In this document: in pieces, positions 1 through 64,000 of the stretch
How positions within the stretch are numbered: position 1 is the stretch's first letter
Layout: every line of letters begins with the position of its first letter
Assembly (NCBI GenBank): GCA_963818475.1
Contig: CAWFSF010000002.1
Coordinates: 64,001 to 128,000 of the forward strand
Direction of reading: 5' to 3'
DNA from: Nitrospirota bacterium
Lineage (GTDB): Bacteria; Nitrospirota; UBA9217
DNA: 64,000 nt
The notes under the pieces: generated by a model
What the model was told of the DNA's origin: nothing
The model's database searches: none
The model's input: only the letters and a program-made list of their open reading frames with translations
Translations under genes and position numbers: made by a program

Positions 1-2433
1 TACTGCCCACAGCAGTGAAACCTGCGGGGCCGCTGCTTGCCGCACCCGTGTTCATATCCTTGACCAGCACCGTGCCTGCCTCGGTGCCGTCGCTTTTCCA
101 CAACTCCCTGCCGTTGGCTGCATCGGCAGCACTGAAGTAGAGCGTGCTTCCGATGACGGCGAAATCGACGGGGTAGCCGTCGCCTGCACCTGCGTTGATA
201 TCCTTGACCAGCACCGTGCCCGCATCCGAACCGTCGCTCTTCCACAGTTCATAGCCGTTGCTGCCGTCGTTCGCCGGAAAGTAGATCGTGCTGCCCATGA
301 CCGTGAATGGTCCTGGATAGCTGTAGCCTGTTCCCGTATCAATGATCTTGACCAGCACCGTGCCTGCCTCGGTGCCGTCGCTTTTCCACAGTTCATAACC
401 GTTGGTGCTATCGTTGGCATTGAAGTAGAGCGTGTCACCGACGACAGTGAGATAGTAAGGGTCGCCATAACCTGCACCGGCGTTGATGTCCTTGACCTGC
501 ACCGTGCCTGCCTCCGTGCCGTCGCTCTTCCACAGTTCATTGCCATTGGTTCCGTTGCTGGCAGAGAAGTAGAGCGTGTCGCCGAATGCGGTCAGGTTGC
601 GGATACTACTGGCGTCCGAGCCGGGCCAGATATCCTTGACCATCACCGTGCCTGCTGTTGTGCCGTCGCTTTTCCACAACTCCCGTCCGGTGGACTCGGT
701 GTAGGCTTCAAAGAAGAACATGCTGCCGGCGACGGTGAGCTGCGAGATCATGCTGCTGCCTGTGGGGTTGGTGGCCTTGACGATCGTGGTTCCGGCTGCG
801 GTCCCGTCGCTGCGCCACAATTTGTCCGCGGTGCTCGACCCGTCTGAAGCGCCGAAGTAGCTGATCCCGCTGATCGTGACCAGGGAGGTCAGATTCGAAG
901 CCGTAGCTGACCGTCCCGATATCGGCGACCATGGTGGTGCCTGCCTCGGTGCCGTCGCTGCGCCACAGTTCAAGCCCGTGGACGCCGTCGGAGCCGTCGA
1001 AGTATACGAACGTGCCGACAGCGATCATCTTTGCGGTCATGTAAGTGGATACGCCGTTCCCCGTACCGGGATTGATGTCTCGCACCGTGACGGTGCCGGC
1101 CGCGGTGCCGTCGGTCTTCCACAGCTCGTAGCCGTTGTCCATCGGCGGCCACAAAGAACAGAGTGCTGCCGACAGCAGTAAAGTTCGCAGGACCGCTGCC
1201 GTTTCCGCCCGGTAGGATGTCCTTGACCAGCACGGTGCCGGCCGCAGTTCCGTCGCTCTTCCACAACTCGACCCCAGCGGTGGCGTCTGATGCGCGAAAG
1301 TAGACCGAACTGCCGACGGCAGTTATGAAGTCGGGGATATAATTATAGCCTGGCTCCGGGGTAGATATCCTTAACCAGCACCGTGCCGACCGTCGTGCCG
1401 TCGCTCTTCCATAATTCACAGCCGTTGGTCCCGTCAGAGGCAGCGAAGTAGAGCGTGCTTCCGGCGACAGTAAGCTCGCCGCTGTAGCTGCTGCTGCCCG
1501 CACCGGGGTAAATGTCCTTGACCAGCTACCGTGCCGCCCGTGGTGCCGTCGCTCTTCCATAATTCCCTGCCGGTGGCCGCCTCATTCGCATAGAAGTAAA
1601 GCGTGCTGCCGACGGGAGCGAGGTTTCCGACTATGCCGATGTCCTTCACCATCACGGTTCCCGCTGCCGTACCGTCGCTCTTCCACAGTTGTTCGGACAC
1701 ACCATCCCAGGCCGTAAGGTAAAGTGAACCGTCCATGACGCTGAAGCGCCATGGATCGCTGCCGCCAGCGCCGGCACTGTATGTCCTTGACCAGTTCGGT
1801 GCCGGCTGCAGTGCCATCGCTCTTCCAGAACTCATAGCCGTTTGCGCCGTCGGAAGCCGCGAAATAGAGCGTACTGCCCACCGCGGTAAGCCCGCCGTCG
1901 ACGGAGATGCCGTCCGCAATGGAGTTGTCGATGTCCTTGACCAGCGCGGTGCCCGCTGTCGTGCCGTCGCTCCTCCACAGCTCATTGCCGTGCGTGCCGT
2001 CGTCAGCCAGGAAGTAGAGCACGCTGCCGACAGGAGTGAGCAGGATCGGCGTACTATCCCCCGCCCCCGGGTTGATGTCCTTTACCAGCGAGGTGCCTCC
2101 GGCGGTGCCGTCCGTCTTCCAGAGCTCCCGTCCTGCGGCCCCGTTGCTTGCCGCAAAATAGGTCACCCCTCCGATCGATGCCAGGTTCTGAGGGTCGGAA
2201 TCGCTGTTGGTGTTGATGTCCTTTACCAGCCTGGTCCCGGCGGCAGTGCCGTCGGTCAGGAACAATTCGTTTCCGGTCGTGCCGTTGTCTGCGCTTATGT
2301 AGAAGCTGGGACCGGGTGCGCTCGCCGACCCGCCTCCCCCGCCGCCTCCGCAGTTGACGAGCGCGACCGATGCGATCAGAGCAAGCGCTGCGATTACAAC
2401 AAAACCGGATCTCTTTCTAGTGGTAGTGCTCAT
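1..2433 (-). CDS. ELWxxDGT repeat lipoprotein (beta-propeller-like); runs off the left edge, split by several frameshifts
   Basis: Signal peptide with Cys followed by a Gly run (LVNCGGGGGGGS). About 16 copies of ELW(K/R)(S/T)DGTxAGTxLVKDI at roughly 144-nt period, spread over different frames (1582-2433, 708-1154 and others). Confidence 0.85.
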
Positions 2434-2510
2434 ATGGAACCTCCCTTTGACAGGTGTTGGAATGACTCAGATGATAATCTTCACGCGATAGTATCCACTG
2501 CCGCGCTTAC

Positions 2511-2699
2511 TCAGTTTCCGATTTTCCGTTTTTTTTCTTCTCCGGGATGACAGGCCTGCCTGCAGCCCAGGATGGCCCGCAGTTCTTCAAAGTTCATGAA
2601 CGTCCGTTCCTGGTTGACTTCCACGAGCTCTACCAGCCCCACGAGGTCCTGGGGGCTGCTGCTGTTCCTGCGATAGATCCGAACGACATAGCTGTCCAT
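2511..2699 (-). CDS. small hypothetical protein (62 aa, MDSYVVRIYRR...)
   Basis: ATG at 2699 preceded by an AGGAG RBS; lies between the regulator and the ELWxxDGT gene on the same strand. Confidence 0.65.
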   Translation of the reverse strand: MDSYVVRIYRRNSSSPQDLVGLVELVEVNQERTFMNFEELRAILGCRQACHPGEEKKRKIGN

Positions 2700-2737
2700 A
2701 AAACGCTCCTTGGTGCGGGCTCGGTTTGTACGACTGC

Positions 2738-2774
2738 AGCGTAACCGGGAGCAACCCACAGATGACCCACGGAT
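2738..2774 (-). promoter_or_regulatory. candidate SARP/BTAD-type operator plus -10 (TACGCT)
   Basis: Direct repeat ACCCAC(A/G)GAT at 2754 and 2765 (11-nt period), 10 nt upstream of TACGCT on the minus strand. Confidence 0.35.
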
Positions 2775-2935
2775 TCTTTTTTTTACATGAAGGGGAACGG
2801 GTGTTTTAACGATCGGGGAAAGGAATACAGTTCATTGAATTGATTCAACAATCGAAAATATCAGGCGAGAGCAAAGAAGGATCTATCAGAAGACGCAAAG
2901 TCAGAGCTTGAGGAGGGATGGCGTTTGGCGTTCCG

Positions 2936-5900
2936 TCAGGTCATGATCGATTGATAGAGGTCTTCGGTTTTGCGGGAGGGGGTGATGCCGAGCGACGAGA
3001 GCAGCAGGGTGCGGCAGCGGTTGTAGATGGAAACCGCCTCTGCGCGCTGGCCCAGTTCCTGATAACAGACCATGAGATGCTGATAGAATTCTTCGGCAAG
3101 GCCGTCCACCTCGATCCCCTTTTGGAAGATCTCAACGGCCTTTTGCCACTCCCGGTGCTGTTCCCAGTGAACGCCCGCTCGAAGGATGAGCCGGAGCACC
3201 TTGCTGCGCAGGCGCTCACGGGCAGAAAGCGCCCAGGGATGCGAGGAATCATTGGGCAGGAAATGGCCCCGGTACAGACCCAGAGCCTTGTCGCTCAAGC
3301 GCAATGCCTGCCCGGCATCACGTGAAGGTCCTCCGTTCTTCCAGGCCCTGTCGGCTGTCTCGATAAGACCTTCCAGCTCCCGGACGTCGACCCAGCAGCG
3401 GGAGAGATCCAGGGACAGGCGGCGCTCCTGCAGTTGAACGATATCGTCGCTCTTGATCAGCTTTCGCAGGCGCTGCACGGTCATTTCAAAGGACTTATGG
3501 GCCAGATCACCGTCCGCGTCCGGCCAGAGGATGTCGGCGAACTGCTCCTCGGCAACATCCTTCCCGCCCAGGGCGATCAGCGCTTTGAGCAGGGCGAGCG
3601 GTTTCTGCTGTACCTTTCCCGAGAAAAGCATCGGTTTCCCGTTGCTGACCAGTTCGAACCGCCCGAGCGTGAGGATCCTTAAAGGCCAGGGCCAGGAGTC
3701 GCTTGCCGAGCCCGGCGGCATGAGGGAGCGCTTGCGTATCAGGTCGTGCACATACCCGGTTTCGAGACCGGCATCGAGGGCACGGGAGCAGAGCCTGCTC
3801 ATTACGTCGCTCCGCCACCAGTAAAAATTCGTATAGCCTTCCTTTCGTCCCAGGGTCATGGCTTGCGCAAGCGGTGCGAGAACTTTCGAGTCCTCACCCC
3901 GGTCCAGGGCGATCTGCGCCTGGCTCAGGAAATACATGAATTCAAGGATCCGGCTCTTCATCCGGACGGCGATGCGGAGGGCCTGCGCCAGCTGAGGCAT
4001 GGCCGCCTCATCCTCGCCCTGCTTGTGCAGGACCTGCGCAAGAGCGATGCGGGATATTCCCTCATGGAACGGGGTCCCCGCTTCAAGAGCGAGGCGCAGC
4101 GCCTCCTCCACCTGGTGACGGGCCCGGGACAGATCGCGACGTACCAGCGCCTCCCATGCGCTATTGTATCGAAACATGCAGGCGTCGACTCGACGGGACT
4201 CGACGAAAGCGAGTTCCATCTTTTGCAGATACTCTGCGGCCTCTCCCGGATTTCCCTCGCTCAGAGCGTTGAGCGCCCCCTGGGAGTAGAGCTGCGAATT
4301 CCAGATGACAACGCCGGTTTCCGATGCAAGCTCCAATCCTTTGACAACGGCCTTTCTGCAGAGATCATGATTGCCCATCCGCACCTGGTATACCGCTTCG
4401 ACGATCCTGCTCAGGATCTGCGCGAGCGGCGAGGCGTCGTGACGTGGCCGCTGACTCCCGAACTCCCTTGATCACGAATTCAGCGCCGGCATGGTCCCCG
4501 ATCCAGAGATAATAAAGCTCCAGGTAAACATTGATGAAGCTCTTGAGCCTGATGTTCGTGCTCTTCTGTGCAATGGCCCGCGCACGGTCGGCCCACGTCC
4601 TGATATCCCGGTGATGCGGCTGGCGCAAGGTCAGCGCAAAGAGCATGCTGGTGGTGACGCGCGCGTCGATCTCCGGCGACGGGAACTCGGGGATGCCGCT
4701 GCATGAGGTCATCGAGCAGGCTTATCCACCGATCAGCCTGGGTGAACTCTCCCCAGCCCAGGAAAATTGCTTCCATCACGCCTGACCAGGAAAGGAACAA
4801 ACCTGCAGGGTCGATGATGCTGTTGAAAAGTTCGAAGGCGTGTTCAAAATGCCGCTGGCTCTCCGCGGGGTTGAAAGGCAGCCTGCACGCGCCGATCCAG
4901 TATTTCAGCCAGGGGTCGCTCTCCCGGTAGCCCTCGGGGAAACCGCTCAACCATCCTTCCAGTGTCTGGGTGCGGCCCTGGCTGATCAGTGCTTGCGCCC
5001 AGGTGTTGATCAGCCGGGCAAGCTCATCCCACGCGCCGGCGACGCACAGCAGATCAGCCGCCGGCTCCACCTGGCCGCTCCGTTCCAGCAGCAATGCCGC
5101 TTTTTTTCGCAGCTCGATCCGGCGCTCGGCGGACTGGACCCGGTCCGCGCGGAACAACAGGAATTCGCGGAACAGCGGATGATACTGATAGACGGTATCG
5201 GCGGACAAGCGCCGATCGGTAAAAAAATGATTACGGCTGAGCTCGGCCAGAATGGTGTGGGACGATTCGTTTCCCGTCAGTTCCTGAACAACGGGCACGG
5301 TCATGGTCGGCAAACAGGCGGACGTCAGCAGGAACTGCTGCGTTTCGCGGTCCGCCTTTTCAAAGAGCTCTCCCGCAAAATAGTGAAAGATCTCTTCCCG
5401 CGTAAAGTTGTCGATGGACATCCGGTTGGGGGCCGTCGTTCGCAGCTGCTCCAGCATAAGCACGATCCCGGCGGCCCAGCCCTCGGTGAAGCGGTACAAC
5501 TGCGCCATGACCGCATCGGGCAGCTGGTTCTTTCCGGCCAGAGAGAGCTTGCGGGCCTCCTCAAGGCTGAACTTGAGGTCCTCCCATCCGATAAAGCTCA
5601 TTGCGTTCAATGTCCGGAGGCGGGCAAAGGCGGGCCCCGGTTCGCTGCGGCTGATGAGGATCACGGTAACACCGTCGGGGATCGAGGTCAGGGCTTCGAC
5701 CATGATCTCGTGAAAGCGCGATTCAGCAGGAACGTCCTGGTAATTGTCGAACACAAGAGTATAGGGCGGTTTGAGCCTGCTGTAGAGGTTCTCGAAGTAT
5801 CGCCGGGCAAAGATGGAGACGCCGTGCAGGTATTCCGTGGTCAGGAACGGAAGGGGCGTGCGATTTCTCGGCGCAGCCTTCCGGGCGGCAAGGCACAGGT

Positions 5901-6141
5901 AATAGAAGAAACTGGCAATATCGGCGTCGCCTTCGTCGGCCTGGTACCACAGACAGGGCAGTTTCCGCTCGTCCAGATAGCTGGACACGAAGGTCGTTTT
6001 TCCGCTGCCGGCGGGACCGGAAACCCAGACCACGGACCGTTTCCGGCTATCGTCCAGCAAGGTGAACAGTCGCTTTCGGGCAAAGGCCCCCGAAATATTC
6101 GGCCGGCTTATCTTGGCGATGGCGGCAATCTTCTTATGCAT
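2936..6141 (-). CDS. MalT-like STAND ATPase/TPR transcriptional regulator with C-terminal wHTH-BTAD (SARP) module; two frameshifts
   Basis: Walker A GPAGSGKTT, MalT-like GWAAG and YHPLFREFL motifs, helical repeats, and a BTAD-like C-terminus (LYRGHFLP...W...ERERLR). Pieces at 4480-6141, 4365-4712 and 2936-4384. Confidence 0.85.
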
Positions 6142-6287
6142 GCTCGTCGGGGCTTCTCATGAGATGTCGCAATGGGCAAAAAGGAGCGTCCTGCAAAGCA
6201 TGTTTCCTTACCTGCAGGCTGGCTCGTTTCTGCAAAATACTGCAAGTCGAAGATGAACGCAAGGTATAATTATCTCTTTCTCATTTA

Positions 6288-6322
6288 TCCTTTCTCCTTC
6301 GGGAGAGGGCTGGGTGAGGGGG
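6288..6322. repeat. palindromic repeat of the CCCTCTCCC...GGGAGAGGG...GGGTGAGGGG type
   Basis: Similar to the copy at 27062-27106. Confidence 0.5.
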
Positions 6323-6373
6323 ACTTTTCAGGATGGAGCAATATTTATGGTTTCGTAAGTAGTCCCCTGTGCC

Positions 6374-6460
6374 GTCATTGCGAGGAGCGAAGCGAAGCGG
6401 CAATCTCAGTTTTTTAACATGAGACAAAAGGCGAGATTGCTTCGCTGCGCTCGCAAAGAC
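6374..6460. repeat. REP-like inverted repeat (GTCATTGCGAG...GCAATCTC / GAGATTGC...CTCGCAAAGAC)
   Basis: Long imperfect hairpin; related copy at 43172-43257. Confidence 0.75.
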
Positions 6461-6598
6461 AGCTTTCTCTACTTTTTAAGAATGTATCAATAGTTAATTC
6501 GTCACCAGATTTGCCCGAACAGGATCTTTCAGGGGGTATGCTGAGACTCGAGACTACGAACGTGGCTGCAGCTGCAGGCAGTACACTATCAAGCGCCG

Positions 6599-7285
6599 CT
6601 ATTTTTTAAAGCGAAGGAACCTGGGCAACTGCTCCCTGGAGGTTGCCAGGCGGAGGATGAAGCGCTCTTCAAGGGAAAGGGAAGGGTCTATCGATCCGTG
6701 GGCAGGCGGCGTATCAGGACTGTAGACCAGCATGTGGAAGGCCACCGAAGTTACCGGCGCGTCCTGGAGCGGGAGGCGCTCGATATGGGAAACGAATTCG
6801 ATCCAACGGTCGGCCATCTCGATGAACAGGGCCGTGTCCTGTTCCTGCAGATAGGCGGCAACCGATTTTGAGGGCGCCGGCACAAGGCCGGAACAGCGGT
6901 TCACTTCAGGGAGCACAATATGAGATCGGCCGCTCTCGAAGACCCTGCCGAGCGGGAACAGGCGGCAGGCAAGCGGCCGCGCTTCGTAGATCCGGCAGCC
7001 CGTCGCGGTCCAGAAATGGCAGGCCGGATCGCGCGGCAGCATGACGAGCGGAAAGCCTTTCGCCCGGTCCGTGTCGAGAACGTCGAGCAGGTCCTCGTAG
7101 GACAGGCCGGACGCTTTGCAGATCCGGGCGATCTCGTAGGGGTTCAGGACGATGGGGGCAGTCGCTTTGCAGCAGGTGGAGCTGCACCCGGCAGCGCCGC
7201 AGGTCAGCTGCAGCAGGTCGGCGTCCGCCAGCACCGGGGCATCGGCGCCGGCAACGGTTATGGATAGTACCGGCTTGTTCGGCAT
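6599..7285 (-). CDS. YkgJ family cysteine-cluster protein
   Basis: CxxxxCxxxCC...CHFW...CRIYEARPLACRLFP motifs. Confidence 0.85.
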   Translation of the reverse strand: MPNKPVLSITVAGADAPVLADADLLQLTCGAAGCSSTCCKATAPIVLNPYEIARICKASGLSYEDLLDVLDTDRAKGFPLVMLPRDPACHFWTATGCRIYEARPLACRLFPLGRVFESGRSHIVLPEVNRCSGLVPAPSKSVAAYLQEQDTALFIEMADRWIEFVSHIERLPLQDAPVTSVAFHMLVYSPDTPPAHGSIDPSLSLEERFILRLATSREQLPRFLRFKK

Positions 7286-7304
7286 GAAACACCTACAAAA
7301 ACAG

Positions 7305-7413
7305 TGGACGCGGATCTACGCGGATGAACGCGGATAAACCATGATGGTAGTGGTTACGATCAACCCCTTCGCATCAGATTGTAATCCGCATTTTCCGCGT
7401 AAATCTGCGTCCA
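7305..7413. repeat. inverted-arm element with (ACGCGGAT)x3 arms, about 10-nt period
   Basis: Left arm TGGACGCGGATCTACGCGGATGAACGCGGAT, right arm ATCCGC...ATCTGCGTCCA; close relative at 51443-51575. Confidence 0.8.
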
Positions 7414-7434
7414 AATGATTATTCGCTTTTTTCC

Positions 7435-8346
7435 TTACTTCCCGATCAGCCGTCCGCCCGACTTCGCATGCCACACCACGAGGATGGGGCTTGCCACGAA
7501 GATCGAGGAATAGGTCCCGACGATCACGCCCATGAGCAGCGCGATCGAGAAGTCGTGCAGCACGTCCCCGCCGAACAGCACGAGCGGAATGAGCACCAGC
7601 ACCACGGTCAGGGAAGTGACGATGGTGCGCGAAAGCACTTCATTGATGCTGGTGTTCACCAGCTTCGGCAGGGGATCGCGCTTGGTCTTCTTCAGGTTCT
7701 CCCGGATCCGGTCGAAGACCACCACGGTGTCGGTAAGCGAATACCCGGCGAGCGTCAGGAGCGCCGTCACGATCAGCAGATTGATCTCCCAGTGCAGGAT
7801 ATAGAAGATGCCGAGCACGGCCATGATGTCATGGAAGGTAGCGAACGCCGCTGCAACGCCGAACTTGAACTCGAACCGGAAGGCGATGTACACGATGATC
7901 GCGAGCAGCGCGACCACGAGAGCCCTGAGGGCGTCTTTCTGCAGGGCCTGTCCGATCACCGGCCCGATCTCGGTGATCTTTATGCTTTCAGGATCGTAGA
8001 GGTTGTTCGGGAATTCCTGTTTGAAGATCGTCTGGATCTTGTCCGACGTTCCTTCGGTCTCACGCACCTTGATCAGGAGCGTGTTTCCCTCGCCCACTTC
8101 CTGGATCGATGCGCCCTGGAAGCCGTTCTTTTCAAGCGCAGCGCGCGCCTGGTCAACCTGCAGCGCTTCCTTGAAGCTGAGCTGCACCGTGGTGCCGCCC
8201 ACGAAGTCGATGCCGAGGTTGGCCTTGTGCCTGCCGACCTGCACAACGCCCACGAGCCCCAGCGCAATGAACAGGGCGGCGACGGTGAACGAGACGTTCT
8301 TCCATCCCATGAAATCGATATTGGTCTTACCGAGAATATGAAGCAT
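7435..8346 (-). CDS. secF: protein translocase subunit SecF
   Basis: GIDFVGG and GYSLTDTVVVFDRIRE motifs; follows secD. Confidence 0.95.
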   Translation of the reverse strand: MLHILGKTNIDFMGWKNVSFTVAALFIALGLVGVVQVGRHKANLGIDFVGGTTVQLSFKEALQVDQARAALEKNGFQGASIQEVGEGNTLLIKVRETEGTSDKIQTIFKQEFPNNLYDPESIKITEIGPVIGQALQKDALRALVVALLAIIVYIAFRFEFKFGVAAAFATFHDIMAVLGIFYILHWEINLLIVTALLTLAGYSLTDTVVVFDRIRENLKKTKRDPLPKLVNTSINEVLSRTIVTSLTVVLVLIPLVLFGGDVLHDFSIALLMGVIVGTYSSIFVASPILVVWHAKSGGRLIGK

Positions 8347-8429
8347 TGTTTCCTCCGAGAACAACAATGAAAATTAAGATCACTGATTGCGTCTTTGCAG
8401 GCGCACGAAGAAGTTTTTGCACTGCGGCC

Positions 8430-8459
8430 TTCTCCGTGTCTCCGTGCTCTCCGTGGTAA
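8430..8459. repeat. right arm of a 9-nt-period element (TCTCCGTGTCTCCGTGCTCTCCGTGGTAA)
   Basis: Matches the arms flanking the GxxExxY gene; the left arm is degenerate. Confidence 0.7.
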
Positions 8460-8469
8460 GAGCTCCCGC

Positions 8470-10041
8470 TTAGATGCTCAGTTTCTCCAGCTTCCACTTG
8501 GAGTTGATGATGTCGAAGATCACCTTGGTCCCGACCAGCGCCGAGTACAGGTTGATCATGATACCGAGGCTCAGCGTCACGGCAAAACCCTTGATCGGAC
8601 CGGTGCCGAACATGAAGAGCACCGCGGCGGTGATCAACGTGGTCACATGCGAGTCGAGGATCGTCAGGAACGCTTTGTTATATCCGGCGTCCACTGCGGC
8701 GCGCGGCGCTTTGCCGGACACGATCTCTTCCCGGATGCGCTCGAACATGAGCACATTGGAATCGACGCCCATGCCGATGGTGAGAATGATGCCCGCGATA
8801 CCCGGCAGGGTGAGCGTAGCATTCAGGAGCGCCATGGCGCCCAGAAGCAGGATCAGGTTCAGGATGATGGCATAATCCGCGATCAGGCCGGACATGCGGT
8901 AGTAGACCACCATGAACACGACCACGACGAGCACGCCGAACAACGCGGCACGCACGCCCTTGTTGATCGAATCCTGCCCGAGCGACGCTCCCACGGTGAC
9001 GTTCTGGATGATCTTCATCGGGGCGGGAAGCGATTCACGCAGCACGATGGCGAGCTTGGCCGCTTCTTCATGCGTAAAGCTGCCGGTGATCTGCGCGTTG
9101 CCGCCGGAGATCCGGTCCTGGATCCGCGGGGCGGAGTGCACGACATTGTCGAGCACGATGGCCATTTGTTTGCCCACGTTCTCGCCCGTGACCCGTCCAA
9201 AGATCTCCGCGCCTTGGCCGTCGAAGGAGATGGAGATCGCCGGCCTGCCGCGCTCATCCATCTGGACCTTGGCCTCTTTCAGCCGATCGCCGGTGAGCAT
9301 GGTCTTCTTATAAACCAGGTAGGGCGCTCGTACGATCTTGCCCGACTGGTCCACATCCTCGCCGTACAGTACCTCGCTGTCTTCCGGTACATTGCCGGCA
9401 AGGGCTTTCTGAAGATCACCGTCCGAGTTGAGCATCTTGAACTCAAGCCTGCCTGCGGTCTGAACAAAGCGAATCGCCTCCTGGGGATTTTTGATGCCCG
9501 GAAGCTGCAGTGCGATCTGGTCGTTTTCCTGTTTATAGATTAGTGGCTCCGCCACGCCGTACTTGTCGATGCGCCGGCGGGTGATCTCCAAAGCCTGCTG
9601 CACGGCATTCTCCTTCAGGCGCCGTACTTCCGCCTGCTTGAGCCCGTAGACCAGTTCACCCTTTGCCCGCGACTTGAATTCAAGGATGGCATAGGTGTCC
9701 TTGATCAGCTTCTCCACCTTTTCATCCAGGGTGTCGGCAAATTTGGCCGTGATCTCCTGTCCGGTCCTGGTGAAGGTAGCGGACAGGCTCTGCAAGGCCG
9801 CCGTGGTCTGGAGGTCGGCCGCAATGTTATCGACCGACGCTTCCACGGCCTTGTCCGTCTCCACTTGCATGACGAGATGGCTGCCTCCCTGGAGGTCCAG
9901 TCCGAGCGCGATCTTCGGCACGCTCTGGTGCCACCACTGCGGCAATTGCGTTGTCAGCGGCGTGGACGGCAGGAACAAAAACACTGCGACCACAACCGAT
10001 AAGGCTATGAGCCCCAGTCTCCATCGAATGCTTTTTTTCAT
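8470..10041 (-). CDS. secD: protein translocase subunit SecD
   Basis: LGLDLQGG and GMGVDSNVLMFERIREE motifs. Confidence 0.96.
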   Translation of the reverse strand: MKKSIRWRLGLIALSVVVAVFLFLPSTPLTTQLPQWWHQSVPKIALGLDLQGGSHLVMQVETDKAVEASVDNIAADLQTTAALQSLSATFTRTGQEITAKFADTLDEKVEKLIKDTYAILEFKSRAKGELVYGLKQAEVRRLKENAVQQALEITRRRIDKYGVAEPLIYKQENDQIALQLPGIKNPQEAIRFVQTAGRLEFKMLNSDGDLQKALAGNVPEDSEVLYGEDVDQSGKIVRAPYLVYKKTMLTGDRLKEAKVQMDERGRPAISISFDGQGAEIFGRVTGENVGKQMAIVLDNVVHSAPRIQDRISGGNAQITGSFTHEEAAKLAIVLRESLPAPMKIIQNVTVGASLGQDSINKGVRAALFGVLVVVVFMVVYYRMSGLIADYAIILNLILLLGAMALLNATLTLPGIAGIILTIGMGVDSNVLMFERIREEIVSGKAPRAAVDAGYNKAFLTILDSHVTTLITAAVLFMFGTGPIKGFAVTLSLGIMINLYSALVGTKVIFDIINSKWKLEKLSI

Positions 10042-10080
10042 TGAATCGCCTCCTGCTGGATTCTTAGTAAATTACTGAGC

Positions 10081-10141
10081 ACCAAAATCGCCCAGACGCG
10101 AAGCTCAGTTTGATCCTTCGTGCCTTCGCGTCTTCGTGGCA
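10081..10141. repeat. degenerate 9-nt-period inverted element (AAG variant)
   Basis: Right arm CTTCGTGCCTTCGCGTCTTCGTGGC resembles 48189-48213. Confidence 0.6.
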
Positions 10142-10151
10142 AAAAATGACC

Positions 10152-10499
10152 TTACTCTTTCGGCTTCTCCTGCCCTTCGGTGATCACATGGGCGACGGAA
10201 CCGCGGGTGATCTTCACTTTCGTGCCTTCTGCGATCTTGACCGTCAGCGTATCCGGCGCCACGCCTTCAACCGTGCCGTAGATGCCGCCGCCGGTGATGA
10301 TCTCGTCGCCTTTCTTCAGCTCGTCCACCATCTTTTTGTGTTCCTTCATCTTCTTTTGCTGCGGACGGATGAGGATGAAATAGAAGATCGCGAAAATGAC
10401 CGCCATCATGATGAGGCCCGATGCGCCGCCGCCGGCCGGCGCCCCTGCAGCGCCTCCCGGTGCTCCCATTGCATACGCTGTAGCTATAAACATGTGCAC
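10152..10499 (-). CDS. yajC: preprotein translocase subunit YajC
   Basis: FYFILIRPQQKK...LKKGDEIITGGGIYG; tgt-yajC-secDF synteny. Confidence 0.95.
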   Translation of the reverse strand: MHMFIATAYAMGAPGGAAGAPAGGGASGLIMMAVIFAIFYFILIRPQQKKMKEHKKMVDELKKGDEIITGGGIYGTVEGVAPDTLTVKIAEGTKVKITRGSVAHVITEGQEKPKE

Positions 10500-10523
10500 C
10501 TCCTTGAGATATAGTTACGATTC

Positions 10524-11787
<1,264 letters not shown>

Positions 11788-13452
11788 TCACATTCTCTCC
11801 GGCGCATTCACCCCCAGGATCGTAAGCGCGCTCTTGATCACCGTCTTTACCTGCTTCATGAGAAAGAGCATGGCTGCTGTCCGGGCCGCGTCCTCGGTGA
11901 TGACCCGGTGTTTGAAATAATAATTATGCATCAGCCCTGCCAGGTCCTGCAGATAGAACGTGAGCCGGTGCGGCTCGTACGCCAGGGCCGCTTCTTCCAC
12001 GACCTCGGGATATTTTGCCAGGGCCTTGATGATGTTCTGCTCTTCTTCACGGCCGAGGAGCGCGATGTTCACGGCATCTTTCGCGGGAATGGCGATGCCC
12101 CGTGTCTCGGCCTCGCGGAACAGGCTTGCGATCCGCGCATGAGCGTACTGCACATAATAGACCGGGTTCTCCCGGGACTGTTCCTTGGCAATGGTGAGGT
12201 CGAAATCGAGGTGGCTGTCGGAGCGGCGCGTCAGGAAGATGAACCGGGCCGCATCGCTGCCCACGTCCTGCACGACATCCCGAAGCGTCACAAAATTTCC
12301 GGCGCGCTTTGACATCGGCACGGGCTGGCCGTTCCGCAGGATCGCCACGAGCTGCACCAGCAGCACGTGAAGCGAATCCTTGGGATGGCCGAAGGCCTGG
12401 ATCACCGCCTGCACGCGCGGGATGTACCCGTGGTGGTCGGCGCCCCAGATGTTCACGAGCGACTTGAACCCCCGCGCCAGTTTGTTCCGGTGGTACGCGA
12501 TGTCCGTGGCCAGATAGGTGTAGCTTTTGTCCTGCTTCACCACGACCCGGTCCTTGTCGTCGCCGAAGGTGGTCGAACGGAGCCAGAGCGCCCCGTCCTG
12601 TTCATACATGTTCCTGCTCTCCAGAAGCTCTTCAATGGACCCCTGCACGGAATTGTCCTTGAGCAGGCTTGCTTCGCTGAACCAGGTGTCGAAGCGCACG
12701 CCAAAGGACTCGAGATCGGTCCTGATATCAACGAGCATGGCCTCTTTGCCGAAATCGCCGAACACGTCGACGCATTCCTCAAAAGGGACCTTGAGATATT
12801 TGTTGCCGTGCAACTTGGTAAAGGCCTGCGCGATCTCCTCGATGTAGCTGCCGTGGTAGCCGTCCTCGGGAAAGGGCACGTCATTGCCAAAAGACTGCTG
12901 ATACCGCGTCCAGACCGAGAGGGCCAGCAAACGGATCTGCCTGCCTGCGTCATTGATGTAGAACTCGCGGGAAACGTCGTAGCCCACGGCGGAAAGCAGG
13001 TTCGCAAGAGCGTCGCCCAGGGCAGCGCCCCGCCCGTGGCCCACGTGGAGCGGGCCCGTGGGGTTGGCGCTCACAAATTCGACGAGCACCTTCTCGCCCT
13101 TGCCGATATTCCGCAGTCCGTACTCAGCGCCTTCGGAATCTATTTCAAAGAGCGTCTGCTGCCAGCGGTCCTGCTTAAAGGTAAAATTGATGAATCCCGG
13201 CCCGGCGATCTCCGTCTTGGCAATGATGCCGCCGGTGTCCTGGATATTGCGGACGATGATCTCGGCGATCTTCCGCGGGGGTTTGGACTCCGCTTTTGCC
13301 AGGGTCAGGGCAAGCGTCGTGGCCAGGTCTCCATGGCTCTTCTCGCGCGGAGTTTCGAGCACGATCGCCGGAATTTCAACGAGCTGCAGTTCACCCTTGC
13401 TCTTTGCCCGGCCAAGCGCTTCAAGCAGAATATCGGTTACGGTATTTTTCAT
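11788..13452 (-). CDS. argS: arginine--tRNA ligase
   Basis: SANPTGPLHVGH (HIGH motif), WGADHHGY, MSKRAG, YVQYAHAR. Confidence 0.97.
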   Translation of the reverse strand: MKNTVTDILLEALGRAKSKGELQLVEIPAIVLETPREKSHGDLATTLALTLAKAESKPPRKIAEIIVRNIQDTGGIIAKTEIAGPGFINFTFKQDRWQQTLFEIDSEGAEYGLRNIGKGEKVLVEFVSANPTGPLHVGHGRGAALGDALANLLSAVGYDVSREFYINDAGRQIRLLALSVWTRYQQSFGNDVPFPEDGYHGSYIEEIAQAFTKLHGNKYLKVPFEECVDVFGDFGKEAMLVDIRTDLESFGVRFDTWFSEASLLKDNSVQGSIEELLESRNMYEQDGALWLRSTTFGDDKDRVVVKQDKSYTYLATDIAYHRNKLARGFKSLVNIWGADHHGYIPRVQAVIQAFGHPKDSLHVLLVQLVAILRNGQPVPMSKRAGNFVTLRDVVQDVGSDAARFIFLTRRSDSHLDFDLTIAKEQSRENPVYYVQYAHARIASLFREAETRGIAIPAKDAVNIALLGREEEQNIIKALAKYPEVVEEAALAYEPHRLTFYLQDLAGLMHNYYFKHRVITEDAARTAAMLFLMKQVKTVIKSALTILGVNAPERM

Positions 13453-13617
13453 GCGATTTCGTGTTTGCGGGTACCGTTCCGGAACGTCAGAACACCGAGC
13501 AGGCGCTCTGTGCCGAAAGCAAAGATCTCAAGCTGGCCGAATCCCGTTCGGCGGCGGGAACGCGGGGACGTTTAAGGCACTGTTTCTCTTTGGTTATCCT
13601 ACTGTTACGAGCATGGA

Positions 13618-13645
13618 AGTATATCGTATCCCGGATAAAAGTCAA
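13618..13645 (-). promoter_or_regulatory. sigma70-type promoter for argS (TTGACT-16-TATACT)
   Basis: Near-consensus hexamers about 165 nt upstream of the argS ATG. Confidence 0.6.
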
Positions 13646-13660
13646 TAAAAATAATCCCTC

Positions 13661-13689
13661 TTTACTTGGATTGGGTGGTGTGGTATGTT
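13661..13689 (+). promoter_or_regulatory. sigma70-type promoter (TTTACT-17-TATGTT with extended TG)
   Basis: Divergent from the argS promoter, upstream of the DUF151 RBS. Confidence 0.45.
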
Positions 13690-13715
13690 TTAAAAAAGCA
13701 GAGGAGACGCATCCT

Positions 13716-14171
13716 ATGTGGGTCCAGATGACCGTAAATACCGTGCTGTTCGACAGCAGGAACAACAGCTACATCGTTGTGCTGAAGGATGATTCGGGAA
13801 AGAAACTCCTGCCGATCTGGATCGGCGCCTCTGAAGGCAACTCCATCGCCCTGGCCATGAGCAATGTCAAGGCAGCCCGCCCGCTCACCCACGACCTCCT
13901 GGTGAACATATTCGACCGCCTGGAAGTGGAGATCGCCCGCGTCGTCATCAGCGACCTGATCGACAACACCTTCTACGCATCGCTCTACCTGCTCCAGAAT
14001 GGCAAGGAGTTCCACATCGATTCGCGGCCCAGCGACGCCATCGCGGTCGCCATCCGGATCGGCGCGCCCGTATTCGTGGAAGAAGAGGTCCTGTCAAAGC
14101 AGGATGCGACAACGATCGATACGTGGATGAAGAACCTCGGCGAGAGCGGCGGGACGGAATATAACGCGTAG
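13716..14171 (+). CDS. bifunctional nuclease (DUF151) family protein
   Basis: LPIWIG, RPLTHDL and IDSRPSDAIA motifs; GAGGAG RBS before ATG 13716. Confidence 0.92.
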   Translation: MWVQMTVNTVLFDSRNNSYIVVLKDDSGKKLLPIWIGASEGNSIALAMSNVKAARPLTHDLLVNIFDRLEVEIARVVISDLIDNTFYASLYLLQNGKEFHIDSRPSDAIAVAIRIGAPVFVEEEVLSKQDATTIDTWMKNLGESGGTEYNA

Positions 14172-14175
14172 GGTG

Positions 14176-14278
14176 ATTCAGGGTCCAGGGTACAGGGTCC
14201 AGGGTTCAAGGTTCAGGATCATTCAGTTTCGATTTAATTCCGCAATCCGCGAATTCCGCATTCCGCAATCCGAATTTG
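14176..14278. repeat. two adjacent heptamer arrays (GGTCCAG-type and ATTCCGC-type) between convergent genes
   Basis: GGGTCCA-GGGTACA-GGGTCCA-GGGTTCA-AGGTTCA, then ATTCCGC/AATCCGC units. Confidence 0.7.
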
Positions 14279-14280
14279 AT

Positions 14281-14880
14281 CTAGATCCCCCACCTCGGCG
14301 ACAGATCGTTCTCCACCCCCATGCTGTCCAGCACCCTGGCAACGACAAAATCCACCAGCTCGCTGACGCGCTTCGGCTGGTGATAGAACCCCGGCATGGC
14401 AGGAATGATATGGCACCCCAGGTCCGCCAGGGTCAGCATATTCCTGAGATGAATGGGTGAAAGCGGCGTTTCGCGCGGCACGATGATGAGCTTCCGCTGT
14501 TCCTTGATGGTCACGTCGGCTGCGCGCTCGATGAGCGTCGAGGCATAGCCGTTCGCCATTGACGCCAGCGTCTTCATGGAGCAGGGGATCACGACCATGG
14601 CGTCGATCTTGACCGACCCGCTCGCGATCGGCGCGTACATGTTGTCCTCGTCGAAATACTCGATCTGCCCTTCTTTGGCTTCGAGCCGCTTTTCCAGCGC
14701 GAACATGATGTCGGTCTCCGAGCCTTTGAGCATCAGCCCTGCCTCGTCATTCATGATCGAAAGCCCCTCGCCGGTGATGGTCAGGTAGATCTTGTGCCCT
14801 CCCTTGACCAGGACTTCGAGCAGTCTTAAGGCATAGGGTGCGCCCGAGGCGCCGGTGATCGCTACGGTATAGGTTGCCAT
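14281..14880 (-). CDS. ubiX: flavin prenyltransferase UbiX
   Basis: ITGASG, IASGS, PCSMKTLA, RETPL and PGFY motifs. Confidence 0.93.
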   Translation of the reverse strand: MATYTVAITGASGAPYALRLLEVLVKGGHKIYLTITGEGLSIMNDEAGLMLKGSETDIMFALEKRLEAKEGQIEYFDEDNMYAPIASGSVKIDAMVVIPCSMKTLASMANGYASTLIERAADVTIKEQRKLIIVPRETPLSPIHLRNMLTLADLGCHIIPAMPGFYHQPKRVSELVDFVVARVLDSMGVENDLSPRWGI

Positions 14881-15052
14881 GAGGTACCTCTTTCTTGTGA
14901 AAAACGGAAACTTGCATGAGTCGTAACAAGCCAAATCTACCGCTCAGACCCGAGACGCGGAGAAAGGCAGGAGATTCGCGTGCGCTCCGTTCCTCGGCAA
15001 TGCCTTAGCTTCAAGTGGGAGACTATGCTCGAGACTGATCAATGTTCACATC

Positions 15053-15298
15053 TTAACTCTGCTTCGCCTTTTTCAAAATATTCTTTTTGTACTTCAGGTA
15101 CAGCTCTTCGACCTTCGTTCTCGCCCAGGGGGTCTTTCTCAGGAACTGCAGGCTGGACTTGATGCTCGGGTCATTCTTAAAGCACCGGATATCGATGATC
15201 TGCCCCATCTTCTCCCACCCGTGATGCTCCACCAGCTGGGTAAGCATCATTTCCAGCGTGACGCCGTGAAGAGGGTCTTTGTGTTGTTGGTCGGTCAT
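15053..15298 (-). CDS. VF530/DUF2132 family small DNA-binding protein
   Basis: DPLHGVTLE...YGW-like (HGW)...CF..DPSIKSSLQFLRKTPWARTKVE. Confidence 0.88.
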   Translation of the reverse strand: MTDQQHKDPLHGVTLEMMLTQLVEHHGWEKMGQIIDIRCFKNDPSIKSSLQFLRKTPWARTKVEELYLKYKKNILKKAKQS

Positions 15299-16574
15299 GT
15301 CTCCATTCTTCAGCTGTTTCGGATCCTGTAGTCGCTGATCCGATTTCAGTTGTATTACTGGCGGCTTCCGGCCTCTTGATCGCAAGCATCGAGAGCATCA
15401 CGCTCGCCAGGATCGCCAGGCCCGCTCCCATGCCGAAGGCTGCGGCAGAACCGAGCTTCTGCCAGACCAGACCGAAGATCAGCGATGCCGGCAAGGCCCC
15501 GAGGCCGACAACCAGGTGGTAGAGGCCGAAGGCCGAACCGCGGAGATGCGTTGGAGCGAAGTCGGCAACGAGCGCCTTCTCAACACCCTCGGTCAGGCCG
15601 AAGTAGATGCCGTACACGGCGAACAGCGCCCAGGCGTGCCAGTTCTGCGTTGCCGCGCCAAAGGCCGCATACACCAGGGCATAGACCACCCAGCCGGTAA
15701 CGATCACTTTTTTTCTGCCGATGCGGTCGGAGATGATGCCGCCGGGGACCGAGAGACCCATCTTCACGATATGGAGCACGACCCAGATCATCGGAAGGAG
15801 CGCGACCGGCACGCCGAGCTGCTGGGCCCGGAGCAGCAGGAATGCATCGGTCGAGTTGCCGAGCGTGAAGATGAGGATGATGACCAGATATTTTTTAAAA
15901 CCCGGAGGCATTTCGTTCCATGCTGTGCGGAAATTGAAGGTTGTCTTCGATGCGGCACTGATGGGCTCGGCCTTTTTTTCCTTCAGCCCGAAAAGCAGCA
16001 GGCATACGGCGAGGATGCCGGGAATGACGGAGAGCAGAAAAATGGTCTTGAGATCATCGTGGAACACGAGCAGCAATGCAGTGGCGGCGAGCGGCCCGAC
16101 GATGGCGCCGCTGTGGTCCATGGCGCGGTGAAAACCGTAGGCGAGGCCGCGGGACTCGACCGGCGTCGAGTCGGCGATGATGGCGTCGCGCGGCGAGGTC
16201 CTGAGCCCTTTGCCCACGCGGTCCGAGAACCGGAGCACCAGCACATGGAGCCAGGACGTTGAAAAAGCGATGAGCGGCCTGATGATGTTCGAGATGGAAT
16301 AACCGGCAACGATCCAGCCCTTGCGTTTTTTCACGCGGTCCGACCAGTACCCGGAGTAGAGCTTGAGAAGCGATGCCGTGGTCTCGGCGATGCCTTCGAT
16401 GATCCCGAGCGCCGCCGGCCCTGCGCCGAGCACGGTGGACAGGAACACGGGCAGAAGCGGGTAGATCATCTCGGAGGCGCCGTCGTTCAGCAGGCTGACG
16501 AAGCCGAGGATGACAACATTGCGGGTAAGGCCCTTGCGCCAGCCGGGAGCGCTTGTTTTTGTCTTCGGTGTCAT
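15177..16574 (-). CDS. MFS transporter (C-terminal tail probably extended by an indel)
   Basis: 12-TM pattern with SDRVKKRK and SDRIGRKK loop motifs; the last about 40 codons overlap the VF530 gene. Confidence 0.88.
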   Translation of the reverse strand: MTPKTKTSAPGWRKGLTRNVVILGFVSLLNDGASEMIYPLLPVFLSTVLGAGPAALGIIEGIAETTASLLKLYSGYWSDRVKKRKGWIVAGYSISNIIRPLIAFSTSWLHVLVLRFSDRVGKGLRTSPRDAIIADSTPVESRGLAYGFHRAMDHSGAIVGPLAATALLLVFHDDLKTIFLLSVIPGILAVCLLLFGLKEKKAEPISAASKTTFNFRTAWNEMPPGFKKYLVIILIFTLGNSTDAFLLLRAQQLGVPVALLPMIWVVLHIVKMGLSVPGGIISDRIGRKKVIVTGWVVYALVYAAFGAATQNWHAWALFAVYGIYFGLTEGVEKALVADFAPTHLRGSAFGLYHLVVGLGALPASLIFGLVWQKLGSAAAFGMGAGLAILASVMLSMLAIKRPEAASNTTEIGSATTGSETAEEWRHDRPTTQRPSSRRHAGNDAYPAGGASRVGEDGADHRYPVL

Positions 16575-16781
16575 GGGAAAGGACTTTACCTGAATTATGC
16601 TTTTTTTTCAAGCGAAACCGGGGAACAGATTGCCTGGACATTGCCGCTGAGAGCACAAAAAAGCCTTGCAGCAGCATGCGGAACAGGTCAAAGCAGAGGG
16701 GATATTCTTGCGGATATTTTTGAAATAGCTGGGGGTGGAACGGCCATCCAGCCGGAGCAACAGCTTCGGCATCCAAAGAAC

Positions 16782-17951
16782 CTAAGTGACGCTCAAAAAC
16801 ACATCAACGATCTCCGGATCGAACTGCGTGCCCGCAAAGGTCCGAAGCTCCTGCTGCGCCTCTACCGTGCTCAGCGCCTTTCGGTAAGGCCGATCCGACC
16901 GCATGACGTCCCAGGCATCGGCGACGGAGACGATCCTGGCGATCAGCGGGATGGCGGATCCCTCGAGCCCCGCGGGGTAGCCCGTGCCGTCGTAGTTTTC
17001 ATGGTGGTGCAGGATGCAGGGCAAGGCGGGCTCAAGGTACTTGAGCGATTTCAAGATCTCCACGCCCTTTGCAGGGTGGCTCTTAAGATCGTTCCATTCC
17101 GAGTTGTCGAGCTTCTCCGGCTTCAGGAGAATAAAGTCATTGATTCCGATCTTGCCCACATCGTGGAGCAGGGCGCCGATATGGAGATGCCGTTTCTGTT
17201 CGCTGTCCAAATTCAGGCGTCCGGCAATCAGCTCCGCGTAATGGGCGACCCGTTTGCAGTGGCCCGAGGTGCCTAAATCGCGCGCTTCCAGGGCCTGGGC
17301 CAGGGCTGCCAGCACATCGAAATGCATATTTTCCAGTTCCTGCGTCCTCTCCCGCACTTTGGACTCGAGGGTGTTCATGAGCTCTTTTTTCTGATTGTCG
17401 AGTTCGCGCCTGCGGCTGACGAACTCGATGGTCCTCACCAGGTCAGCCATGAAGAAGGGCTTCGTGATGAAGTCCGAGGCGCCTCGCTTCAGGGCGTCGA
17501 CGGCGAGATCGGTATTGCCGTTGGCCGTGATTATCACATAGTAGAGCCGGGGGTCGGACGCCTTCATTTTCTCCATGAGGTCCAGTCCCCGGTCCCTGCC
17601 GATGAACTGATCGAGGAATACCATGTCGAAGGGCGCCTCATTAATCAGTCTGAGCGCGTCGTCGCCGTTTGATGCGGTCTTCACGTTATACCCGGCGTCG
17701 CCCAGCATCAGCGAAAAGGCCTGCAGGATCCTCTTTTCATCGTCTACAGCAAGAATGCGCAGATCGCGCAACGTCGATGCGCTCCCGTTCAGTGCCGGCT
17801 GGGCCGCGCCGGGCAGGTGGCCGCTGCCCGTCAGATCAATGCGACTGCCGGGCGTTTGATCCTTCAGAGCTGCCGGGTCGATAAAAAAGTGAGCCTCCCT
17901 CTTTGAAGAAGCCTCTGCGACTGCATCGGTTACTTCGAGTTTGCTGTCCAA
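16782..17951 (-). CDS. response regulator with HD-GYP cyclic di-GMP phosphodiesterase domain
   Basis: REC motifs (VDDE, FLD, KPF) plus LHDVGKI and HHENYDGTGYP. Confidence 0.9.
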   Translation of the reverse strand: MDSKLEVTDAVAEASSKREAHFFIDPAALKDQTPGSRIDLTGSGHLPGAAQPALNGSASTLRDLRILAVDDEKRILQAFSLMLGDAGYNVKTASNGDDALRLINEAPFDMVFLDQFIGRDRGLDLMEKMKASDPRLYYVIITANGNTDLAVDALKRGASDFITKPFFMADLVRTIEFVSRRRELDNQKKELMNTLESKVRERTQELENMHFDVLAALAQALEARDLGTSGHCKRVAHYAELIAGRLNLDSEQKRHLHIGALLHDVGKIGINDFILLKPEKLDNSEWNDLKSHPAKGVEILKSLKYLEPALPCILHHHENYDGTGYPAGLEGSAIPLIARIVSVADAWDVMRSDRPYRKALSTVEAQQELRTFAGTQFDPEIVDVFLSVT

Positions 17952-18337
17952 AATGCCCCCAGTTTTGTGTCTACCTTGCGGATGTGATTCAGGAACCAGT
18001 TGACCACCAGCTGGTTTGTGGCGATTACGATATGGACGCCTGCGCCTTCTGTTGCAACCTGTTTTTTCAATACGGCTTGCTGCGCTTTGAATTCATCGTG
18101 CAGGGCTTTATGCGCCGCATAATCAGGGTAGGAATGTTTTATCATAAAGCGCTCTTCTTCGCCGAAGTGAGACAAGATATAGTCTTCAAGGAAGGCGATC
18201 AGACTTTCAACCTTTGCTTTTCCCTTGCCCTGCTTGCAGGCATCCAGCATTTCGTTGATTCTGAAAAATATCTCCTTATGCTGCCTGTCTATTTCCGTTG
18301 ATCCCGTCGCAAGGTCCTTCGTCCATTCTATTGCCAT
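17930..18337 (-). CDS. bacteriohemerythrin domain (possibly fused to the downstream REC-HD-GYP)
   Basis: IDRQH, HFGEEE, HKALH and NHIRKVD di-iron ligand pattern. Confidence 0.9.
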   Translation of the reverse strand: MAIEWTKDLATGSTEIDRQHKEIFFRINEMLDACKQGKGKAKVESLIAFLEDYILSHFGEEERFMIKHSYPDYAAHKALHDEFKAQQAVLKKQVATEGAGVHIVIATNQLVVNWFLNHIRKVDTKLGAFWTANSK

Positions 18338-18491
18338 GCCTGCCCCCTCAGCTTTGTTATTACATAATTAGCAAGAAACCTGCCAGGATAAAGCCCTATT
18401 GTAATCACAGGATTTATATCTCAGAAAGGCTGTTCATTATCGGGCATAATTGCCGATTTACCGGTATAGTACCCGGCTGGCGGGCAGAAAA

Positions 18492-20846
18492 TCAGTGCAG
18501 CGGGAGGACGATAACGAACGTAGCACCCTTTCCTTCCTCGGAATGCACGGTGATCGTACCGCCGTGATTCGCGATGATCTTGTGGGCGATAGACAGGCCG
18601 AGACCGGTCCCGCCCGTATTCGTCTTCGTGGTGAAGAAGGGGTCGAAGACATTTTTTTGGGCATTCTCGGGAATGCCGATGCCCGTATCGCTGATCTGTA
18701 TCACCGCCGAATCCGCCTCGCGGGCCGTTGAAAGTCCAAGCATCCCCCGTTCCTCCATTGCATCCAGCGCGTTCATGATGATGATCAGAAAAACCTGCCG
18801 CAACTCCCCTTCATTCGCGAAGATGACCGGGAGCTCCTCCCCGTAGTTCCTGACAATATCCACATTCATGAGCCTGCCCTGAAAACCGACCATTTCAACG
18901 GTTTTATCAAGCAGCTCGGCAGGGGAGACTTCCTTCTTTTCATAGGAAGATGTGCGCACAAAGGAAAGCATCGTGGTCGTGATGCTTTTACAGCGCCTGA
19001 TCTCGTCAAGGATGATCTCGAAATAATTTTTACACATGTCGGTCTCGCAGCGCCCGCTCTTGAGCCGGTTCAGCAGCCCCTCGGTGCATCCGGCGATTGA
19101 AGCAAGGGGGTTGTTGATCTCGTGGGCGACTCCCGAGGCCATCTGTCCCAGCGAGGCAAGCCGTTCACTCATGATCAGGCGGAGTTCCTGGTCCTTTTCA
19201 GCGGTGATGTCCCGGGCGATATGCACTGACCCCTTGAACGCGCCACCGGGTGCATGGTAGGGAAACGTCGATACGCGCAATAATTTGTTCGTCTTCGGGT
19301 CGCGGATTTCGTGTGTGGCCGGCTTCTGGTCGTCCATCGTCATCTTGTGCGGACAGCCTTCGACGGGAGAACACATGCCGTGAACGAGTTCGTAACATTT
19401 TTTCGCCGGGCTGTTTACCGGGTCGAGGCCGCAATATTCCCGGAACGCCTTGTTCGACTTGATGATCCGGTAGTCAGTGTCGTGGATGGAGACGAGATCG
19501 GTAATGCTGTCGAACGTCAGCTGCCATTTCTGCTGCGATTGGGAGATCAGGGCGAGCTGGCCGACTATGGCCTTGTTCCGCTGTTCGATGTCTTCTATCA
19601 GCAGGCGGTTCTCTATGGCCGTTGCCGCCTGATTCGCGAAGATCATGAACGTTCCGATCCGCTTCTTCGTGAAATACCCCGCCCGATCGCTGTACAGAGT
19701 AAGGACGCTCAGCACGCTGTTCTCGGACGTGATGAGCGGAATAGCCATCACCGAGCCGTACCCCCGATTCACCGCCTCGGTCTTCCAGAGGGCCTCCGAA
19801 GGATCGGCGGCAAGGTCATTCACCACCTGGGGATGCATGGTACTGATCGCCCGCTCCGACGGTCCCCTTCCTTCCGCAGAACCGCTCCACCCGTCTTCGA
19901 CGCCAGAGAGGTAGCCGACATCATAACCGCATGCTGCGATGGCATGAACGCGGCCGTTCTCCCCCGCTATCCCGACCCACGCCATGCGCATTCCCATTTC
20001 CTTGATAAGGATGTTGCAGGTGGCCTCGTAGATGTTCTCCGTGCGCGGAACCGCGGCAACGACATTGGAAGAAACGGCAAGCGCCACCATCTCGTCCGCG
20101 TATAACTGCAGTTCCTGCTGAGAAACCGCAATGGACTCGACCATGCCGTTAAAGCCGGCGCCGAGGACGGTCAGTTCGTCGTTGCCCGACGACGGTATCC
20201 TGACATCGTGATCGCCGGCGCTGAATTTAGTCATCCCGTCGTAAACCGCCCCGAGTCGCCTTATGACCACGGCATTGGACAGCCAGAACATGGCGATCCC
20301 GACGAGCACGAAGGAGCCGAAGAACAGCAGGGCCTCTCCCACGATGTGATGCATGAGCTGCTGCTGGATAAACCCTTCTGAAAAATCGATGATGACGGCG
20401 CCGTTATAGGCTGCCTGTGCGTTGTGGCACCCGTAGCACTCGGGTCTATTGCGCACGGCCTGAACCCGCCGGTACTTCTCCGGTCCGGATCCGGCGCTGC
20501 GGTTCTCCCGGGCATCATAGCCGAAGCCCTCGATGGAGATTTTTGTTCCGAGCGCCCGGGGATCGGTGCCGGCCTTTACGATCCCGTCATTGTTCACCAG
20601 CAGTATCCTGCTGATGGAGTCGACGCCTCTGAGGTTCTCAAGGGTCGCATTCAGAACATTCATGTCCCGGGTTCCCATGGAGTGCGTGAGGCTTGCCTCA
20701 ATGACGGGACCGACCGTGTTTCCCAGGATTTCGAGCTCTTCCGCGCCTTCGGAAACTTTCGCCCGGTAATGAAGCGTGAGGGATACGGCGGCGACGACCA
20801 GGAGGATGATCATCGTGCCGATGCTGAGTTTCCGGTTAATTTTCAT
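18492..20846 (-). CDS. sensor histidine kinase (periplasmic CxxCH domain, HAMP, GAF, PAS, HisKA, HATPase)
   Basis: CYGCH between two TM segments; AHEINNPL H-box; DTGIG, FTTK and GTGLGL boxes. Confidence 0.9.
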   Translation of the reverse strand: MKINRKLSIGTMIILLVVAAVSLTLHYRAKVSEGAEELEILGNTVGPVIEASLTHSMGTRDMNVLNATLENLRGVDSISRILLVNNDGIVKAGTDPRALGTKISIEGFGYDARENRSAGSGPEKYRRVQAVRNRPECYGCHNAQAAYNGAVIIDFSEGFIQQQLMHHIVGEALLFFGSFVLVGIAMFWLSNAVVIRRLGAVYDGMTKFSAGDHDVRIPSSGNDELTVLGAGFNGMVESIAVSQQELQLYADEMVALAVSSNVVAAVPRTENIYEATCNILIKEMGMRMAWVGIAGENGRVHAIAACGYDVGYLSGVEDGWSGSAEGRGPSERAISTMHPQVVNDLAADPSEALWKTEAVNRGYGSVMAIPLITSENSVLSVLTLYSDRAGYFTKKRIGTFMIFANQAATAIENRLLIEDIEQRNKAIVGQLALISQSQQKWQLTFDSITDLVSIHDTDYRIIKSNKAFREYCGLDPVNSPAKKCYELVHGMCSPVEGCPHKMTMDDQKPATHEIRDPKTNKLLRVSTFPYHAPGGAFKGSVHIARDITAEKDQELRLIMSERLASLGQMASGVAHEINNPLASIAGCTEGLLNRLKSGRCETDMCKNYFEIILDEIRRCKSITTTMLSFVRTSSYEKKEVSPAELLDKTVEMVGFQGRLMNVDIVRNYGEELPVIFANEGELRQVFLIIIMNALDAMEERGMLGLSTAREADSAVIQISDTGIGIPENAQKNVFDPFFTTKTNTGGTGLGLSIAHKIIANHGGTITVHSEEGKGATFVIVLPLH

Positions 20847-21117
20847 GGTAACGCTGTTTCGCCTTCCTTCAGGTTTCGTGACGCCTGTCGATTATTGTGC
20901 AACTTTAGAATGCTTTTGTAAATAGTAAATTCTCGTTCCCCATGATGCGTTCGTAAAACGTGCGTTTCCATAAAACCCTGAAGGTACAGAGCTGTCACAA
21001 TACTGTCTGAACGCGCGTGTGATCTTCAACGTATGCGGACGAGATCGTGCAGCAGGCCGATGCCGCCCTGTATCAAGCAAAGCGGGAGGGCAGGAACAAG
21101 ATCATTTCTCCGCGGGC

Positions 21118-22033
21118 TCAGCCTTTATTCGCATCAGCATCGGACAGCACTTTTCGCTGAAGCTGGTCCAGCGTGTCGCAGAGGCCGTCGATCTCATCAC
21201 GGCTGTTTTGCCGGTGGTCCTCAAAGGCATAGCGGTCGGCCTTGCCGTGGATCAGCTTATCCGCGGCAGCGGTCATCGCCTTGACCCGGTCGAGGATCAC
21301 TTTTTTGAGCAGGAACAGGTTGAGCAGGAAGGCAGCCAGGATCAGGCCGATCGAGAGGGGATTCAGCATGGGCGATGCGGCCAGCAGCGACGCCACCGGC
21401 ATTTCGACCGAGATGATCCCCCGGATGTCCCCCATCTTGTACCCGAAGGCCCTGAATTCGCCGTAGCGTTCGACGACCTCTTTCGGCGCAGCAGAAGCAG
21501 CTCCATGGCAGCGGAGACACCGTTCTTCGATCCTGATCGGAACGGCGTACCGATACCGGCTTCCTTCGATCCGCTCGATGTACAGCTTCTGCTTGTCAAC
21601 GGGCTCTGCCGCGTTCATTTTGAAGGCGAAGATGGCGCTCGATTCAAAGGCGTCCGGGAATATTGGCCGGGTTTCGGTAGTTGTCGCTCGTCACCCGGAA
21701 CGTGGTGTTAACATTCGACCGCTTGACGATGTTCGATAATTCACGCGTAGCCAGCGCCGGATTCTTCGAATAGAAGACCGTGCCGCCGCACTGAGAGCTG
21801 CTCAGGTAGTCGGCGTCCTGCTTGTTCAGGTTGTCGACCCAGACCATGCCCGTTGCCGAGATCCAGCTTCGGAAGGCGATGACCTGCTCGGCCACGGCCT
21901 GGGCGGAACTGCGCATCAAAAAGACGCGCAGGTTGTTTGCGGCGATATAGCCGGCCGCAAAGGTCAGGCCGATCGCGAGCAGCAGGATGACCGTGAACTT
22001 GACATAGATCGACTGCTTTCTTAATCCCATCAT
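21118..22033 (-). CDS. DUF3365/Tll0287-like c-type heme membrane protein with HAMP but no output domain; one frameshift near 21660
   Basis: YSKNPALATRELS, RNPAN, CLRCH and GYKMGDIRGIISV motifs; two ORF pieces. Confidence 0.8.
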
Positions 22034-22062
22034 GATATTCTCCCCCTCCGGCAGCGCCACTC

Positions 22063-23070
22063 CTATCCGCCGATCTCCGACATGGCCGCGAACCCGGCCG
22101 GGTTTCCGGGAGCGTGTTCGAGTTGATGCCCTCCCGGTTTTGCAGCAACGATCTGTTCTACCAGCGTTTTCAGCACTTCGTCTGAGGCTCCGCTCCTGAG
22201 AGGCGTCCTCAGGTCCGCCTCTGCTGCGGAAAAAAGGCAAGGCCGGAGCTGACCCGTTGCCGTCAGCCTGAGCCGGTTGCACGAGGTGCAGAAATGATCG
22301 CTCACGGCGCTGATGAAACCGACCACTCCCCGGGCACCTTCGATCCGGTAATTCCTGGACGGCCCCATGCCTTTGAACTCAAGCGGCACGAGCCGGCCTA
22401 AAACGGCTATGCGCTGCATCATCTCGGCTTTCTCGATCCGGCCGCTGCCCCGTCCGCCTGCCCCGATCGGCATGCGTTCGATGAACCGGACATGGCAGTC
22501 CTGCTCCAGCGTCAGCGCGGCGAAGTTCACGAGCTCGTCATCGTTGATCCCGCGCAGGGGCACCATATTGATCTTGAGCGGCATCAGCCCCGCTTCCCGG
22601 GCCGCATCAAGGGAGTCCCACACGCGCTCGATGGCTCCGCCGCGCGTGATCGACCGGTACCGGCCGGGGTCCATGGTATCGAGGCTGATGTTGACCCGGT
22701 CCAGCCCCGACTCCTTCAGCTTCCCTGCCAGCTTGGCGAGCCGCATGCCGTTCGTGGTCAGGCTGACATCATGGATGCCGATCCTGCGCTTCAGGGTCGA
22801 GATGAGCGGGATGAGGTCGTCCCGGAGCAGCGGCTCCCCTCCGGTCAGCCGCACTTTCTTGAGACCGTACCGGTGTATGACGCGCACGATGCGCACGATC
22901 TCTTCCCGCGTCAGCAGTTCGGCGGCTTTGCGAAAGGGGACCGGGCCGTCCGGCATGCAGTAAAGGCACTTCAAATCGCACCGGTCGGTCACCGAGATGC
23001 GCAGATAATCGATCCTGCGCTTGTACCGGTCGACCAGAGCCGGTTCGTCTGATGCAGTATGCTGCTCCAC
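22063..23070 (-). CDS. moaA: GTP 3',8-cyclase MoaA
   Basis: YLRISVTDRCDLKCLYC, FCTSCNRLRLT and C-terminal IGG. Confidence 0.96.
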   Translation of the reverse strand: MEQHTASDEPALVDRYKRRIDYLRISVTDRCDLKCLYCMPDGPVPFRKAAELLTREEIVRIVRVIHRYGLKKVRLTGGEPLLRDDLIPLISTLKRRIGIHDVSLTTNGMRLAKLAGKLKESGLDRVNISLDTMDPGRYRSITRGGAIERVWDSLDAAREAGLMPLKINMVPLRGINDDELVNFAALTLEQDCHVRFIERMPIGAGGRGSGRIEKAEMMQRIAVLGRLVPLEFKGMGPSRNYRIEGARGVVGFISAVSDHFCTSCNRLRLTATGQLRPCLFSAAEADLRTPLRSGASDEVLKTLVEQIVAAKPGGHQLEHAPGNPAGFAAMSEIGG

Positions 23071-23088
23071 GATGCACCTCGTTCAGCG

Positions 23089-24273
23089 TCAGTTTTTCCC
23101 GAAAGGGCAGACAGGATAGCGGCAGACTTCGCACTTGAGGCAGAGCCCCCCGTGGCCCAGTTCGGCCAGGTCCTTCCGCCCGATCTTCTCGCCTGCCAGC
23201 ACGCGCGGCAGTATGAGATCGAAGACAGTGGTTTTGCTGTACATGCCGCAGGCCGGGATGCCGAGGATGGGAATTTCCGATTGCTGATTTCGGATTGCGG
23301 ATTTCGGATTTACAGCATCAGAGGATTTCCCTTCCGCCTTTTCCAGGTACGCTATTAAAAACATCGATCCCGGAAGCGCTGCAGAACCATAGGTTATGTC
23401 AGCAGCGCCCAGTTCACGGATCGCGAACCGCGTTACGTCATCGGGATCCACCGACATGCCTCCCGTAGTGATGAGGAGATCGGCTCCTATATTCATTGAT
23501 TCCCGGAGCCTGTCCACGATAAACGCCTTGTCATCGGGCGCGTAATATATACCCATGAGCTTTCCGCCGATTTCCTCGATCTTTTTCGTGATAACGGGTG
23601 CGAACGCGTCCTTGATCCTGCCGTGGTAGACTTCGTTTCCGGTGATCACGACGCCGACTTTGGGTTTGCGGAGTTCTTTTACTTCGATAACACCGGTGGA
23701 TCCGTTCATTTCGGATTTCGGATTTCGGATTTCGGATTTCAATTCCGCATTCCGCATTCCGCATTCCGCAATACGGACGGCTTCCTCAACGATGCTCGTC
23801 TTGACCACCAGCGGAATCGCCCGAGTTCCCGCCACGGTCTGTCCTTTCCTGACGAGCGCATTATCATGAAGCGTTGCGCACATGACCTCGCCGAGCATGT
23901 TGAATGCAAGGAGCGCGTCGCGGTCGATCTTCAGCAGCCCGTCCCGTTCCGCGACAATACTGATCTTCCCCTCTTTCGGCTCGCCCTTGATCGCCACCCC
24001 CCCACCCATGAGCGCCCTGGCGATCGCATAGGCGGCTTCGTTCTCGTGCATCTCGTCCTCGGCAACCTTCAACACGAAGAGATGCTCCTTGCCGAGCCGC
24101 TGGAGGTGACAGACATCTTCTTCCCGGATAACGTGCCCTTTCTTAAATGCGCATCCCTTGAACTCGCCCGGCCGTATCTCCGTGATGTCGTGGGCAAGGA
24201 CCGTGCCGACGGCCTGATCTACTGGAATCGTTTTCATGGCAGAACCGCTGCTTGCGTGCATGTCGTCACACAT
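23089..24273 (-). CDS. molybdopterin-binding (MoeA C-terminal-like) protein with two in-frame repeat insertions
   Basis: LAHDITEI, TGGMSVDPDD, GIPACGMY and GHGGLCLKCEVC.YPVCPFGK motifs. Confidence 0.85.
   Translation of the reverse strand: MCDDMHASSGSAMKTIPVDQAVGTVLAHDITEIRPGEFKGCAFKKGHVIREEDVCHLQRLGKEHLFVLKVAEDEMHENEAAYAIARALMGGGVAIKGEPKEGKISIVAERDGLLKIDRDALLAFNMLGEVMCATLHDNALVRKGQTVAGTRAIPLVVKTSIVEEAVRIAECGMRNAELKSEIRNPKSEMNGSTGVIEVKELRKPKVGVVITGNEVYHGRIKDAFAPVITKKIEEIGGKLMGIYYAPDDKAFIVDRLRESMNIGADLLITTGGMSVDPDDVTRFAIRELGAADITYGSAALPGSMFLIAYLEKAEGKSSDAVNPKSAIRNQQSEIPILGIPACGMYSKTTVFDLILPRVLAGEKIGRKDLAELGHGGLCLKCEVCRYPVCPFGKN
23273..23311. repeat. heptamer repeat (ATTTCGG-like) inside coding sequence
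   Basis: Encodes VNPKSAIRNQQSEI in the Mo-binding protein. Confidence 0.7.
23708..23772. repeat. bipartite heptamer repeat (ATTTCGG)x4 + (TTCCGCA)x4 inside coding sequence
   Basis: Perfect tandem units encoding IAECGMRNAELKSEIRNPKSEM. Confidence 0.85.
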
Positions 24274-24330
24274 GGCAACCTCCCTTTGGGAAAATTCCTG
24301 ATCTCCAATAACCGTAGCGCTTTGTCATTT

Positions 24331-24678
24331 TCAAAATATTTTTTTAAATCTCTTATCCACGAATTCCTGAAGTCCTTTTTCCAGTGCTGCGTATTTTTTC
24401 AGAAACTTCCTCGCATCCGCTGTCAAAGCGGCGCCCCCGCCGTTTTTCCCGCCGGTTTTCCGATCGACAAGCTTCACGCCGAGCCTCTTTTCCATGGCAT
24501 TGATATGGCACCATGCCTTGCGGAAAGAGATGTCGACTTCCTGCGCCGCCTGGTTGATGGAACCGTGGGAATCGATGGCCTCCAGGAGAAAGCGCCTGCC
24601 CCTGCCGAAGACCGGTTCGCCGCCGGCTTCGATCCAGATCTTTGATCTGATCCCAAGTGCGTTATGACTTTTTCGCAT
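24331..24678 (-). CDS. ModE N-terminal-like winged-helix regulator
   Basis: FGRGRRFLLEAID..GSINQAA...SFRKAW...GGKNGGGAALT. Confidence 0.85.
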   Translation of the reverse strand: MRKSHNALGIRSKIWIEAGGEPVFGRGRRFLLEAIDSHGSINQAAQEVDISFRKAWCHINAMEKRLGVKLVDRKTGGKNGGGAALTADARKFLKKYAALEKGLQEFVDKRFKKIF

Positions 24679-25312
24679 AACGAACCGCCACAAAAGGTTC
24701 CTTCACTTCATAGTAGCCGCCCTTGGCGCAGGTCACACACAGGACCTTGCCGTCCTGATAGACCTCTCTCTTGTCCTGGACATGCTCGCCGCAGGAATCG
24801 CAGGGCACCCTGCCCATCGGCCTTCCGGGCTGGTCTTCCGGCTTGATCGCCACGCTGACTTCAATTACCTCAAAAAGTTCGCTGTCGGACATCACTTTAT
24901 AGGCCTGAAGCTGCGCTGCGTACTTGTTCCCGATTTCCGGAAAAAGCGCTTTTGCCTTCTCCCGGGACTCATCCTTCGCAAAGACCCTCACGGCTTTGCC
25001 GGTGCCCGTATTCAAGTAGGTTGCCGCCATCTTGCCGTAGTCCATGAACTTCATGGTCCGGTGGCCCAGACTGCATCCCGTGACCGACTGGACCGCGTCA
25101 GTGGCGCACCGGTCCATTTCGACGAACACCATGATGCTCTTCCGGTCCTTGCCCTTCGGATCAGCCACGCCGATCTCCCGGAGGCCAAGCATCGACATCC
25201 GGACGCCGAGCACCTGACCGGCGCAGAGATGTCCGTGGATCCTGACGGATTCTTCGAGCAAGCGCTCGAAGCCAGGAAGTCCTTGTTGGATCTCTAAATG
25301 ATCATCGCTCAT
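24662..25312 (-). CDS. FmdE family protein with C-terminal zinc finger
   Basis: HGHLCAGQVLG, DRCATDA, CDSCGE...CVTCA. Confidence 0.88.
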   Translation of the reverse strand: MSDDHLEIQQGLPGFERLLEESVRIHGHLCAGQVLGVRMSMLGLREIGVADPKGKDRKSIMVFVEMDRCATDAVQSVTGCSLGHRTMKFMDYGKMAATYLNTGTGKAVRVFAKDESREKAKALFPEIGNKYAAQLQAYKVMSDSELFEVIEVSVAIKPEDQPGRPMGRVPCDSCGEHVQDKREVYQDGKVLCVTCAKGGYYEVKEPFVAVRYAKKS

Positions 25313-25353
25313 AGAATATCCCCTGTGCCGACGTCGTTGAGCTAAAACCTTTC

Positions 25354-25432
25354 ACCGCTGAGACGCGGAGGCGCAGAGAAAATCCTTACTATCTGCAAAT
25401 TGCAGTCCTCTGCGTCTCCGCGTCCCCGCGGT
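25354..25432. repeat. empty 9-nt-period inverted element
   Basis: ACCGCTGAGACGCGGAGGCGCAGAG ... CTCTGCGTCTCCGCGTCCCCGCGGT. Confidence 0.8.
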
Positions 25433-25464
25433 AGATTATGACTTTTTCTAGCCCATGTTTCCGA

Positions 25465-26259
25465 TCAAAATTTGAAGACTAGTGGTCTTTTCTTTGCCTT
25501 CATAGTTTCACATGCTGCTATGCACTCCCCGCAATTGTGGCACTGAGGGTAGATTCCGGACTCCATCGGATTCAGCCCCAACCCGCAGGCATCGGCGCAT
25601 GCCAGGCATTTCCCGCACACATGCTCCCCGTCTTCGGCAAAAACGACCTTCAGGGTTTTTTTGAACCTGAAGATGCCGAGAAAACTTCCCACCGGGCAAA
25701 CATAATTGCACCAGCCCCTGCGGACGATAACTAGTTCAAAAACAATGATCACAGCGATCAGGCTGAGTTCCAGTCCCACGATGCCCTCATACACGAACTT
25801 GGCCGTTTGAACGGATATGATGCCCGGCGCCGACAGCAAGCTCGCCAGAGGAAGCCTCGCGAGCGGCGTGAGAATGAGTATGACGGCGAGGACAGCGTAG
25901 CGCGGCACTGCCGTCGTTCTTTTCCCGAAGGGCCTTTTGATCCCGAACTTCGTTGCCGCAATATCGACGAGCTCGGAGATCGTGTTCTGGGGGCAGGCCC
26001 AGCTGCAGAAGACCCTGCCGAACAGCAGCGCAAGAATAACAGGGAGTAGCATCGACAGGAGAAGGGTCCTGTCCGCGGTCATCGTCGTGAGGATCGTCTG
26101 GAAGCCGATCAAAGGATCGGTGATCCAGACCGGTCCGATGGCAAAGGAATAGAGGCTGCCCGTGAGCATCGTGATCCCGTTCCTGTTGAGGATCGGAACG
26201 AGAATGACGAGGATGATCGTCAGGACCTGTATTCCTTTCCGCAGTCTCGGAATGTTCAC
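25465..26259 (-). CDS. napH: NapH-type membrane ferredoxin
   Basis: GRVFCSWACP, WCNYVCPVG and two CxxCxxCxxxC motifs. Confidence 0.85.
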   Translation of the reverse strand: MNIPRLRKGIQVLTIILVILVPILNRNGITMLTGSLYSFAIGPVWITDPLIGFQTILTTMTADRTLLLSMLLPVILALLFGRVFCSWACPQNTISELVDIAATKFGIKRPFGKRTTAVPRYAVLAVILILTPLARLPLASLLSAPGIISVQTAKFVYEGIVGLELSLIAVIIVFELVIVRRGWCNYVCPVGSFLGIFRFKKTLKVVFAEDGEHVCGKCLACADACGLGLNPMESGIYPQCHNCGECIAACETMKAKKRPLVFKF

Positions 26260-26735
26260 TTGCTGGTCCCCGGTTTTACTACAATGGCAGCTGCTTCAAG
26301 AGGGCAGATGTTTTCGCAGATGCCGCAACCAACGCATTTTTTTTCATTCACCACCGGACGCAGATCATCGTTCATGACAATTGCCTCGCCCATGAGCGGA
26401 CAATCATCATAACAGCTTCTGCAGAGCGTGTCCTGCCATGCAAGGCACGTTTTCCGCGAGATCTCCGCCGTGCCCATCCGGACTTTTTCCTTGTCCTTCA
26501 GACTTCTTTTGAGGGCGCCTGAGGGGCAGACGGGCGGACACTTCATGCACAAATAGCAGGGGGTTCTTCTTGCCTGAATAACGGGCGTGCCCATGACCGC
26601 GATGCCGTCCAGGAGACTTGCCATCCTGATCGACCCGTAAGGGCAGGTCTGAGCGCATTTGCCGCACCGTATACAGGTAGCGATAAATGTGGCCTCGGGC
26701 AGGGCGCCCGGCGGCCTCAGCAGGTTCTTACTCAT
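26256..26735 (-). CDS. napG: NapG/MauM-type ferredoxin
   Basis: LRPPGA...CIRCGKCAQTCP and further 4Fe-4S motifs. Confidence 0.85.
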   Translation of the reverse strand: MSKNLLRPPGALPEATFIATCIRCGKCAQTCPYGSIRMASLLDGIAVMGTPVIQARRTPCYLCMKCPPVCPSGALKRSLKDKEKVRMGTAEISRKTCLAWQDTLCRSCYDDCPLMGEAIVMNDDLRPVVNEKKCVGCGICENICPLEAAAIVVKPGTSK

Positions 26736-26955
26736 GAGCGCGCGCATACACCGGATACACGCCGGTTACCTTTTCAAATTCCGACAGTTTCTTGATGATC
26801 TCGTTCACGGCACCCAACGTATCACCCTCGACAACCGTAACGATCTGGTTTTCCTTCACGCCGAATACGCTGATACCCGGTACCTTCCCCAGGTCTGGCA
26901 GCACCTGTTCCATTGCATTGTCCTCGATCTCGACGATAACACTCGCAACCGCCAT
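26728..26955 (-). CDS. napD: NapD chaperone
   Basis: MAVASVIVE...IVTVVEG...GVYPVY; downstream of napA. Confidence 0.8.
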   Translation of the reverse strand: MAVASVIVEIEDNAMEQVLPDLGKVPGISVFGVKENQIVTVVEGDTLGAVNEIIKKLSEFEKVTGVYPVYARAHE

Positions 26956-27000
26956 AAGGAACGACCTTTCTGGTAAAAAACCGTCCCCCTTGTGCATGAG

Positions 27001-27028
27001 AAAAACCCGTCTGCGCAAGAGAGACGGT
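27001..27028 (-). terminator. putative intrinsic terminator between napA and napD
   Basis: Minus strand CCGTCT-loop-AGACGG followed by GTTTTT. Confidence 0.4.
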
Positions 27029-27061
27029 AGGGGGGGTGATATGTTATTTCATTTGTGAATT

Positions 27062-27106
27062 CCCCCTTTATCCTCTCCCCGAGGGGAGAGGGTAGGGTGA
27101 GGGGGT
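27062..27106. repeat. palindromic repeat (CCTCTCCCCGAGGGGAGAGG-GTAGGGTGAGGGGG)
   Basis: Strong hairpin; relative at 6288-6322. Confidence 0.65.
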
Positions 27107-27127
27107 GTTCCATCGATTCAGCCGCCC

Positions 27128-29441
27128 CTAAGCCTTTTCCAGCTTCACTGCGCAGATCTTGTACTCCGGCTGTTTGGACAGCGCATCGAACGCGTCGTTC
27201 GTCAGGCTGTTGATCATTTTGTCGGGGTAGTGCATCGGAACGAAGACCAGTCCGTCGCGCGGCACATCGATGACCTTGGCTTCGAGCACGATCGTCCCGC
27301 GGCGGGACGTGAGCCGCACCTTGTCCCTGGACTTGACGCCGATCTTCGCCGCGTCCCGCGGGTTGATCTCAACGTAGGCGGCCGGCGCGGAGCGCTTGAG
27401 TTCGGGCACGTTGAGCGTCATGGTGCCGGTGTGCCAGTGCTCGATCTGGCGGCCTGTGGTGAGGGCATAGGGATACTCCGCATCGGGCGGCTCGGCCGGG
27501 CCCTTGTAGGGCCGGAGCCAGACCGTGGCCTTGTTTCCGTCGGCCTTGGCGCCGTAGAAGGAAACGTCCGCTGCCTGGGGATCGAACTTCTTCACCATGA
27601 CGTCGCCGTGTTTTGCGGTGTACCGGCGCTGCGTGCCCGGATGGTCTTCCGTGGGGCAGGGCCACTGGATGCCGTGGGCTTTTTTCATGCGCGCACGGGT
27701 CATTCCCATGAAGTCGTAGGCAGTGCCCTTCGAGCACTGACGGATCTCGTTCCAGACGTCCTCGGAGTTCTTGTGAGCGAACAGTTTCTTCCCTTCGTGC
27801 TCCAGATCGAGGGCTTTGAACAGCTTGTTCGCGAACTCGATCATCACGTCCAGATCAGGCCGCGCTTCTGCGGGCGGATTGATCGCTTTCTCAATATACT
27901 GATACCTCCGCTCGGACTGTCCGTAGGTGCCGTCCTTCTCCACCCAGAGCGCGGCGGGAAGCACCAGGTCGGCCAGTTCCGAGGTTTTCGTCGGATGGTA
28001 CGCCTCGGACACGACGAGGAAGGTGTCCTTGCCTTCCATGCCCTTCCGGTAGGCATCCACATTCGGCAGGCTCTGGCCGGGGTTGGTGCAGGCGATCCAC
28101 ATTGCCTTGATCTTGCCGGCCCCGAAATCGCGGAACATCTCGACCGCCGTAGGTCCGGGCTTGGGCTGAATGCGGCCAGCGGGCAGGCCCCAGAACTTCT
28201 CCATGTCCTCGCGGTCCTTCTCGTTTGCAACGAGCCGGCCGTAGGGCAGCAGATGGCTAAGAAGACCGCCGTCGCGCACACCGCCGCAGGCATTCGGCTG
28301 GCCCGTAAGCGAGAACGACGTGGCGCCGGGCCGGTTGATCTGGCCGGTCAGCAAATGCAGGTTGTGCATCATGTTGTTCACCCATACACCGCGGGTCCGC
28401 TGGTTCAGGCCCATGCACCAGAGGCTCATGGTCGCCTTGGACTGGGCGAACATGCGGGCAGCCTTGATGATGTCGTCCTTGGGGCAGCCGGAGATCTTCT
28501 CGGCCGCCTCGGGTGAGTAGTCCTCCAGGAACTTGACGTACTCGTTCCCAGCCGACCTTCTCGATCTTCGGCGGCGGCCCCGGGTCCGTCATCGTCTTGA
28601 AGACCGTGTACTTTTCCACATACTCCTTGCTGTACAGGTTCTCCTTCACGATCACGTGGGCCATGGAATTCAGGATCGCCAGATCGCTTCCGGGAATGAA
28701 GCTCATATGCATGTCAGCGATGCGCGCCGACAGCGTCTTCCGTGGATCGACCATGATGATCTTGGCGCCGCGCTTCTTCTGCTCGTTCACGATGCGGAAA
28801 ATGACCGGATGCGCCTCGGCCATGTTCGATCCGACGATAAAGAAGCAGTCGGCATGGTACATGTCGTCGTAGGCGCCCATGGGTTCGTCCTTGCCGAAGG
28901 TGGAAACGTAGCCCACGGCGGCAGAAGCCATGCAGAGACGGGGATTGCCGTCGATATTGTTCGTGCCGAGCCCGCCCTTGAATACTTTGTTGATGAAGTA
29001 GGATTCTTCGGTGTAGGCCTGGCCCGAGCCGTAAAAGGCCACAGACTGGGGATCTTTCCTGTAGGCTGCCGCGAACTTGCCGACCATGAGGTCCATTGCC
29101 TCTTGCCAGGAGATCTTGACGAACTCGTTGCCTTTTCGCAGCAGGGGATGCTTGGCCCGGTCCGGCGCGGTCAGGATGGCCGGCAGGAAATTGCCTTTGA
29201 GGCAAAGGAAGCCCTTGTTCCAGTTGTCCTTGTCTCCCTTGACCGCGACGACCTTGCCGCCCTTGACACCCGCGTACACGCCGCAGCCTGCTCCGCAGTA
29301 CCGGCAGACGCCCTTGACCCATTTATCGACGTCCGCTTCGGCCCCCATGAGCTCTTTCGGCAGGGCCAGGTCAAGCCCGATCGCGGACGCCGCGGCCAGG
29401 GCCGCTGAATACTTCAGGAGCTGTCTTCTGGTAATGTTCAT
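27128..29441 (-). CDS. napA: periplasmic nitrate reductase catalytic subunit; frameshift near 28546
   Basis: Tat signal TRRQLLK, CRYCGAGC..C cluster, PRLCMASA Mo-ligand Cys, LTGQPNACG, KQPEYKICAV. Confidence 0.93.
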
Positions 29442-29815
29442 TTCTCCCCTCCTTGCCCGTGGAATCCTGTCCTGTTCTTAGCGGATTCCTTCACGGCCAC
29501 GGTGTGATGTTCATGGCAAAGGAAGCAGGTCTGTTCCCGGGCCGGCAATTTTTTCTGGACGCTCGCGACCGCGTCACTGTGGCATCCCCTGCACCGGTCC
29601 ATGCCCGGCTTTACCGTGAAGTTCACCTCCGGAGAGCCGTGGCATACAACGCACTTGACACCCATCAGCCCGTGCTTTCCGTCCAGCCATATTTTTTCCT
29701 GATCGATGTGACACTCCGCGCATTCCTGACCATTGGATTTCACATGCGGCTTGCCGGCGGCAGCCGCGGCGATCGGGAGGACGAGCGCCAGCAATACCAA
29801 CACTATTCTTTTCAT
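29438..29815 (-). CDS. small periplasmic tetraheme cytochrome c (NapM-like)
   Basis: Signal peptide plus CAECH, CVVCH, CRGCH, CFLCH; stop overlaps the napA start. Confidence 0.85.
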   Translation of the reverse strand: MKRIVLVLLALVLPIAAAAAGKPHVKSNGQECAECHIDQEKIWLDGKHGLMGVKCVVCHGSPEVNFTVKPGMDRCRGCHSDAVASVQKKLPAREQTCFLCHEHHTVAVKESAKNRTGFHGQGGEK

Positions 29816-29853
29816 AATGCCTCCTCTCTGAAACTCCGTTTCGTTGTTCGCTG

Positions 29854-29891
29854 AAAAAACCGCGGGACGGAGGACGATCCCCCGCCCCGCG
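29854..29891 (-). terminator. intrinsic terminator after the octaheme nitrite reductase gene
   Basis: CGCGGGGCGG...CCGTCCCGCG hairpin followed by GTTTTTT on the minus strand. Confidence 0.7.
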
Positions 29892-29906
29892 TATACGAAT
29901 CGGGTA

Positions 29907-31595
29907 TTACTTTGCCGCGGTCTTGGGCGCCATGGCATCATCGATCATCTTGATGCCTTTGAAAGCCTCATCAGCAGATTTCAGCAAAGCCTCTTTCGCC
30001 ATATCCGGATTGTGGAAGCCGTCGGAGTTTTCCGCGGTCCAGAATTCCCACAGAATGTGCGCTTTCAAGTGCTGGTCCTGGGCATTCTTGATGACCTCGG
30101 GATCAACGCCAGCTGCCTTCGCAGCCACGATCTTGTCGATCAGGACGGAGATGCGGAACTCCGCCTTGCGCATCTTGCCCTTGATATGGGCTTTGACCGA
30201 ATCGATGGCATACACAGCGTCCTGCTCACTCCACTTCGGATGGCACTTGGCGGTCAGGCAGGTTTCCTTGAGCATGACCCTGGGCGTAACGGGGAAGTGC
30301 GACGTGAATACCTTGCCCTGCTTGTTCTTCATTTTCGGCGAATGGCACGAATCGCACCCTGCGCCTGCTTTTGCGTGCTTTGAGTTGTAGAATGCCTCGG
30401 TTTCCGGATGCTGCGCCTTCCAGAGCAGGCCGCCCGTGATCGCGTGCTTGAAATCGAGGAAGTTCACCTGGTTCTTGTAGTGGTCATAGAGGCCGAACAC
30501 GTCCTTGTAGGGGAAATGGTTCGTGAGCGGGCTGTTGTAGCCGACGGTCTTCTTGGAGGTATCGGGATTCCGCGGGTCGTACCCGTCGTTGCAATTGTAC
30601 TCAACATGGCACTGGCCGCACTGCAGCTTGGTGTCGTATTTCTCGAGGATCGCGATCTTGCGGTTAAAGCCGCGCAGACCCATGTCGATGATCTTGAAAT
30701 TGGTATGCTTCGCATCCTTGTGCCACAGCGTATCCGCCTCAGGACGGGTCAGGGCCGCGATCAGGCCGTCGCGCACGATGCGCGGCTTTGCTGCATGCGG
30801 GTCGTGGCAGATAAAGCAGTTCAGGGCGTGGTTCACGTCCTTTGCCAATTCCACCACATTCGAGGTGCGGTCCCAGGTCGTTTTGCCTTCCACCTTTTCG
30901 CCCAGGTAGGACCACCCCAGGATCTGGTCCTGGGTCTTGCACTGAAGGCAAGTCGGATTGGCTGCAGCCGCGCTCTGGGTAAGGAAAGCCTTATGCTCTT
31001 TTGTTTCGTGGTGCGTGTCGGTCAGGATGTCCCAGACCCGGCCCTTCTCATTCACGTACATCCAGCCGTCCTTGGGCTGGAACCGGCCGCCGAAGGCCCG
31101 GTCAACCACGAACTGGTCGACGAGCATGTGCACATGGCTTCGGGTCAGGTTATGCTCCTTGGTGAATCCGTGGCCAGCCATGAGCTTGTCCCAGAAGGGA
31201 TTGGGAGAGCGGTTCGTGAGCTGCGACTTCTCGTCGCGCGCGGGACGGTGCTTCGCCACCTGCATGTAGCTGTCGAACTGGTCCTTGTGGCACTTGCCGC
31301 ATGCCTCCCAGGACGTGTCCGTCACCGGACGGGTGTCCGGGCCCGGCGCCTTCAGGTGCGCCGCGATGCCGGAATGACAATTAACGCAGTTCACCTTGCT
31401 GTGCTTGCCCATGGTATGGAGCGTTTTGATCGGATCATGGCAACCGTAGCATGTTTTGACATCAACGTCCTTTTCCACCGCTGTTTTTGCCTGCCCCGCG
31501 CTCTTGTACTGCGCTCCTGCCTTGGAGCTGGTAAAAGTCAGGACCAATCCTATCGCAAAAACCAATGCAACTACCGCTAATACTTTACTCTTCAT
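29907..31595 (-). CDS. nrfA: octaheme cytochrome c nitrite reductase (ONR, ammonia-forming; NrfA superfamily)
   Basis: Three N-terminal CxxCH, catalytic CLQCK, three further CxxCH and a final CLTAKCH; CHVEYNC and KAQHPE motifs. Confidence 0.9.
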   Translation of the reverse strand: MKSKVLAVVALVFAIGLVLTFTSSKAGAQYKSAGQAKTAVEKDVDVKTCYGCHDPIKTLHTMGKHSKVNCVNCHSGIAAHLKAPGPDTRPVTDTSWEACGKCHKDQFDSYMQVAKHRPARDEKSQLTNRSPNPFWDKLMAGHGFTKEHNLTRSHVHMLVDQFVVDRAFGGRFQPKDGWMYVNEKGRVWDILTDTHHETKEHKAFLTQSAAAANPTCLQCKTQDQILGWSYLGEKVEGKTTWDRTSNVVELAKDVNHALNCFICHDPHAAKPRIVRDGLIAALTRPEADTLWHKDAKHTNFKIIDMGLRGFNRKIAILEKYDTKLQCGQCHVEYNCNDGYDPRNPDTSKKTVGYNSPLTNHFPYKDVFGLYDHYKNQVNFLDFKHAITGGLLWKAQHPETEAFYNSKHAKAGAGCDSCHSPKMKNKQGKVFTSHFPVTPRVMLKETCLTAKCHPKWSEQDAVYAIDSVKAHIKGKMRKAEFRISVLIDKIVAAKAAGVDPEVIKNAQDQHLKAHILWEFWTAENSDGFHNPDMAKEALLKSADEAFKGIKMIDDAMAPKTAAK

Positions 31596-31736
31596 AATTC
31601 AGCCCTCCTTCTTTTTATGTAAAAATGGTTTATGTATGCCTGCCCCCACATCTGCTGCGACAACAACTTCATCGGGGATGAAAATTGATTTGATCTTATT
31701 TCATTGAATCCGCACTATCCGCGCTCAGTTGCCCGA

Positions 31737-31791
31737 ACCTTACCATGACCTTGCGTAAATTTGCGGTTAATGGCTGTAAACTTTCTGTTAA
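31737..31791 (-). promoter_or_regulatory. extended -10 (TGgTAAGGT) with four OmpR/PhoB-type direct repeats
   Basis: TT(A/T)AC units at 31755, 31766, 31776 and 31787 (11/10/11 spacing) overlapping the -35 region. Confidence 0.6.
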
Positions 31792-32233
31792 TTTTTGCAA
31801 TCCTCTTCCCGGTCTGCTGCTCTTTTATATATAGCTCAGAAAATTCATCTCCGCAGGATTGCCGTCTGCAGGTAGGCAGGGCGCTGCTAAAATCGGCGTC
31901 TGTTTAAATTCTCCACTCAGAAGCATTGTGCGGGCATTTTCGGCGCCCCAGCCGATCTCCTGACCGGAAAATATTTCCATTTCCGTCATGACCGTGAAAA
32001 GATATTCAGGATGCTTTATTTGTGGAACAAGCTAATTTCGAGGAGAGCGGCAACAGGAAAATATCAGGGAAAGAAAGGCAGGACAACAGCACTTCTACTG
32101 CGCGATGGAAGCCGGCAGCTGCCGCGAAGAAGAATGATCAGCAGGCCATGCTGACGCTCAGCCAAGGGTCTGCTCGACGGATGGGTGAAATGTCACGGGA
32201 TGTTCAGATAGGAAGAACAGCGTGCAGGTGTTG

Positions 32234-32911
32234 TTATTGCTTGAACTTATACCCGACCCCGGGTACCGTAAGAATATACTCCGGTTCGAGCGGATTCCGT
32301 TCGATCTTCTGCCGGAGATGCTGAATGTGAACGTCAATGACCCGGCTCCATGAGTAGATCTGCGACTCCTTCCAGATCGTTTTTCGAATAAACTCCCTGC
32401 GCAACGGCTCGCCCCGGTTCGTGATAAAGAGAATAAGCAGGTCATATTCCTTCGGCGTCAGCTCCACGGTCCTGTCCCCGACGCTCACCATGCGTGCCTT
32501 GAAATCGACGACGAGGCCGTCGACCCTGATCTTCTCACCGGACGGCGCAGAGCGCCTCAGACAGGCCCTGATCCGCGCGAGGAGCTCGATCGTTTCAAAG
32601 GGTTTCACGATATAATCGTCGGCGCCGCTCTCCAGGCCGATGACCTTGTCCGGCACCCGGTCCTTCGCCGTAAGCATGATGACCGGCACCTTCGGGCAGC
32701 GCTGTTTGAGGTCTTTGCAGATCTCGATGCCGTCGCCATCCGGAAGCGTGAGGTCGAGAATGATGAGCGCCGGGAGCTGCTTGTTCAGGGCATCCCGCGC
32801 CGCTGACCAGCTTTCCGCCAGGACCAGATCAAAGCCATAGAGCTCCAGATTTGCCTTGAGCACCCGGCGAATATCCGCATCGTCATCTATCGCAAGCAGC
32901 TGTGTCTTCAC
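32234..32911 (-). CDS. OmpR-family response regulator
   Basis: GTG start; REC domain (IDDD, LDLTLP, GADDYIVKPF) and wHTH (IDVHIQHLRQKIE, TVPGVGY). Confidence 0.93.
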   Translation of the reverse strand: MKTQLLAIDDDADIRRVLKANLELYGFDLVLAESWSAARDALNKQLPALIILDLTLPDGDGIEICKDLKQRCPKVPVIMLTAKDRVPDKVIGLESGADDYIVKPFETIELLARIRACLRRSAPSGEKIRVDGLVVDFKARMVSVGDRTVELTPKEYDLLILFITNRGEPLRREFIRKTIWKESQIYSWSRVIDVHIQHLRQKIERNPLEPEYILTVPGVGYKFKQ

Positions 32912-34520
32912 GGTCCGCTCCTCTCTCCCTCGTTCTCGGGATCCGGAACCAGAACCGGCTCCCCCCGTCCTCTCCGTCTTCCACGCCGATCGCTCCGCCG
33001 TGCGACTCGATGATCCCTTTGCAGATCGAAAGCCCGAGCCCCGTCCCCCCCTGGGTGTCCTTCGTATAGAACTGCCTGAAGATCGCCTCCCGCTCGTCCG
33101 GGGCAATGCCGGCCCCCCGGTCCTCCACCGCGGCGTAGACAGATTCGTCGCGGCAGGTGAGGGAGACGGTGATCTGCGAGGACGGCGGGCCGAAGTTCAA
33201 GGCGTTCGAGAGGAGGTTGGTCAGCACCTGCTTCATCCGGTCCTCGTCCACGATGGTCGTGACATCCATGGCATGCAGCCGGATGGATAGGTTCTTTTCC
33301 CCGGCCAGCGGCTTGAATCCCGTAATAACCTCCTGAAAGACCTCCTTGAGGTTGACTTCCCGGAAGTTCATTTCAACGGTGCCCAGCTCTATCCGCTCAT
33401 AGTCGAGGATGTTGTTGACCAGCCTGATGAGCCGGTCCGCGTTCTTTTTTATCATCTCGAAAAAAACGAGCAGGTCCCGGTCTTCCTCGAATTCCCGCTG
33501 GGAGAGCTTTACGGACAGATAGTCCATGGCGCCTTTGATGGCGGTGAGCGGCGTACGCAGCTCATGGGAGGTCTTGGCGATGAAATCGGACTTCGACCGG
33601 GAGGACCGGGCGAGCGCCTCATTCTTGTCGGTGAGCTCCTGGGTCGCCGCCCTGACCTTTTCCTGGAGACAGGAATGGTACTCATCGAGGGTCTTCGCCA
33701 TCTCGTTGAAGGTCCTGCCCAGGGCCTCGATCTCGTCACCATCGCGCTTCCGGGGAAGAGACGCCCTGCCCGCTTTGGAGAAGGCGGCCATCTGCGTTCT
33801 TATTCTGCTGATGGGGTTGATGACGATGCGGCGGGTGACCAGGAAGAGCGTCAGGACCGTGATCACGCCGACCACGATCAAACCGCCGACCATGAAGCGC
33901 CGATCGGCGGCGCTCATTTCGACGAAGGAGTCTATGGGCAGGGAAACGCTGATGGCCCCCCTCACATCGCCGACCTTGTATCCCTGGTGGTTGTGGCATT
34001 CCAGGCAGGCCTGTTCAATATACAGCGGGGCGATGTAGCGGTAATAGTACGACGAGCCCATGCGCTCCGTCGTCGCCGCCTCCTTCACCTGCTTCGTTTC
34101 GAAATCGACGAGCGCCGCCCGCTCAAAGGCATCGGGCGCGTTTTCCGGATTGATGAGCTTCAGGCTCGTGATATGGAAGACGTACAGTTTCTCGCGCTCC
34201 GCATACTGGGAGAGCTGCTTGGTGACCATTGCCGGGTTCTCTTTTACGTAGCGCTTCCCCGTTACATCGGTGATGGAGGCGTTCCGTAAATAAGGGTTCA
34301 GCTCCATCCAGGGCAGTTTTTCAACGTAAACACCGCCGTGTTCGGCCACCCAGCGCCGCGTAATGACCACCTGCTTGAACAAGGCCTTTGCCTGCATGTT
34401 GATCTGGGCCATGACCAGCTGTTCATGCTTCTGGTAGATCACCCGGAACGTCGAGCCCAGAACGACAACAAGCACGACCGTGATGAACAGTGCGTATTTA
34501 AGGCTAAGAGAAAATCGCAT
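32883..34520 (-). CDS. sensor histidine kinase with DUF3365 c-type heme domain and HAMP
   Basis: HGGVY, ENPAMVTKQLS, CLECH, SHELRTPL, GTGLGL. Confidence 0.92.
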   Translation of the reverse strand: MRFSLSLKYALFITVVLVVVLGSTFRVIYQKHEQLVMAQINMQAKALFKQVVITRRWVAEHGGVYVEKLPWMELNPYLRNASITDVTGKRYVKENPAMVTKQLSQYAEREKLYVFHITSLKLINPENAPDAFERAALVDFETKQVKEAATTERMGSSYYYRYIAPLYIEQACLECHNHQGYKVGDVRGAISVSLPIDSFVEMSAADRRFMVGGLIVVGVITVLTLFLVTRRIVINPISRIRTQMAAFSKAGRASLPRKRDGDEIEALGRTFNEMAKTLDEYHSCLQEKVRAATQELTDKNEALARSSRSKSDFIAKTSHELRTPLTAIKGAMDYLSVKLSQREFEEDRDLLVFFEMIKKNADRLIRLVNNILDYERIELGTVEMNFREVNLKEVFQEVITGFKPLAGEKNLSIRLHAMDVTTIVDEDRMKQVLTNLLSNALNFGPPSSQITVSLTCRDESVYAAVEDRGAGIAPDEREAIFRQFYTKDTQGGTGLGLSICKGIIESHGGAIGVEDGEDGGSRFWFRIPRTRERGADREDTAACDR

Positions 34521-34526
34521 TAAACA

Positions 34527-35390
34527 TCACCGCAGGGTCTCGATCAGGGTGAAGACAAAGATGGTGACACTGATGTAACCGTTCATGTTGAAGAAAGCCA
34601 TGTCGAGCTTCGAGAGGTCGTTCTCTTTTACCAGCGTATGTTCGTAGATGATGAGAAGCAGCGCAATAACGACTCCGGCATAATAGAACAGCCCCAGGGA
34701 ACACAAGAAGCCAAGCCAGAAAAGAGCCGCCATGGTGACGGCGTGCGACGCGCGCGAGATCCAGAGCGAGCGACGGACGCCGAATTGTTGAGGAATGGAG
34801 TGAAGGCCGGCCTTGACGTCGAACTCGCGGTCCTGCAGCGCATAGAGCACATCGAACCCCAGGAGCCAGAACAGGACCGCTGCGCCGAGCACGAGCGCGG
34901 GCCCTTCGATCCGGCCGGTGATCGCGATCCACGCGCCGATGGGAGCGAGGCTTATGGCGAGGCCGAGGAACGCATGCGACAGGAACGTGAACCGCTTGGT
35001 ATAGGAATAGAAGAACACGACCGCAAGCGCCACCGGCGAAAGATAAAAGCTGAGCGGGTTCAGCATATATGCCGCGATGATCAGGACTGCTGAGGAAACC
35101 AGGGTAAAGACCATCACCTGCAGCGGCGACACGAGCCCCTGCGGCAGGGCGCGTATTTTGGTGCGCGGGTTCTCGGCATCGAACGCACGGTCGGCCCAGC
35201 GGTTGAAGCCCATGGCAGCAGAACGCGCCCCGACCATGGCGACGGTGATCCAGAGGATCTGGCTCCCGGTCGGCAGTCCTTTGGCCGCGAGCAGCGCGCC
35301 GGTGAAGGCGAAGGGCAGCGCAAAGATGGTGTGTTCGAACTTGATCATCTCGAGGATGATCTTGATCTTGTTGAGCATGTCGGCAATCAC
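34527..35390 (-). CDS. ubiA: UbiA-family polyprenyltransferase (MqnP-like)
   Basis: IKFEHTIFALPFA, FNRWADRAFDAENPRT and YALQD motifs. Confidence 0.9.
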   Translation of the reverse strand: MIADMLNKIKIILEMIKFEHTIFALPFAFTGALLAAKGLPTGSQILWITVAMVGARSAAMGFNRWADRAFDAENPRTKIRALPQGLVSPLQVMVFTLVSSAVLIIAAYMLNPLSFYLSPVALAVVFFYSYTKRFTFLSHAFLGLAISLAPIGAWIAITGRIEGPALVLGAAVLFWLLGFDVLYALQDREFDVKAGLHSIPQQFGVRRSLWISRASHAVTMAALFWLGFLCSLGLFYYAGVVIALLLIIYEHTLVKENDLSKLDMAFFNMNGYISVTIFVFTLIETLR

Positions 35391-35402
35391 TCCAAAAAGA
35401 AT

Positions 35403-35916
35403 TTAACCACGGAGACACGGAGGCACGGAGAAAACATAATTGCAGCTTTGTGATAAGAAGTCCGGCTAGAGGACCAGCCTCTTAATTCCTTCCTTGATGA
35501 GACGCGAATGAAAATTAAGGATCAAACCAACTTTCAAACCTGACAGCCTAAGATAGGTCAAAAGCTGAGCTTCATGGATAGGTATTATCTTCTCAACACA
35601 TTTAATTTCAATAACCACCTTGCCGGCAGCAACCACGTCCATTCGATAACCGCAATCGAGCGTTATGCCTTTATACTCCAGGGGCAAAGCCCTCTGTCTC
35701 TCGACATGCACGTTCTGCAGCTTTAATTCGTGGCAATAACACTCCTCATATGCTGACTCCAGCAGACCGGGACCGAGATGTCTATGGACTTCCATGGCAC
35801 AGGCTATAAGCTTTTCTGTCAACTCTTCCTGCTGCAGCATGATGGCGCCCCACCTTCTGAGGATCACTGGCTGCCGAGCATCGGCAGTCTCCGTGCCTCC
35901 GTGACTCCGTGGTTAA
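35403..35916. mobile_element. putative GxxExxY cassette bounded by 29-bp terminal inverted repeats of 9-nt period
   Basis: TTAACCACGGAGACACGGAGGCACGGAGA (35403-35431) versus TCTCCGTGCCTCCGTGACTCCGTGGTTAA (35888-35916), one mismatch. The enclosed gene is more AT-rich than its neighbours. Confidence 0.65.
35466..35840 (-). CDS. GxxExxY protein (PD-(D/E)XK nuclease-like)
   Basis: LGPGLLESAY, RMD...IEIK, AQLLTYL, GLILNF. Confidence 0.93.
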   Translation of the reverse strand: MLQQEELTEKLIACAMEVHRHLGPGLLESAYEECYCHELKLQNVHVERQRALPLEYKGITLDCGYRMDVVAAGKVVIEIKCVEKIIPIHEAQLLTYLRLSGLKVGLILNFHSRLIKEGIKRLVL

Positions 35917-35926
35917 TTGACTGTTT

Positions 35927-36821
35927 TTACTCGCTTGCCTCTTCCCCCACTCCTCGATCTTTTTCCTGATCTCCGGCATGGCCTTCTGCGTGGCTTCGAT
36001 CCCCGCCTGCATGCAGCGCTTCTTCTGGGTGAAATCGAGCATGGCCACGTCTGCCGACCTGCGGCGTGATGAGCACATCGGCCTCTTTTTTCTTGTACCG
36101 TACGTTCTCACTGAACATGATGTTCACGGCCTGGAGCATCACGTCGACGAGATTGGTGATATTGAAGTTCGCCACATTCTCGCTGATATCCACGGCGATC
36201 ACGATGTCCGCGCCTTTCTCGCGAGCAACAGCGATCGGGATATTGTCCATCACGCCGCCGTCAACGAGCAGCCTGCCCTGATGCTCCACGGGATTGAACA
36301 CGCCCGGAATAGCGCTGCTGGCGTGCACTGCCTTCGCCACCGAACCCCGGTCGAGCACGACGCGCGTGCCGCGGTTCAGGTCGGTGGCCACCGCGGCAAA
36401 GGGCAGCTTCAGGTTCTCGATATTCGGCGCGGTGATCTTCGTTCTCACGAACTCTTCGAGCTTGTCGCCCTTGGCCAGTACCCATGCCGGTAAAGGCGTT
36501 CATGATGCCGTAATCGAAAAGACTGTCCTTCTCAAGCGGGAACGCGGTCCATTCGAGCTCGAAGCTGTTCAGGTCACTGGCATAGATCGCGCCGATAAGG
36601 CTGCCTACGCTCGTGCCGATGATCATGTCGATCGGGATCTTCTCCTGCTCGAGCGCCCGGATCACGCCGACATGAGCGAATCCCCGCGCTGCCCCGCCGC
36701 CGAGCACCAGCGCTATCTTCGGCTTTGGCATCTCAACAGGGGGCGGCGGCGGCATTGAAACGCAGGAAACGAGCATGCCCATGGTTGTTATTATGAGTGA
36801 TATCCGTCTTATCTTGTTCAT
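35927..36821 (-). CDS. patatin-like phospholipase lipoprotein; two frameshifts
   Basis: LVSC lipobox, GGGAARG, GTSVG and DGG motifs across ORF pieces. Confidence 0.88.
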
Positions 36822-36851
36822 CGTTACCTCATGTACTCTGAAAAGGAGATG

Positions 36852-36939
36852 TTACTTCTTACTTCTTACTTCTTACTTCTTACTTCTTACTTCTTACTTC
36901 TAACTTCTTACTTCTCACTTCTCACTTCTTACTTCTCAC
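36852..36939. repeat. heptamer tandem array (TTACTTC)n, about 12 units, overlapping the upstream gene's stop
   Basis: Directly visible, with TAACTTC and TCACTTC variants. Confidence 0.9.
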
Positions 36940-39541
36940 CCTTCTCCAGCAAAGCACCTACTTCCGCATACAGGTTCTTCACGATCCCGTCATAATCCCT
37001 GTCCCCCGGAAGGATCGGTTTGCCGAAGGATACCGTTACTTTTGCAGGCACCGGAACGCTTTTACCCGGCGCGAGCATTTCGTAGGTTCCCTTGATGGCA
37101 ACCGGGACGATCGGCACGTTCAGTTCTTTTGCAATGATGCCGACGCCTTTCTTGAACTCATGGAGCCTGTTGTCACGGGCCCGCATTCCTTCGGGAAAGA
37201 CACAGAGGACCTTGCCCCGGCGCAGCACATAGGCCGAGAGCTGGAGCGCATTGTAGAGCCGAGCGTCCATGTCCACCGGGATCACCTGGACCAGCTTCGC
37301 GAGCCGCGACGTGATCGGGCCGTCGAAGTAATCGCTGGCCCCCAGGAAGAAGGTCTGCGATCCGATCTTCCACGAAACCGCTGCCATGACCGACGGCGCA
37401 TCTGCATAGCTCGCATGGTTCGGGGCGATGATGAACGGCCCTTTCATCGGAAGGTTCCCTGATCCCCGGACCGAAAGCCGGCCATAGATTTTGAAGACGA
37501 TCTTCACGAAGAGCTTGATAACATAGCGGCCCATGTTCCAGACCGGCCCTGGCTCGAGGCTGAGGGTCTCTTTCACCTCGCCGGACGGGTCCTGGGCGAG
37601 GATCTCACCCCAGGACAAGCGCACCCGCGCGCCTGCTGCAGTCGGCCCCGCTGCAAGCATTTCCCGGACCCTGACGACCGCGTCCTTCACGGTAAAAACC
37701 TCGGAACCGAAGGACTCGGGCAGGCTGATGCCGAAGGTCTTCTCGATGCTCACCACGAGTTCCACACGCATGAGCGAATCGAGCCCAAGGTCGAGCTCAA
37801 GGTTGTCGTCGGGGACAATAGGTTTCTTAGCGGAAAAGGGCTCAAGGCAGGCAAGGAGCTTTTTCGCTTCAACCGTGTCGAAGAGGTCCGTATCGATCTC
37901 CGCAACGGGCTTCTCTGCCCGCTCTCCCTGTTCCCGATACAGGTCGGCGACCGCCTTCCGCCTGAGCTTGCCCAGCCGCGTTGCCGGAAGCGGGTCCTTG
38001 AAGATCTTGAGCCCGGTGATCCGTTTGTAGGGAGGAAGGTCTTTTGCCAGGTCTTCGATCTCGTAGGCAATGGTCTCGCGGGAGTTCGACAGGTTCATCT
38101 TGCGGAGGTATTCGAAATCGGGGACCACGGCAGCCTCGAGCCCGCGCTCGCCCTGCATGAGACAGATCTCCTTGATCTCCGGGACCTGCTTGTAGAATTT
38201 CTCGAGCTCTTCAGGAAAGATCTTCTTCCCCGTGGAGAGCACGATCATCTCTTTGGACCTGCCGGTTATGAAGAAGTATCCGTCCCGGTCGCGGTAGCCG
38301 AGGTCTCCTGAATAGAACCAGCCCTCCCTGAGCACCTCGGCGGTCTCAACCGGCTTGTTATAGTAGCCCTGCATCACGTTCGGCCCGCGGATCGCGATCT
38401 CTCCCTGGCCGTGCTCGTCGGGGTTCACGATCCTGACCTCAACGTCCGGCACGGGAATGCCGATGGATCCCGCCTTTTGTTTTTCCAGCGGATTGAACGT
38501 GGCTGCCGGGGACGTTTCGGTAAGGCCGTAGGCTTCAATGATGGTGAAGCCGAGGCGGGTCATGTCGATGAACACTTCGGGGTCGAGGCGGGCGCCGCCG
38601 CTCGTAAAGAACCTGAACGCCGGGCCGAATTTGGCGTGCACCTTGGCGAACAGCTTCTTTCCGATATTCACCTTCAGGTATCGGCGCAGCAGCCCGTTGA
38701 GGAGAAGCAGGAAGCTCACGATCCGGCGCACGACTAAAGGCTTTTTTCCTATCTCGTCGAAAATGGCGCGGCGAAGCCCGGCAAAGAACTGGGGAACGCC
38801 GAGCATGGCGTTCACGTTGGTCTCCTGCATACAGTGCATGATGTCCGGCCCCTTCAGGCTGTTCAGGTAGGTCACGGTCGTGCCCTGGGAAAGCGGCAGC
38901 ACAATGCAGGCCATGGACGGATAGGTGTGGTGCAGGGGAAGGATGCAGAGCACGTTGTCTTCGATCCGCAGAATGTCGAGCTTGATCAGGCTCTGCGCGT
39001 TCGACACCAGGTTGCCGTGCGAGAGCATGACTCCCTTGGGATCGCCGGTCGTGCCCGAGGTGTAGAGGAGCGCTGCCGGGTCGTCTGCTGACGGCGCTGA
39101 AGGCATCGCTGCATCGGGATGGGCCGTGAGCAGCGAGTGGAACGGCAGTCCTTCGCCGGGATCAAAGGAGAAGACCGGCTGATCGCCGCCCTCCGGCAAT
39201 TTCTCGCGGCATGCAGCGGACACGCAGATCGCTTTTGCGCCGGAGTTCCTGAGCAGCACCGCGACCTCTTTGTCCGTCAGCTGCGCGTCCATGGGCACGA
39301 TCACCGCTCCGAGCGCAACGACCGACAAATAGGCGAAGACCCACTCCAGCCGGTTCTCGGACAGGAGCGCGACCCGGTCGCCCTTTGCAATGCCCTGCTC
39401 CGCCAGCCCCTGGGCAGCTGAAGCCACGGCAGCAATAAGTTCGCTGTAGGAATAGCGCTGGTAGCGGTCGCCGACCTTCATCTGGATGGCGGTCTTATCA
39501 GGATAGCGCAGCGCCGTCTGTTGAATTCGGGACAGGATCAT
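36929..39541 (-). CDS. long-chain acyl-AMP ligase / acyl carrier / PlsC-type acyltransferase fusion
   Basis: YTSGTTGDPKG, YGLTETSP, LGLDSL (phosphopantetheine Ser), NHASYAD and FPEG. Confidence 0.9.
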   Translation of the reverse strand: MILSRIQQTALRYPDKTAIQMKVGDRYQRYSYSELIAAVASAAQGLAEQGIAKGDRVALLSENRLEWVFAYLSVVALGAVIVPMDAQLTDKEVAVLLRNSGAKAICVSAACREKLPEGGDQPVFSFDPGEGLPFHSLLTAHPDAAMPSAPSADDPAALLYTSGTTGDPKGVMLSHGNLVSNAQSLIKLDILRIEDNVLCILPLHHTYPSMACIVLPLSQGTTVTYLNSLKGPDIMHCMQETNVNAMLGVPQFFAGLRRAIFDEIGKKPLVVRRIVSFLLLLNGLLRRYLKVNIGKKLFAKVHAKFGPAFRFFTSGGARLDPEVFIDMTRLGFTIIEAYGLTETSPAATFNPLEKQKAGSIGIPVPDVEVRIVNPDEHGQGEIAIRGPNVMQGYYNKPVETAEVLREGWFYSGDLGYRDRDGYFFITGRSKEMIVLSTGKKIFPEELEKFYKQVPEIKEICLMQGERGLEAAVVPDFEYLRKMNLSNSRETIAYEIEDLAKDLPPYKRITGLKIFKDPLPATRLGKLRRKAVADLYREQGERAEKPVAEIDTDLFDTVEAKKLLACLEPFSAKKPIVPDDNLELDLGLDSLMRVELVVSIEKTFGISLPESFGSEVFTVKDAVVRVREMLAAGPTAAGARVRLSWGEILAQDPSGEVKETLSLEPGPVWNMGRYVIKLFVKIVFKIYGRLSVRGSGNLPMKGPFIIAPNHASYADAPSVMAAVSWKIGSQTFFLGASDYFDGPITSRLAKLVQVIPVDMDARLYNALQLSAYVLRRGKVLCVFPEGMRARDNRLHEFKKGVGIIAKELNVPIVPVAIKGTYEMLAPGKSVPVPAKVTVSFGKPILPGDRDYDGIVKNLYAEVGALLEKGEK

Positions 39542-39577
39542 GTCAGGCCTCTTGTGCGGCAGGTAGTCGACTGAACA

Positions 39578-39606
39578 AGAATATAGCGGTGCCGGAGGAT
39601 TGTCAA
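39578..39606 (-). promoter_or_regulatory. sigma70-type promoter (TTGACA-17-TATTCT)
   Basis: Consensus -35 at the correct spacing. Confidence 0.6.
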
Positions 39607-39653
39607 CGAGGATTTCAGCGGGGGGGAGCCGGGGCATCCCTTATGGCAGCAGA

Positions 39654-39908
39654 CTATTTTATTGCCTTCTTCACATCTTGGTCAGCCTGCTTCCATCCTT
39701 TTTTTGCGGCCTTATCAACGGCCTTTACGTCCTTCTTCGCCTTCTTATGCACAGGCTTGAACACTTTCTTCGCGTTCTTGTCGACGTCCTTTACCACCTT
39801 TTTCATTCCCTCGTGAACTTCCTTGAACCCTTCTTTTGCGTCATCGGCAAAGGCCATGGCCGGGGACAGGAATAAGGACAGGGCAAGTATGATCGCTACT
39901 CTCAGCAT
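39654..39908 (-). CDS. small secreted Lys-rich hypothetical protein
   Basis: AGGAG RBS, signal peptide ending AFA-DD, repetitive KDVDK/KAVDK amphipathic helix. Confidence 0.7.
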   Translation of the reverse strand: MLRVAIILALSLFLSPAMAFADDAKEGFKEVHEGMKKVVKDVDKNAKKVFKPVHKKAKKDVKAVDKAAKKGWKQADQDVKKAIK

Positions 39909-39945
39909 GTCAGTCTCCTTGCAGTGGATTGGATCGAACGCTGAC

Positions 39946-39974
39946 AACATACCGTGGTGCGAAGAATTTGTCAA
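39946..39974 (-). promoter_or_regulatory. sigma70-type promoter (TTGACA-17-TATGTT)
   Basis: Upstream of the RBS of the gene starting at 39908. Confidence 0.6.
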
Positions 39975-40021
39975 TATTGAAGAGACTCTTGGGGAGCTGT
40001 CATGCATAAACAGCATATTCC

Positions 40022-40153
40022 ACCACGGAGTCACGGAGGCACGGAGAAATTCATTGCCATTATCTATAAGGATTGATGGTGTTGTAACAGTCTATTTTCC
40101 CTCTCTCGATGTCATACCGCTTCTCCCTCTCCGTGCCTCCCTGACTCCGTGGT
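40022..40153. mobile_element. empty (MITE-like) copy of the GxxExxY cassette ends
   Basis: 26-bp inverted arms nearly identical to 35403-35916, around an 80-bp AT-rich non-coding core. Confidence 0.7.
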
Positions 40154-40167
40154 AAAGGTAATGTTCC

Positions 40168-40196
40168 TTGACTCTCCTTCACGTTTTGCCTACACT
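40168..40196 (+). promoter_or_regulatory. sigma70-type promoter (TTGACT-17-TACACT)
   Basis: Upstream of the CMD-family gene. Confidence 0.6.
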
Positions 40197-40247
40197 AGAA
40201 ATAAATATAGGATGTTTACAATACACACCCACGCCAAAGGAGGCGCT

Positions 40248-40571
40248 ATGCCGAAACTGCCGAATCAATACCTCACGAACCAGAAGCGCTACAAAGGAGT
40301 GATGAAAGCACTGGAGAATCTGGGGAAAGCCACGAAGGCCGCCGGCCCGCTGAACAAAAAAACATCAGAGCTGGTCCAGCTCGCTGCAGCAGCCACGGTC
40401 CATTCAGAAGGCTCGGTGCATTCCCATACGCGGCGGGCGCTTGCCGCAGGCGCGAAACCCGAGGAGATTCGCCATGCCGTGGTCCTGCTCACCAGCACCA
40501 TCGGCTTCCCCTCCGTCTCGGCGGCGCTCTCCTGGGTCGACGATGTGCTAGAAAAGAAGCGGCTTGTTTAG
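40248..40571 (+). CDS. carboxymuconolactone decarboxylase (CMD/AhpD-like) family protein
   Basis: AAGGAGG RBS; AGPL..K..ELV.LA...SEGSVHSH.RRAL..GA..EEI...TIGFP. Confidence 0.88.
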   Translation: MPKLPNQYLTNQKRYKGVMKALENLGKATKAAGPLNKKTSELVQLAAAATVHSEGSVHSHTRRALAAGAKPEEIRHAVVLLTSTIGFPSVSAALSWVDDVLEKKRLV

Positions 40572-40613
40572 TTCTGGATTTGCTGCAACAGCCTTGACAA
40601 AGTCAAAGTCGTC

Positions 40614-40728
40614 TCTCGCAAAGGCGCAAAGAGCGCAAAGAAAATCTTAAGTCACGGCTGGCCTTTGGTTTTAACCAAAAAAGACCTTGATCTAAGTTTC
40701 CCTTTGCGTCCTTTGCGCCTTTGCGAGA
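40614..40728. repeat. empty 9-nt-period inverted element (GCGCAAAG variant)
   Basis: TCTCGCAAAGGCGCAAAGAGCGCAAAG ... CTTTGCGTCCTTTGCGCCTTTGCGAGA. Confidence 0.85.
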
Positions 40729-40757
40729 AAAAGGTTTTGCCCTTTTAAACTATTATT

Positions 40758-41075
40758 ATGAAGATCGATATCTACATGGCCGAGATGTGCGGCTCCTATC
40801 ACCAGCTGCGAGAGAACCTCGAACGCGCCATTACAGATCTGAATGCGCCGACAGAGATCGTTTATCATACGGTCTATTACGATGAAGCCATAAGCAAAGG
40901 GATCAAAGGGTCGCCTTCGGTCTGGATGAACGGAAAAGACGCCTTTGAAGGCGGCAGTTCTGCCGGGATCATGTGAAGGACCTTTCTCGACGAGTCCGGG
41001 CGACTCATGGGCGTACCCTCAGTGGAGATGATGAAGCGCGCGATACAGCGGGAAAGGTCAATGCAAGGCATATGA
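40758..41075 (+). CDS. thioredoxin-fold selenoprotein (105 aa; Sec at TGA 40974-40976; DUF2703-like)
   Basis: N-terminal CGSY and GSPSVWMNGKD. The frame continues past TGA as RTFLDESGRLMGVPSVEMMKRAI. SECIS-like hairpin follows, and the final TGA overlaps the next ATG. Confidence 0.8.
40977..41010 (+). promoter_or_regulatory. bacterial SECIS-like element
   Basis: GAGTC-CGGGC-GACTC stem-loop (40992-41006); the G-containing loop starts 20 nt after the UGA. Confidence 0.7.
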
Positions 41076-41590
41076 AGCATCTCGTCTTCATAGGCGACTC
41101 ATTGACCGAATGGGGCGACTGGCAGCGCCGGTTCCCTGACTACAAAGTGACCAACCTCGGCATATCGGGAGAAACGGTCGAAGGACTGCTGGCCCGACGG
41201 GACCATCTTCGCGCCGCGGTCGAGAAGCCCAACTACATCTTCCTCATGACCGGCATCAACAACATCGCCGCAGAGCACTACGACATCATGGAACCGTACC
41301 GCGAGATCGTCCGCAACCTCACCACATGGTGCAAAAAAACAACGGTCGTGGTCCAGAGCATCCTTCCTGTTGAGCTGACCTGGATCAGTAGCGGCGTGAT
41401 CAGGGACGCCAACCGGCAGCTGGAACAGATCGCGAGGGAATTCAACGCGGAATATCTCGATGTCTATAGCCTCTTTGTGGATCAGACTGGCAGCCCCTTG
41501 AGCGCGTGCCTTCAGGATGATGGGGTGCACCTCAGCAGGCAGGGATATGAGGTCTGGACAAAAGCAGTGGACAGGTTCTTGAAAAAGTAG
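41072..41590 (+). CDS. GDSL/SGNH esterase-lipase
   Basis: FIGDSLT, GISGET, GINN and DGVH blocks. Confidence 0.9.
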   Translation: MKHLVFIGDSLTEWGDWQRRFPDYKVTNLGISGETVEGLLARRDHLRAAVEKPNYIFLMTGINNIAAEHYDIMEPYREIVRNLTTWCKKTTVVVQSILPVELTWISSGVIRDANRQLEQIAREFNAEYLDVYSLFVDQTGSPLSACLQDDGVHLSRQGYEVWTKAVDRFLKK

Positions 41591-41689
41591 TATAGAAAGC
41601 AAGCGGACTCCCGGCTTAGCGCACCGGAGCAGGCCGACTTAGAATGCATTTCACGCATGAAGGGCACTGCTCACCGTGATGGGTCAAAA

Positions 41690-42634
41690 ATGAATACCTT
41701 GCAATGCAGAATATGTTCCAGCACCGCTGAACACACGGTGTATAGAGTATCTGAAATGATGTTCGGCTTCAGGGATTCTTTTACGTATTTTCAATGTTCA
41801 CAATGCGGGTGCCTGCAAATCAGCGATATCCCGGCAAATATCGACAAGTACTATCCTCCCCACTATTACAGCCTCACGCCAAAATCGCGGCGCTTTCTGA
41901 ATAATCCGCTGGAGAAGGCGTTGCGGCGATTCAAGGACTATCATACCGTTTTCAATCACGGCATTTTCGGCCGCCTTGTCAGTTCACTTTCGCCCAACAA
42001 AAAAATGACCGCCCTGTCGCGTCTCAACATTACCACAAAATCAAAGATCCTCGATGTCGGATGCGGAGACGGCTGGCGGCTGAACGTCCTGCGGGAAATC
42101 GGCTTTGAAACCGTCCTCGGAATCGATCCCTATATCCTGCAGGACATCGTGTACGAAAACGGCGTGACCGTCAAAAAACAGTCCATCCAAGAGGTCACCG
42201 GAGAGTGGGATGTGATCATGTATCATCACTCCTTTGAACATGTTCCCGATCCGCACGAGCAACTGCAAAGTGCCGCAAAACTTCTTTCCCCCGGCGGATG
42301 TTGTTTGTTAAGGCTTCCTACCGTTTCGTCCTATGCCTGGGAAGAATACCGCGAAAACTGGTTCCAGCTTGACGCACCCAGACATTTTTTTCTGCACTCC
42401 ATCAAGAGCATTACCTTCCTTGCGGAAAAAGCGGGCCTGTCGCTGCAGGACATTGTCTTTGATTCGACAGCGGACCAATTTCAGGGAAGCGAACTCTATA
42501 AACAGGACATACCGTTTACCTCTCAAGCGAATAACTTTCCGAAATCACAAGTCCGGGAGTGGAAAAGCCTCGCAAAAAAATTGAACAGGGAAAAAAGAGG
42601 AGATCAGGCCGCTTTCTATTTAATGAAGAAATGA
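41690..42634 (+). CDS. class I SAM-dependent methyltransferase with N-terminal zinc ribbon
   Basis: CRIC...CSQCG, LDVGCGDG, HSFEHVPDP, DAPRH. Confidence 0.88.
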   Translation: MNTLQCRICSSTAEHTVYRVSEMMFGFRDSFTYFQCSQCGCLQISDIPANIDKYYPPHYYSLTPKSRRFLNNPLEKALRRFKDYHTVFNHGIFGRLVSSLSPNKKMTALSRLNITTKSKILDVGCGDGWRLNVLREIGFETVLGIDPYILQDIVYENGVTVKKQSIQEVTGEWDVIMYHHSFEHVPDPHEQLQSAAKLLSPGGCCLLRLPTVSSYAWEEYRENWFQLDAPRHFFLHSIKSITFLAEKAGLSLQDIVFDSTADQFQGSELYKQDIPFTSQANNFPKSQVREWKSLAKKLNREKRGDQAAFYLMKK

Positions 42635-42702
42635 CCTTCGCTTGAACCGTGAGGTTGCAGTCGCAAGGACCGTTGCAAAATCTATGAACTGTCCATTAAA
42701 CT

Positions 42703-43137
42703 ATGATAAATAATCTACTCGAAGGCTATCCAGTTCTGATCGAAATTCCGATCGCCTGGGGCGACATGGATGCGTTCCAGCATGTGAACAACGTAGCCTA
42801 TTTCCGGTATTTCGAAAGCGCCCGCATCCTCTATGCCGAAAAACTCGGCCTGCACAAGCACAAGGACGAAACCGGCATCGGCCCGATCCTGGGGGCCACC
42901 AGCTGCAAATACCGGCTTCCCCTTACCTATCCCGACACCGTGTCCGTCGGCGCAAAGACCATTGACATCGCACAGGACCGGTTCACGATGAAGTATATTG
43001 TCGTGAGCCACAAGCACCAGAAGGTCGCTGCAGAGGGTGACGGCCTGGTCGTGATGTACAACTACCGTGAAGGAAAGAAAACCGCCATACCTGAAGAGAT
43101 CCGGCAGCGGATACGGGTAATGGAAAAGATGGGGTAG
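42703..43137 (+). CDS. acyl-CoA thioesterase (4HBT/YbgC family)
   Basis: WGDMDAFQHVNNVAYFRYFESAR. Confidence 0.92.
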   Translation: MINNLLEGYPVLIEIPIAWGDMDAFQHVNNVAYFRYFESARILYAEKLGLHKHKDETGIGPILGATSCKYRLPLTYPDTVSVGAKTIDIAQDRFTMKYIVVSHKHQKVAAEGDGLVVMYNYREGKKTAIPEEIRQRIRVMEKMG

Positions 43138-43171
43138 AACCATGATGCATTTGTAATAAGCACTGAAAGCC

Positions 43172-43257
43172 GTCTTTGCGAGCCGAAGGTGAGGGAATCT
43201 CGTACCTGTCTCGCTGATAAAACGAGATCGCCGCGTCGCATCGCTCCTCGCAATGAC
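43172..43257. repeat. REP-like inverted repeat
   Basis: GTCTTTGCGAG...AATCTCGT / ACGAGATCG...CTCGCAATGAC; relative of 6374-6460. Confidence 0.7.
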
Positions 43258-43376
43258 AGCATTGACGAGTCAGCCCGCAGAACGAATCACCTCTTTTCCT
43301 CTCGCCCTTCTCTGTGTCGCTTAGAAGCGTCTATTTCTGGCTCCGTGCCTCCGCGGTAAATTTAAATTTATTTCCG

Positions 43377-43405
43377 GGAACTTTTCCCGAACCTCCCCTG
43401 TCTCA
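43377..43405 (+). promoter_or_regulatory. sigmaE/ECF-type promoter (GGAACTT-16-GTCTCA)
   Basis: Matches the RpoE/AlgU-type consensus; duplicated at 44490. Confidence 0.7.
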
Positions 43406-43446
43406 TAATCAGAAACAAATATTTCTCGTTCGACAGGAGACCTGCC

Positions 43447-44319
43447 ATGCGATTAATCAGGATTTCAACCGGATTTCTGTACTTTTTTTTCATTGCCGCT
43501 CTTTTCGCCATTACTGCCTGCAAGAACCAGGAACAAAGCGTTAGCAGCAATGATACGGCCTCAGTCGCTCTCATGGAAAAAAGAGCGGATAAACTGAAAC
43601 GGGAAACTGAACCCGAAGCCGGACTGGCGTCCCCGGCCACCCAGGCACGCAAGGTGATCGTAACGCACAACTTCGCCCTGGAAGTCAAGAACATGGCAGC
43701 CGTATTCCAAAATATTATCGGACTCGCCGAAGCCTATGGCGGCTACACATCGGAAACCAGCCGCACTCGCAACGATGACGGCTCCTTTTTGGGCAGCATA
43801 GTGATGCGCGTTCCTCCCGGCAGTGCAGGTAGCCTGATGGGAAAAATCCGGGGCTTTGGTGCGGTGACCAGTGAAAGTTCCAATGGCGAGGACATCACGG
43901 ATGAATATGTCGACCTGGATGCCAGGCTCAAGAACATGCATGCATCAGAGGTCCGGCTACAGGGGCTCCTGGCCAGGCAAACGACGAAACTTTCGGATGT
44001 TCTCGCAGTCGAGCGGGAACTGACGCGAGTGCGCGGAGAGATCGAGTCATGGGAAGCGCGAAAAAGGAATTGGGATACCCTGACCGCCCTTGTAACGGTC
44101 CGCATCGAGTTAACGGAACCTAGAAGCGCATTCCCTGTATTTCATAAGGTATGGGACCCTATCCGGACAGCCTTCGGCGAAGCCTTAGAAGGTTTTGCCG
44201 GATCGCTTCATGCGGTCATTATCTTTCTTGGAACAATTCTTCCATGGGCAATCCCTGGTGGTTTCTTGCTTCATTGGCTCATCCGTTTTCTGCAGAAGAA
44301 GCGTGCGGCAAAGAGCTGA
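43447..44319 (+). CDS. DUF4349 domain lipoprotein
   Basis: ITAC lipobox, EDITDEYVDLDARL, VERELTRVRGEIE, C-terminal TM. Confidence 0.88.
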   Translation: MRLIRISTGFLYFFFIAALFAITACKNQEQSVSSNDTASVALMEKRADKLKRETEPEAGLASPATQARKVIVTHNFALEVKNMAAVFQNIIGLAEAYGGYTSETSRTRNDDGSFLGSIVMRVPPGSAGSLMGKIRGFGAVTSESSNGEDITDEYVDLDARLKNMHASEVRLQGLLARQTTKLSDVLAVERELTRVRGEIESWEARKRNWDTLTALVTVRIELTEPRSAFPVFHKVWDPIRTAFGEALEGFAGSLHAVIIFLGTILPWAIPGGFLLHWLIRFLQKKRAAKS

Positions 44320-44381
44320 CTCAGTCAACTTGCCGAATGCGTGTTTTGTTGATCTGGTAACGGTTGTAAAAAACCATTTAC

Positions 44382-44459
44382 ACCACAGAGGCACGGAGAG
44401 GGCCAAGAAGATCCATTATTTTTCACTTGTTCTTCTCTGTGCCTCAGTGTCTCCGTGGT
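44382..44459. repeat. empty 9-nt-period inverted element
   Basis: ACCACAGAGGCACGGAG ... CTCTGTGCCTCAGTGTCTCCGTGGT. Confidence 0.75.
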
Positions 44460-44489
44460 AAATCTAGACTTTTTCCTTTTTTTATTTCG

Positions 44490-44518
44490 GGAACTTTTCC
44501 CGAACCTCCCTTGTCTAA
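44490..44518 (+). promoter_or_regulatory. sigmaE/ECF-type promoter (GGAACTT-16-GTCTAA)
   Basis: Consensus match; the spacer is nearly identical to the 43377 copy. Confidence 0.72.
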
Positions 44519-44561
44519 TCACCCAGAAGCACACAATTCCCCTTTAGACAGGAGGTCCCTT

Positions 44562-46899
44562 ATGCGACCAACACTACGATCCATGGCATTCCTCTTCCTT
44601 GCAGCATGCTCCCTCATCAGTACAACCGGCATTGCCCAGCAAAAAGAATCAGACGACAAGACCCTTTCGCCGTACTTCTTTGTCAAAAGCGACGACCCTT
44701 CCGTTGACCGCCTTCCGCTCAAGTCCACCTCGGCAGCCGTGAGCATCTCGGGCGTCATCGCTGACGTCAAGGTCACCCAGGTTTACCAGAATGAAGGCAG
44801 GCATGCCCTGGAAGCCATCTATGTCTTCCCGGCATCCACACGGGCCGCGGTCTACGCCATGAAAATGACGATCGGCGAGCGGACCATAAACGCAACAATA
44901 AAAAAGCGCGACGAGGCCCGGCAGGAATATGAACAGGCGAAGCAGCAGGGCAAGAGCGCCTCGCTCCTGGAGCAGCAGCGGCCGAACGTGTTCCAGATGA
45001 ACGTGGCGAACATCATGCCCGGAGACCTGGTCAGGGTCGAGATGAGCTACACCGAACTGCTGGTGCCGACGGATAAAGTGTATGAGTTCGCATACCCCAC
45101 GGTGGTCGGCCCCCGTTACTCGAACCAGGCAGCCTCAACTGCACCCTCATCGGACAAATGGGTCCAGAATCCCTATCTCCACGAAGGTGAAGCGCCGCCC
45201 TATACCTTTGACATCACTGTGAACATCGCAGCGGGCATGCCGATCCAGAAGCTCTTCTGCACATCGCACAAGGTGGATGTGCATTACCACGGCAATTCTA
45301 CTGCCTCGATAGACCTTGAGCCTTCTGAGAAAGCGGGCGGCAACCGCGACTATATCCTGAAATACCAGCTCGCAGGTGACCAGGTGGACTCGGGCCTTCT
45401 CCTGTACCAGGGTGAGAAGGAGAACTTTTTTCTGCTTATGCTCCAGCCTCCGAAGCGGGTGACCCTGGCGCAGATACCGGGGCGGGAATATATCTTCATT
45501 GTGGACGTGTCAGGCTCCATGCACGGATTTCCGCTCGAAATATCAAAGAACCTTTTAAGGGACCTGATCGGAAATCTCAGGCCGGGCGACCGGTTCAATG
45601 TGGTGCTCTTTGCCGGAGGCTCGACCGTGCTGTCCGAAACGTCTGTACCTGCCAATTCCGGGAATATCACCAGAGCGCTGAACGTGATCGACAACCAGCA
45701 GGGCGGAGGCGGCACGGAACTCTTGCCGGCACTCAAACGAGCGCTTGCTTTGCCGAAAGTTGAGGGTTTCTCACGCACGGTCGTGATCGCAACAGACGGG
45801 TATGTGAGCGTTGAAGAAGAGGCCTTTGACCTCATCAGGAACAATCTCGCTAATGCCAACATGTTCGCCTTCGGCATCGGCTCGTCAGTCAACCGGCATC
45901 TCATCGAAGGCATGGCGCATGTGGGCCAGGGAGAACCGTTTATCATCACAAGGCCGGAGGAGGCGCCCGCAAAAGCAGAAGCCCTTCGCACACTCATCCA
46001 GTCGCCGGTGCTTACCCGGGTCAAGGTCGACTTCGGCGGGTTCGATGTTTATGATGTGGAGCCCGCAAGCATTCCCGATGTGCTGGCAGACCGGCCCGTG
46101 AGTCGTGTTCGGCAAATGGCGGGGCAGGCCAACAGGTATGATCACGCTGAGCGGCCTCACTGGCGAGAAACCGTACACAGACGAGATCAATGTCGCAAGC
46201 GTTAAGCCGGAGAGATCGAATGCCAGCCTGCCCTATCTCTGGGCGCGCCAGCGGATCATGCTGCTGTCGGATTACAACCTGCTGAAGCAGAGCGATGACC
46301 GCATCAAGGAGGTCACCGATCTCGGCCTTCGTTATAACCTCCTGACCGCCTACACCTCGTTCATTGCAGTTGACTCCGAAGTGCGCAACAAGGACGGCAA
46401 GACAACCACCGTGAACCAGCCGTTGCCGCTGCCTGAAGGGGTATCGGATTATGCGGTGGGTGGTGTAATGGCAAGAAACGCTGCTTCGCCCATGAGAATG
46501 AAACAGATGGCCGCACCTGCTGAAGCAGAAATGATGCTGCCGGCAAAGTCAGAGGACAAAGCAACAAGTCAGCCTGCTGGTGTCACACCTCTCTCGGTCA
46601 AAATAAACAAGCTCTCCGTGACCGGCGGCCTTGGCAAGGATGTGGTCCGGAACACGATGGAACAACAGCTTAAGACTCTCCAGGCTTGTTTTCAGAATAT
46701 GACCTTGCGGGGAACGATCGAGTTCCGGCTTATCATAGCAGCGAACGGCGTTGTGAAGGACGTCCGGATGGCCAACAGCATCACGAAGAACGAAGCCGTT
46801 AAGCAGTGCCTCCTTCAGCAGATAAAAAGCTGGAAATTCCCAAGAAGTTCGGAAGGGAAGGATACGGAGGCGACGGTGACGTTTTTGATCGGGTCCTGA
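44562..46899 (+). CDS. secreted VIT + vWA domain protein with C-terminal TonB-C/AgmX-like domain; frameshift near 46100
   Basis: Signal peptide, EAIYVFP, DVSGSM MIDAS, TDG, LLTAYTSFIAVD, C-terminal WKFP. Confidence 0.87.
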
Positions 46900-46933
46900 A
46901 ACAAAGATGATGTTCAAACAAGCTATTGCTCTC

Positions 46934-46968
46934 GCAACCTCCCCTGTCAACGGGGAGGTTGTTTTTTT
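46934..46968 (+). terminator. intrinsic terminator
   Basis: CAACCTCCCC-loop-GGGGAGGTTG followed by T7. Confidence 0.85.
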
Positions 46969-47068
46969 GTCCTTTTTTGCCGTACCTCAAGGGCTTCTTC
47001 GCATGCATCTCTCTTTACTCTCCTCATGTTATCTGATAAACTCATTCGGTAAACAGCAAGGAGACAGC

Positions 47069-48100
47069 ATGGACCCGAACATCAAACGCATCCTTATACC
47101 CTCTGCCATCGCCCTGGGCTCGGTACTGGCCCTGCTCATCGCCAGGGCCATCGGCATCAGATTCCTGCATAAATGGGCGGAGAAGACCGAGACCGTGCTG
47201 GACGACGCCATTCTGCGTGCTTTCAGGACGCCCTCGATCTACCTCGCCATCGGCATCGGGCTCCAGATCGGGATAGACCTGTCGGAGCTGCCGGAGAAGC
47301 AGATAAGCCTTATCGGCAAGATCATCCATATCATCATTATCCTGTCCCTGACCCTTGCCACCTCGAATCTCGCCGGCAACCTCTTCAAAGGGTACGTCCA
47401 GCGCAGCAATCTTCCGATCCCGACCACAGGCCTCGCCTCGGGGATCCTGCGGGGCGCGATCGTGTTGATCGGTTTTTTGATCATGCTGAATGTCATGGGG
47501 ATCTCGATCGCGCCACTTCTGACCGCCCTCGGCGTGGGCGGCCTGGCCGTGGCGCTTGCACTGCAGGACACGCTGGCAAACCTGTTCGCCGGCATCCATA
47601 TCCTCGTCGAGCGGTCCATCCGCGTCGGCGATTTTGTCCGGCTCGAAACGGGGCAGGAAGGCTATGTGGACGACATCACCTGGCGAACGACGAGGATTCG
47701 GATGCTGCCGAACAATATCGTCGTAATCCCGAACAGCAAACTTTCTCAAAGTGTCGTGACTAATTACTTCCTGCCAGAACCACAGATGGCGCTTCTGATC
47801 CCCGTAGGCGTGAGCTATGACGCGGACATCGATCTGGTTGAACAGACCCTGCTCGAAGTTGCGCAGAAGGCAATCGCTGAGATACCGGGGCTGAAGGCTG
47901 AACCTGCGCCGCAGGTACGGTTCATCCCGGGGTTCGGCGAAAGCTCGCTGGACTTTACGCTGGTGGTCCAGGTCCGGGAATTTGCCGACCAGGCCCCGGT
48001 CCAGCATGAGCTCAGGAAGCGGATCTTCAAGGAGTTCAAAGCAAAAGGCATCGAGATCCCCTATCCTCACCGGACCGTGTATGTGAAACGGGAGCAATAA
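47069..48100 (+). CDS. MscS family mechanosensitive channel
   Basis: GVGGLAVALALQDTLANLFAG, IPNS, GIEIPYP. Confidence 0.92.
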   Translation: MDPNIKRILIPSAIALGSVLALLIARAIGIRFLHKWAEKTETVLDDAILRAFRTPSIYLAIGIGLQIGIDLSELPEKQISLIGKIIHIIIILSLTLATSNLAGNLFKGYVQRSNLPIPTTGLASGILRGAIVLIGFLIMLNVMGISIAPLLTALGVGGLAVALALQDTLANLFAGIHILVERSIRVGDFVRLETGQEGYVDDITWRTTRIRMLPNNIVVIPNSKLSQSVVTNYFLPEPQMALLIPVGVSYDADIDLVEQTLLEVAQKAIAEIPGLKAEPAPQVRFIPGFGESSLDFTLVVQVREFADQAPVQHELRKRIFKEFKAKGIEIPYPHRTVYVKREQ

Positions 48101-48114
48101 GAAAAGTACCTTCC

Positions 48115-48213
48115 GCCACGAAGGCACGAAGACACAAAGAGAGCAGTAACCTCTGAGGTTTGCTAAGAACAAGGTCCTTCCTGCATTTCTTTGAGCCTTC
48201 GTGTCTTTGTGGC
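48115..48213. repeat. empty 9-nt-period inverted element (CACGAAG variant)
   Basis: GCCACGAAGGCACGAAGACACAAAG ... CTTTGAGCCTTCGTGTCTTTGTGGC. Confidence 0.8.
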
Positions 48214-48259
48214 AAATTTGGTTTAGACTTGTCTGGTTTACGTTTTTCGGAGGAAACAC

Positions 48260-50205
48260 ATGGCAAAGAAAAAAACTGTTGCGACCACGGAGACTCCCGG
48301 CCCTCTCCTGACGGACCACGACACCTACCTGTTCAAGGAAGGGACCCACTTCGGCCTCTATGACAAGCTCGGCGCCCATCTGCGGACCGTGGGCAGCACC
48401 ACGGGCACGCACTTTTCCGTATGGGCTCCGAACGCTCAACAGGTCTCGGTCGTCGGTGATTTCAACGGCTGGAATCCCAACTCCCATCATCTCGTCGTCC
48501 GGCCCGACGACTCGGGCATCTGGGAGGGCTTTCTCCCGGGCATCGGCGAAGGAACGCTCTATAAATATCACGTCGTCTCACGCCACAACAACTACGCCGT
48601 GGACAAAGCCGACCCCTTCGCGTTCCGCTGCGAGGAGCCGCCCCGGACGGCATCCATCGTCTGCGACCTCGGATACCAGTGGGGCGACCAGGACTGGATG
48701 AAGGACCGCCACAAAGCGAACAGCCTGAGCGCACCCTACTCGGTCTACGAACTGCACATCGGCTCCTGGCGGCGGGCGGTCGAGCGGGACAACGGATTTC
48801 TCACCTACCGGGAACTGGCGCCGCTGCTTGCGGAATATGTGAAGCAGGCCGGCTTTACGCACGTCGAATTCATGCCGGTCATGGAGCACCCCTTCTACGG
48901 TTCCTGGGGATACCAGGTCACCGGGCTTCTTCGCGCCCTCGGCGCGCTACGGCACGCCGCAGGACCTCATGTTCCTCGATCGACCATCTGCACCAGAACG
49001 GCATCGGCGTGATCCTCGACTGGGTGCCGTCCCATTTTCCAGGCGACGAGCACGGCCTGTCCTATTTCGACGGCACGCACCTCTACGAGCACATGGACCC
49101 GCGCAAGGGTTTCCACCCCGACTGGAAGAGCTACATCTTCAACTACGACCGGTACGAGGTCGTCGCCTTCCTGGTCAGCAGCGCGCTCTTCTGGTTCGAC
49201 AAATACCACATCGACGGCATCAGGATCGACGCCGTGGCGTCCATGCTCTACCTCGACTATTCCCGCGACGAGGGAGACTGGATCCCGAACGAATACGGCG
49301 GCAAGGAGAACCTCGGCGCGATCAATTTCATGCGGCGTCTGAACATGGAGGTCTACCGCCGGTTCCCCGATGTCCAGACCATTGCCGAGGAATCGACCTC
49401 CTGGCCCATGGTCTCGCGGCCGGCCTATCTGGGCGGGCTCGGCTTCGGCATGAAGTGGAACATGGGCTGGATGTACGACACCCTGACGTACGCGACCACG
49501 GACCCGCTCTTCCGCAAGTACCACCACAACCAGCTGACCTTCAGCATCTGGTACGCCTTCTACGAGAACTTCATGCTTTCGCTCTCGCACGACGAAGTGG
49601 TGCACGGCAAACGCTCGCTCCTGGCAAAAATGCCGGGCAACGACTGGGAAAAGTTCGCGAACCTCCGCCTGCTCTTCGGCTACCAGTTCGGCCACCCGGG
49701 AAAGAAGCTCCTGTTCATGGGCATGGAATTCGGGCAGTGGAACGAGTGGTACCACGAAACCAGCCTGGACTGGCACCTCATGCAGTATCCCCAGCACCAG
49801 GGTCTGCACCAGTGGGTGCGCCATCTGAATATCCTGTACCGCCGGGAGCCGGCGCTCTATGAACTGGATTTTGCGCAGGACGGCTTCGAGTGGGCCGACA
49901 TCAGCGACTGGGAGAGCAGCGTGATCAGCTTCTTCCGCAAGGGCAAGTCCACGGATGACCTGTTCTTCATCGTCTGCAATTTCACGCCAATGGAACGGTC
50001 GGCCTACCGGATCGGGGTGCCGCGGGGGGGATTCTGGCAGGAAGTGCTGAACAGCGATGCCGACCTCTATGGCGGGGGCAACCGGGGAAACCTCGGCGGC
50101 GTGGAAGCGCTGCCCGTAAGCTCACACGGCAAGGACTTCTCTCTGTCAATGACCCTGCCGCCTTTGGGCGTCATATTCTTCAAACATTCGGGTGGGGCTG
50201 TCTGA
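48260..50205 (+). CDS. glgB: 1,4-alpha-glucan branching enzyme; frameshifts around 48920-48980
   Basis: [42 protein letters not shown]. Confidence 0.94.
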
Positions 50206-50246
50206 GTGACTGAAGGTAACTTTGGATTCGTGACAGGTCGAATTTT

Positions 50247-50325
50247 ACCGCAGAGACGCAGAGGCGCTGAGAAAATCTTTTTGAGTTTTTCAGTATTCCT
50301 CCGCGTCTCCGCGCCTCTGCCGTGG
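50247..50325. repeat. empty 9-nt-period inverted element between convergent glgB and corA
   Basis: ACCGCAGAGACGCAGAGGCGCTGAG ... CTCCGCGTCTCCGCGCCTCTGCCGTGG. Confidence 0.8.
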
Positions 50326-50344
50326 ACCATAATCTTTTACCGGT

Positions 50345-51412
50345 TCAAAGCCACTTCTTCCGCCTGAAAAATACCATCATGCCCACAGCAACCGCGCCCA
50401 TCACTCCGAGCGATAGAAAATAACCTGAACGCCATTCCAGCTCGGGCATATATTTGAAATTCATGCCATACACTCCGGCGATGAAGGTGAGCGGCATGAA
50501 GATCGTGGCAATGATCGTCAGGACCTTCATCACCTCGTTCAGGCGGAAGCTCACGCTCGACAGGTAGAGGTCGAGCATGGTCGAGAGCATGTCCCGGTAG
50601 ATCTCAACGCTGTCGATGACCTGAATCACATGGTCGTAAACGTCCCGCAGATAGGGCGCGGTGGCCTCCTGAATGATCGGCGACTCCCGCCGTTCAAGAG
50701 CAGCGAGCACCTCCCGGAGCGGCCAGACCGCCTTGTGCAGGAACAACAACTCCCGTTTCAGCTGGTAGAGCTGCTCCATGATCTCTCTCCGGGGGCTCGC
50801 AATGAGCTCCTCCTCCAGATTGTCGATACGTTCACCGAGTTTTTCGAGGATCACGAAATAGCCATCCACCAGCGCATCGAGCAGCGAGTAGGCGAGGTAA
50901 TCAACGCCCCGTTTGCGGATCGTTCCGCGGCCTGTACGCAGCCGTTCGCGGATAAGCTGGAACACGTCGCCCCTGATGCCCTCCTGAAAGGAGAGCAGGA
51001 AGTTCCGCCCCACGATAAGGCTTACCTGCTCGGGAACGACCTTCTCCTTCTTGTCATCATAGGTCAGCATCTTGACGACCACGAAGAGGTAGTCGCCGTA
51101 ATCCTCCATCTTCGGACGCTGGACCACGCTCATGAGGTCCTCGGTCACGAGGCGGTGCAGGCCGAAGCAGTCTCCCAGCTTCCCGATCATGGCGGGATCG
51201 TGGACGCCGTCCACGTTTATCCACGTGGCCGTAGGTTTGTTCCGGTAAGGAACGCACTCCTCCGCCGTTTTCAGTGCCCGCTCTTCGAAGACCTGCTCGT
51301 CATAATCGATCAGCGTGACGTCGATCGTCCCGGTCACCTGCTCGCCGGTATACACCAGGGACCCGGAAGGAAGTCCGACCTTCTTCATTCTGCGCTTCGA
51401 CATTCTCGGCAT
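50345..51412 (-). CDS. corA: magnesium/cobalt transporter CorA
   Basis: QRPK.EDY and YGMNF..MPEL motifs. Confidence 0.95.
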   Translation of the reverse strand: MPRMSKRRMKKVGLPSGSLVYTGEQVTGTIDVTLIDYDEQVFEERALKTAEECVPYRNKPTATWINVDGVHDPAMIGKLGDCFGLHRLVTEDLMSVVQRPKMEDYGDYLFVVVKMLTYDDKKEKVVPEQVSLIVGRNFLLSFQEGIRGDVFQLIRERLRTGRGTIRKRGVDYLAYSLLDALVDGYFVILEKLGERIDNLEEELIASPRREIMEQLYQLKRELLFLHKAVWPLREVLAALERRESPIIQEATAPYLRDVYDHVIQVIDSVEIYRDMLSTMLDLYLSSVSFRLNEVMKVLTIIATIFMPLTFIAGVYGMNFKYMPELEWRSGYFLSLGVMGAVAVGMMVFFRRKKWL

Positions 51413-51442
51413 AGCACCTGTCCTTTAATTGATAAAAGCTTT

Positions 51443-51575
51443 TTGGACGCGGATTCACGCGGATGAACGCGGATAGAGCAAGACAGAGAGATGGAAGAAA
51501 CTTACACTGCAGAGTATTGTTTTACCACTCAAGAGGTTGATTTATCCGCGTTCATCCGATTTAATCCGCGTCCAA
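51443..51575. repeat. empty inverted element with (ACGCGGAT)x3 arms
   Basis: TTGGACGCGGATTCACGCGGATGAACGCGGATA ... TATCCGCGTTCATCCGATTTAATCCGCGTCCAA. Confidence 0.85.
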
Positions 51576-51610
51576 CACTTGTTGTGAGTGCCTCTTCATC
51601 TATGAAGGAA

Positions 51611-52465
51611 TCAATAAAATTCCTTCAGCGTCTTTTCGATCCTCGCTCCGGGGAACTGCTCCTGCCTGACCAGCGGCTTTTCTGCAAGGACCGGCAGCCG
51701 TTCCTCGAACGTCGGCCGATTGTTCCGGTAGATAATGCCGATCGGTATCCGGTCCCCCCACTCGAGCGCCTTGCTGAACGCCGCATTTCTGTCCGCAGGA
51801 TCGTAGCCTGCCTCAAGATGATAGACCCGCTGCTTGTACCATTCGTAGGTGTTCACCTTGTTGAAGGAGACGCAGGGCTGCAGGATGTCGACGAGGGCGA
51901 ATCCCTTGTGCTCCATGGCCGCTTTCATGATCCCCTTCAGATGCTCCGTGTCTCCGGCAAAAGCCCGGGCTGCAAAGCTGCAATCGAGCGCCACGGCAAG
52001 GGCCATGGGGTTGAACTGGCCGGAGAGCACGCCGAAGGGCATGTTCTTCGTTATCGTTCCTTCACCCGTCGTGGGCGAAGCCTGCCCCTTGGTCAGACCG
52101 TAGACCTGGTTGTCGTGGACAAAGAGCTTCACGTCGATGTTCCTGCGCATGGCGGCCATGAGGTGGTTCCCGCCCTCGCCGTAGCAGTCGCCGTCCCCGG
52201 TCGTGACGATCACGGGCATGGCATGGTTCGCCAGCCGTATGCCCGTGGCCACCGGAAGCGCCCGACCGTGCAGGCCGTTGAAGGTGTTGCACTTCGTGTA
52301 ATGGGGGAGTTTCGCGGCCTGGCCGATGCCCGAGACGATCGTGATCTGGTGCGGCTCAAGGCCGAGCTCGACCATGACGTCCTTGAAGGTCTTCAGGATC
52401 GGGAAGTTGCCGCACCCCGGACACCAGGCCGGGACCTGTCCGCTAAACGTTTCGAAGGTGCTCAT
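51611..52465 (-). CDS. 2-oxoacid:ferredoxin oxidoreductase beta subunit
   Basis: WCPGCGN, GDGD, GLTKGQASPT, QPCVSFN. Confidence 0.93.
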   Translation of the reverse strand: MSTFETFSGQVPAWCPGCGNFPILKTFKDVMVELGLEPHQITIVSGIGQAAKLPHYTKCNTFNGLHGRALPVATGIRLANHAMPVIVTTGDGDCYGEGGNHLMAAMRRNIDVKLFVHDNQVYGLTKGQASPTTGEGTITKNMPFGVLSGQFNPMALAVALDCSFAARAFAGDTEHLKGIMKAAMEHKGFALVDILQPCVSFNKVNTYEWYKQRVYHLEAGYDPADRNAAFSKALEWGDRIPIGIIYRNNRPTFEERLPVLAEKPLVRQEQFPGARIEKTLKEFY

Positions 52466-54167
52466 GAAGTTCTCCTGTCAGACGCTCGACCGTGAACGGC
52501 CTGCCGTCGAACTTGTTGATCTGCGCTCCGAACTCATACCCGGTCTCGACCTTCATCAGCCGCGCGAACTGGCCGGTTGCGTTCTGCTCGATACAGATCG
52601 TATGCTCTGCTTTTTCGAGGTACGCAATGTAGTCGAACTCGTCCCGCAGCGGGAACGGAAACAGCTCGCTGAAATGGAGCATGGCAATGCTGTAGGACCG
52701 GGCCAGGACATCGACCGCCTCCCGCATCAGGCCGTACATCGACCCCCAGCCAACGATAACGATGGCGGGATCGGGCTCTCCGTAGAGGAAGGGCGGGCTT
52801 ATCTCGGACTGAATGAGCGGCAGCTTCCGGAAGAGCCTCTTTTCCACCATGGCGTTCCTGGTCGCTGCATCCTCGATGATATGTCCTGCTTCGTCATGTT
52901 CGTCGCTGTCCGTAACAACAAGATGTTCGGCATCACCCGGCACCCCAAGCGGGGAAATGCCGGTTTCGGTTAATGCATGCCGCTGGTATCCGGAAAGGCC
53001 CTTGAACGCTTCTCCGCGCAGCCGGTGATCGGTAGAATTTAGCGTGCTCAGATCAAGACCGTCAAGGGTCCACTGGGAATCCGAGAGGTAGGTATCAAAA
53101 AGAATGAACGAGGGGATCTGATATTTCTCCGCCAGCTCAAAGGCCTTGTTCGTAAGCGCAACGGCCTGACGCGGTGAGCCCGGCGCAAAGACGACCCGCG
53201 GGAACTCGCCGTGGCCTGCTGCGAGCACCATGGAAAGGTCGCCCTGCTCGGTCCGCGTAGGCAGGCCGGTCGCCGGGCCGGGCCGCTGGCCCAGGGCGAT
53301 CACGATCGGCGTCTCGGTCATTCCGGCAAGCGAGACCCCTTCGACCATCAGGGCAAAACCGCCGCCGGACGTCCCGGTCATGGCCCGCACGCCGGCAAAG
53401 GAGGCGCCCAGCGCCATGTTGATCGCCGCGATCTCGTCCTCGGCCTGCTCCACCACGATGCCGTATTCCTTTTCCTTGGATGCCAGGTAGTTCATGATCC
53501 CCGTCGAGGGGGTCATGGGATAGGCAGCATAGAACTTGCAGCCCGAGGCCAGGGCGCCGAACGCAATGGACTCGACGCCTCCCATGAGCAGCTTCTGCTC
53601 TGCACCCGGCGTGACGGAGAAGGAGCAGGGAGTACAGTGCTTGAGCGCAAAGTCGTACCCTGTCAGCGCCGCATTCCTGTTCGCCTCGATGACGGCCTCA
53701 CCCTTTTTAACAAATGTGTCGGTTATGATTTCGAACAGCCGGGTGAGCTCCATTCCGAGCATGCCGAGCACGGCGCCGATCGCGACCGTGTTCGCCATGA
53801 TCGCGGTGCCGCCGCTCTTAGCCGCCAGGTCAGTGAAGGGAATGTCGAGGAAGAGCTTTTTTTCAGGCTTTAGTTTGAGCGTCGCAAGATCACCGATGAT
53901 CCTTCCGTTCTCCCTGAGCTCGGCTTCGTGCAGCGTGATGCTTTCCCGGTCGAGCGCGACAATGATATCGACCTGGTCCCGCGGCGCCGAAACCGGCAGA
54001 TCGGACAGCCTGATCTGGTAGAAGTTATGGCCGCCGCGGATGCGCGACTCATAGTCCTGGTGGCTGAAGACATGATAGCCCGTGCGCGAGAAGACCCTGG
54101 CAAGGGTATCGCCGATGGTCTGAATGCCCTGCCCCGCCTCGCCGCCTATTTTGATCGAATAGTCCAT
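52443..54167 (-). CDS. 2-oxoacid:ferredoxin oxidoreductase alpha subunit (gamma-alpha fusion)
   Basis: GGEAGQG, SRIRGGHN, YPMTPS, EDEIAA, RPGPATG. Confidence 0.93.
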   Translation of the reverse strand: MDYSIKIGGEAGQGIQTIGDTLARVFSRTGYHVFSHQDYESRIRGGHNFYQIRLSDLPVSAPRDQVDIIVALDRESITLHEAELRENGRIIGDLATLKLKPEKKLFLDIPFTDLAAKSGGTAIMANTVAIGAVLGMLGMELTRLFEIITDTFVKKGEAVIEANRNAALTGYDFALKHCTPCSFSVTPGAEQKLLMGGVESIAFGALASGCKFYAAYPMTPSTGIMNYLASKEKEYGIVVEQAEDEIAAINMALGASFAGVRAMTGTSGGGFALMVEGVSLAGMTETPIVIALGQRPGPATGLPTRTEQGDLSMVLAAGHGEFPRVVFAPGSPRQAVALTNKAFELAEKYQIPSFILFDTYLSDSQWTLDGLDLSTLNSTDHRLRGEAFKGLSGYQRHALTETGISPLGVPGDAEHLVVTDSDEHDEAGHIIEDAATRNAMVEKRLFRKLPLIQSEISPPFLYGEPDPAIVIVGWGSMYGLMREAVDVLARSYSIAMLHFSELFPFPLRDEFDYIAYLEKAEHTICIEQNATGQFARLMKVETGYEFGAQINKFDGRPFTVERLTGELHEHLRNV

Positions 54168-54219
54168 GGTCGCCGCTCCGTAAAGTCCTTTGTTTTCGTG
54201 GGGCTCCTCCGGTTTGTGG

Positions 54220-54555
54220 TTATTTCATGTCCTCAATCGAAATGTCCTTTGCTTCCAAAAGCTGTGCAAGCAATAAGAAGCCGCCGCAGGGTGGCAAGGT
54301 GCTGTTTTCCATAAAGTCGCAGTCCTGTTCATGAAAGGGGCAGGCCATGCACACCGTGCGAACCAGAAGCTTTTCACCGGTCCTGTTCCGGGGTTGCTCC
54401 GCCCTCTTGCCGCCGACCGGAATTCCCTGCAACGCGAGCCGTTCGAGAACAAGATATCCCTGGCATGCAAGCTCCTCATTCTTGCCGGGCTTATAGTATG
54501 AGCAGAATCCCAAACATACCGTCTGCACGAGATCAGTTTTTTGATCCATATTCAT
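54220..54555 (-). CDS. small Cys-rich hypothetical protein, divergent from the radical SAM gene
   Basis: CLGFCSYYKPGK....C and CMACPF....CDF......PCGG (7 Cys). Confidence 0.7.
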   Translation of the reverse strand: MNMDQKTDLVQTVCLGFCSYYKPGKNEELACQGYLVLERLALQGIPVGGKRAEQPRNRTGEKLLVRTVCMACPFHEQDCDFMENSTLPPCGGFLLLAQLLEAKDISIEDMK

Positions 54556-54664
54556 AAGCAAGTATAACAAGCTTCCGGATCAAATGCCATTTTTTTATGG
54601 CGTACTGCGGCCTGTCATGGCCGCATCCGCTAAGTTTTTTTGCCGAACACGGCAGCGACAGCGG

Positions 54665-54673
54665 TGGTATAAT
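54665..54673 (+). promoter_or_regulatory. extended -10 (TGGTATAAT) 7 nt before the ATG; likely leaderless transcript
   Basis: Consensus TGnTATAAT and no SD before ATG 54681. Confidence 0.6.
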
Positions 54674-54680
54674 ATGAGCA

Positions 54681-55823
54681 ATGAGGTGCTATCTTTCAAA
54701 ACGGGCGGTCATCAAATGGCTGGAGACCCCGTCGGTCTACCAGCTCGCAAAAGATGAGCTGCACGAGCTGGATCAGGATTCGTTCCAGTTCCTGCAGGAC
54801 TGCGCCGGCGAGGACGGATGCACCAGCCGTGACGGGGCCTTCATCGACTATTGTATCGACGAGGGGTTGCTCACGACAAACCAGGTCCAGCAGCAGCGCC
54901 CGCCCGTCGTCCCTTCGCCGACACCTTCCCTGCGCTATCTTGAGCTGCAGATCACGAATGCCTGCGATCTTCGGTGCCGTCACTGCTATATTGGAGACCA
55001 CAAGGCCGACGAGCTGCCTGCACCCCGGATCCGCACGATCCTGACCGAGTTCGAGCGAATGCAGGGGCTCCGCGTCATGATCACCGGCGGAGAGCCGGCT
55101 CTTCATTCAGGCTTTGACGAGATCAATAATATGCTTCCCGATTTCATGCTGCGCAAAGTGCTGTTCACCAACGGCGTGTCATTCAATAAGGAACGGCTTC
55201 GAACCCTGAAGGTTGACGAGATACAGGTCAGCATCGACGGACTCGGGAAAGCACATGACACTGTTCGGGGCGCCGGGACCTTCGAACGCTCGATGCAGAC
55301 GGTCAGACTGGCTCAGGATGCGGGGTTTGACGTCTCGATCGCGACCATGGTCCATACCGGCAACCTCGGCGACTTTGATGCCCTGGACTCGATGTTCAGA
55401 ACCATGGGGATCAAGGACTGGACCGTGGATGTGCCTTGCATCGCCGGACGTCTGGAGAAGAACGCCGGACTGCAGGTAAGCCCGGATGTGGGCGGGAAAT
55501 ACCTGGGATACGGCTATGGTGCTGGCCTGCACTCCTCGGACGCGGGGTACGGCTGCGGCCTGCACTTGATGGCTGTCATGGCGGACGGCACGGCGGCCAA
55601 GTGCAGCTTCTACGGCGAGCGCGGCGTCGGCAGTGTGGCAGAAGGCCTCGCCGCATGCTGGAGCAGGATCGCTCCGGTCCGCCTGGATGAGCTTTCCTGC
55701 AATTGTGAGTACCGCGAAGCCTGCCGGGGCGGGTGCCGGTACCGCGCCGAGCTCAGCGACGGTCCCCGCGGGAAAGACCGGTACCGCTGCAGGCTCTATG
55801 GTATACTGGATGAAAAGATCTGA
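54681..55823 (+). CDS. radical SAM/SPASM protein with N-terminal RRE-like extension (putative peptide maturase)
   Basis: CDLRCRHC, TGGEP, SIDG; C-terminal C-x15-C and CxC-x5-C-x3-C...C; about 80 aa precede the SAM motif. Confidence 0.88.
   Translation: MRCYLSKRAVIKWLETPSVYQLAKDELHELDQDSFQFLQDCAGEDGCTSRDGAFIDYCIDEGLLTTNQVQQQRPPVVPSPTPSLRYLELQITNACDLRCRHCYIGDHKADELPAPRIRTILTEFERMQGLRVMITGGEPALHSGFDEINNMLPDFMLRKVLFTNGVSFNKERLRTLKVDEIQVSIDGLGKAHDTVRGAGTFERSMQTVRLAQDAGFDVSIATMVHTGNLGDFDALDSMFRTMGIKDWTVDVPCIAGRLEKNAGLQVSPDVGGKYLGYGYGAGLHSSDAGYGCGLHLMAVMADGTAAKCSFYGERGVGSVAEGLAACWSRIAPVRLDELSCNCEYREACRGGCRYRAELSDGPRGKDRYRCRLYGILDEKI
55799..55807 (+). promoter_or_regulatory. extended -10 (TGgTATACT) for the small peptide gene
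   Basis: Lies within the last codons of the radical SAM gene, 70 nt upstream of ATG 55878. Confidence 0.45.
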
Positions 55824-55877
55824 TCGGGACAGCGACGTGCTTCACGATATCCTGTGTTGAAGAAAGGAGGTGCCTCC

Positions 55878-55940
55878 ATGACGATCAAGAAGGTCACCCG
55901 AAAAATGGCAACAACCTGCAAATGCAAAAGCTCCTGCTGA
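55878..55940 (+). CDS. 20-aa Cys-rich putative RiPP precursor MTIKKVTRKMATTCKCKSSC
   Basis: Strong AAAGGAGGTG SD 7 nt before the ATG; immediately downstream of the rSAM/SPASM gene; followed by a hairpin. Too short for the ORF track. Confidence 0.75.
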   Translation: MTIKKVTRKMATTCKCKSSC

Positions 55941-55963
55941 TCCGGCCGTTCGCGGTCTAACTG

Positions 55964-55993
55964 AGAGCCCGTGAAGAACGCCTTCCGGGCTCT
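55964..55993. terminator. hairpin between convergent genes
   Basis: AGAGCCCG(T)GAAG-loop-CTTCCGGGCTCT; weak U-tract. Confidence 0.55.
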
Positions 55994-56015
55994 GCAACTT
56001 TCCTACGCTGTCCGC

Positions 56016-57335
56016 TCAAGGCGCAAAACCATCCAACAATCTGATAAATTCATTTCTTGCCGCTTCACTGGTCAATATCCCCTCATGCGTCTCATTGAAC
56101 CCGTAGATCCTTGTCGCAGCAGACTGCAGTGAAGGAGGTAGCTGGCTTTTTAGAGTGACCACCCCGTCTCCGCTGTCTCCCATCTTTACCCTTGACTGAT
56201 CCTGATAGGTGAAAAAGAGATGGAAAGGCAGTTTTTTCGGGAACGGCTTCTGTCCCAGGTATATCAGGAAATCGCTGCCGGTCGCAATGTCGCGCCAGGC
56301 CGGGACCACTATCGGTGCATTTTCAACTCCGGTCCGGGCGGAATCATTGCCATCATAAGGTGTGGCAAAAGAGACATAGAGGGCAAGGGAGGCGGATTCT
56401 TCTTTCGCACTAAGCTTGTCGATCGCCGACCGTGCAACAAGCCCGCCCATGCTGTGGGCCGCCAGAACGGTCAGGTGTCTCTTTTTTTTCGAATTCGCCG
56501 CCAGGTTCTCGATGACTTGCGCGAGCAGTGCGCCAAGCTTGTCCAGCGGCAGTCCTGATGGATAATAAAAAAAGAAGGGCTGAAAACGGTTTCGGTCCAG
56601 CCCCTCGACCATGAATTTCCAGTCACGGGGAGTGCCGGAAATACCATGCACGAACAGAACGGTGGTCTTTCTGTTGTCATACTCCTCGAGTCCAAAAAAA
56701 AATCCCTGGATGTGGGCGATCAAAGCGGTCGGATTGTAAAGGCCTTCGGCGCCGAACCGGGGGTCGAAAAACTCATCGTCAAGCGAAGCATAGAGGTAGC
56801 CGGCGGGCCGTACTTTGACAGCGACACGGAATTCGGTCCTGCCCGGTTTTTCAAAATCCAGACCGAGGGATGGTCCGTCAACGATCGTTCCGTCCTTTGA
56901 ACCTTCCAGGCTTACGTTCGCTGTGGAGGACCCCACCAATTCATTTCGCTCGAAATCTCCATCGTGGTTCAGATCGGCAAAAATGTACAGCCTATACTCC
57001 CCCTTGGGGAGAAAGGCCATGTAGTAGTCTGCGGTATCTTTGAACTGAACCACCGCCACTTTTTCTTCCTGCCGGTACTGACTGCTGGTGGCGATGAGCA
57101 GCAGCGGCTCCCGCCGCTCACGGGGTTTGACGAGCGGACCCACGAGAACCAGCGAATCCTCGGGCGCAACCCTGTTCAGGACCGACATGGTCGGAAGCCT
57201 GTCAAAGGTTTTTTGCCAGTGCGCCTTGCGGGTATAGAATCCGAAGTAGCTGCAGCTGGACAGGATCAGGATGCAGGAAAAGAACACTGCAACGACAAGA
57301 ACATTTTTCATTAGTCTGGTAGTATTATGTTCCAT
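56016..57335 (-). CDS. alpha/beta hydrolase lipoprotein
   Basis: LSSC lipobox, FVHGISG, AHSMGG, GDGVV, H near the C-terminus. Confidence 0.85.
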   Translation of the reverse strand: MEHNTTRLMKNVLVVAVFFSCILILSSCSYFGFYTRKAHWQKTFDRLPTMSVLNRVAPEDSLVLVGPLVKPRERREPLLLIATSSQYRQEEKVAVVQFKDTADYYMAFLPKGEYRLYIFADLNHDGDFERNELVGSSTANVSLEGSKDGTIVDGPSLGLDFEKPGRTEFRVAVKVRPAGYLYASLDDEFFDPRFGAEGLYNPTALIAHIQGFFFGLEEYDNRKTTVLFVHGISGTPRDWKFMVEGLDRNRFQPFFFYYPSGLPLDKLGALLAQVIENLAANSKKKRHLTVLAAHSMGGLVARSAIDKLSAKEESASLALYVSFATPYDGNDSARTGVENAPIVVPAWRDIATGSDFLIYLGQKPFPKKLPFHLFFTYQDQSRVKMGDSGDGVVTLKSQLPPSLQSAATRIYGFNETHEGILTSEAARNEFIRLLDGFAP

Positions 57336-57467
57336 GGCAGAATTATAGTAGATGTCCCGGTTAAGAGCAAGCAGGTCAGTCCCTTCGCGGGACCGGGTCT
57401 TTGGAGATGGTCGGTTTAAAAAATATATTTTTTATTTAGCCTCCCCGGATCCTGCTGCTACAACAAT

Positions 57468-57496
57468 AAAAAAAGAGACCATCATCCGGTCTCTTT
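57468..57496 (-). terminator. intrinsic terminator
   Basis: AAAGAGACC-loop-GGTCTCTTT with a T-run on the minus strand. Confidence 0.7.
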
Positions 57497-57540
57497 CTGC
57501 CCCTCACCGCAGGCCGTGATCGTTTCTCGTACCCGCCGTT

Positions 57541-57813
57541 TTATGCGGCCCTGTTCTTGAACGCCAGCCGCTCTTCAAAGTTTTTGATGAACTGAGCGAC
57601 CTGCACCCCAAGATAGACGCACTTGATATTATTCATGCACTCCTCGGCGTCTTTTTTTTCAATGAGGGTCTTCAGTTCCTCTCCCTCCCGCCTGAAGGTT
57701 ACAATGTATGCATTCTTAGCCGCCTCGAAATCAACTTCCGCAGAAAGACGATGTTCCCTGATCTCTGGATACATCTCCAGGATTTTCTCTTTTAATGCAG
57801 CATGGGTAAACAT
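57541..57813 (-). CDS. conserved hypothetical protein (90 aa)
   Basis: AAGGAGG RBS; LKEKILEMYPEI...DAEECM..IKCVYLGVQ. Confidence 0.75.
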   Translation of the reverse strand: MFTHAALKEKILEMYPEIREHRLSAEVDFEAAKNAYIVTFRREGEELKTLIEKKDAEECMNNIKCVYLGVQVAQFIKNFEERLAFKNRAA

Positions 57814-57868
57814 AGACGCCTCCTTTTCCGGACCGCATTACGCCCTCTGCGGATCCCGGTCCGATCGG

Positions 57869-58357
57869 TCAACCGCCCTCGACGATGCCTCGTTCCTCCC
57901 ACATGAACCAGTTCCCTGTGTCGGAGAGGAACTGGTAGGTATTCGAGAAAATATCAAAGTGCTGCTCCTCCTCCCGGATCAGCCGTTCAAGCAAAGCTTT
58001 TTCTTTTTCCGTTTTTGTCTGGGAAAGCATCTTTTCGTAGACGGCCTTCCCCTCCCGCTCCATTTCCATGGCGATCTTGAATGCCTCAAGCTCATCGGTG
58101 GTCGCTTCGACTTTCTGCATCATTTCGTCTTTTAATGCCGCGAACACGGTTTTTACGTTGCTCAGCGGGCTCACCTCTTTATGCGTCACGCCAAGCCCCT
58201 TGATGGCCTGGGAGACCATATCCAGATGTCGCTTTTCGTCCTCGGTGATCATTTGGAACATTTTTTTGCCCACCGGATAACGAGTCTTCCGCGCAGCCTC
58301 GGTGTAGAACGATATTGCATCGGTCTCCATTTTCATCGCCAATTCAAGAGCATCCAT
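57869..58357 (-). CDS. ferritin-like / rubrerythrin family protein
   Basis: Duplicated A..ME...FY...EKRH and E.QH di-iron pattern. Confidence 0.88.
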   Translation of the reverse strand: MDALELAMKMETDAISFYTEAARKTRYPVGKKMFQMITEDEKRHLDMVSQAIKGLGVTHKEVSPLSNVKTVFAALKDEMMQKVEATTDELEAFKIAMEMEREGKAVYEKMLSQTKTEKEKALLERLIREEEQHFDIFSNTYQFLSDTGNWFMWEERGIVEGG

Positions 58358-58539
58358 GGACTCCTCCTTTTTTTCCTTCGACCTGACATTCACCAGGCCT
58401 TCCTGGTGACGACTTGTTCTTTTTTAATGGTAAATCAATATAACATACCGGATAATTGCCATCCTGAATCAACCCTGCCTGTTATTAGTATAGCATAATT
58501 TCCTCTTACTACTTCGCCCCCAGGAACTTGCGAAGACAC

Positions 58540-58572
58540 AAAAAGGGCGACGCATTGTTATGCATCGCCCTT
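58540..58572 (-). terminator. intrinsic terminator after dnaJ
   Basis: AAGGGCGATGCA-loop-TGCGTCGCCCTT followed by a T-run. Confidence 0.75.
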
Positions 58573-58598
58573 CATTTTCCTGTCCGGATTTATCGTAA

Positions 58599-59715
58599 CT
58601 ATTTTTTTTCCTTATCACCAAAGACTTCCTTGACCTTGTCGAAGAATCCCCTGGTGATCGGATGGGTATTATCTGCGCTGAGCCGTTCGAATTCCTGCAG
58701 CAGTTCCTTTTGCTTTAGACGTAAGTTTCGACGGGACCTCGACCGCGATCCTGCAGAGCTGTTCGCCTGCGCCGGAACCGCGCAAATGGGGAAATCCTTT
58801 GCCTCTGAGCCGGATAACATGTCCGGGCTGGGTGCCCGCCGTGATCTTGATCTTGGTAGCGCCGGTCAGCGTGGGCACCTCGATCTCGGCGCCGAGCGCC
58901 GCCTGCACAAAGCTCACCGGCACATCGCAGATGATGTCCTGCCCTTCCCGCTTGAAGATCGGGTGTTCCTCCACCGTAAGAGAGACATACAGATCACCCG
59001 GCGGCCCGCCATAGGTTCCGAGCTCCCCTTCTCCGGTCAAACGGATCGTATTGCCGGTCTCCACGCCTGCCGGGATCTTGATCTGAAGCATGCGTTCGCG
59101 CTCGATCCGTTTCCGGCCTTTGCATGCCGGGCAGGGGTCCGTGATTATCGTGCCCTCGCCGCCGCAGCGTGAGCAGGTACGGCTGATGCTGAAAAAACCC
59201 TGCTGGCTGCGGATCTGGCCCGCGCCCTGGCAAACCGTGCAGGTCACCGGTTTCGTGCCGGTTTTAGCACCGGTTCCCTCGCAGTCCGGGCAGCGTTCCC
59301 AGCGCGGGACCCGTATCTTGGTCGAGGTGCCGAAGGCCGCATCTTCAAAACTGATCCGGAGGTTGTACCGAAGATCGTCCCCGGCCGTTGCCCGCGAGCC
59401 GGTGCGTCCGCCGCCGAAGAATTCGCCGAAAATGTCGCCGAAGATGTCTCCCATGCCCATGCCTGCGCCGAATCCGCCCGGTCCGGCGCCCTGCGTTCCG
59501 GGCGCGACGCCGTACTGATCGTAATAGGCCCGTTTCTGAGGATCGGACAGTACCTCGTAGGCCGCACTGACCTCTTTAAAGGTGTCTTCGGATTGTTTGT
59601 CACCCGGGTTCTTGTCAGGATGATACTGATGCGCCAGCCGCCGGTAAGCGCGCTTGATCTCGGCATCCGTTGCATTACGGTGTACGCCGAACAGTTCGTA
59701 AAAGTCCTTCGCCAT
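58599..59715 (-). CDS. dnaJ: chaperone DnaJ; frameshift near 58720
   Basis: HPD motif, G/F region and four CxxCxGxG-type motifs; the C-terminal QKELLQEF...GFFDKVKE is in another frame. Confidence 0.96.
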
Positions 59716-59927
59716 AATATCCTTTAGTCCGGTGAACTCCGAGCCTCGTCGATTCAGATGCAGGCGCTCTCAGTGAGATTCCCGTGGTTCCCTGGACGCG
59801 TTACTCATATCCGGGCTGCTCTGAAAAGAGCGGTCCCTGCTTCCGCAAAAAGAGGATAGCGAACGTATCCGGGAAAACTTTTCACCCGTCCGGCGTCCGC
59901 TATCCTCTATCAACATGTCCGTTGCAC

Positions 59928-61847
59928 TTACTTCTTGTCTTTGTCCACTTCTTCAAACTCGGCTTCCACCACTTTTTCTTCGGGTTTGCCGTCTCCGCCC
60001 GGAGCGCCGGCAGCGCCTGCTCCTGCCTGTCCCTGCGCTGCGGTCGTCTTGGAGTAGATCTCCTCTGCGATCTTATGCGAAGCCTTGGAAAGGGCCGCGA
60101 TGGCCTTCTTGATGGCCTCGATGTCCTGGCCGTCCTTGGCGGTCTTCGTCTGCTCGACCGCTGCCTGGATCTCCGCGCGCTCCTTGTCACTGAGCTTGGA
60201 GCCGTAATCCGTCAGCGATTTCTCGACGGAGTACACAAGGGTGTCAGCCTCGTTCCTCACTTCGGCGATCTCCCGCTTCTTCTTATCATCGGCCGCGGAA
60301 GCTTCGGCTTCCTTGACCGCCCGTTCTATGTCGTCCTTGCTCATGCCGCTCGATGCCGTGATCTTGATGGACTGCTCCTTGCCCGTGCCGAGGTCCTTGG
60401 CCATCACATGTACGATGCCGTTGGCATCGATGTCGAAGGTCACCTCGACCTGGGGGATGCCGCGGGGCGCCGGCGGGATGCCGACGAGTTCGAAGCGGCC
60501 CAGGGTCTTGTTGTCCCCTGCCATTTCGCGCTCGCCCTGGACCACGTGGATCGAGACCGCAGTCTGGTTGTCGGACGCCGTGGAGAAGACCTGGCTTTTC
60601 TTGGTCGGAATGGTCGTGTTCCGCTCGATGAGCCTGGTGGCCACGCCGCCCAGGGTCTCGATGCCCAGGGACAGCGGCGTCACGTCGAGGAGCAGCACGT
60701 CCTTGACCTGTCCGGTCAGCACGGCGCCCTGGATACCGGCGCCGATCGCGACGACCTCATCGGGGTTCACGCCGCGGTGCGGTTCCTTCTTGAAGAATTC
60801 CTTTACGATGGCGATCACCCGGGGCATGCGCGTCATGCCGCCCACGAGGACCGCTTCGTGGATCTGGTCCACGGTCTTGCCGCCGTCGGCAAGCGCCTTT
60901 TTGCACGGTTCGATGCTCTTCGTTACGAGATCGTCCACGAGCTGCTCGAACTTGGAACGGGGAAGCTTGTACAGCAAATGCTTCGGCCCGCTGGCATCGG
61001 CCGTGATGAAGGGCAGATTGATCTCGGTCTCTGCCACCGTGGAAAGCTCGATCTTGGCCTTTTCCGCCGCTTCCTTGAGCCGCTGGAGGGCCATCTTGTC
61101 CTTGCGGAGATCGATACCCTGGTCCTTCATGAACGAATCAGCAATCCAGTTGATGACCTTCTCATCGAAATCGTCGCCGCCCAGGAAGGTGTCGCCGTTG
61201 GTGGACTTAACTTCGAACACGCCTTCGCCGAGCTCCAGGATGGAGATGTCGAACGTGCCGCCGCCCAGGTCATAGACCGCGATGGTCTCGTCCTTTTTCT
61301 TGTCAAGCCCGTAGGCCAGCGCTGCCGCCGTCGGCTCGTTGATGATCCGGAGCACGTTCAGACCGGCGATCTTGCCCGCATCCTTCGTGGCCTGGCGCTG
61401 GGAGTCGTTGAAATAGGCCGGCACGGTGACGACCGCGTCGGTGACCTTTTCACCCAGGTAATCTTCGGCCGTCTGCCTCATTTTCTGGAGGATCATTGCC
61501 GAGATCTCGGCGGGGCTGTAAACCGTGCCGCGGACCTGTACATGCGCATCGCCGTTCGCCGCCTTCACGATCTTGTAGGGCAGATGCTTCATCGCTTCCT
61601 GGACCTCGGCGGAATCGAACTTTCTGCCGATAAGCCGCTTGATCGAGAAAATCGTGCTCTCGGGGTTCGTGATCGCCTGCCGCTTGGCGATCTGCCCCAC
61701 CAGCCGCTCGCCGCTTTCGGTGATGGCCACTACGGACGGGGTGGTCCTGCTCCCCTCGGAGTTCGGGATCACGACCGGCTCGCCGCCTTCCATGATCGCA
61801 ACGCACGAGTTGGTAGTTCCCAGATCTATTCCTATTACTTTTGCCAT
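59928..61847 (-). CDS. dnaK: chaperone DnaK
   Basis: [24 protein letters not shown]. Confidence 0.98.
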
Positions 61848-61893
61848 GACAACCTCCTCACAATGTTGGGAGGATGAACGGATGTTCCTGTGC

Positions 61894-62573
61894 TCACCGC
61901 TGCATCCCCACGCTCTTACCTTTTATTTTTCCCCTGACATCTACTCGGACACCGGTTGCCCCTCGGACACACTGCTCCTGCGTTTCTTCCGTCGGCCTTT
62001 TGGACACGCCGACCTTTGCATGCCGCAGCACCTTGTCGTGATACAGATAGCCCTCATTCAGCACCTGTACCACCATGTTCGCCGGCACGTCGTCCCGCTC
62101 CACCTGCATCATGGCGTCATGCTTCGCCGGATCGAAGGGCTCGCCCTGCGACTCGAAGGACTTGATGCCGAACTTTTCAAGCACATCCCGCAGCTGCTTG
62201 TAGACGAGTTCCACTCCCTGCTGCAGTCCCTGAACGTTCTCCTCCGCCGCTCCGGCATGCTTGAGCGCCAGCCCCAGGTGGTCGATGACGGGCAGCAACT
62301 CCAGCGCAAGCTGTTCGTTCGCGTAGAGCCGAAAATCAGCCAGGTCGCGCTGCATGCGTTTGCGGTAATTATCAAAATCCGCGTAGGTTCTCAGGTATTT
62401 TTCATTCGCTTCAGCTGCTTCTTGTGTCTTCTGCGCAAGCGCCTGCATAAGCTCCTTCATGAGCTTTTCTGCTTCCGACGATGACGGCTGGAGAACGCCT
62501 TCACCCTCGCCTCGCCCTCGGGAGCCATCAGTTCTCCATCCTCCTTGCGGGCATCATCCCTGTGTTTCTTCAT
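61894..62573 (-). CDS. grpE: nucleotide exchange factor GrpE; frameshift in the N-terminal part
   Basis: [19 protein letters not shown]...DKVLRHAKV; likely ATG at 62573 overlapping the hrcA stop. Confidence 0.92.
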
Positions 62574-63616
62574 CGATCCAAGCCTTTCTGCAGGCGTTCT
62601 CCCAGCAACCTCGACAAAAGCTTCGCGGTATAGTCCACCACCTGTATCACCTGTTTGTACTGCATTCGGGTGGGGCCGATCACGCCGAGCGTGCCGACCA
62701 CATTCGCCCCGACCCGGTAATTGCTCACCACCATGCTGCACCCCTGCACCTCAAAATAGGGATTCTCCGACCCGATAAAAACCTTAATGCCTTCTGCCGT
62801 CACGCTCCGGTCGAGGAGCTTGAGCAGCTTGTATTTGTCCTCAAAGGCCTTGAACAAGGCCCGCATTTTTTCGACATTCGCGAACTCGGGGCTCTCAAGC
62901 ATCTGGGACGCGCCGCCGATAAATACGTTCTCCCCGTCCCGCCCCTGGACCTCCTGGCTCGCCCGGTAGGTTTCCTCCATCAGACGGGTGAACACCTGCT
63001 TCTGCTCCTGCATCTGCTCGACCAGCCGTCTCCGGACCTCGGGCAGGGACCGCTGTTCAAGCTCTTCATCGAGGTAGGAGCTGAAATAGTTCAGTTCATG
63101 CTGCGAGATCCGTTCGTCCAGCTCGATGAGCTTGTTCTGTACGATCCCCGCGGTGGTCACGAAGATGATCAGGACATCCCTGCCCCGAAGCCGGACAAAT
63201 TCGATATGTTTATACTGCCCCTCGGGCTCGTTCGGCGCGATGACCACTCCGGCGCAATGCGAGAGCGTGGCCAGGAACTGGCTCGCCTCCGCCATCAACT
63301 CCTTCACATCACTTCCCTGCAGCGACGGCGCCTGACTGATCTGGCCATCGATTTCATCGACATCATTTGAGGTGCTGATGAGACCGTCAATGTAATACCG
63401 ATACCCCTGGTCCGTGGGGATCCTGCCTGCAGACGTATGCGGATGGCTCAGGAATCCCATCTCCTCCAGATCTGCCATGATGTTGCGCAATGGTTGCCGA
63501 ACTGAGCCCGAAATTATAGCGTTTACAAAGAACGTTCGAACCGACGGAGCGCCGGTTGAAATATAGCTGTCTATAACAGCCTGCAAGACTCTTTTATTTC
63601 TTTCTTCCAGATCCAT
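62570..63616 (-). CDS. hrcA: heat-inducible repressor HrcA
   Basis: HTSAGRIPT..GYRYY and GVIGPTRM.Y; adjacent CIRCE element. Confidence 0.95.
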   Translation of the reverse strand: MDLEERNKRVLQAVIDSYISTGAPSVRTFFVNAIISGSVRQPLRNIMADLEEMGFLSHPHTSAGRIPTDQGYRYYIDGLISTSNDVDEIDGQISQAPSLQGSDVKELMAEASQFLATLSHCAGVVIAPNEPEGQYKHIEFVRLRGRDVLIIFVTTAGIVQNKLIELDERISQHELNYFSSYLDEELEQRSLPEVRRRLVEQMQEQKQVFTRLMEETYRASQEVQGRDGENVFIGGASQMLESPEFANVEKMRALFKAFEDKYKLLKLLDRSVTAEGIKVFIGSENPYFEVQGCSMVVSNYRVGANVVGTLGVIGPTRMQYKQVIQVVDYTAKLLSRLLGERLQKGLDR

Positions 63617-63657
63617 GCAACAGCCTTTAGAACTTCATTATTTCCAGCATCCTCCTG

Positions 63658-63684
63658 TTAGCACTCACCATAATAGAGTGCTAA
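63658..63684. promoter_or_regulatory. CIRCE operator
   Basis: Perfect TTAGCACTC-N9-GAGTGCTAA. Confidence 0.97.
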
Positions 63685-63685
63685 C

Positions 63686-63714
63686 AATTTAACATACGCC
63701 TTATTTTGTGTCAA
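63686..63714 (-). promoter_or_regulatory. sigma70 promoter of the hrcA operon (TTGACA-17-TAAATT, extended TG)
   Basis: Directly upstream of CIRCE. Confidence 0.8.
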
Positions 63715-63790
63715 GCGGTTATTTTTCCATGGCCTCGCCAGACGCCTTGACACCAACCGGCCCGAAAAACTTCGGGCAACAGGAAGAATA

Positions 63791-63830
63791 TAAAAAACCA
63801 TCCTGCACTATCAAAAAGCACAGGATGGTC
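63791..63830 (-). terminator. intrinsic terminator after hsp20
   Basis: ACCATCCTG-loop-CAGGATGGT followed by a T-run on the minus strand. Confidence 0.7.
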
Positions 63831-63889
63831 ATCTCAACCTCCATTGCCGCTGCCGCTCTCCTGCAGCACTTCACCTCGGCTCGCGGTTT

Positions 63890-64000
63890 CTATGCAGCGA
63901 TTTTCTTTACTTCCTTTTCCTCTTCGGCCTTGGCCTCGATCTCGATCTTCCGGGCCTTCGCTATCGCAGGCGCAGGAACCGTTACTTCGAGGATCCCATT
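63890..64000 (-). CDS. C-terminus of an Hsp20/alpha-crystallin protein (partial)
   Basis: Manual translation NGILEVTVPAPAIAKARKIEIEAK...KIAA*, with the NGxLxVxxP and IxI motifs. Confidence 0.8.
   Translation of the reverse strand, partial: NGILEVTVPAPAIAKARKIEIEAKAEEEKEVKKIAA

Follow-up and report, generated by a model that had tools for sequence, protein, structure and literature searches.

The closest described counterpart of the gene reported here is a family of small (seleno)proteins that was catalogued in 2025. A selenoprotein designated 'hypothetical protein DF' was predicted in Desulfosediminicola flagellatus in the deep-Sep paper (mSystems 2025, PMC12013277). As far as the accessible text of that paper goes, DF has Cys homologs, but other TGA-containing homologs and a conserved domain are both absent. 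The available part of a 2026 review (PMC13188914) lists DF together with the profile NF049942 and does not give a motif. The profile carries the name "DF family (seleno)protein". We have not met the name 'DF family' for a selenoprotein in the literature, where the family is in print as 'hypothetical protein DF', and the text of BSepDB mentions neither DF nor NF049942.

Two further protein groups have to be considered. The archaeal-type thioredoxins (Thioredoxin_3; MJ0307, PDB 1fo5, and MTH895, PDB 1ilo) have a beta-alpha-beta-alpha-beta-beta-alpha fold with a cis-Pro loop and carry a CxxC motif. Proteins of DUF2703 proper (PF10865) retain CxxC and further Cys clusters. According to the accessible text of PMC6514093, an As(V)-induced ars cluster from Rhodococcus contains a DUF2703 gene, the product of which was proposed as a thioredoxin partner of ArsC.

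The gene described here is located on the plus strand of the window, by which we mean the whole stretch of 64,000 nucleotides that was analysed. We are confident that positions 40758-41075 constitute one gene which codes for a 105-residue selenoprotein with a thioredoxin fold, and that codon 73 of this gene is a UGA read as selenocysteine (Sec). The reading frame starts with the ATG at 40758 and runs to an in-frame TGA at 40974-40976. Beyond this codon, the frame stays open for another 32 codons (RTFLDESGRL...SMQGI) until it reaches the true stop, a TGA at 41073-41075, which shares the sequence ATGA with the start codon (ATG, 41072-41074) of a gene for a GDSL hydrolase. Codon 11 (TGC, 40788-40790) specifies a Cys in the motif C-G-S-Y. 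A SECIS-type hairpin is predicted at 40992-41006, with a 5-bp stem (GAGUC/GACUC; GAGTC at 40992-40996 and GACTC at 41002-41006) and a 5-nt loop (CGGGC, 40997-41001) which starts 20 nt past the UGA; the codons for E-S-G-R-L encode it. The open reading frame, the 32 additional codons, the ATGA overlap, and the hairpin had all been noticed in a preliminary description of this DNA, and each was confirmed on the letters of the window.

In the window sequence taken by itself, neither the open frame nor the hairpin exceeds chance. By our own estimate, an open stretch of 32 codons past a stop is expected in about 1 of 4 cases at this base composition. A scan for promoters and terminators revealed nothing beyond what shuffled sequences give, and Rfam, applied at gathering thresholds, had no match in the window. 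On this basis, the TGA at 40974 could be an ordinary stop which terminates a 72-residue product, with the open frame and the hairpin being coincidental or representing, for example, an attenuator ahead of the GDSL gene. The databases agree with such a reading insofar as they annotate proteins of 72-74 aa. It is only through comparison with relatives that the observation far exceeds chance, the relevant features being the position of the TGA, the peptide behind it, the variation by codon position, and the frozen synonymous sites of the hairpin.

A scan of species-representative genomes resulted in 23 loci, nearly all of them from Nitrospirota MAGs. TGA is found at codon 73 in 22 of these, the 23rd locus (L048) being out of frame. 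The same 22 loci carry the peptide U-R-x-Y/F-x-D-E-S-G-R-L-x-x-V-P-S-x-x-L-K behind the TGA. In the relatives, 27-50 codons behind the TGA are conserved as protein. The second stop of the homologs may be TGA, TAA, or TAG and is found at codons 100-123; past this stop, conservation is absent. Downstream of the hairpin, codon positions 1, 2, and 3 differ on average by 0.34, 0.25, and 0.55 between pairs of sequences; for the codons that precede the TGA, the values are 0.27, 0.13, and 0.50. The downstream pattern is like the upstream one, which argues that the downstream sequence is translated.

When the read-through product was used to search a protein database, 132 matches were obtained, each representing a 90%-identity cluster. 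Among the 120 matches listed, lengths are 70-93 aa, mostly 72-74 aa, and coverage of the query is limited to 63-68%, so that these entries are all cut at the same codon. Some of the database relatives are labelled "thioredoxin family protein" and others "hypothetical protein". An ordinary stop at 40974 is very improbable in the face of a downstream peptide which 22 of the 23 loci have in conserved form, with a coding-type third-position variation, and which aligns with the C-terminal part of full-length Cys homologs that have Cys in the TGA column. The 72-residue product would also be devoid of the last helix of the fold.

The full-length Cys homologs connect the gene with the DF family. With Cys standing in for Sec, residues 3-95 of the window protein align with positions 1-96 of the 96-position model NF049942 at 38.7 bits; a six-frame search of the genome gave 31.1 bits. 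The preliminary description had surmised that the family may already be catalogued. The end-to-end alignment bears this out, but the score of 38.7 bits leaves the window protein below the cut-off of the model (70 bits). A profile search against 1.84 billion cluster representatives retrieved 4575 proteins at E <= 0.001 and 1425 at E <= 1e-10. The top matches are mostly full-length Cys forms of about 100-115 aa. In Cys forms translated from the best DF-like matches in genomes of the phylum, ...L-T/S-C-R-x-Y... aligns with ...I-M-U-R-T-F... of the window protein. Cys-Arg-x-Tyr is thus found at the TGA column of full-length homologs, where a Cys had been sought, and the C-R-x-Y motif, which the preliminary description had given for small thioredoxin-fold proteins, is real and belongs to the Cys forms. 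Counterpart positions which hold Sec in some proteins and Cys in others are a classical signature of selenoproteins. In an alignment of 42 sequences, which includes six members over the NF049942 cut-off (L050-L055), the residues C11, S52, P53, G59, U/C73, R74, and P87 are invariant.

The window protein and its close relatives share with the DF family (NF049942) a length of about 100 aa, the N-terminal Cys, a G-S-P-T/S cis-Pro loop, the motif NG-x-D, and the U/C-R-x-Y column. As in the wider group to which the window protein belongs, both Sec and Cys forms exist in the DF family. The subfamily of the window protein differs in three respects: its N-terminal motif reads E-x-C-G-S-Y-H/Y instead of C-P-N/S, it has an additional conserved segment, D-E-S-G-R-L-x-x-V-P-S, and all members seen are Sec forms.

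When 301 genomes of the phylum were searched with NF049942, DF-like matches were found in 75, among them 45 of the 63 genomes from the window's own family. Exactly one in-frame TGA is present in 76 of the 88 DF-like matches in the phylum, and 12 are without one. Matches over the cut-off occur in only 6 of the 301 genomes, and the members of the Sec-only clade reach 31-57 bits as compared to the required 70 bits.

The relationship extends to DUF2703. Several DF-family Cys forms exceed the cut-off of PF10865 (23.6 bits), namely P0123 (31.1 bits), P0125 (25.7 bits), P0177 (25.3 bits), and L056 (24.2 bits). Conversely, a bona fide DUF2703 protein (L064, 129 bits) reaches 51 bits against NF049942, with C-R in the Sec column. 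The window protein itself has no match to PF10865 at E-values up to 1. As judged from these sequence comparisons, the window gene is a divergent member of the DF family, in a Sec-only clade which is mostly from Nitrospirota MAGs, and the protein represents a divergent Sec-only subfamily of the DF/DUF2703 thioredoxin-fold superfamily.

The predicted hairpin was compared across the relatives. RNAalifold, applied to 40 sequences, returned the 5-bp hairpin as the sole consensus structure. Pairing is possible in 98.5% of 200 cells, as compared to 7-48% when the partner strand is slid by 1-3 columns. All variants are one-sided and keep the pairing (G-C to G-U, A-U to G-U, U-A to U-G). The covariation test found zero compensatory double changes in the hairpin, and the observed value was matched by 500 of 500 shuffles. 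A compensatory change that seemed to be present in L045 was rejected; the register of the hairpin is shifted by one in this locus, with a GGCC loop. The hairpin of L069 is likewise kept in a shifted register. Support for the predicted hairpin is thus conservation only, and since the hairpin is encoded by the conserved peptide D-E-S-G-R-L, constraints on protein and RNA are partly confounded.

The usage of synonymous codons makes for a stronger argument in favour of a hairpin than the pairing counts. The Glu codon is GAG in 36 of 36 cases. For Leu, CTC is used in 38 of 40 sequences and CTT in the other two, the remaining four Leu codons being never used. The Arg codon always has a purine at its third base, which pairs with U31. 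In the loop, G34 and G35 (the GG of NGGNN) are invariant in 40 of 40 sequences, and the flanking loop positions vary freely. Third-position diversity is 0.11 within the hairpin and 0.50-0.55 alongside it, and all synonyms are in use for the adjoining conserved V, P, and S codons. L050, which is over the NF049942 cut-off, has another peptide at this site; as read by eye, its sequence could nevertheless fold into a hairpin with 5 bp and a loop that contains GGG.

The geometry was compared with the bSECIS model, which, as given in the accessible part of the review, requires a loop of 3-9 nt, a stem of 4-16 bp, a G in the first two loop positions, a distance of 16-37 nt between UGA and loop, and a minimum free energy (MFE) of -7.5 kcal/mol or lower (PMC13188914). 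The window hairpin is within these limits with regard to its loop (5 nt), its stem (5 bp), its spacing (20 nt), and its G at loop position 2, which is followed by another G. Its MFE is -6.0 kcal/mol for the hairpin alone, -7.0 kcal/mol in 39 nt, and -14.9 kcal/mol in 60 nt, so that the energy limit is reached on the 60-nt fold only. These energies are no better than those of dinucleotide shuffles (z -1.09, +1.36, and +0.81). The proposal of a SECIS hairpin is consequently backed by geometry, consensus structure, and frozen synonymous sites, but neither by covariation nor by folding energy relative to shuffles.

If the UGA is decoded as Sec, the genome is expected to code for the required machinery, as the preliminary description had predicted. 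A tRNA-Sec with anticodon TCA was detected over the cut-off (63.2 bits). The genes selA and selB adjoin each other at C6:1736324-1739560. The gene selD is found at C6:2120012-2120939 and codes for a protein which itself contains Sec (motif SCAGUASK). Further TGA-containing genes, which resemble those for formate dehydrogenase (Fdh-like), are also present. All the predicted Sec genes were thus found, but in this assembly the coding sequences of selA and selB are distributed over several frames, and selD has one frame break near the C-terminus.

Read-through of the UGA might also occur without Sec, by near-cognate insertion of Trp or Cys, or because of a reassigned code. One homolog (P0122, a 50%-identity cluster representative) has Arg in the Sec column, so that this position can hold other residues. 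We nevertheless regard read-through of this kind as extremely improbable. Of 1906 long ORFs in the genome, 937 end with TGA, which makes it the most frequent stop, and TGA is also the final stop in 14 of the 23 read-through products (the product of the window gene plus those of 13 homologs out of 22). A codon that serves as the commonest ordinary stop and also terminates the window gene argues that the code is not reassigned. The presence of tRNA-Sec, selA, selB, and selD, the agreement of the hairpin with bacterial SECIS geometry, and Cys as the counterpart residue in homologs all point to Sec. Along with the TGA that 22 of 23 loci share at codon 73 and the conserved peptide behind it, the Cys counterparts and the Sec machinery genes bear out the claim of a hidden selenoprotein.

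The frame breaks lead to yet another reading: the gene may be a true selenoprotein gene in its clade, with Sec decoding being defunct in this genome (selA, selB, and selD being pseudogenes) and only a 72-residue product being made. Apart from the frame breaks in these three genes, this reading has in its favour that rpoC (about 4 kb) is intact, and the assembly is therefore not uniformly error-ridden. The selAB region was compared with short-read contigs of relatives from four studies, a comparison that can locate differences of the assembly but does not tell whether the assembly is in error. Among the differences listed, which cover all but 37 further indel rows, 11 sites have an extra single base in this assembly and 1 site lacks a base. 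The listed sites are outside long homopolymers. Within each frame piece, the amino-acid sequence is otherwise well preserved. Isolated frame splits affect other genes as well (another Fdh-like gene and one gene inside the window). The selenoprotein gene, the hairpin, tRNA-Sec, and the other TGA-containing genes are intact. Bacterial pseudogenes tend toward loss of bases and gain of stops. A one-sided excess of insertions in well-preserved coding sequence is more like an unpolished long-read assembly than gene decay. The frame breaks in selA, selB, and selD are thus most likely assembly errors, and a loss of Sec decoding in this organism is improbable, if less so than the two alternatives discussed above. 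A search of sequencing runs for selAB returned a best run that shared only 0.15 of the sampled words.

With codon 73 taken as Sec, the complete product can be compared with the thioredoxins. An AlphaFold2 model, computed from the 42-sequence alignment, has a mean pLDDT of 90.9 and a pTM of 0.83. Its elements are beta1 (residues 2-7), alpha1 (14-28), beta2 (33-38), alpha2 (41-47), beta3 (54-57), a short beta4, and alpha3 (89-103). The modelled fold is a thioredoxin fold. It has the order of strands and helices of the archaeal-type thioredoxins and their cis-Pro loop, and profile comparison matched the small thioredoxins 1fo5 and 1nho. PF13192 (Thioredoxin_3) was matched with 24.8 bits, which equals its cut-off of 24.8 bits, and covers only residues 1-65 of the window protein. 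Foldseek found no match in the PDB at E <= 0.001, only weak thioredoxins, and the sequence search did not reveal a family member with a solved structure.

In the alignment with thioredoxins, Cys11 takes the place of the first cysteine of the CxxC motif (CPHC in MJ0307, PDB 1fo5) and Tyr14 that of the second. The window protein, with C-G-S-Y, has Tyr for the second Cys of the archaeal-type thioredoxins. It also differs from these by an insertion of 27 residues between beta4 and alpha3, which contains Sec73-Arg74. In thioredoxins, the loop between beta4 and the last helix borders the active site together with the cis-Pro loop. Because the counterpart loop of thioredoxins is placed in this way, a pair formed by Cys11 and Sec73, as proposed in the preliminary description, is plausible and consistent with the data.

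The genomic neighbourhood is partially conserved. Downstream, the gene for the GDSL/SGNH hydrolase (41072-41590, plus strand; 172 aa; PF13472, 81.3 bits) is a conserved neighbour and has a counterpart at 13 of the 23 loci; a Zn-ribbon thioredoxin 2 is encoded downstream at 5 of the 23. A cysteine-free AhpD/CMD-like protein (107 aa from the ATG at 40248; PF02627, 62.3 bits) is encoded upstream at 40248-40571 on the plus strand. Such a gene recurs upstream at 8 of the 23 loci, the proteins having 72-84% identity and an invariant SEGSVHSH. The CMD gene is separated from the selenoprotein gene by an inserted dispersed palindromic repeat with 44-nt arms (40614-40728). The genome has 29-30 copies of the arm motif, most of them arranged in inverted pairs with a spacing of about 80-160 nt. 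In L028, only 22 nt separate the CMD gene from the selenoprotein gene.

The ATGA overlap between the selenoprotein gene and the GDSL gene had been taken to indicate translational coupling. Of the 12 loci with an assignable GDSL start, only 2, the window and its closest relative (L026), have the overlap; elsewhere, the two genes are separated by 49-326 nt or by another gene. The overlap thus appears to be lineage-specific rather than conserved, and coupling to the GDSL gene is possible at this locus.

Fusions to other domains are found in both Sec and Cys forms. Four Sec forms (L072, L074, L075, and L079) are fused to MerB-like lyase domains (PF03243, 103-104 bits). In the phylum, 12 DF-like matches are part of open frames of 330-377 aa. 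The Cys forms L051-L055, which are over the NF049942 cut-off, are fused to a thioredoxin-type ArsC, and one Cys form carries a MerC-like membrane part. From the top 150 profile matches, 20 long representatives were chosen by length. Among these, MerT was found in two (159 and 54.6 bits), MerC in four (two of them over the cut-off), HMA in two, a second thioredoxin domain in two, and AhpC/TSA and an ABC-2 permease in one each; five had no Pfam match. Around the window gene, the local neighbours (CMD, GDSL, and a methyltransferase) are not metal-resistance genes, and no mer genes adjoin it. MerB was not found in the 91%-complete genome, a weak negative given that the MerB control matched no control genome; pI258-type ArsC was not found in this 91%-complete genome either.

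In mer systems, the soft-metal relay domains NmerA and MerP are small, have two thiol-type ligands, and adopt the ferredoxin-like HMA fold. With regard to the working principle only, the DF-type domain is comparable: it is likewise small, has two candidate thiol-type ligands, and is attached to or may work with MerT, MerC, or MerB. It differs by being thioredoxin-like.

Based on the established bacterial mechanism, we infer that SelB, in complex with Sec-tRNA(Sec), would bind the hairpin GAGUC-CGGGC-GACUC, the loop of which is 20 nt past the UGA. Selenocysteine would then be inserted at codon 73, and translation would continue for 32 codons to the TGA which overlaps the GDSL start. In the folded protein, Cys11 and Sec73 may form a two-residue thiol/selenol site. 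This site could cycle via a selenenylsulfide as a dedicated redoxin, or it could bind soft metal(loid)s (Hg, As) and pass them on. That the two residues act together in one of these ways, between which we do not rank, is a tentative reading to which we give slightly less than an even chance. It seems rather unlikely, though worth stating, that the Cys11/Sec73 domain specifically serves Hg or As chemistry as a soft-metal(loid) relay based on selenium (a 'selenol metallochaperone/redoxin'). If this were true, the Sec-only clade would be a widespread and so far unannotated module for detoxification or trafficking, which occurs either in fusion with MerB or as a stand-alone protein that has a GDSL hydrolase and the cysteine-free AhpD-like protein as neighbours. 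In its stand-alone form, it would provide in trans the reactive pair that is missing in the cysteine-free neighbour.

For general selenoprotein biology, this is an ordinary case of a Sec/Cys pair within a redox fold, in a gene which ordinary gene calling has missed by cutting it at the UGA codon. The annotation gap is systematic: the 120 listed of the 132 database matches, and most of the matches in 75 of the 301 genomes from the phylum, are filed as fragments of 70-93 aa, because the curated DF model misses the clade. What is new here is modest and comprises the size of the clade, its Sec-only nature, the truncation in the databases, the fold assignment, and the Hg/As fusion context. The only published description of DF is restricted, in its accessible text, to one Sec member, other Sec homologs and a recognised domain being absent (PMC12013277). 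Our results add a large clade made up of Sec forms only, assign the family a thioredoxin fold, connect it with DUF2703, and reveal fusions to MerB, MerT, MerC, HMA, and ArsC. These fusions provide a testable functional lead toward the handling of mercury and arsenic.

Among the 23 loci with relatives of the selenoprotein gene in species-representative genomes, L048 is the only one that lacks an in-frame read-through. It carries a TGA at codon 49 and a TAA at codon 57, and its identity is 33%. The locus lies in a long-read metagenome-assembled genome; the copy is frameshifted, or else the assembly is wrong here. The profile search has as its top match cluster representative P0122 (105 aa). This relative of the Sec clade is full-length and has Arg in the Sec column (the alignment position of Sec73), in the context F-S-R-R-R-F-Q-D-E-S-G-R-L. 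A single base change would lead from TGA to an Arg codon (CGA or AGA), and the Arg may be a true replacement of Sec or a sequencing variant.

In the genome itself, selA and selB (loci L011 and L017; contig C6:1736324-1739560) are distributed over many reading frames. When the contigs of relatives are used as a reference, it is single extra bases which split the two genes. The selD gene (locus L021; C6:2120012-2120939), which itself encodes Sec within the motif SCAGUASK, has one frame break near the C-terminus. Local assembly errors are the probable, rather than proven, cause of the frame breaks in all three genes.

Two genes resembling the alpha subunit of formate dehydrogenase (molybdopterin oxidoreductase) also appear split. 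The first, identified by a family-model match, is encoded on the minus strand at 27143-29309 of the window (contig C2:91143-93309). It matches the model in two pieces (positions 2-238 and 240-671), which are in different open frames, without stops. The change of frame reflects a frameshift or an error in the assembly, unless the two pieces are separate genes. The second gene (C2:353269-355276) is split and contains in-frame TGA codons.

The selenoprotein gene is separated from the upstream CMD gene by a palindromic element (40614-40728), the 44-nt arms of which are 82% complementary and spaced by 27 nt. Because the arm motif occurs in 29-30 copies genome-wide, mostly as inverted pairs ca. 80-160 nt apart, this element is a member of a dispersed REP/MITE-like repeat family.

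The AhpD/CMD-like protein encoded by the CMD gene (40248-40571) is devoid of cysteines, as are its homologs from L028, L032, L033, L036, L038, L043, and L047. AhpD-type proteins have a CxxC...H motif; in the CMD-like protein, its place is occupied by SEGSVHSH, which is invariant across the protein from the window and the seven homologs. With 72-84% identity among loci, the CMD-like protein is more highly conserved than the adjoining selenoprotein.

In four relatives from the same phylum (L072, L074, L075, and L079), a DF-like domain is part of a fusion protein of 330-377 residues. This domain is N-terminal and has an in-frame TGA (Sec) in its coding sequence; behind it comes an alkylmercury-lyase domain of the MerB-like type, which PF03243 matches with 103-104 bits. 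Against the SaoL model NF040728, the fusions reach 90 bits, which is below its cut-off of 140 bits.

Follow-up and report, generated by a model that had tools for sequence, protein, structure and literature searches.

A 20-codon peptide gene beside a radical SAM/SPASM enzyme in Nitrospirota: a candidate three-part peptide-maturation system with a Cys-rich accessory protein

Peptides matured by radical SAM (rSAM) enzymes are a known kind of product. The SCIFF peptides of Clostridia (CteA-CteB, Tte1186a-Tte1186), defined as peptides of about 45 residues with six cysteines, are encoded beside a dedicated enzyme composed of an RRE, an rSAM and a SPASM domain. They are nearly universal in their clade of anaerobes and come with no conserved protease or exporter; a housekeeping role within the cell is suspected for them. 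The seven-Cys SPASM motif reads CX9-15GX4C ... CX2CX5CX3C ... C, and in CteB such a SPASM region frees one iron of an auxiliary cluster to bind a substrate cysteine. The sactipeptide maturases SkfB and AlbA are rSAM enzymes that form thioethers and bind peptides through a domain at their N-terminus. Sactipeptides are antimicrobials which the cell secretes; they have long leaders, come with proteases and exporters, and are distributed patchily. In the mycofactocin (MftA/MftB/MftC) and PQQ (PqqA/PqqD/PqqE) systems a very short precursor is paired with an rSAM/SPASM enzyme and one small accessory protein; their inheritance is vertical and housekeeping-like, and the modification sits at or near the C-terminus of the precursor. 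For CrpC-CrpA of Methanococcus voltae, where an RRE-bearing rSAM/SPASM enzyme is found beside Cys-rich products, the available text of PMC13692751 reports ranthionine links.

The locus described in this work lies in a window of 64,000 nucleotides from a Nitrospirota contig (CAWFSF010000002.1) and shares features with all of these systems. Like SCIFF it pairs a short Cys-rich peptide with a dedicated enzyme, and CteB is among the best structural matches to that enzyme. In distinction to SCIFF, the peptide has 20 residues with three cysteines and no NCBIfam match, a third, Cys-rich subunit is present and is sometimes fused to the enzyme, the cut-off of no known family is reached, and the range comprises Nitrospirota, Desulfobacterota, Actinomycetota and one archaeon. 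Among proteins of solved structure SkfB comes nearest to the enzyme by sequence (E 1.1e-15), and it leads the fold matches too (E 2.9e-16, TM 0.61), but identity is 19% and the score is 58.1 bits against a model cut-off of 300. The mycofactocin and PQQ systems resemble the locus in their components, their inheritance and probably the site of modification; the accessory protein is here an unrelated helical seven-Cys protein and not a PqqD-type RRE, and the surroundings of the genes contain no conserved peptidase or additional enzymes. CrpC-CrpA differs, as far as the available text of PMC13692751 goes, in its large repeat-protein substrate and in its enzyme family (TIGR04463). Among the papers listed on rSAM/SPASM enzymes, RiPPs, ranthipeptides, SCIFF and the carrier taxa no description of the system was found, and no paper was found with the string CKCKSSC. 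The locus thus probably represents an undescribed precursor family and an undescribed accessory subunit in an rSAM/SPASM-matured peptide system with a cofactor-like distribution, the precursor and the Cys subunit being its new parts.

Features of the locus, with positions in the 64,000-nucleotide window
Feature	Positions	Strand	Basis
Radical SAM/SPASM maturase, 380 aa	54681-55823	+	ORF; PF04055 E 6.9e-20
N-terminal RRE-like (PqqD-like) domain, residues 1-85 of the enzyme	54681-54935	+	predicted structure
CxxxCxxC radical-SAM cluster motif (C95, C99, C102)	54963-54986	+	invariant in 41 aligned homologs
SPASM region (C292, C308, C340, C342, C348, C352, C370)	55554-55790	+	alignment of 41 homologs
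Extended -10-like motif TGGTATACT	55799-55807	+	within 3' end of enzyme gene
Shine-Dalgarno AAAGGAGGTG	55863-55872	+	5 nt before peptide ATG
20-codon precursor peptide gene, MTIKKVTRKMATTCKCKSSC	55878-55940	+	ORF; homologs
GC-rich hairpin 3' of peptide gene	55962-55996	+	folding energy
111-aa two-module Cys-rich accessory protein	54220-54555	-	divergent from enzyme gene

The peptide ORF starts 54 nt past the stop codon of the enzyme gene; both ORFs had been pointed out in the initial annotation of this DNA and are found where it placed them. That annotation had read the two genes as a minimal cassette, a description which proved too narrow, since the locus also includes the conserved Cys protein, which in certain lineages forms one polypeptide with the enzyme. 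It was correct for the window in stating that no protease or exporter adjoins the genes, and no conserved protease or further tailoring enzyme was found near the related loci. Neighbours in the window are genes for pyruvate/2-oxoacid:ferredoxin oxidoreductase subunits, CorA, a DUF676 hydrolase confined to this genus, rubrerythrin and DnaJ. The alpha/beta hydrolase gene at 56016-57335 was considered as a part of the system and rejected, since it is found only in the six loci of the same genus.

The radical SAM/SPASM enzyme and its N-terminal domain

In Pfam the enzyme matches the radical SAM domain PF04055 only. Beyond the invariant C95-x3-C99-x2-C102 cluster motif, its cysteines are spaced C292-x10-G303-x4-C308, C340-x-C342-x5-C348-x3-C352 and C370; six of the seven are invariant in the 41 homologs and C370 is conserved in at least 90% of them. 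In this enzyme the second block begins with CxC, where some homologs have Cx2-3C. The AlphaFold model (pLDDT 94.4) has as its best Foldseek matches in the PDB SkfB, SuiB and CteB, with alignments spanning 365-458 columns, followed by anSME. Cluster motif, fold, seven-Cys SPASM region and a co-inherited precursor place the protein among the radical SAM/SPASM peptide maturases, and its architecture is that of a RiPP maturase. The CxxxCxxC motif, the SPASM-like set of cysteines and an N-terminal extension of about 80 residues, all read from the sequence at the outset, are borne out, the extension measuring about 85 residues.

It is less easy to assign the enzyme to a described family. A comparison with the TIGRFAM/NCBIfam models, which the initial annotation had suggested as a check of novelty, leaves the enzyme below every family cut-off (best 79 bits against 380) and returns no curated family for the peptide; three distant members of the enzyme family also reach no cut-off. 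Scores for thioether maturases (StsB 62.8 against 625, SkfB as given above), MftC (68.5 against 265) and PqqE (48.6 against 381.35) are alike and cover the core only. The AlbA model matches distant family members only (49-70 against 850), and the GeoRSP model TIGR04303, with a cut-off of 400, gives 54.9 for the enzyme and 63-96 for the distant members. Identity with a Geobacter 'geopeptide' was rejected: no geopeptide model matched, GeoRSP is far below cut-off, and the term was not found in the literature.

For the N-terminal extension an RRE/PqqD fold had been proposed. Residues 1-85 are modelled with pLDDT 90-96 as four short strands followed by helices 32-41 and 52-60, a predicted strand-strand-strand-helix topology of the PqqD/RRE type in which the middle helix seems to be shortened. 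The homologs share in this region the motif LKxLExPxxYxxxxDELYELDxxxFxFL. In the Atlas, 26 of the 30 named matches belong to a PqqD-carrying set (score 0.90), and the whole-length model superposes on the RRE-bearing SuiB and CteB. While topology and whole-model matches speak for the proposed fold, the signal at the level of sequence is weak: PF05402 matches two of 31 members of the enzyme family only (best E 0.017), a profile search of the PDB gave no hit, and hhalign against two PqqD sequences gave no significant match.

The peptide gene and its distribution

In order to examine the conservation of the peptide, 39 Nitrospirota loci with a 20-codon homolog were compared; all 39 differ in DNA sequence, and they encode 29 different peptides. 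Variation is found at the third codon position in 19 of the 20 codons, at the first in 12 and at the second in 11, and I3, K5, C14, C16, K17, S19 and C20 are invariant. The length is always 20 codons and the core always forms the extreme C-terminus (39/39). As the amino acids are conserved through synonymous change and the Shine-Dalgarno site is kept in all 39 loci, the sequence comparison indicates that the 20-codon ORF is a true gene. When other lineages are included the homologs measure 20-21 codons, and the core common to all variants is C-[KE]-C-x-x-[ST]-C. Three variants carry Gly or Ile after the C-terminal Cys, which means that a free C-terminal Cys is not required.

The source genome contains one copy of the peptide gene, and no convincing paralog was found among its 27 short Cys-tailed ORFs. 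Neither Pfam nor NCBIfam has a model matching the peptide. The initial annotation had called it unannotated, and indeed a collection of some 15 billion predicted proteins contains none of the five variants looked up, which means that the gene was never called by gene callers, though the peptide ranks among the most conserved sequences in the genomes that carry it.

Upstream of the peptide start a Shine-Dalgarno site is present in 39/39 loci, at a distance of 6-11 nt, and the site in the window is as strong as had been noted. The extended -10 motif noted at the same time is present. Within 80 nt upstream of the peptide the pattern TGnTAnnnT occurs in 13 of the 39 loci, while among 2000 random windows 95 contain it. 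A simple sigma-70 consensus scan called no promoter on the + strand at the peptide gene, and TGGTATACT is without a -35 box. The downstream hairpin, also seen from the start, folds at -27.5 kcal/mol (z -1.97; 8 of 200 shuffles fold equally well). Structures with z < -2 are found downstream of the peptide gene in 27 of the 39 loci, and most related loci carry a hairpin of the gagcccgg...ccgggctc type in this place. No intrinsic terminator was called at the hairpin of the window, which is followed by no T tract, and Rfam gave no match in the peptide region. In metatranscriptomes one run contains an identical contig of 153 nt (55676-55828, the 3' end of the enzyme gene) and none over the peptide, all remaining runs giving small shares only; as such libraries may contain DNA, this contig is no proof of expression.

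For the analysis of co-occurrence a panel of 61 related genomes was used, with the enzyme present in 43 and absent in 18; within the family of the source genome it is present in 35 of 36 other genomes. The peptide accompanies the enzyme, adjacent to it or elsewhere in the genome, in 41 of the 43 genomes; none of the 18 enzyme-free genomes has it. A degenerate pattern for the peptide tail matched 40 of the 61 genomes, the reversed control pattern gave two hits, and a profile search added one further genome with the peptide (G046). A profile search detects the Cys protein in 39 of the 43 genomes and in none of the enzyme-free 18, a weak single-module match directly upstream of the enzyme in G055 being the fortieth.

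Of the first 30 loci, 29 have a 20-codon homolog downstream of the enzyme, the exception being G006, and nine of 14 further loci have the peptide. In one genome (G039) the peptide is on another contig than the enzyme; in two (G046, G037) the enzyme locus is on a truncated contig and the peptide was found elsewhere in the genome. In G006 and G010, which are 98% and 100% complete, neither peptide nor Cys protein is detectable. Their enzymes are intact with all cluster cysteines, and at position 182, invariably Q elsewhere, both have R; the enzyme can thus persist without the two partners.

In the GTDB species genomes a scan found 13 members of the enzyme family at full length, in Nitrospirota, Thermoleophilia and other Actinomycetota, Syntrophaceae, Desulfarculaceae, Geobacteraceae and Desulfobacterales MAGs. 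The peptide is present in 11 of these loci. Nine of the peptides end in Cys, and two Actinomycetota loci carry MRITKIPRRKGGTCKCNKSCG with one additional terminal Gly; of the two loci where no peptide was found one is truncated and one has none. Conservation beside rSAM homologs, put forward from the outset as a check that could refute the peptide, is seen down to 34-44% enzyme identity, and the proposal survives this check.

Gene order differs between the lineages. In Nitrospirota the peptide gene is downstream of the enzyme; in six loci of the Desulfobacterota type the order is peptide, Cys protein and enzyme on a single strand; and in a MAG of Geoglobus (Archaeoglobi) MRIKKVERRRIGVCKCGVSC is followed by a 57-aa single-module Cys protein and then by the enzyme. 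The linkage of peptide and enzyme persists through these rearrangements, and the pairing of peptide and dedicated radical enzyme is seen in three or more bacterial phyla and in one MAG of an archaeon, many of the bacteria in which the trio recurs being anaerobes. To judge from these comparisons the system is inherited vertically and, within its family, kept as a syntenic core gene set by nearly all genomes, a distribution which favours a cellular role over that of a typical secreted natural product. The Geoglobus MAG has a second peptide copy adjoining genes for a DUF411 protein and a cytochrome c, and in G054 the enzyme gene is directly preceded by genes for a cysteine-desulfurase-like and a NifU_N protein.

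The Cys-rich accessory protein

The 111-aa protein has seven invariant cysteines. Compared by hhalign, one half proves related to the other (E 5.7e-5 over 39 columns), so that the protein represents a tandem duplication of a module of about 50 residues with the pattern C-x2-3-C-x-[YF] ... C-x-G-[YF]-x2-L. The model is all-helical (pLDDT 76.5) and has no fold match in the PDB at E <= 0.001; no Pfam or NCBIfam family covers the protein. It is present in the collection of about 15 billion predicted proteins, and in the Atlas it matches only unnamed clusters of Nitrospirota look-alikes.

All five long family members examined as representatives of the enzyme (469-513 aa) have the Cys domain fused ahead of the RRE-like domain. 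Two of the fusions were tested by hhalign against the Cys domain, with probabilities of 99.4% (E 5.9e-21) and 98.3%, and three genome loci (L052, L056, L059) have Cys module and enzyme in one reading frame. On the strength of these natural fusions to the N-terminus of the enzyme we argue that the Cys protein would serve the enzyme as an accessory subunit rather than as a substrate. The protein offers a new predicted accessory fold, whose role the fusion makes directly testable.

Proposed maturation and alternative explanations

The peptide gene is real, its three-part association with the enzyme and the Cys protein is seen across genomes, and natural fusions join the Cys protein to the enzyme. 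The reading which we favour on balance, with moderate confidence, is a three-part peptide-maturation system which introduces crosslinks of the thioether type and yields an intracellular product. The strong ribosome-binding site of the peptide gene would drive translation of the 20-mer, presumably the substrate of the enzyme. Its basic N-terminal half, M-T-I-K-K-V-x-K-K, would act as a short leader docking onto the N-terminal RRE-like domain, and the enzyme would abstract a hydrogen atom within the C-terminal core T-C-K-C-K-S-S-C. By analogy with described enzymes the chemistry is most likely thioether formation, in which at least one of the three Cys sulfurs would be joined to a carbon of a neighbouring residue, giving links of the sactionine or ranthionine type. 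The Cys subunit, probably binding a metal or an Fe-S cluster, may serve in substrate handling or in the delivery of electrons or metal. Since no protease or exporter is conserved and the genes form a near-universal syntenic core set, we infer that the product stays within the cell, probably as the whole modified 20-mer, in a housekeeping role. Against this reading stand the leader, which at 12-13 residues is unusually short, and, from the sequence comparisons, the distance of the enzyme from every characterised family, its weak RRE signal and the orphan enzymes of G006 and G010.

Going one step further, the modified 20-mer may be a cofactor-like or metal- or sulfur-handling molecule of strict anaerobes, neither antibiotic nor signal, with a metal or Fe-S centre in the Cys subunit and an origin old enough to be common to Bacteria and Archaeoglobi. 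We offer this as a tentative suggestion. Should it be true, the locus would encode a new peptide-derived cellular factor with a standing like that of mycofactocin or PQQ, and a housekeeping product of any kind would represent an unknown piece of anaerobe physiology in groups active in sulfur, iron and carbon cycling. The eight-residue core in itself is a very small and defined candidate substrate for rSAM/SPASM chemistry.

Several other explanations have to be weighed against thioether-type maturation. The enzyme may modify the 20-mer without forming thioethers, by C-C or C-O crosslinking, epimerisation, C-terminal oxidation of the MftC kind or as one step towards an excised cofactor. RRE-bearing SPASM enzymes catalyse many reactions, and the structural matches include SuiB, which forms a Lys-Trp C-C link, and the epimerase EpeE besides thioether enzymes. 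The near-equal scores with the mycofactocin, PqqE and thioether-maturase models, limited to the core, the position of the core at the very end of all 39 Nitrospirota peptides and a housekeeping distribution like that of cofactor systems fit such a chemistry as well. The three cysteines are, however, the most conserved residues of the peptide, no protease or extra tailoring enzyme is conserved nearby, and the Gly or Ile after the last Cys in three variants does not agree with it. We consider this explanation unlikely, while giving it more weight than those which follow.

Less probable by a clear step is a peptide that stays unmodified or is only loaded with a metal (copper, zinc or Fe-S) together with its Cys-protein partner, the target of the rSAM enzyme being elsewhere. 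The CxCxxxC tail and the seven-Cys partner do resemble metal ligands, the paralogous Geoglobus peptide has the DUF411 and cytochrome c genes beside it, the G054 enzyme the cysteine-desulfurase-like and NifU_N genes, and two genomes (G006, G010) retain the enzyme alone. Such a peptide would not be expected to be absent from all 18 genomes without the enzyme, nor does it account for a domain in the enzyme which resembles those for peptide docking or for the fusion of the Cys protein to the enzyme in several lineages.

A somewhat lower probability still is assigned to the 111-aa Cys protein as the true substrate, as CrpA is for CrpC, with another role for the 20-mer. The precedent exists, as the available text of PMC13692751 describes thioethers made by an rSAM/SPASM enzyme on a neighbouring Cys-rich protein, and in its tight co-occurrence with the enzyme the Cys protein is on a par with the peptide. 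A subunit nevertheless fits better with its N-terminal fusion to the enzyme in five representatives; moreover the protein has no peptide-like leader and no repeated CxxQ/D motifs, and the CrpC family as named in that text, TIGR04463, is not among the best 25 NCBIfam matches listed for the enzyme.

That the small ORF encodes no functional peptide, being a chance ORF, an attenuation leader or an RNA element, is very improbable: it is missing from gene calls, but Rfam has no match for it, its amino acids are conserved through synonymous change, and its length, Shine-Dalgarno site and stop are kept across gene orders, contigs and phyla.

Cysteines of the RRE-like domain and modules of the Cys protein

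The RRE-like domain, which comprises residues 1-85 of the radical SAM/SPASM enzyme, contains cysteines at residues 41, 47 and 58, placed where a PqqD fold would have its middle helix. Among 31 N-terminal enzyme sequences C41 is invariant and C58 is conserved in at least 90%. The divergently encoded Cys protein arose by internal duplication: its repeating module is roughly 50 residues long. In Geoglobus, Thermoleophilia, Actinomycetota and at one Nitrospirota locus, shorter proteins with a single module (57 to about 100 aa) are encoded upstream of the enzyme.

Enzyme genes without detectable partners

Two near-complete genomes of the host's family, G010 (locus L042) and G006 (locus L044), carry an intact enzyme gene with every Fe-S cysteine kept, and neither the peptide nor the Cys protein is detectable in either genome. 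In both enzymes Q182, invariant in the others, is replaced by Arg.

Neighbouring genes

The DUF676 hydrolase gene is an insertion, found only in the host's genus, which separates the peptide gene from the p90 and rubrerythrin genes. The 90-aa ORF has no Pfam family and is conserved beside the rubrerythrin gene at many loci of the family. At L036, in one distant Nitrospirota genome (G054), the aminotransferase and NifU_N scaffold genes immediately precede those for the enzyme and peptide. The Geoglobus MAG carries an additional peptide copy, MRIEKVRKRKLGVCKCHSSCI, away from the enzyme; its neighbours encode a protein with a cytochrome c domain and one matching DUF411 (E 4.6e-17), so that a role connected with the handling of copper or with redox processes is possible.

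Positions of the features discussed
Feature	Position	Strand	Remark
Cys protein	window 54220-54555	-	
RRE-like domain	window 54681-54935	+	
DUF676 alpha/beta hydrolase	window 56016-57335	-	439 aa; lipoprotein-like N-terminus
90-aa ORF	window 57541-57813	-	
Class-V aminotransferase and NifU_N	L036:1317-2865		aminotransferase cysteine-desulfurase-like
Additional peptide copy	L129:1501-1563	-	Geoglobus MAG
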